Source: Pseudoalteromonas translucida KMM 520
GTDB lineage: Bacteria; Pseudomonadota; Gammaproteobacteria; Enterobacterales; Alteromonadaceae
Reading direction: 5' to 3'
Assembly (NCBI RefSeq): GCF_001465295.1
Contig: NZ_CP011034.1
Coordinates: 1 to 32,000 of the forward strand
Length of the DNA: 32,000 bases
Shown here: positions 1-32,000 of the stretch, piece by piece
Position numbering within the stretch: position 1 is the first letter of the stretch
Layout: every line of letters begins with the position of its first letter
Made by a program: the position numbers and the translations under genes
The notes under the pieces: generated by a model
Seen by the model: the letters and a program-made list of their open reading frames with translations, nothing else
Told to the model about the DNA's origin: nothing
Databases searched by the model: none

Positions 1-31
1 TCAACAATTTTATAAAAATCAGTCTTTTACT

Positions 32-40
32 TGTGGATAA
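32..40 (-). promoter_or_regulatory. DnaA box upstream of dnaA (perfect 9-mer)
   Basis: tgtggataa at 32-40 is the exact reverse complement of the DnaA-box consensus TTATCCACA. It lies ~120 nt upstream of the dnaA start, which fits dnaA autoregulation. Only one perfect box is visible in the 117 nt available. Confidence 0.6.
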
Positions 41-159
41 AGTGTCTTCATAATAGCCGGTCTTGGGTCGCTTATTGGGCCATTTAAACGCATTACAGAG
101 GTGATTTTTAATCATTAATGATGTGCGGGAATAAAAATTATATCTCTGGGAGTTTGACT

Positions 160-1542
160 GTGTATCTGTCGGTTTGGCAAAGTTGTTTATATGTATTGCA
201 AGATGAATTGCCTTCGCAGCAGTTCAGTATGTGGGTGCGACCACTACAAGCAGAAAGTACCGAAGATACCTTGACGATTTATGCACCTAATCGCTTTGTA
301 CTAGATTGGGTAAGAGAAAAATACCTAAATAGAATTAATGAATTATTAGTAGAGATTTGTGGTGTTGAAGCTCCAGAGCTACGTTTTGATGTAGGCAGTA
401 AGCCTTTATTAAATGCACAGCCTGTATCTGTTGCTGGAACGCAATCGGCACCAACTACACAAGCCAAACAACAATCACGACAACCAAAACCTGTTGTAGA
501 GCCAGCGCCCAAATCTGAATATAAATCGAATATAAAAGAAAATTATACCTTTGACAGTTTTGTTGAAGGTAAATCAAACCAGTTAGCAAAAGCAGCAGCA
601 ACACAAGTTGCAGATAATCCAGGTGCCGCTTTTAATCCTGTATTTATATACGGTGGTACAGGTTTAGGTAAAACGCATTTATTGCATGCTGTAGGTAATG
701 GTATTTTGGCTAATAAGCCAGATGCAAAAATAGTTTATATGCATTCAGAGCGCTTTGTACAAGACATGGTAAAAGCACTGCAAAATAACGCGATTGAAGA
801 GTTTAAGCGTTACTATCGTAGTGTTGATGCGCTAATGATTGATGACATTCAATTTTTTGCTAACAAAGAACGCTCACAAGAAGAGTTTTTTCATACCTTT
901 AATGCGTTATTGGAAGGCAACCAGCAAATAATTTTAACCTCGGACCGTTATCCAAAAGAGATAGAAGGCGTTGAAGACAGACTTAAATCGCGCTTTGGTT
1001 GGGGTTTAACTATTGCAATTGAGCCTCCTGAGCTTGAAACACGCGTTGCTATATTGATGAAAAAAGCGCAGCAGAGTAAAATTAACTTGCCGCACGAAGT
1101 CGCCTTTTTTATTGCTAAAAAATTACGATCTAATGTACGCGAATTAGAAGGTGCGCTTAATCGTGTAATTGCCAATGCTAACTTTACCGGTCGTCCTATA
1201 TCTATCGACTTTGTAAAAGAAGCGCTACGCGATTTACTTGCCTTACAAGATAAGCTAGTTACCATAGATAACATACAGCGCACTGTGGCTGAGTATTACA
1301 GAATTCGTATTTCTGATCTGCTGTCTAAGCGCCGTAGTCGCTCTATAGCAAGGCCTCGACAAGTTGCTATGGCATTATCTAAAGAGTTAACCAATCACAG
1401 TTTACCTGAGATTGGAGACGCTTTTGGTGGCCGCGATCATACAACTGTATTACATGCGTGTCGTAAGGTTAAATCACTACGTGATGAAAGCCACGAAATT
1501 AAAGAAGATTACCAAAATTTAATAAGAACATTGTCATCTTAA
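160..1542 (+). CDS. dnaA: Chromosomal replication initiator protein DnaA
   Basis: The translation carries the DnaA N-terminus ([38 protein letters not shown]), the Walker A motif [11 protein letters not shown], and the C-terminal DNA-binding signature ([11 protein letters not shown]). The ORF track starts at ATG 118. GTG 160 is preceded by GGGAG (148-152) at 7-nt spacing and gives an N-terminus matching other DnaA proteins (M-x-LS-xWQ). The start is therefore uncertain (118 or 160); the end is firm. Confidence 0.95.
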
Positions 1543-1555
1543 GGCTGACTTTATT

Positions 1556-2659
1556 ATGCAAATAACAATATCAAGACAACAGTTTTTAAAGCCATTAGTG
1601 CAAGTATCGGGCGCTATTGAGCGTAAGCATACATTGCCAATTTTATCTAACGTATTGTTAGTAGTAGAAAACGGGCAGCTTTCAATGACAGGTACCGACC
1701 TTGAAATTGAACTCGTTGCAACCGTGTTTGTAGGTGATGATATTGCCGATACTAAGTTAACATTACCGGCTAAAAAATTACTCGATATTTGTAAAAGCCT
1801 ACCAGATGGTTCAGACCTAACGTTAAGCTTACAAGAGCATCAGTTATTACTAACCAGCGGTAAAAGTCGTTTTTCGTTAACAACCTTAGCCGCCGAAGAC
1901 TTTCCTAATTTAGAGCAGTGGGATGGCGAAGTTGAGTTTCAACTAACGCGTTTAGAGCTGCGTAAATTACTCGAAAGCACGCATTTTTCGATGGCGAATC
2001 AAGACGTACGTTACTATTTAAATGGTATGTCGTTTGAAGTAGACAATACTGACATTAAAACAGTAGCCACTGATGGACACCGCTTAGCAATTGCACAAAA
2101 GCAATTAAAGCAATCGCTTAATACGCAGCGCCAGCTAATTATACCTCGTAAAGGGGTGCAAGAAATTATGCGCCTTATGGTAGCCGACGAAGAACTCGTA
2201 ACTATTCAGTTTGGTGCTAACCATATTCGTATTATCGACATAGAGTTTACCTTTACTAGTAAGTTAGTTGATGGGCGCTTTCCTGATTACCGCCGTGTGT
2301 TACCTCGTGGTGGCGATAAAGTCATTACTGCTAATCGCGAATGGTTACGTAGTGCGTTTCAGCGAGTCTCTATTTTATCTAACGAAAAGTTTAGAGGTGT
2401 GCGTTTAAATTTATCCAATGGTTTGTTAAAAATTACTGCTAATAACCCTGAGCAAGAACAAGCTGAGGAAGTAGTAGAGGTAGGTTACGAAGGCGCCGAC
2501 CTAGAAATAGGCTTTAACGTGTCTTATGTACTTGATGTATTAAACACATTAAAAACAGAAGATGTACTGTTTACATTGGCCGATTCAAACAGCAGCGCAC
2601 TAATTGAAGGTGCAGGCGATGAAGAAGCAATGTACGTAGTTATGCCTATGCGTTTATAA
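1556..2659 (+). CDS. dnaN: DNA polymerase III beta sliding clamp
   Basis: The 367-aa product has typical DnaN features (LLKPLQ-like N-terminus, ATDGHRLA, C-terminal MPMRL). It occupies the canonical position after dnaA. Confidence 0.97.
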   Translation: MQITISRQQFLKPLVQVSGAIERKHTLPILSNVLLVVENGQLSMTGTDLEIELVATVFVGDDIADTKLTLPAKKLLDICKSLPDGSDLTLSLQEHQLLLTSGKSRFSLTTLAAEDFPNLEQWDGEVEFQLTRLELRKLLESTHFSMANQDVRYYLNGMSFEVDNTDIKTVATDGHRLAIAQKQLKQSLNTQRQLIIPRKGVQEIMRLMVADEELVTIQFGANHIRIIDIEFTFTSKLVDGRFPDYRRVLPRGGDKVITANREWLRSAFQRVSILSNEKFRGVRLNLSNGLLKITANNPEQEQAEEVVEVGYEGADLEIGFNVSYVLDVLNTLKTEDVLFTLADSNSSALIEGAGDEEAMYVVMPMRL

Positions 2660-2674
2660 GACTATAAGTACCCA

Positions 2675-3769
2675 ATGAGCTTAAGTCATTTGAGCCTCAA
2701 ATATTTTCGTAATATTGAGGCGCTGACGCTAGAACCAGTTAACGGCGTTAATATAATTTATGGTGAAAACGGCAGCGGAAAAACCAGCCTTTTAGAAGCT
2801 ATTTATTACCTTTCACACGGCAAATCTTTTAGAACATCAAAACATAAAAGTATTATTGCGCATCAGCAAGAGCAGTTTGTAATTCATGGCCGCAAAGCAA
2901 TACACGACTTATCTATTCCTATTGGTATTAGTAAAACCCAAGCGGGCGAAACTAATTTAAAAATACAAGGTAAGGCGAGCCGAAAAATATCAGAACTTGC
3001 ACAGCTTATGCCGGTACAAATAATTACTCCAGAGAGCTATTCGTTATTTTTTGGTGGGCCTAAAGAGCGTAGAAAGTTTTTAGATTTAGGTTTGTTCCAC
3101 GTGGAACATGAGTTCTTCTTTTTATGGCAATCGTTCAATAAAGTGTTAAAACAACGAAATGCGCTACTAAAAAGTAAGCCAAAGAATTATTTTGACCAAA
3201 TTAAGTTTTGGGACAAAGAATTTGTTAGACTGGCTGAGCAAATAAATAAATTAAGAATGGCGTATATAAGTAGGTTTAAGCAGCAGTTTTTTGATAAAAT
3301 GTGTGCAGAATTAACGCTAATACGCGATTTAGAAATAAGCTTTAATGCCGGTTGGAAAGAGAGCGAATCTCTTAGCGATGCATTAGAGTTAAACTTTGAG
3401 CGAGATGCTCGCCAAGGTTTTACCAGTAAAGGGCCTCATAAGGCTGATTTTAGTTTTAGTGTCGCTGGCAGTAGCGTTGAGAATATTTTCTCTCGTGGAC
3501 AATTAAAGCTATTACTTTATGCGTTAAAAGTAACGCAAAATAGCTTAATTGAGTCAGAGACAGATAAGCAATCTATATTGCTAATAGATGATTTACCTTC
3601 AGAGTTAAGCGAAGATACAAAAGAGAAAGTGGGGCAATTATTAGCTCACTGCAGTTCTCAAATTTTTATATCTTCAATTTTGTCTGAAAGTATTTCTGCT
3701 GTGGTGGAACCCATGCAACGAGAACTGCAAATGTTCCACGTGAAACATGGCAACCTAATAACAAGATAA
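2675..3769 (+). CDS. recF: DNA replication and repair protein RecF
   Basis: The 364-aa product has the Walker A motif GENGSGKTSLLEA, an SMC-like signature (FSRGQLKLL) and Walker B (LLIDDLPSEL). Gene order is dnaN-recF-gyrB. Confidence 0.96.
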   Translation: MSLSHLSLKYFRNIEALTLEPVNGVNIIYGENGSGKTSLLEAIYYLSHGKSFRTSKHKSIIAHQQEQFVIHGRKAIHDLSIPIGISKTQAGETNLKIQGKASRKISELAQLMPVQIITPESYSLFFGGPKERRKFLDLGLFHVEHEFFFLWQSFNKVLKQRNALLKSKPKNYFDQIKFWDKEFVRLAEQINKLRMAYISRFKQQFFDKMCAELTLIRDLEISFNAGWKESESLSDALELNFERDARQGFTSKGPHKADFSFSVAGSSVENIFSRGQLKLLLYALKVTQNSLIESETDKQSILLIDDLPSELSEDTKEKVGQLLAHCSSQIFISSILSESISAVVEPMQRELQMFHVKHGNLITR

Positions 3770-6208
<2,439 letters not shown>

Positions 6209-6225
6209 TTAGCAATACTACTCAC

Positions 6226-6259
6226 AAAAAAGGAGCCAATGGCTCCTTTTTTATTTTTT
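6226..6259 (+). terminator. Rho-independent terminator after gyrB
   Basis: aaaaaaggagcc (6226-6237) pairs with ggctcctttttt (6241-6252) across a short aat loop. A further T-run follows, 18 nt after the gyrB stop. Confidence 0.8.
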
Positions 6260-6275
6260 CAATTGCACAAACTGC

Positions 6276-6304
6276 TTAAAACCTGCGTGTGCACAAGGTA
6301 TACT
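6276..6304 (+). promoter_or_regulatory. Possible sigma70 promoter for glyQS
   Basis: A TATACT -10 (6299-6304) and a weak TTAAAA -35 (6276-6281) are separated by 17 nt, ~45 nt upstream of the glyQ ATG. This rests on motif matching only. Confidence 0.25.
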
Positions 6305-6348
6305 GAGGGTAATTTTCACGCTACTTCTCAGATAGTAAAAAGCCAAAT

Positions 6349-7251
6349 ATGCAAAAATATGACGTTAAAACCTTTCAAGGTTTGATCCTGGCTTTACAGG
6401 ATTATTGGGCGCAGCAAGGCTGCGTTATTATTCAACCACTTGATATGGAAGTGGGCGCTGGGACATTTCACCCGCAAACATTTTTAAAATCGATTGGCCC
6501 AGAGCCAATGTCGAGTGCATACGTACAACCGTGCCGTCGACCTACCGATGGCCGTTACGGCGAAAACCCAAACCGCTTGCAGCATTACTACCAGTTTCAG
6601 GTTGTGCTAAAGCCTTCGCCAGATAACATTCAAGAGCTTTATTTAGGCTCTTTAGCGGCTGTAGGCATAGATACCTTAACAGACGAAGTACGCTTTGTTG
6701 AAGACAACTGGGAATCACCTACCTTAGGTGCGTGGGGCCTAGGTTGGGAAATTTGGTTAAACGGCATGGAAGTAACTCAGTTTACCTACTTTCAACAAGT
6801 GGGCGGCATTGAGTGCTCACCGGTAACTGGCGAAATCACTTACGGCCTAGAGCGCTTAGCCATGTATATTCAGGGCGTAGACAGTATTTACGACCTAGTA
6901 TGGGCTGATGGCCCGCTTGGGCGTGTTACTTACGGCGATGTGTTTCATCAAAATGAAGTAGAGCAATCTACTTATAACTTTGAGCACGCCAACGTAGAAG
7001 ACCTATTTGCTCAGTTTGATAAATGTGAAGCAGAGAGCCAAAAGTTAATTGAAGCAAACTTACCGTTACCGGCTTATGAGCAAGTAATGAAGGCGTCGCA
7101 TGCATTTAACTTATTAGACGCGCGCCACGCAATTTCGGTAACCGAACGTCAACGTTACATACTGCGCGTTCGTGCTTTATCAAAAGCGTGTGCACAAAGT
7201 TATTATGATAAACGCGAAGCGCTTGGTTTCCCGCTGTGTAAGGATAAGTAG
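6349..7251 (+). CDS. glyQ: Glycine--tRNA ligase alpha subunit
   Basis: The 300-aa product contains [17 protein letters not shown] and [13 protein letters not shown], which are highly conserved GlyQ sequences. Confidence 0.97.
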
Positions 7252-7253
7252 GC

Positions 7254-9323
7254 ATGTCAGCACAAAACTTATTAGTAGAAATTGGCACCGAAGAGTTGCC
7301 ACCAAAAGCACTGCGTAAATTAGCAGAAGCATTTGCTGCAAACTTAACTGCAGAACTAGAAGCATTAGAATTAGCGCATCAAGGCGTAAGCTGGTATGCA
7401 TCACCACGTCGTTTGGGCCTTCGCGTAATAGCGCTTGATGCTAAACAACAAGATAAAGAAGTAGAAAAACGCGGCCCAGCAATTAAGGCAGCGTTTGATG
7501 CAGACGGCAATCCTACTAAGGCTGCAATGGGTTGGGCACGTGGTTGTGGTATTGAAGTAAAAGATGCGCAAACACTTGAAACCGACAAAGGCGCGTGGTT
7601 GCTGCACCTTGCTAAAGTAGCAGGGCAAGAAACTAAAACGCTCATGGTTGACGTTATTAATAAAGCGCTGGCTAAATTACCTATTCCTAAGCCAATGCGT
7701 TGGGGCGCGAATAAAACACAATTTATTCGTCCAGTGCATACGGTAACTGTTTTATTGGGTGATGAGTTAGTAACAGGTGAAGTGCTGGGTAAGCAGGTAA
7801 ATAACCAGCTTCAAGGACATCGCTTTCATCATCCTGAAAAAATTACCATTAACCATGCTGATGACGTTTTTGATGTTTTAAAATCAGCCTACGTTATTGC
7901 CGATTACGAACAGCGTAAAGCGCAAATTCGAGCGCAAATAGAAGCCGCCGCTAAAGCAATAAATGCGGTTGTAGCTATGGATGAAGATTTACTTGAAGAA
8001 GTAACATCATTGGTAGAATGGCCAGTAACATTAACGGCTACATTTGAAGAAGAGTTTTTGGCAGTACCGGCCGAAGCGCTTATTTACACGATGAAAGACG
8101 ATCAAAAGTACTTTCCGCTTTTAGATCAAAACGGCAAACTTTTAAATAAATTTTTGTTTGTGTCTAACATAGAAAGTAAAGATCCTAGCGTAGTGATTTC
8201 GGGTAACGAAAAAGTAGTGCGTCCTCGCTTAGCCGATGCGCAATTCTTTTTTGAAAGCGATAAAAAGAAAACACTAGAAAGCCGTTTAGAATCTCTCGAT
8301 AGCGTATTGTTCCAAAAACAGTTAGGTACACTTAAAGACAAGTCTGCGCGTATTAGTGAGCTTGCCGGTTATATTGCCCAGCAACTTGGTGCAGATAAAG
8401 AGCTAGCACAGCGTGCTGGTTTATTAAGTAAAACTGACTTAATGACCGAAATGGTGATGGAATTTACCGACATCCAAGGTGTTATGGGAATGCATTACGC
8501 ACGTTTTGACGGCGAAGCTGAAGATGTAGCATTAGCGCAAAATGAGCAATATATGCCACGCTTTGCAGGCGACAGCTTACCTAGCAACTTAATTAGTTGC
8601 GCAGTAGCGATTGCCGATAAGTTTGATACCTTAGTGGGTATTTTTGGCATAGGCCAAGCGCCAAAAGGCGACAAAGACCCGTTTGCTTTACGTCGTGCTG
8701 CTATTGGTGCACTGCGCATCATGGTAGAAAAAGAGCTACCGCTTGATATTTTAGACCTAGTTGCTAAATCGCAAACTTTGTTTGGCGATAAACTAACTAA
8801 TCTTAATGTATCAATCGATGTGTTTGAGTTTATGCTAGGGCGTTTCCGTGCTTGGTATCAAGACGAAGGGATAGAAGTAGATGTGATTCAAGCTGTGCTT
8901 GCACGCCGTCCAACTAAACCTGTTGATTTTGATCGCCGTGTTAAAGCCGTAAGCCATTTTCGCACATTAGACGCAGCAGAAGCGCTTGCAGCCGCTAATA
9001 AGCGTGTGAGTAATATACTTGCTAAAAATGACATTACCAGCGAAGGTAATGTAGATGAAAGTTTACTAACCGACGACGCAGAAAAAGTACTTGCGGCACA
9101 AGTAGCAAAATTTGCTACTGAACTTTCACCACTTTACGCTAGCGGCAATTACCAAGAGGCATTAAGCCAATTGGCTGGTATTCGTCAAAGTGTTGATAAC
9201 TTTTTTGACAACGTAATGGTTATGGCGGAAGACGAAGCGGTTAAGCAAAATCGTTTGGCGCTTTTAAGCCAGTTAAGCGGATTGTTTTTAGGTATTGCAG
9301 ACATTTCTGTACTACAAAAATAA
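7254..9323 (+). CDS. glyS: Glycine--tRNA ligase beta subunit
   Basis: The 689-aa product begins 2 nt after the glyQ stop. Its N-terminus [15 protein letters not shown] is typical of GlyS. Confidence 0.97.
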
Positions 9324-9340
9324 CATTATTCGATAATGTA

Positions 9341-9366
9341 AAAAGCCAGCGTTTTGCTGGCTTTTT
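9341..9366 (+). terminator. Rho-independent terminator after glyS
   Basis: aaaagccagc (9341-9350) pairs with gctggctttt (9356-9365) across the loop gtttt. A T-run spans 9362-9366. Confidence 0.85.
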
Positions 9367-9418
9367 AGTTTTAATTTTGGTGTATTATTAACCTGCATAT
9401 ATAAAGTAAGGATCTCGA

Positions 9419-9871
9419 ATGAAAAGCCCAATAAAACGTATTTTAACCTTAGCACTTGTTAGTTTTTTAACTGCTTGTTCTACGCAAATAACGCTTGATG
9501 ATGTATTACCACAACAAAAATTAGATCGTACCGTGTATTTAAGGGGCGACTTTACCTTATGGGATGCAGAGCCTCAGTACCAATTTACCCAAGTAGCGCG
9601 ATCGCTGTATCAAGCAGAAGTTAAATTTTCAATGCCTGGTAAAGTATACGAATTTAAAATTGCCGATGCCGACTTTAGTGAAGGTTACAACTGTGGCTAC
9701 AGCGATACTCAGCCAGCAGGGCAAAGCCTAACTTTAGGCCAAGCTGTTACTGCAGACTGTAATACTATTTATAACTACTTTAGCTATACGCCAGCAATAA
9801 AAGGCACCTATATAGTAAGTATTGATTACAGTAATTACGACAAGCCACAAGTGACGATAACGAAGAAGTAA
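9419..9871 (+). CDS. Hypothetical lipoprotein, possibly a stand-alone carbohydrate-binding-like beta-sandwich domain
   Basis: The N-terminus MKSPIKRILTLALVSFLTAC has a lipobox (LTAC) after a hydrophobic stretch. An AAGGA ribosome-binding site precedes the ATG. The mature part has the pattern RGDFxxWD...YEFKIADADFSEGYNCGY, which is reminiscent of starch/pullulan-binding modules. The domain guess is weak. Confidence 0.7.
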   Translation: MKSPIKRILTLALVSFLTACSTQITLDDVLPQQKLDRTVYLRGDFTLWDAEPQYQFTQVARSLYQAEVKFSMPGKVYEFKIADADFSEGYNCGYSDTQPAGQSLTLGQAVTADCNTIYNYFSYTPAIKGTYIVSIDYSNYDKPQVTITKK

Positions 9872-9876
9872 TTTTC

Positions 9877-9907
9877 GTAGGTTGGGTTGAGTGAAACGAA
9901 ACCCAAC
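9877..9907 (+). repeat. REP sequence (GTAG + hairpin), left of RAYT
   Basis: The sequence is GTAG-GTTGGGTT-GAGTGAAACGA-AACCCAAC. It forms an 8-bp stem (9881-9888 / 9900-9907) preceded by the GTAG tetranucleotide characteristic of RAYT-recognised REPs. Confidence 0.8.
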
Positions 9908-9915
9908 GAATATCT

Positions 9916-9941
9916 GTAGGTAAGTTTGACCCAAGCTTACC
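9916..9941 (+). repeat. Second GTAG-led hairpin (divergent REP, or the lipoprotein-gene terminator)
   Basis: GTAG (9916-9919) overlaps the stem GGTAAG (9919-9924), which pairs with CTTACC (9936-9941). TTTATT follows. It is in the same orientation as the left REP. Confidence 0.45.
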
Positions 9942-10005
9942 TTTATTATTACTCATAAAATTACACTATACTCTTATTCATAACTTCATCTATTTGGGTA
10001 TAGAT

Positions 10006-10530
10006 ATGCGTTATCGACGTGTTTTAGAGCCAGGCGCATATTACTTTTTCACTCTAAATTTAGAAGATAGAACTCAGTCTCTCCTTATTGAAAATATAGA
10101 AATATTACGCCGTGTCTATTTGAAGATAACTAAAAGGCATCCTGTAAATACGATTGCAATTGTTATCATGCATGACCACCTCCATGCTATCTGGCAATTA
10201 CCAAAGGGCGACAGTAATTACGCAATGCGTTGGCGTTTAATTAAATCTGAATTTTCTCGACAGATATTACCAGGTGAGTTTTGTAAACAAAGCAGATTAC
10301 ATAAAGGGGAGCGTGGAATTTGGCAGCGCCGTTATTGGGAGCATAAAATTAGAAATGAAGAAGACTTAGATAACCATATTAATTATATTCACTATAATCC
10401 CGTGAAGCATAAATACGTTACTAAAGTCAGTGATTGGCCTTTTTCAAGCTTTCATGGATACGTTAAAAATTTAAAGTTACCGAGTACTTGGGGAAGTGAT
10501 AACAAGTTAAACAATATGTATGATGAGTGA
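10006..10530 (+). CDS. REP-associated tyrosine transposase (RAYT, IS200/IS605-like Y1 HUH family)
   Basis: The product starts MRYRRVLEPGAYYFFTLNL. It has the HUH motif in IMHDHLHAIW and the catalytic-Tyr region in INYIHYNPVKH. A RAYT-like WQRRYWEH motif is also present. The ORF track starts at TTG 9994, but ATG 10006 gives the typical MRYRR N-terminus. Confidence 0.88.
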   Translation: MRYRRVLEPGAYYFFTLNLEDRTQSLLIENIEILRRVYLKITKRHPVNTIAIVIMHDHLHAIWQLPKGDSNYAMRWRLIKSEFSRQILPGEFCKQSRLHKGERGIWQRRYWEHKIRNEEDLDNHINYIHYNPVKHKYVTKVSDWPFSSFHGYVKNLKLPSTWGSDNKLNNMYDE

Positions 10531-10555
10531 AATTATTTCGATAACTCTAAGATAT

Positions 10556-10586
10556 GTTGGGTTTCGTAATACTCAACCCAACCTAC
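10556..10586 (-). repeat. REP sequence, right of RAYT, inverted orientation
   Basis: The reverse complement reads GTAGGTTGGGTTGAGTATTACGAAACCCAAC. It matches the left REP except for 3 of the 11 loop positions (28/31 overall). It ends 6 nt before the tusA stop codon. Confidence 0.85.
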
Positions 10587-10592
10587 GTCAGT

Positions 10593-10832
10593 TCAAAGCC
10601 CTTTCTTAACTACATACCTATACGGTGCTGCTTCTGCATCTTTAGCCACCAGCGTGTGATCCATAAAGGTACAAAAGCTCGGAATGTCGCGAGTTGTTGA
10701 TGGGTCGTCAGCAGTTATTAATAACGTTTCACCGTCCTTCATTTTTCGAATAGCAGCGCGTACCATCATCACTGGCTCTGGGCAGCGTAAACCTATAGCA
10801 TCTAATTGGTGATCGGGGTTATTAAAGCTCAT
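10593..10832 (-). CDS. tusA: Sulfur carrier protein TusA (SirA)
   Basis: The 79-aa product contains [16 protein letters not shown]...[14 protein letters not shown], a near-canonical TusA sequence with the CPEP active-site cysteine. Confidence 0.95.
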
Positions 10833-11070
10833 AATAAATTTGCCTGTTTAGTTAAAGCGATTGCTGCGCATGTGGGTTTTACATTTTATAAGTTGCAGAG
10901 TTTAGCGCAATTTAAAGCGTAATTTAACTATTTTACCTATATCTAAGTTACACATCTTATTTAATTAAAGGACTTAATCAATAGAGCTTGGCAATAACAA
11001 ATAATACACCCGATCACAGTATTCCAGATTTTTTAATCTAACCATATAAAACAACTAAAAATAAACCAAT

Positions 11071-11108
11071 AAAAAAAGGCGAACTGCATAAAATCAGTTC
11101 GCCTTTTT
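11071..11108 (-). terminator. Rho-independent (bidirectional-looking) terminator after fadA
   Basis: aggcgaactg (11077-11086) pairs with cagttcgcct (11095-11104). It is flanked by A7 on one side and T5 on the other. Read on the - strand it follows the fadA stop by ~35 nt and ends in a T-run. Confidence 0.85.
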
Positions 11109-11141
11109 AATCACCAAGATGGTTTTACATGTTTAAACTAA

Positions 11142-14475
<3,334 letters not shown>

Positions 14476-14503
14476 TATTATTCTCCCTAGTTGACGAACT
14501 AAG

Positions 14504-14519
14504 ACTGGTACGATGAGTT
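14504..14519. promoter_or_regulatory. Possible FadR-type operator upstream of fadBA
   Basis: ACTGGTACGATGAGTT lies ~30-45 nt upstream of the fadB start. It matches the FadR operator half-site CTGGT-N-CGA well. The second half-site is degenerate. Confidence 0.3.
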
Positions 14520-14667
14520 GCGATTTAATCAGTGTGCTTGCTTTGAATTAAAAATGCAACGAAAAATTTAACTTGGTTACAAAACAGTTGGTTAAAATAT
14601 AGCTTGTTTGGTGCTATGGTGGAACAAAAGTTTTTGCTTATTATTTTAATTTTATTATGAAGGCATT

Positions 14668-16554
14668 ATGAAAAAATATTTATTAAATGCTATGGCAGCG
14701 GTTTTTATTTTCCCTCTTCACTGCGTTGAGGCAAACATCGATAACGATGCATTTTTAGACGCTGAAAAAAAAGTTCGCTATGGTGATTACCAAGATTTTA
14801 AAATGGCTATAAGTAATCTTGATCATCCATTAAAGCCTTATGTTGAAAAAGTATATTGGCAACGACATCCTGATATAAAACACCAAGCAGAAATAGAAGA
14901 TTACCTCACTATTTATCAGCATACGCCGCTAGAGTGGCCAGTGCGTAAAGCATGGTTAAGTTATTTAGAAAAACACAATAAAAAAGCAGCGTATATTCGC
15001 AATTACCGCGAAACCTCTGATACTGAACTGACTTGTACATATTTAGATTATCAACTTGATTTAGGTGCGCCAGAAAAAGCAATATTAAACCAAGTAACTG
15101 ATTTATGGACGGTAGGCAAGTCGCAACCTAAAGCGTGCGATGGGCTTTTTTCGTTATGGCGTAAAAAAGGCTATATGAGTAAAGAGGCTGTTTGGCAGCG
15201 GGTGACTATGGCGGCAGAAGGCGGTACACAAAGCCTATTACCTTATTTAAAAACATTACTACCCAGTAATGAAGGTTACTTAGCTGATTTATACTTAAAA
15301 GTACGCCGCGATCCAAGTGCTGCAGCCGGATTATATAGATACAAAAATAAGTCGGTTAAAGAAGGGCAAATTGCTCTTTATGGTGTAAAGCGTTTAATTT
15401 GGCGTGATAAAGAGCTTGCTTTAAAAGCATGGGAAAAGCTAGATCAAATGTTTACTTACAGCGATGCAGCTAAAGCTGATGTGTATTATACCTTTGCGCT
15501 GTCGCTTGCTTCTAGCGGACACAAACAAGCAAGCTTTTGGTTAAACAAAGTGCCAAAAGATCGCCAAGACAGCAAATTAATTCAGTGGCAACTCGGTAAC
15601 ATGCTTAAAACCCAAGACTGGGAGGGTATTGCAGCCTTTTTTACTGGTAAAGATAACTTAAGTCTTGGCCAGCAATACTGGTTAGCGTACAGCTACGCAA
15701 AACGTGGTGAGCAACAAAAAGCAGACGCTATTTGGAAAACAGTAGCAGCTAATCGCGATTACTATGGTTTTTTAGCCGCGGCGCGATTAGGGTTACCGGT
15801 TGATTTAAATAACCAGCCTTTAGCTGTCGATCAGGCGCTTGTTGATAAAGTAAAAAATGCCCCAGGCTATAAGCGTGCGAAAGCATTTTATGAACTTGAG
15901 CGCTTTACCTCGGCACGTCGCGAATGGAATTACCTAACAAATACCTCTAGTGACGAAGAAAAGTTAGCTGCTTCAATACTCTCCACAGAGCTGGGTTGGC
16001 ATGACAGCACTATTTTTACACTAGCAAAAATAAAAGCGTGGGATAACGTAGAACAGCGTTTTCCGTTTGCATTTCAAGATGTTTTTGAGCGCTACAGTAA
16101 GCGCAGTAAAATAGATATGGCATGGAGTATTGCTATTGCGCGCCGTGAAAGCTCATTTGCCCCCGATGCACGTTCATCAGCAAATGCGCGAGGATTAATG
16201 CAATTGTTGCCCAGTACTGCCGATTACGTAAATAAAGGCAGTGTGTCGAGCCGCCGCTTATATCAACCACAAACAAATATAAGGTTGGGTACGCGCTATT
16301 TGCAGTATTTAAAAAAGAAAAACCACGGCAATGAAATACTGGCAACGGCTTCATATAACGCAGGGTATCATCGTATTAAACGCTGGTTACCAGATGAAGC
16401 TATTCCTGCAGAGCTATGGATTGAATTGATCCCGTATAGAGAAACCCGCGATTACGTTAAAAACGTATTTGCCTACAGGCAGGTTTATCATACGCGTTTA
16501 CACCGCGAGGGAAATATACTGGCGCCGCTACTCGAAATGAAAATGGGCGGATAA
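14668..16554 (+). CDS. slt: Soluble lytic murein transglycosylase (Slt70-like)
   Basis: The 628-aa product has a signal peptide, a superhelical repeat region, and a C-terminal SLT catalytic domain (ARRESSFAPDARSSANARGLMQLLPSTA ... ASYNAGYHR). Confidence 0.93.
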   Translation: MKKYLLNAMAAVFIFPLHCVEANIDNDAFLDAEKKVRYGDYQDFKMAISNLDHPLKPYVEKVYWQRHPDIKHQAEIEDYLTIYQHTPLEWPVRKAWLSYLEKHNKKAAYIRNYRETSDTELTCTYLDYQLDLGAPEKAILNQVTDLWTVGKSQPKACDGLFSLWRKKGYMSKEAVWQRVTMAAEGGTQSLLPYLKTLLPSNEGYLADLYLKVRRDPSAAAGLYRYKNKSVKEGQIALYGVKRLIWRDKELALKAWEKLDQMFTYSDAAKADVYYTFALSLASSGHKQASFWLNKVPKDRQDSKLIQWQLGNMLKTQDWEGIAAFFTGKDNLSLGQQYWLAYSYAKRGEQQKADAIWKTVAANRDYYGFLAAARLGLPVDLNNQPLAVDQALVDKVKNAPGYKRAKAFYELERFTSARREWNYLTNTSSDEEKLAASILSTELGWHDSTIFTLAKIKAWDNVEQRFPFAFQDVFERYSKRSKIDMAWSIAIARRESSFAPDARSSANARGLMQLLPSTADYVNKGSVSSRRLYQPQTNIRLGTRYLQYLKKKNHGNEILATASYNAGYHRIKRWLPDEAIPAELWIELIPYRETRDYVKNVFAYRQVYHTRLHREGNILAPLLEMKMGG

Positions 16555-16638
16555 TTAATAAAGGCAGGGGGATATGCTAATAAGGTTAGATGTTCCCCTT
16601 ATTTTGAGCGCTTTGGGTATGGATTATGGGTGTGGTAG

Positions 16639-17997
<1,359 letters not shown>

Positions 17998-18027
17998 TTT
18001 CGCGTTAGACTCGTTGTATTATAAAGA

Positions 18028-18050
18028 GGGGCCTGTTGGCCCCATTTTTT
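18028..18050 (+). terminator. Rho-independent terminator after pepQ
   Basis: ggggcc (18028-18033) pairs with ggcccc (18038-18043) across the loop tgtt, followed by atttttt. Confidence 0.8.
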
Positions 18051-18075
18051 GGTTTATAACTTGGTTCATCAACGA

Positions 18076-18690
18076 ATGTCAGAATATAAATACCCAGCAG
18101 CAGATGTTTTTCATCAAGAAGAAATTAAAAAAAGCACCTTTATTGTGCATATTGCACATACCCCAGATTTAAGTTCAGCTAAAGCGTTTATAAAAAGTAT
18201 TGAAACTAAGTATGCCGATGCACGGCATAATTGTTGGGCTCACGTAGCGGGTAAACCAGGAGGAAGCCATGTGTATGGGTTTTCGGATGATGGTGAGCCA
18301 AATGGCACCGCCGGTAAACCTATGTTAAATGTGCTTATGGGTTCAGGGCTTGGTGAAGTTACTGCTGTGGTTACGCGTTATTTTGGTGGTATAAAGCTAG
18401 GTACAGGCGGTTTAGTGCGTGCTTATGGAGGCACATTAAATAATGCATTAGCTAACTTATCAACGATTAATAAAGTGCCAAGCATTGAGCTAATTGGTAG
18501 TAGTGAATACAGTATGCAAGGCGCTATTGAGCAACTATTAAAAACGAAGTATCAAGTGCTTAACATCGATAAGCAATTTACTGCTAATATTGAATGGGTT
18601 ATTACTATTGATAGCCGCCAAGCGACGCAAGCAATTAAAGATATTTTTGATTTAAGCCACGGCGCGGTTGAGTTAACCATTAAAGAGTAA
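18076..18690 (+). CDS. yigZ: IMPACT-family protein YigZ (UPF0029)
   Basis: The motifs HNCWAHV, DDGEPNGTAGKPML and VTRYFGGIKLGTGGLVRAYG are YigZ hallmarks. The ORF-track TTG 18049 lies inside the pepQ terminator T-run, so ATG 18076 (MSEYKYPA) is preferred. Confidence 0.9.
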   Translation: MSEYKYPAADVFHQEEIKKSTFIVHIAHTPDLSSAKAFIKSIETKYADARHNCWAHVAGKPGGSHVYGFSDDGEPNGTAGKPMLNVLMGSGLGEVTAVVTRYFGGIKLGTGGLVRAYGGTLNNALANLSTINKVPSIELIGSSEYSMQGAIEQLLKTKYQVLNIDKQFTANIEWVITIDSRQATQAIKDIFDLSHGAVELTIKE

Positions 18691-18739
18691 GACAATATCT
18701 TACTCGTTAAACTTACTAATAATAAAAGCGATACGCTAA

Positions 18740-20191
18740 ATGCAATTTCGTACCATTATAAAAATCCTTGGGCAACTTGTTGCACTATTTAGTATTACCA
18801 TGATGCCTCCGGCAATTGTGTCTTTAATTTATAAAGACGGTGGTGGTGTTCCTTTTGTTTTGGCTTTTATTTTTAGTGTCACTATTGGCTTAATGGCTTA
18901 TTACCCTAACCGCCACGAAGATGGCGATTTAAAAGCGCGGGAAGGGTTTTTAATTGTTGTGTTGTTTTGGTTGGTACTTGGCGCGTTTGCATCCTTACCG
19001 CTGATATTTTTACAAGAGCCAAACCTATCACTGGCTGATGCCGTATTTGAAGCGTTTTCGGGGTTAACCACCACCGGAGCAACGGTGCTAACCGGTATAG
19101 AGTACCTGCCTAAATCGGTGTTATTTTATCGCCAACAATTACAGTGGTTTGGCGGTATGGGGATCATTGTATTGGCGGTTGCTATTTTACCTATGCTAGG
19201 GGTCGGTGGTATGCAGCTATATCGCGCCGAAATACCAGGGCCGGTAAAAGATTCTAAAATGACCCCGCGAATTGCCGACACCGCAAAGCACCTTTGGTAT
19301 ATATATGTGTCAATTACGCTTGCGTGTACCTTAGCGTATTGGATTGCAGGCATGGATTGGTTTGACGCAATAAGCCATGCATTCTCAACGGTCGCCATTG
19401 GTGGGTTTTCTACTTATGATGCCTCTATGGGGCATTTCGATAGCCCCGTAATTAACTTTATTTGTGTGTTCTTTTTAATTATTGCAGCCATTAACTTTTC
19501 ACTGCATTACGCTGCGGTAGCAAGTAGAAATATCAGTGTTTATATTCGCGACCCTGAGTTTAAAGTGTTTTTATGTATTCAGTTAGCGCTGGTGGTTATT
19601 TGCTTTACCGTGCTTTCGTCTCATGAAGTGTATGCCAATGGCGATGAAACACTCGATCAAGCGTTATTTCATGCTGTTTCAATTAGTAGTACGGCTGGGT
19701 TTGCCACTGATAACTTTTCGGCTTGGCCATTATTTTTACCAATACTGCTTATATTTTCGAGCTTTATAGGTGGCTGTGCGGGCTCTACCGGTGGCGGTAT
19801 GAAGGTGGTGCGCGTATTCTTACTATACTTACAAGGCGTGCGAGAGCTTAATAGGCTAGTGCATCCTCGGGCTATATATTCTATTAAGTTAGGCAGCAAG
19901 GCGTTGCCAGATAAAGTAGTAGAAGCTGTATGGGGGTTTTTCTCAGCGTACGCATTGGTGTTTATAATTATTATGTTAGCGCTGATGGGAACCGGTATGG
20001 ATAACATTACAGCGTTTTCTGCTACTGCAGCGTGTTTAAATAACCTTGGCCCGGGCTTAGGAGATGTTGCATCGCACTATGGATCTATTAGTGATGGTGC
20101 TAAATGGTTGCTTACTATTGCTATGGTATTTGGCCGTTTAGAAATATTTACTTTATTAGTGCTGTTTACGCCTACATTTTGGCGCGGATAA
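18740..20191 (+). CDS. trkH: Trk system potassium uptake protein TrkH
   Basis: The 483-aa polytopic membrane protein has TrkH selectivity-filter-like repeats (GLTTTGATV, STAGF, GGCAGSTGGGMKV). Synteny is pepQ-yigZ-trkH. Confidence 0.95.
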   Translation: MQFRTIIKILGQLVALFSITMMPPAIVSLIYKDGGGVPFVLAFIFSVTIGLMAYYPNRHEDGDLKAREGFLIVVLFWLVLGAFASLPLIFLQEPNLSLADAVFEAFSGLTTTGATVLTGIEYLPKSVLFYRQQLQWFGGMGIIVLAVAILPMLGVGGMQLYRAEIPGPVKDSKMTPRIADTAKHLWYIYVSITLACTLAYWIAGMDWFDAISHAFSTVAIGGFSTYDASMGHFDSPVINFICVFFLIIAAINFSLHYAAVASRNISVYIRDPEFKVFLCIQLALVVICFTVLSSHEVYANGDETLDQALFHAVSISSTAGFATDNFSAWPLFLPILLIFSSFIGGCAGSTGGGMKVVRVFLLYLQGVRELNRLVHPRAIYSIKLGSKALPDKVVEAVWGFFSAYALVFIIIMLALMGTGMDNITAFSATAACLNNLGPGLGDVASHYGSISDGAKWLLTIAMVFGRLEIFTLLVLFTPTFWRG

Positions 20192-20230
20192 TTTAATTGT
20201 TAGTTTATAAAGAGTATTAGGGAAAAGGAT

Positions 20231-20911
20231 ATGCCAACAATGCCGACAACAAACTTAGAAAAGCTACACCAAATAATGCCTGGTGCCATGGTTGATCTTG
20301 AAATTTTAACACCAACGGCTAGCAAGCGTGTAAAAACAGAGTTTATAGGTTTACTCGAAAATCGATTTATTATTTTAAACTATCCGAGCTCAAAGCGCCT
20401 GCCTACAGCAAGCGACTACCTGCACGATGGGGAAATGGTGGTAGTAAGAGCATTAATAGAGGGGAGTGGTGGACAGGTCATCGCATTTCGTCAGCAAATA
20501 ATGTCTGTTGTATCTCATCCCGCACGATTACTTTTTATTAATTACCCAAAGCAAGTGCAGTTATTCGACTTACGCTCGCAAGCTCGTATACCTACCTTAT
20601 TATCGGCAAAGCTAAAGCTTAGTGATGACAGGATACTCGATGGGGTAATAAAAGATATTTCGCTAACCGGTATAAAGTTTGATCTTAAAGACAAAGCTTT
20701 GGCCGAAAACATTAAAGGGATGCAATGCTCAATCATCCTCGATAGCAGTAATAAGCAAGTTAAAGACTTTCAGGGAGAAATTTGTAGCGTGAAAGAACAC
20801 GCTCAAGGTGCTTACTGTGGAATAAAGCTATTAGCCAGCGAAGAAGAAATGAAAAGCTTTATGGGGGATCACTTTATTGACCCTTCAATACTCGAATCAG
20901 AAACCGAGTAA
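20231..20911 (+). CDS. PilZ-domain c-di-GMP receptor, YcgR-like (PilZN + PilZ)
   Basis: The 226-aa product has an RxxxR motif (RSQAR in FDLRSQARIP) followed ~30 aa later by DxSxxG (DISLTG). This is the bipartite c-di-GMP-binding signature of PilZ domains. The N-terminal half resembles the YcgR N domain. An AAGGA ribosome-binding site precedes the ATG. Confidence 0.8.
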   Translation: MPTMPTTNLEKLHQIMPGAMVDLEILTPTASKRVKTEFIGLLENRFIILNYPSSKRLPTASDYLHDGEMVVVRALIEGSGGQVIAFRQQIMSVVSHPARLLFINYPKQVQLFDLRSQARIPTLLSAKLKLSDDRILDGVIKDISLTGIKFDLKDKALAENIKGMQCSIILDSSNKQVKDFQGEICSVKEHAQGAYCGIKLLASEEEMKSFMGDHFIDPSILESETE

Positions 20912-20920
20912 CTGTACATT

Positions 20921-20951
20921 TCGCTATTTTGCAACAAAGTAGCGATTTATT
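20921..20951 (+). terminator. Rho-independent terminator after the PilZ gene
   Basis: tcgctattttg (20921-20931) pairs with caaagtagcga (20935-20945) as an 11-bp stem containing one G-U pair, with loop caa. tttatt follows. Confidence 0.6.
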
Positions 20952-20992
20952 AAATTTAATTTTAAATAACGCATGTCTGTGTTTATAAAAAT

Positions 20993-21046
20993 AAAATAAC
21001 CAATATAAAACAATTGCTTAGAGGAGTTGAAACTATTGGTTATTTT
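20993..21046. repeat. 13-bp AT-rich inverted repeat with a 28-nt spacer
   Basis: aaaataaccaata (20993-21005) is the reverse complement of tattggttatttt (21034-21046). It lies in the long non-coding leader of the EF-hand array. Confidence 0.6.
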
Positions 21047-21188
21047 CATATCAAAAATCATTCAGCTATAACCGAGTTGAATACCCCAGCTAAACAGTTT
21101 CCTTACAGTGTGAATTTATAATCTGTGGCGCTTTTTGCTTTTTGTAAGGTATTGAATTTGTTCGAACTTATTGTTTTGACTTAAAGTG

Positions 21189-21206
21189 TGTTGCAAAAAG
21201 GCAACA
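21189..21206. promoter_or_regulatory. Palindrome TGTTGC-N6-GCAACA (candidate activator site)
   Basis: The perfect 6-bp arms are 21189-21194 and 21201-21206, ~90 nt upstream of the sigma54-like element. This distance is typical of enhancer-binding-protein sites. The function is inferred only. Confidence 0.3.
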
Positions 21207-21280
21207 AAAACAGACAGTTAATTATCTCCTTTAAGTACATATCACCTTTAACTAATTGAAGTTATTGGTGTTTTAAATGT

Positions 21281-21296
21281 TGGCACCGAAGTTGTA
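21281..21296 (+). promoter_or_regulatory. Sigma54-like -24/-12 promoter element
   Basis: TGGCAC-cgaag-TTGTA matches the consensus TGGCAC-N5-TTGCW. The -24 half and the spacing are perfect, but the -12 GC is GT. It lies ~85 nt upstream of the first EF-hand gene ATG. Confidence 0.35.
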
Positions 21297-21379
21297 ATAG
21301 TTAAGCTGTATTGCATTAAACGTGATTTAAAGTGAAACACTTAATCGCAGTTAACATAAACTTTGAAGGAAGATTGATT

Positions 21380-21592
21380 ATGAAAACATTAAATAAAACG
21401 TTAGCACTTATCGCTCTAGCATCGTCATCAGCCGCTTTTGCAGCAAGTGATTTTGATACCCTTGATGTAGATGGTAATGGCGCAATTAGTCAAAGCGAAG
21501 CCGCTGTAGATGCAGAGTTAATGAGTATTTTCTCAGAGCTTGATACTGACCAAAACGGTGAGTTATCAAAAGAAGAATTTTCTAAAGCATAA
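21380..21592 (+). CDS. Secreted small EF-hand pair calcium-binding protein, paralog 1
   Basis: The 70-aa product has the signal peptide MKTLNKTLALIALASSSAAFA|A. It then has two canonical 12-residue EF loops (DVDGNGAISQSE, DTDQNGELSKEE). The ribosome-binding site GAAGGAAG is at 21365-21372. The ORF-track GTG 21332 start would bury the signal peptide. Confidence 0.85.
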   Translation: MKTLNKTLALIALASSSAAFAASDFDTLDVDGNGAISQSEAAVDAELMSIFSELDTDQNGELSKEEFSKA

Positions 21593-21742
21593 GAAAAATG
21601 CAAGGTTGATAAAATTCTGTGTTGCCAAAGACAACCTAAGTAAGCAAGGGAGCTTATGAAAAAGAATAACAAGGGAAGTATAAACCTTAGTATATCTAAT
21701 TTTTTTGATAAACCATTGAATAACATAGTAAAGGATTAAATT

Positions 21743-21955
21743 ATGAAACAGCTAAATAAAGCACTCGCACTTATCGCTCTAGCATCGTCATCTGCCACTT
21801 TTGCAGCAAGTGATTTTGATACCCTTGATGTAGATGGTAATGGCGCAATTAGCCAAAGTGAAGCGTCGGTAGATTCCGATTTAATCGCACAATTTGCAGA
21901 GTTAGATACAGATGGTAACGGTGAGCTTTCTAAAGCAGAGTTTGCTAACTACTAA
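21743..21955 (+). CDS. Secreted small EF-hand pair calcium-binding protein, paralog 2
   Basis: The 70-aa product has the signal peptide ending ATFA|A and the EF loops DVDGNGAISQSE and DTDGNGELSKAE. The ribosome-binding site AAGGA is at 21731-21735. Confidence 0.88.
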   Translation: MKQLNKALALIALASSSATFAASDFDTLDVDGNGAISQSEASVDSDLIAQFAELDTDGNGELSKAEFANY

Positions 21956-22025
21956 TTACTTTTTTTCGGTTATTTTTCACAGTCAGGGATTTCTGAGAAG
22001 GACCTCTCATTTTTAGGAGATTATT

Positions 22026-22241
22026 ATGAAAGTATTAAATACATCACTTGCGATTTTAGTTTTAGCGTCTTCAGCAGCAGCCTATGCAGCAGTGGATTTT
22101 GCTTCTTTTGATACCAACGGCGATGGTGTTATTTCACAGCAAGAAGCTGCGACAAATACACAGTTAGTAAAAATATTTGATCAGCTAGATACTGACGGAA
22201 ATGGCGAGCTTTCTAAAGAAGAGTTTGCCAAAGTACAATAA
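22026..22241 (+). CDS. Secreted small EF-hand pair calcium-binding protein, paralog 3
   Basis: The 71-aa product has the signal peptide ending AAYA|A and the EF loops DTNGDGVISQQE and DTDGNGELSKEE. An AGGAG ribosome-binding site precedes the ATG. Confidence 0.88.
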   Translation: MKVLNTSLAILVLASSAAAYAAVDFASFDTNGDGVISQQEAATNTQLVKIFDQLDTDGNGELSKEEFAKVQ

Positions 22242-22260
22242 AGCTTTAGTACCTTATATT

Positions 22261-22290
22261 AAAAAAGCAGCTTAACTAAGCTGCTTTTTT
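22261..22290. terminator. Bidirectional rho-independent terminator between the EF-hand array and trkA
   Basis: In aaaaaa-gcagct-taacta-agctgc-tttttt, the stem is 22267-22272 / 22279-22284. It is flanked by A6 and T6, so it can terminate both convergent units. Confidence 0.85.
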
Positions 22291-22316
22291 GTGTTTAAAG
22301 TAGCAACAATATGCTG

Positions 22317-23693
22317 CTATAAAAATATAGCGCTCACCTGAAATAGTTTTTCTACAATATTAATGTGCTTTTTATCAATTAAGAACATGATGACATGGTC
22401 GCCCGACATAATAATGGTATCGTCGTGGGCAATAAGCACGTCGTCGTTACGTACTACAGCGCCAATAGTAGTACCTGCTGGGAGTTTTATATCTCTTACA
22501 GTTCGGCCAACTACTTTAGATGTATTTTCATCACCATGGGCAACAGCTTCAATAGCTTCAGCTGCACCTTTGCGCAGTGAATATACGTTAACAATATCGC
22601 CGCGGCGAACATGAGTAAGTAATGCCGAAATAGTGGCTTCTTGTGGTGAAATTGCAATATCAATATCGCCGCCTTGTACTAAGTCAACGTATGCACTGCG
22701 TTGAATAAGTACCATGGTTTTTTGTGCGCCCATACGTTTTGCTAGCATGGCCGACATTATATTTACTTCATCATCGTTGGTTACCGCAATAAACACATCA
22801 ACCTGATCAATATGCTCTTCTGACAATAGCTCTTGGTCTGACGCATCTCCGCAAAAAACAATCGTGTTGTCGAGCATTTCAGAGAGTTGCTCGGCGCGCT
22901 CTTTGCTGCGCTCAATTAATTTTACACTGTGATTTTTTTCCAGTGAGCGCGCTAGGCCTGCACCTATATTACCGCCACCAGCAATCATAATGTTTTTATA
23001 TGAACGCTCTAACCTTTGGAGTTCGTTCATAACGGCGCGGATGTGTTTAGTGGCTGCTATAAAAAACACTTCATCATCGGCTTCAATAATTGTTGTGCCT
23101 AGAGGTTTTATTGCTTTTCCTTGGCGATAAATAGCGGCTACACGAGTTTCTACATTGGGAATATGCTGTTTAAGCGTAGATAGCGCATAACCTACTAATA
23201 AACCGCCATAGTAAGCTTTTACAGCAACCAAAGAGAGCATGCCATCGGCAAACTGCAGCACTTGCAATGCGCCTGGGTAGTCTATTAAGCGGCGAATGTA
23301 CTTAGTTACTAATGCCTCAGGAGCAATATAGTGATCGACCGGTAAGTCATCGTTATGAAACAGCTTTTCACGATACTTTAAATATTGCTCAGAACGAATT
23401 CGGGCTATTTTAGTCGGGGTATTAAAAATACTATACGCGACTTGGCAGGCAACCATGTTTACTTCATCTGAACTGGTTACCGCGATAATCATATCGGCGT
23501 CTTCCGCGCCGGCTCTGCGAAGTACATCTGGGTGAGCACCGTGACCAGCAACGCCTTGTAGGTCATACTTATCTTGAAGCTCGCGTAAGCGGTTGCCGTC
23601 AATATCAACGACCGTTATTTCGTTTTGTTCACCAACTAAATTTTCAGCTAGCGTGCCGCCTACTTGGCCAGCTCCGAGTATGATTATTTTCAT
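22317..23693 (-). CDS. trkA: Trk system potassium uptake protein TrkA (NAD-binding)
   Basis: The 458-aa product has two RCK/KTN NAD-binding repeats ([16 protein letters not shown] and [14 protein letters not shown]). Confidence 0.96.
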
Positions 23694-23730
23694 TATTTAC
23701 CAGTGTTATAAGTACCTATTGCTATGAAGT

Positions 23731-23762
23731 ATTAGCTATCTAAAATAAGATAGATAGCTAAT
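23731..23762. repeat. Perfect 11-bp palindromic hairpin between rsmB and trkA
   Basis: attagctatct (23731-23741) is the reverse complement of agatagctaat (23752-23762), with a 10-nt loop. No T-run follows on the transcribed (-) strand. Confidence 0.7.
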
Positions 23763-23780
23763 TGTTGTGTGCTGTATAGG

Positions 23781-25076
23781 TTATATTTTTTTAACTAGTT
23801 TAGCGTAATAAAAGCCATCGCTTTCACCAGGTAGCAACTGCAAACCAGGTGTAGTGGGCGTGTCTTTATCATGTAGAGGAATATGCTCAACATCATTGTT
23901 ATTAGCTAAAAACTTAGCAACTTGTTGTTGGTTTTCTTGGGGGAGTACTGAACAAGTAGCGTATACCAAGGTGCCACCTGGCTTTAGAAGCGGCCAAATA
24001 CTATCGAGTATATCGCCTTGTAATGCTGCTAAATCGGCAATGTCTGATGCACGACGCAACCACTTTATATCGGGGTGGCGGCGAATAACACCGGTAGCCG
24101 AGCAGGGTACGTCGAGTAAAATACGATCAAACTGTTTTTCATCCCACCAAGTGTGTGGTTGTGATGCATCACCACATTGTAGGTCGGCACCTAAACCTAT
24201 ACGAGTTAAGTTTTGCTTAACACGCTCTAGGCGAGTTGCATCGCTATCAAGGGCAAGTACCTCAGCATCAGCCAATTCTAAAATATGGCATGTTTTGCCA
24301 CCCGGCGCGGCGCAGGCATCTAAAATAGTGTCGTCATCTTTAGGATCTAAAAAACGCGCTGCTAACTGTGCAGCAGCATCTTGAACAGAACAAGCACCGG
24401 TATCAAACTCGGGTAATGAAAACACATCTCGTGGCTTGGCTAACTTTATCCCATCTATAAAATCGGGGTTAAGTGTATGCTCAATTTCGTTAGCTGTTAG
24501 CATATCGCTGTATTCTTGCGTGCTGTATTGCGCTTGATTTACACGCAGCCACATAGGCGCTTGCTGTTGATTTTCTGCAAGCAGCTCTTCCCAACTATCA
24601 GGATAAGCTTCTTTAACTTGTTTGATAAACCAGTTTGGATGATTGTATAAACACACTGGAATAAGTTTGGCTTTTTCTTCAAGCTCAAGTTGTTGGCGCT
24701 GAAAACTACGTAGAATAGCATTAATAAGCCCTTTCAAACCCAAAGCACGCAATTGTTGTAGTGCATTTACAGTTTCTGAAATTGCTGCATGTGGCGGAAC
24801 ACGCATGTGTTGTAGTTGGTAAATGCCCACATACAATAAAAATTGAAATATTCTACGCTTACCTTTTAACGGCTCCTCAACTAAATGTTGGCAGTAGTTT
24901 TCAAGGCTTGGTAAATAGCGTAAAACGCCATAGCAAATTTGCTGCAGCAGGGCTTTATCTTTAGGTGGCAAGCCTTGGCTGGCAAATGGCAGTTCTTGAT
25001 TAAGCGAAGCGCCTTTATCAACTACGTTATATAAAGTTTCAGCGGCAAGCGCTCGTACGTTTGGAACATTACTCAT
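23781..25076 (-). CDS. rsmB: 16S rRNA (cytosine967-C5)-methyltransferase
   Basis: The 431-aa product has an N-terminal NusB-like domain and a SAM methyltransferase domain ([31 protein letters not shown]). Its start overlaps the fmt stop in ATGAGTAA. Confidence 0.95.
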
Positions 25077-26034
25077 TATTTTCGCCTAATATTGTGCCAG
25101 GAGTAACCCAGTCACTACGACCATTTAAAAAGTCGTTAATTGCCATTGGTTTTTTACCTTGTGGTTGTAATTGCGTAATACATAAAGCATGTTCGCCACA
25201 ACCCACAATAACGCCATGTTTGTCGCTCGATAGAACGCGCCCGTTATTATCAGGCTGGTTGCTTGATTGCTCTACAACATGTGCTTGATAAATTTTTACA
25301 GGCTGCCCCCCCATTTGGGTGAAGCATACCGGCCACGGATTAAACGCGCGAATGTTACGCTCAATTTGCGCCGCGCTCATAGACCAGTCAATATTGGCTT
25401 CGTCTTTTGAGAGCTTTTTAGCGTAATTAGCCGCAGTATCATTTTGTGGCTCAGGGGTTATTTTACCATTAGCTAAGTTATTAATAGTGTCAATAAGTGC
25501 ACCTGGGCCAAGGTCAGCTAATTTAGTATATAAACTGGCACTGGTTTCGGTGGCACTAATAGGGCAGCGGCTTATATGCAACATGTCGCCGGTATCTAAC
25601 CCCTCATCCATTTGCATTATGGTGACGCCGGTTTCTTCATCACCTGCCCAAATAGCACGTTGAATTGGGGCAGCACCACGCCAGCGTGGTAAAATAGAAC
25701 CATGCACATTTAAACAGCCTAATCGCGGGGCATCTAAAATGGCTTTAGGTAAAATTAAGCCATAAGCCACTACAATCATAATGTCGGCATTAAGACTGGT
25801 AAGCTCATTTAAGGCGTCTTCTGTTTTCAGTGATTGTGGCTGAAAAACCGGTAAGTTGTGCTCAAGTGCGAGCTCTTTCACTTCACTGGCTTTTAATTTA
25901 TTACCACGACCTGCAGGGCGGTCTGGCTGGCTATATACACCCACTATTTGGTGTTCGCTTTGTATCAGCGCTTGTAAATGACGTGCGGCAAAGTCCGGCG
26001 TACCGGCAAATATAATGCGTAATGGTTGAGTCAC
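25069..26034 (-). CDS. fmt: Methionyl-tRNA formyltransferase
   Basis: The 321-aa product contains [24 protein letters not shown] and [17 protein letters not shown]. Confidence 0.96.
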
Positions 26035-26070
26035 TGAGTTTTCCTAAGGTGCTTGTTACGGTGCTAATTA

Positions 26071-26574
26071 CTATTCTGCAAATTTGGCTTCTTTTTCAAG
26101 CTTTTTACGAATACGTTGGCGCTTTAATGGCGATAAGTAATCAATGAACAGTTTACCTTGAAGGTGATCTAGTTCGTGTTGAATACAAATAGCGAGTAGT
26201 TCATCTGCATCTAGTACAAATTCTTCACCTTGCTCATTAAGCGCGGCAACAGTAACCGTTTCTGCGCGATCAACTTTTGCGTAAGAGTTAGGCACCGAAA
26301 GGCAGCCTTCTTCGCTTACGGTTGTACCGGCTTTTTTAATAATTTGTGGATTAATTAATACCAGCGGTTCGTTGCGCTCTTCTGATACGTCAATCACTAC
26401 AATGCGTTGATGAATATTAACTTGTGTAGCAGCAAGACCAATGCCATTTTCATCATACATAGTTTCTAGCATGTCTTTTATAATCACACGGACTTGGTCG
26501 TCAACATGTGCAACTTCTTGTGCTATTGTACGTAAACGTTCATCTGGGAATCTTAAAACTTCTAACGTAGCCAT
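26071..26574 (-). CDS. def: Peptide deformylase
   Basis: The 167-aa product has the three PDF motifs [13 protein letters not shown] and QHELDH. Confidence 0.97.
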
Positions 26575-26692
26575 AGTTACCTTTTACACTTATGCTTAAT
26601 TTAGGGTATTGTATGCTCTTATTTTAGCCATTCGCGTTCCCCTTTAACAGGTTTTGGTCAATAATAATGAAAAAACAATACAAGGAAGCCCA

Positions 26693-27814
26693 ATGAAATC
26701 TCCATTAATTGCAATTATAGTTGCATTAGGTGCTGCATTCTCTACTTATGCTGATGTGCTAAAAATAAAAAAAGATGCGCCTAAACAGTATGTTGTGAAA
26801 AAAGGCGATACACTTTGGGATATTTCTGGGGTTTATTTAAACGAACCTTGGCTATGGCCTGAGTTGTGGCAAATGAACCCGCAAATTAATAACCCTCATC
26901 TTATTTATCCCGGCGATGCCTTAGCATTAATCTACGATGCGCAGGGAAACCCACGTTTAGTGATAAATAAAGCGTACCGAAAGCTGTCTCCTCAGGGGCG
27001 AATTACCCCTAAAGGCAAAAATGCAATTACCACCTTGCCACTAGAAATGATCAGACCTTATATAACTTACGAGCAAGCTATAAATAGCGACGATATAAAA
27101 GCTAAACCTTATATTTTAGGGGCAAACGAGAACACGAAAACACAAACGTTAGGGCATATTTTATACGTTAAAGGCGATTTAAAATTACACCAAGCTTATG
27201 CAATTTATCATAAAGGTAAGCCATATTTAGACCCAGAAACAGGAAGGGTACTTGCTAATCGTGCTGCTTATGTTGGTATGGCTCGTGCCTTTAGAAAAGG
27301 TGATGCCGCTAATGGTGAGCCTGCATCGGTCAGAGTTGAGTCGGTGAAGCGCGAAATAAAACAAGGTGACTTTTTACTTCCAGCAATGGAAGGGCAAATG
27401 CTACCAGCGTATTTTAATATGCATCGTCCCCCCCAGGCTGTATTGGGCTATGTTATTGCTTCGCCAAGCGATTCTAGAGAATTTAGCACTATGGATGTAG
27501 TGGTGCTAAACTTAGGATCAGAGCAGCAAGTAGAAGTGGGTCATGTACTTGATATTGAACGCCAATCACCAAGCGTTATAGATGGTCCTCGTGGCCCTCG
27601 CTACACCGAGGACTCAAGTCGCTTTGAAAAGTTAATGTCAAATGCTAACGAGTTTTTTGGTGCTGAACCCGATGATGGAAGTACGGTTTGGAAAATGCCG
27701 AAAGAAAAAGTAGGTGAGTTAATTGTATTTAAGGTGTATGACAACGTAAGTTATGCGCTAATAACTAAAAATCAGCACCCAATTCGCGTTGGAGATATTG
27801 CAGTTATTCATTAA
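26693..27814 (+). CDS. LysM peptidoglycan-binding domain protein (periplasmic)
   Basis: The product has the signal peptide MKSPLIAIIVALGAAFSTYA and a LysM motif (YVVKKGDTLWDISGVYL...YPGD). It is divergent from def and precedes dprA, as in many Vibrio and Alteromonas genomes. The ribosome-binding site AAGGAAG precedes ATG 26693. The ORF-track start is 26654. Confidence 0.88.
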   Translation: MKSPLIAIIVALGAAFSTYADVLKIKKDAPKQYVVKKGDTLWDISGVYLNEPWLWPELWQMNPQINNPHLIYPGDALALIYDAQGNPRLVINKAYRKLSPQGRITPKGKNAITTLPLEMIRPYITYEQAINSDDIKAKPYILGANENTKTQTLGHILYVKGDLKLHQAYAIYHKGKPYLDPETGRVLANRAAYVGMARAFRKGDAANGEPASVRVESVKREIKQGDFLLPAMEGQMLPAYFNMHRPPQAVLGYVIASPSDSREFSTMDVVVLNLGSEQQVEVGHVLDIERQSPSVIDGPRGPRYTEDSSRFEKLMSNANEFFGAEPDDGSTVWKMPKEKVGELIVFKVYDNVSYALITKNQHPIRVGDIAVIH

Positions 27815-27842
27815 GTAGCGAGTTGGTGCTCTAGGAGAGAGC

Positions 27843-28931
27843 ATGGATCAGTCATCTGGCAAGCTTGCCCACTGGCTTGCCTTTTATATGTGTAAAGGGT
27901 TGGGTATTAAAACCCTTTTAGCACTATCTAAAAACCATTCCCTTGAGTCATTGTTTGGCTTATCTCATCAGCAATTACTGCAATTAGGGCTAAGTGCTAA
28001 TCAAGCTACTAATTTGTTGCACACTAATTGGCAGCAAATTACGCATTATGAACAGTTAATCCTACACAATAATATAACGGTTATTAGTATTTTTGATGCC
28101 GCTTACCCCGAAGATTTAAAACAAATAGCCAGTGCGCCTTTATTGCTTTTTTGCAAAGGCGATGTGTCGTTATTAACTAGCCCACAAATAGCCATAGTTG
28201 GGAGCCGTAACGCCACCCCCACGGGGCTGGAAATAGCTGCTGAGTTTGCATATCAACTTACCTTAGCTGGAATCACTATTACTTCAGGCATGGCCCGCGG
28301 TATAGACGGATCTGCGCATAAAGGGGCCTTAGCTGGCAGCGGAAAAACCATTGCCGTGCTGGGTACCGGTGTTGATATTTACTACCCTAAGCAGCATAAG
28401 CTACTTACAAATCAAGTATTAGAGCAGGGCTTGCTTGTAAGTGAGTTTTTACCTGGTACTGCCGCGAATGCGCATAACTTCCCGCGTCGTAATCGTATTA
28501 TATCGGGGTTATCGTTGGGGGTACTTATTGTTGAGGCTGAAATTAAAAGCGGTTCGCTCATTACCGTACGCTATGCGCTGGAGCAAAATAAAGAAGTATT
28601 TGCTGTTCCCGGCTCGATTAAAAACCCACTTGCCCAAGCGAGTCATTTTTTAATTAAGCAAGGTGCTAAGCTCGTGGAAAATGTAAGTGATATTCTTGAT
28701 GAGGTGAGCTTTACTTATCAAAGTAGTTTTTTAACTACAGAGCAGTCAACCCAAACGAATAAAGACTCCCAGTGTGAGGTATTAAATAGTATTGGCTTTG
28801 AGGTAACCAGTGTTGATGACATTGTTCGCCGTGCTCAGTGGCCAATTGATAAAGTGCAAGCCAGGTTGCTGGACTTGGAACTAGATGATCAAATAGAGCG
28901 AGTTTTAGATGGTTACATCAGGGTCTGTTGA
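27843..28931 (+). CDS. dprA: DNA processing protein DprA (Smf)
   Basis: The 362-aa product has the Rossmann-like DprA core (IAIVGSRNATPTG, TSGMARGIDGSAHKGAL, NFPRRNRIISGLS, VVEAEIKSGSLIT) and a C-terminal winged-helix region. The last three codons and the stop lie inside an inverted-repeat arm (see findings). Confidence 0.94.
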   Translation: MDQSSGKLAHWLAFYMCKGLGIKTLLALSKNHSLESLFGLSHQQLLQLGLSANQATNLLHTNWQQITHYEQLILHNNITVISIFDAAYPEDLKQIASAPLLLFCKGDVSLLTSPQIAIVGSRNATPTGLEIAAEFAYQLTLAGITITSGMARGIDGSAHKGALAGSGKTIAVLGTGVDIYYPKQHKLLTNQVLEQGLLVSEFLPGTAANAHNFPRRNRIISGLSLGVLIVEAEIKSGSLITVRYALEQNKEVFAVPGSIKNPLAQASHFLIKQGAKLVENVSDILDEVSFTYQSSFLTTEQSTQTNKDSQCEVLNSIGFEVTSVDDIVRRAQWPIDKVQARLLDLELDDQIERVLDGYIRVC

Positions 28932-29185
28932 CCTTTGCGGGTTAATATTTGTTCAAACTAGAGGTGATTTAATCGCGGCGCGAGATTTGTAACCTAGTGG
29001 GCTAAGTAAAAACCGAGCAACAAAGAGTTAATTGCCCCTAGGCAGAACCCTTCGGGTAGCGCCTGTTTGGCATTAATGCTGCGTTATCGCCAATTTATGG
29101 GAAATAACCACACCACATAGGCTCTGCCTTGCCTAAATACCAAACAGGCTGCTGCAAATTTAACCTTGAAAGATTAACAGACCCT
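28920..29185. mobile_element. MITE-like non-coding segment bounded by ~32-bp imperfect terminal inverted repeats
   Basis: The left arm (28920-28951) is AGGGTCTGTTGACCTTTGCGGGTTAATATTTG. The reverse complement of the right arm (29155-29185) is AGGGTCTGTTAATCTTTCAAGGTTAAATTTG. They match at 26 of 32 aligned positions, including a perfect terminal 10-mer. No ORF longer than 15 codons lies inside. The alternative reading is a structured RNA. Confidence 0.4.
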
Positions 29186-29220
29186 AAACTAAGTACTTAA
29201 GCTAAATGCGAGGTGGTGAT

Positions 29221-29694
29221 ATGTTTGAGGTGCTTATGTATCTTTTTGAAAACTATATTCACAACGACGCTGGGCTCTTCATTGAACCTAATGAATTGAC
29301 CGATGAATTATTACGAGCTGGTTTTAATCAAGCCGAAATATTTAAAGCACTAGATTGGTTAGAGCAGCTAGCCGAATTACAGCATAGTGACACATCACCA
29401 TATTTAATCACTGACTCGCCACAAACAATAAGAGTATTTACCGACCATGAATGCAAAATGCTGGATGTGCAGTGTCGTAATTTTTTAATGTTTGTTGAAC
29501 GCATTGGCGTTACTAATGGTGTTACCCGTGAAATGGTAATGGACCGCTTAGCAGCGCTAGATAAACCTTTTATAGGGTTAGACGATTTAAAGTGGGTAGT
29601 GTTAATGGTGCTATTTAATGTACCCGGAGCAGAAGTGGCTTGTGAGCAAATGGAAGATCTTATATTTGACCAGCCCGGGGACTTACTTCACTAA
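29221..29694 (+). CDS. smg: Smg protein (DUF494)
   Basis: MFEVLMYLFENYIH is the canonical Smg N-terminus. The ribosome-binding site GAGGTG is at 29210-29215. The ORF-track start 29206 is an over-extension. Confidence 0.93.
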   Translation: MFEVLMYLFENYIHNDAGLFIEPNELTDELLRAGFNQAEIFKALDWLEQLAELQHSDTSPYLITDSPQTIRVFTDHECKMLDVQCRNFLMFVERIGVTNGVTREMVMDRLAALDKPFIGLDDLKWVVLMVLFNVPGAEVACEQMEDLIFDQPGDLLH

Positions 29695-29705
29695 TACCTA
29701 AATTC

Positions 29706-29891
29706 AAGATACCTATTAATACCTATTTAATTAAAATATGAGCATACGAGTAAATTAAATTGCTTAAGCACTTTCTTAAAAGTAATTTATACAGCAAGTA
29801 TATGCCATAATCTTTGCCTTGTTATTACACCACACTTTTTACGCTATAATTGGCCGCTAATTTAATGTAATAGGTATAGCTATTGTATCTT
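29706..29891. repeat. AT-rich segment bounded by ~36-bp imperfect inverted repeats carrying ATACCTATT motifs
   Basis: The left arm (29706-) is AAGATAC-CTATTA-ATACCTATT-TAATTAAAAT. The reverse complement of the right arm (29856-29891) is AAGATAC-AATAGCT-ATACCTATT-ACATTAAATT. The 9-mer ATACCTATT occurs at 29709 and 29719 in direct orientation, 10 nt apart, and inverted at 29869-29877. A partial copy (AATACCTA) overlaps the smg stop. Confidence 0.4.
29845..29850 (+). promoter_or_regulatory. Consensus -10 hexamer TATAAT (possible promoter for yrdD-tsaC-hemF)
   Basis: A perfect TATAAT lies ~90 nt upstream of the yrdD ATG. Only a weak -35 (TTATTA, 17-nt spacing) is present. It lies inside the inverted-repeat-bounded segment. 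Confidence 0.3.
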
Positions 29892-29938
29892 TAAGTGTTT
29901 TGGGTATATTAGGCGAAAATTCACCAACTAGGATCACC

Positions 29939-30514
29939 ATGAGTAAAATCGACCATTCGCTTTTCTCGGCGAATAAGCACGCCCTAGAAAAAGAATATGA
30001 GATATGCCCACAATGTGGTTCAGAGCTAGTGATCCGCAATAGTAAATCAGGCCCATTTTTAGGCTGTGCCAGCTACCCCAAGTGCGACTTTATTCGACCG
30101 CTGGCGCACCACGATAGCAGTGAAATAAAAGTGCTAGAAGATTCCGCATGTCCACAATGTAGTAAGCAGCTGGTGGTAAAAAATGGCCGCTACGGTATGT
30201 TTATTGGTTGTACTGGGTATCCAGAGTGTCATTACATCGCGAATGAAAACGAGGCAAAGCAAAATGAAGAGCCATTACCTAGTTGCCCTAAATGTAAAAA
30301 AGGCCGTTTAGTTTCACGTAGTAATAAATTTGGTAAAATATTTTATTCATGCGATTGCTACCCAAGCTGTAAATATACGCTGAATAATAAACCGGTTGAG
30401 CAATCGTGCCCAGAATGTAACTGGCCACTGCTGATTGAGAGAAAAATGGCTAATAGCACTGTGTTACAATGCCCACAAAAAAGTTGTATGCATAAACTTG
30501 CAGCCACTGAATAA
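29939..30514 (+). CDS. yrdD: DNA topoisomerase I-type zinc-ribbon protein YrdD
   Basis: The product has four tandem C4 zinc ribbons of the topoisomerase I C-terminal type (CPQCGSEL...GCASYPKC, CPQCSKQL...GCTGYPEC, CPKCKKGR...CDCYPSC, CPECNWPL...CPQKSC). It occupies the conserved smg-yrdD-tsaC position. The start ATG 29939 (MSKIDHSLF) is preferred to ORF-track 29900. Confidence 0.88.
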   Translation: MSKIDHSLFSANKHALEKEYEICPQCGSELVIRNSKSGPFLGCASYPKCDFIRPLAHHDSSEIKVLEDSACPQCSKQLVVKNGRYGMFIGCTGYPECHYIANENEAKQNEEPLPSCPKCKKGRLVSRSNKFGKIFYSCDCYPSCKYTLNNKPVEQSCPECNWPLLIERKMANSTVLQCPQKSCMHKLAATE

Positions 30515-30538
30515 CGTTTAAAACTCCTGGAGACGATT

Positions 30539-32000
<1,462 letters not shown>

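Follow-up and report, generated by a model that had tools for sequence, protein, structure and literature searches.

The question raised by this locus is what has come to lie between dprA and smg, two genes that are 289 nt apart in the 32,000-nucleotide stretch of Pseudoalteromonas translucida KMM 520 analyzed here (the window). DprA loads RecA onto incoming DNA in natural transformation. Its coding sequence occupies positions 27843 to 28931 of the forward strand and encodes a protein of 362 amino acids ending in DGYIRVC, and the intact smg gene (DUF494, 157 amino acids) runs on the same strand from its ATG at 29221 to 29694. The first-pass annotation had called the two genes normally almost contiguous and had given the gap as 289 nt. 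Both statements hold: dprA ends at 28931 and smg starts at 29221, and the spacers of other species are 1 to 29 nt long wherever DNA was inspected.

The same annotation held that a 266-bp insert supplies the end of dprA and that its removal leaves a compact junction. The final 12 nt of the gene (28920 to 28931) do derive from the left arm of the insert, which gives the codons AGG GTC TGT and the stop codon TGA, and removal of 28920 to 29185 in silico yields a DprA of 363 amino acids ending in DGYIKLST, followed by a 20-nt spacer. The old 3' end of dprA (AAA CTA AGT ACT TAA), now out of use, and this native spacer with GAGGTG, the ribosome-binding site of smg, are found on the plus strand at 29186 to 29220. 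Related DprA proteins are 360 to 365 amino acids long and have K/R-L-S-T or similar C-termini (KLST or RLST where the window has RVC), as expected by the annotation, which would have been contradicted by relatives ending natively in RVC. The one candidate for a natively RVC-like tail, the P. porphyrae-type DprA, ends in RVR, has a 29-nt spacer without an element, and is unrelated.

The insert (28920 to 29185, plus strand) is 266 bp long, with a 264-bp core, GGGTCTG...CAGACCC, and 2 further bp that correspond to a duplicated TA. It is non-coding, with a longest stop-free stretch of 36 amino acids and no open reading frame (ORF) of ≥30 amino acids within it, and its GC content is 44.7% versus 40.7% for the window. 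The imperfect inverted repeats of ~32 bp that had been described at its ends, with 26 of 32 positions matching, were recovered by gapped blastn of both ends with one gap; the left terminal inverted repeat (TIR), which also encodes the dprA codons AGG GTC TGT TGA, lies at 28920 to 28951 and the right TIR at 29155 to 29185 (both given on the plus strand). Counted by eye without the gap, the same two arms match at 23 of 32 positions, and an inverted-repeat search placed the arms at 28913 to 28945 and 29160 to 29192 with a complementarity of 76%. The tip AGGGTCTGTT occurs at only two places in the 32 kb, the two arm ends, in inverted orientation; its chance expectation is 0.03, and two matches were seen in none of 100 shuffles.

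Filled and empty alleles of the junction were compared among strains that include some encoding a Smg protein identical to that of the window; the Smg protein is identical between filled and empty strains. The element is missing from L127, L128, L130, L132, and L001 to L003 and present in L129, L131, and L133 to L136, and the flanks of L127 to L136 are 98.1 to 99.8% identical to the window. The empty allele of L127 (GATGGTTACATCAAACTAAGTACTTAAGC...) equals the window minus 266 bp, base for base, and is thus exactly the predicted deletion product (...DGYIKLST* and the 20-nt spacer). The flanks of the empty alleles L128, L130, and L132 are 99.4 to 99.7% identical to the window, and L129 and L131 carry the element and have identical junctions. 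The flanks of L128 (GCA_040308585.1, which is empty) and of L129 (GCA_040309385.1, which is filled) are 99.7 to 99.8% identical to the window. Beside the insertion point, the empty alleles nearest to the window (L128 type) have AGGT, whereas AAAC stands in L127 and the filled alleles, which amounts to three differences in 4 nt amid otherwise 99.7%-identical DNA. We attribute this to probable recombination among haplotypes, because the right flank of L134, for example, matches L001-type variants; it could instead reflect a repair event tied to insertion or excision.

The AAAC of L127 also bears on the direction of change. If the filled state were ancestral at this locus, the empty alleles would be secondary losses by excision or deletion, and the polymorphism would reflect retention, not gain. 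L127 would fit such a history, since AAAC is found elsewhere only beside the element and a filled allele minus 266 bp is the remnant expected of precise excision or of a deletion at 1-nt microhomology; moreover, the empty alleles of the AGGT type resemble the window more closely in their flanks than L127 does (98.1 to 98.7% identity). However, all of the more distant relatives have compact junctions without the element, namely L004 (dprA flank with 78% nucleotide identity), P. porphyrae, and sp. SCSIO 43210. The sequence AGGT/AAGT-TAAGTAC is common to L001 to L003, L128, and L004, and the empty site is therefore ancestral for the group. We consider an ancestral filled state very unlikely and read the locus as a gain by insertion, in which single empty alleles such as L127 could be revertants.

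The inserted sequence belongs to a family. The multiple copies that a mobile element should have were found at 86 places in 18 chromid or plasmid records of PLSDB, with up to 22 per Pseudoalteromonas chromid, and GTDB species genomes hold at least 120 stretches of the family. The hosts are Pseudoalteromonas, Shewanella, Colwellia, Pseudocolwellia, Thalassotalea, Psychromonas, Paraglaciecola, Cognaticolwellia, and others, and copies with ~70% identity are present in Vibrio and Catenovulum. Complete genomes with many copies include Pseudoalteromonas sp. RW-H-Ap-1 (CP176466/7), sp. Bsw20308, and Shewanella phaeophyticola KJ10-1. The family is 266 to 315 bp long and falls into several size classes, the variants being insertions at helix tips; short TIR-only derivatives of ~55 bp, usual among MITE families, also exist. 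Matches in L011, a Nitrospirae MAG, and in L124 lie inside unrelated sequence and were set aside as chance. No match to the element was found in phages, where a pattern scan of viral contigs was also empty, and a phage origin was rejected.

All 85 full-length copies end at identical bases (window positions 28920 and 29186/7), and the insertion context is YTA|GGGTCTG...CAGACCC|TAR. TA stands on both flanks in 67 of the 85 copies, for which the inferred targets are CTAG (29 copies), CTAA (15), TTAA (14), and TTAG (7). A second site documents the duplication directly: L023 is filled (...GGCTA|GGG...CCC|TAGTTT) and L125 is empty (...GCGCTAGTTT), so that one TA has become two. A 4-bp YTAR duplication of the IS5 type was rejected, as flanks of the TTA...TAA type cannot be 4-bp direct repeats. 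L123 has TG on both flanks, as a genuine duplication of 2 bp would produce at an off-target site. The earlier statement that no target-site duplication is evident is accurate for the window copy, flanked by CA and TA, and fails for the family, in which TA duplication is the rule. The window copy lacks it because its target, TCAA at ATC^AAA, is one base off YTAR and thus non-canonical, not through a different mechanism. Were the CA of the empty allele simply duplicated as 2 bp, the flanks would read CA...CA and not the observed CA...TA, and an extra step is therefore required: C may have changed to T afterward, or the junction may have been aberrant. Aberrant junctions with non-TA targets or one incomplete TA are occasionally reported for such transposition (PMC2170065).

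The 5' end of the family could also suggest a different origin, a miniature element derived from Tn3 (TIME or IMU-like) and mobilized by a Tn3-family transposase. Tn3-family ends read GGGGTCTGA..., which the GGGTCTG tip resembles. TIMEs are of similar length, the tip likewise resembling GGGGTCTG, and ~270 bp is near the 288 bp of IMU, whose TIR matches that of ISSod9 of Shewanella (PMC3184786). TIMEs duplicate 5 bp, however, and 5-bp direct repeats flank none of the 85 copies, in which TA/TA in YTAR is found instead; filled and empty alleles likewise differ by the core plus 2 bp and not plus 5 bp. With the 5-bp duplication absent, we rejected a Tn3 or TIME origin as exceedingly improbable.

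We put the probability at roughly 85% that 28920 to 29185 represents a copy of a non-autonomous MITE family, bounded by TIRs and spread through marine Gammaproteobacteria, and that this copy entered dprA at its 3' end. The MITE-like insertion proposed in the first-pass annotation thus gains support from the multicopy status, the fixed ends, the filled and empty alleles, and the DprA ends of relatives. The sequences are short (<~600 bp) and non-coding, have TIRs, occur as dispersed copies with the same ends, vary in presence and absence, and show target-site duplication at the family level. A cognate autonomous insertion sequence (IS) with matching TIRs was not found in ~1 Mb of loci and PLSDB TIR searches: the ~1 Mb around the copies contains neither a TIR pair spaced 0.8 to 3 kb nor a transposase ORF that recurs, and no partner was found among the ORFs adjoining solo ends or the PLSDB TIR blastn matches. 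The only TIR-like match under a transposase annotation, in Acinetobacter IS17, lies within the coding sequence at an E value of 8 and was dismissed as chance.

The YTAR context and the duplicated TA point to a TA-targeting cut-and-paste transposase, and we infer that the family is probably moved in trans by a TA-duplicating enzyme of the DDE type. The IS630/Tc1-mariner type appears most likely, the alternative being IS5-family groups with 2-bp duplications. Like the present family, with its CTAG/YTAR preference, IS630 and ISY100 target TA and generate a 2-bp duplication of it (PMC2170065), and the title of Tenzen and Ohtsubo (1991), as cited in PMC2170065, places a TA preference within 5'-CTAG-3'. 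Unlike IS630-type systems, the family has neither a cognate transposase nor a full-length IS in the DNA searched.

The interior of the element is more structured than its ends alone would suggest. It folds far better than shuffled sequence, with z scores of -4.2 on the plus strand and -5.8 on the minus strand. From 41 copies of <95% identity, RNAalifold predicted 53 pairs, 22 of them with compensatory changes, and eight helices are maintained through such changes across genera. The cells of the alignment are paired on the predicted structure in 96.4% of cases versus 36 to 43% when partners are slid, and the covariation score is 0.325 versus ≤0.09; none of 500 shuffles reaches the observed values. 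Helix 1, the terminal stem, was mapped from the family alignment and pairs 28921 to 28936 with 29169 to 29184. The first internal domain (28959 to 29040, plus strand) has an 11-bp closing helix (28959-28969/29030-29040) and inner helices at 28973-28981/29017-29026. Compensatory changes affect 9 of the 11 closing pairs across genera, with up to five pair types at one position. The optional 47-nt module of longer variants would fall after 29016; it varies in presence at the same orthologous insertion and might itself be mobile, as a second unit nested in the first. The second internal domain (29056 to 29155, plus strand) has a 14-pair closing helix (29056-29070/29140-29155) and inner hairpins at 29089 to 29122 and 29126 to 29132. 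Just ahead of it, a CCC-TTCG-GGT hairpin at ~29046 to 29055, noted by eye in the alignment, lies outside the counted helices.

Such a strongly covarying interior exceeds the needs of a plain IS deletion derivative. The element might primarily be a mobile structured nucleic acid, either a non-coding RNA gene or a single-stranded DNA fold serving its own propagation, whose "TIRs" would be a closing stem and whose functional unit would be the internal four-way-junction-like fold; this would partly overlap the MITE reading and is not exclusive of it. The compensatory pairs, the five pair types at one position of the first closing helix, and the size variants at helix tips fit this proposal, as does the better consensus fold of the plus orientation (-58.5 versus -43.5 kcal/mol). 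However, compensatory changes have also been reported in bcr1, an ordinary bacterial repeat family (PMC3184786), and G-U and A-C counts (22 versus 16 among shared pairs and 187 versus 159 in the union) single out no strand once the predictions of both strands are pooled. Orientation relative to neighboring ORFs is unbiased (13 sense and 17 antisense), which argues against a need for read-through transcription of one strand, and a simple scan of 28700 to 29400 detected no sigma-70-like promoter or intrinsic terminator. Rfam 15 gave no match in the window at the gathering threshold, the only match at an E value of ≤10 being PYLIS_2, whose 11 bits (threshold, 36 bits) amount to noise, and no tRNA-like gene was found. 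We therefore regard a primarily structural identity as unlikely and keep to the MITE reading. We allow, as an unlikely possibility, that the branched fold is itself selected across at least eight genera, either as the substrate recognized for mobilization or because the element is a non-coding RNA, dispersed through the genome, that acts at the level of the host. As a substrate, it would imply a structure-dependent DNA or RNA step, which is not known for TA-duplicating elements.

Among established repeats, MITEs derived from IS630/Tc1-mariner elements, such as RUP of Streptococcus pneumoniae (~107 bp), are likewise small, non-coding, TIR-bounded, and multicopy; the present family is longer than RUP and has a multihelix fold with compensatory changes instead of a simple hairpin. 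The Correia/NEMIS and ERIC repeats, which are often co-transcribed with their neighbors and form stable RNA structures, share with it the TA flanks, the TIRs, the absence of a known transposase, and size variants that arise from internal insertions. The Correia family is accepted although no cognate autonomous IS is known for it either. These are TA-flanked, TIR-bounded intergenic repeats of Neisseria (Correia/NEMIS) and of Enterobacteriaceae and Vibrionaceae (ERIC) (see the reviews PMC3184786 and PMC10969869). The present family differs from them in its marine Alteromonadales and Vibrionales hosts, its greater length, its branched and not rod-like fold, and its lack of sequence similarity; blastn of the element found no match in 5,426 genomes of Escherichia coli, which carry ERIC, and a relationship to ERIC was rejected. 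bcr1 of the Bacillus cereus group (~155 bp) differs in its 5-bp direct repeats and unrelated host. It is similar in looking mobile and in its predicted cruciform-like structure with compensatory changes (PMC3184786).

In the scenario that we favor, one sub-lineage of this species of Pseudoalteromonas would have received the element at ATC^AAA, where dprA ends. The insertion would have swapped the last four codons (KLST*) for RVC*, read from the left repeat, and displaced smg downstream by 266 nt along with the ribosome-binding site of that gene, lengthening the gap from 20 to 289 nt. It would still be polymorphic in the population and would since have diversified by a 47-nt internal indel and several single-nucleotide polymorphisms, being carried now on recombined flanking haplotypes. 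The altered tail of DprA is probably neutral, and the 289-nt spacer, being structured, may influence the co-expression of dprA and smg.

The dprA case is a real, ordinary MITE insertion polymorphism, and the family to which it belongs is apparently undescribed and structurally constrained. It is not in Rfam and no name for it was found in the papers searched, although it may have been described earlier. The copies define a MITE family that is widespread among marine Alteromonadales and Vibrionales and has clear ends, a clear YTAR/TA target rule, and several size classes. Such repeats break assemblies, several copies lying at contig ends, and confuse the annotation of gene 3' ends, and they serve as strain markers. 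At dprA, a live insertion polymorphism rewrites the C-terminal tail of DprA and places 266 nt of very stable predicted structure between dprA and smg, and the near-identical genomes GCA_040309385.1 (filled) and GCA_040308585.1 (empty) constitute a natural experiment on the coupling of this operon.

The dprA gene (27843-28931, forward strand) encodes a protein of 362 amino acids with the C terminus ...DGYIRVC, and smg (DUF494), also on the forward strand, follows with its ATG at 29221. The first-pass annotation had read this junction as a MITE-like insertion that remodeled the 3' end of dprA, and its observations on the junction are confirmed in all details. The gene positions agree with the 289-nt gap that it described, and the noncoding element (28920-29185), which starts with AGGGTCTGTT and ends with AACAGACCCT, has imperfect inverted arms of about 32 nt that match at 26 of 32 positions with one gap permitted. 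The terminal decamer occurs at only these two places in 32 kb (chance expectation, 0.03; two matches in 0 of 100 shuffles). The left arm supplies the end of dprA (AGG GTC TGT TGA, read as R, V, C, and stop), and in silico removal of the 266 bp yields a DprA of 363 amino acids ending in ...DGYIKLST, followed by a 20-nt spacer containing the GAGGTG ribosome-binding site that smg retains. The element folds far more stably than shuffled sequence, with a z score of -4.2 for the forward strand and -5.8 for the reverse strand.

The nearest database DprA (98% identity) has 363 amino acids and the tail ...DGYIRLST, and the tails of other Pseudoalteromonas DprA proteins are KLSTRG, KLSAGR, RVR, and others, never RVC. 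Contigs looked up by exact identity to the window's Smg protein included both filled and empty alleles, that is, alleles with and without the element at this site. The filled contigs L129 and L131 have the same junction as the window; of the empty ones encoding the same Smg, L127 has the junction GATGGTTACATCAAACTAAGTACTTAAGC... and is identical at every base to the in silico deletion product, and L128, L130, and L132 have the junction ...ACATCAGGTTAAGTAC.... Flank identity to the window is 99.7 to 99.8% for empty L128 (GCA_040308585.1) and filled L129 (GCA_040309385.1) alike and 98.1 to 98.7% for L127. Contigs with exactly the RVC-ending DprA (L133 to L136) are filled too, with a longer form of the element in L133 (313 bp) and L134 (309 bp) and unchanged junctions. 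Other species have element-free dprA-smg spacers of 1 to 29 nt. In metagenome contig L001, which has an empty site, smg (2946-3434) is called as two pieces of 53 and 88 amino acids, which suggests a frameshift or assembly error of that contig.

By blastn, 86 places in 18 PLSDB records match the region. Most of these records are Pseudoalteromonas chromids, a single one of which can hold as many as 22 copies; in Vibrio and Catenovulum, the copies are about 70% identical. The match boundaries lie at window positions 28920 and about 29187. An exact-pattern scan with the arm consensus across one genome per species gave at least 120 stretches, the matches listed including Pseudoalteromonas, Shewanella, Colwellia, Pseudocolwellia, Thalassotalea, Psychromonas, Paraglaciecola, Cognaticolwellia, and a Francisellaceae MAG; 2 of the 120 stretches among the matches listed are chance matches to unrelated sequence. 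Local blastn of the element against the loci among the matches listed recovered 85 full-length copies of 66 to 94% identity with identical ends, and size classes there are about 267, 280, 295, and 315 bp. Terminal inverted repeat (TIR)-only derivatives of about 55 bp are also among the matches listed (L083, 2626-2680; L040, about 3406-3460; L061, about 5563-5617; L060, about 5732-5790), with the two repeats joined as a hairpin and CTAG-type flanks kept. The element had no match in the E. coli genomes and phage records searched. Copies in assemblies of unrelated taxa, on a 382-bp contig of Desulforhopalus vacuolatus (L069) and on the 12-kb contig of the Francisellaceae MAG (L039), probably stem from contamination or mis-binning and do not indicate that these taxa are genuine hosts. 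Several draft contigs (L007, L056, L062, L073, L092, L093, and L109) terminate within an element copy, so the repeat breaks short-read assemblies. The element is thus neither single copy nor fixed at the site, and RVC is not native to related DprA proteins. With its multiple copies and fixed ends, and with filled and empty alleles, a MITE insertion polymorphism at a gene 3' end, a biologically ordinary event, is supported.

The bases beside the insertion point (29186-29189) bear on how the alleles arose. They read AAAC in the filled alleles and L127, AGGT in the empty alleles L128, L130, L132, and L001 to L003, and AAGT in the 78%-identical L004, with TAAGTAC next in each, so that an element-free ARGT-TAAGTAC arrangement is ancestral for the group. 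The AGGT empty alleles, despite flank identity of 99.7% to the window, thus differ from the filled alleles at three of these four bases. These clustered differences may be a repair scar and L127, which shares AAAC, may be a precise revertant; the flank single-nucleotide polymorphisms (SNPs), however, are mosaic (the right flank of L134 is L001-like and that of the window L128-like), indicating recombination around the insertion, and the AAAC-versus-AGGT cluster likely stems from such mosaicism. The simplest account would be that an AAAC haplotype already existed, that the element inserted into it once, and that recombination carried the filled tract to other backgrounds.

The 313-bp and 266-bp forms at dprA-smg differ by a 47-nt block with GCAA direct repeats at its ends (AGCTTCCGCGTCCTGCTCACGCCCCTTACCTACATCCATGTAG plus GCAA; L133, 3578-3890, and L134, 3578-3886, versus the window element), which would sit after window position 29016. 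Because copy-specific variants are common to both forms, they represent one insertion followed by an indel. The module is likewise present in L108 (3542-3854) and absent from L005 (20001-20268) and L102 at a second, independent orthologous site. A related 48-nt module lies about 20 nt further 5' in L106. The module could come and go by repeated slippage at a hairpin, or it could be a very small mobile unit nested within the element.

Across the 85 full-length copies among the matches listed, the flanks follow YTA|GGGTCTG...CAGACCC|TAR (Y, pyrimidine; R, purine), with TA on both sides in 67 and inferred target tetramers CTAG (29), CTAA (15), TTAA (14), and TTAG (7). A single TA becomes two in filled L023 (GGCTA|GGG...CCC|TAGTTT) compared with its empty ortholog L125 (GCGCTAGTTT), and the TG...TG flanks of L123 fit a genuine 2-bp duplication at an off-target site. 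Duplications of 4 and 5 bp were ruled out by the copy flanks. In inserting at TA and duplicating 2 bp, the family resembles IS630/ISY100; IS5-family groups with 2-bp duplications exist as an alternative to this type. A preference for TA within 5'-CTAG-3' is announced in the title of a 1991 paper by Tenzen and Ohtsubo, as cited in PMC2170065. Elements of the IS630/ISY100 branch of Tc1-mariner insert at TA with a 2-bp duplication, and ISY100 produces aberrant junctions now and then in vitro (PMC2170065). The window copy is atypical: TCAA stands at the insertion site of the empty allele, and the flanks of the filled allele are CA...TA instead of CA...CA. Flanks of CA...TA also occur in three further copies among the matches listed; an aberrant junction and a later C-to-T change are equally possible. 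Hence the first-pass annotation saw no target-site duplication, which holds for this copy but not for the family. In L072 (2518-2927), two head-to-tail copies abut via a shared CCCTAGGG junction; the joined ends restore the preferred CTAG target, which may favor insertion beside existing copies.

No TIR pairs at insertion sequence-like spacing were found in the loci around copies, nor transposase open reading frames (ORFs) beside solo ends in these loci, nor a recurring cluster among their approximately 590 ORFs of at least 180 amino acids. A lone TIR-like match under a transposase annotation lies within the coding sequence and was dismissed as chance. An autonomous partner may be located elsewhere in the genomes, outside the loci examined. 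Correia and other accepted families are likewise not known to have one.

An alignment of 41 copies, mutually less than 95% identical, gave an RNAalifold structure of 53 pairs in 8 helices, with compensatory changes in 22 of the pairs. Standard pairing occurs in 96.4% of cells, versus 36 to 43% after partners are slid by 1 to 3 columns, and the covariation score is 0.325, versus at most 0.09; none of 500 shuffles reached any of five observed measures. An 11-bp helix (28959-28969 with 29030-29040) has both-sided changes in 9 of 11 pairs, for example, AGGGGCGATTT/AAATCGCCCCT in Pseudoalteromonas versus AAAAACGTTTT/AAAACGTTTTT in Shewanella, and a 14-pair helix (29056-29070 with 29140-29155) and several small hairpins add to the terminal stem. 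The consensus folds better in the plus orientation (-58.5 versus -43.5 kcal/mol); G-U and A-C counts favor neither strand clearly, and neither orientation predominates among copies with respect to neighboring ORFs (13 sense, 17 antisense), although more copies lie between convergent genes (19) than between divergent genes (9). No Rfam family matched even at an E value of ≤10, no tRNA-like gene was detected, and a simple scan of the window copy revealed no promoter-like or terminator-like site. In the aligned copies, the interior is structurally constrained and preserved by compensatory evolution, and the acting molecule could be RNA or single-stranded or cruciform DNA; that the fold marks something mechanistically less ordinary seems unlikely.

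The DprA tail after ...DGYI differs widely among species, and the filled allele, which has gained an indel and SNPs and lies on several recombined haplotypes, is long-lived; these observations suggest that the KLST-to-RVC change is tolerated. Filled and empty strains encode an identical Smg, and smg keeps its own GAGGTG. The 266 nt of RNA now upstream of smg have a predicted free energy of about -94 kcal/mol; the element could change read-through, processing, or translational coupling of dprA-smg. Beyond this locus, the analysis defines a widespread family, for which no published name was found in the literature searched (earlier naming is possible), with a clear YTAR/TA target rule and an interior kept by compensatory evolution.
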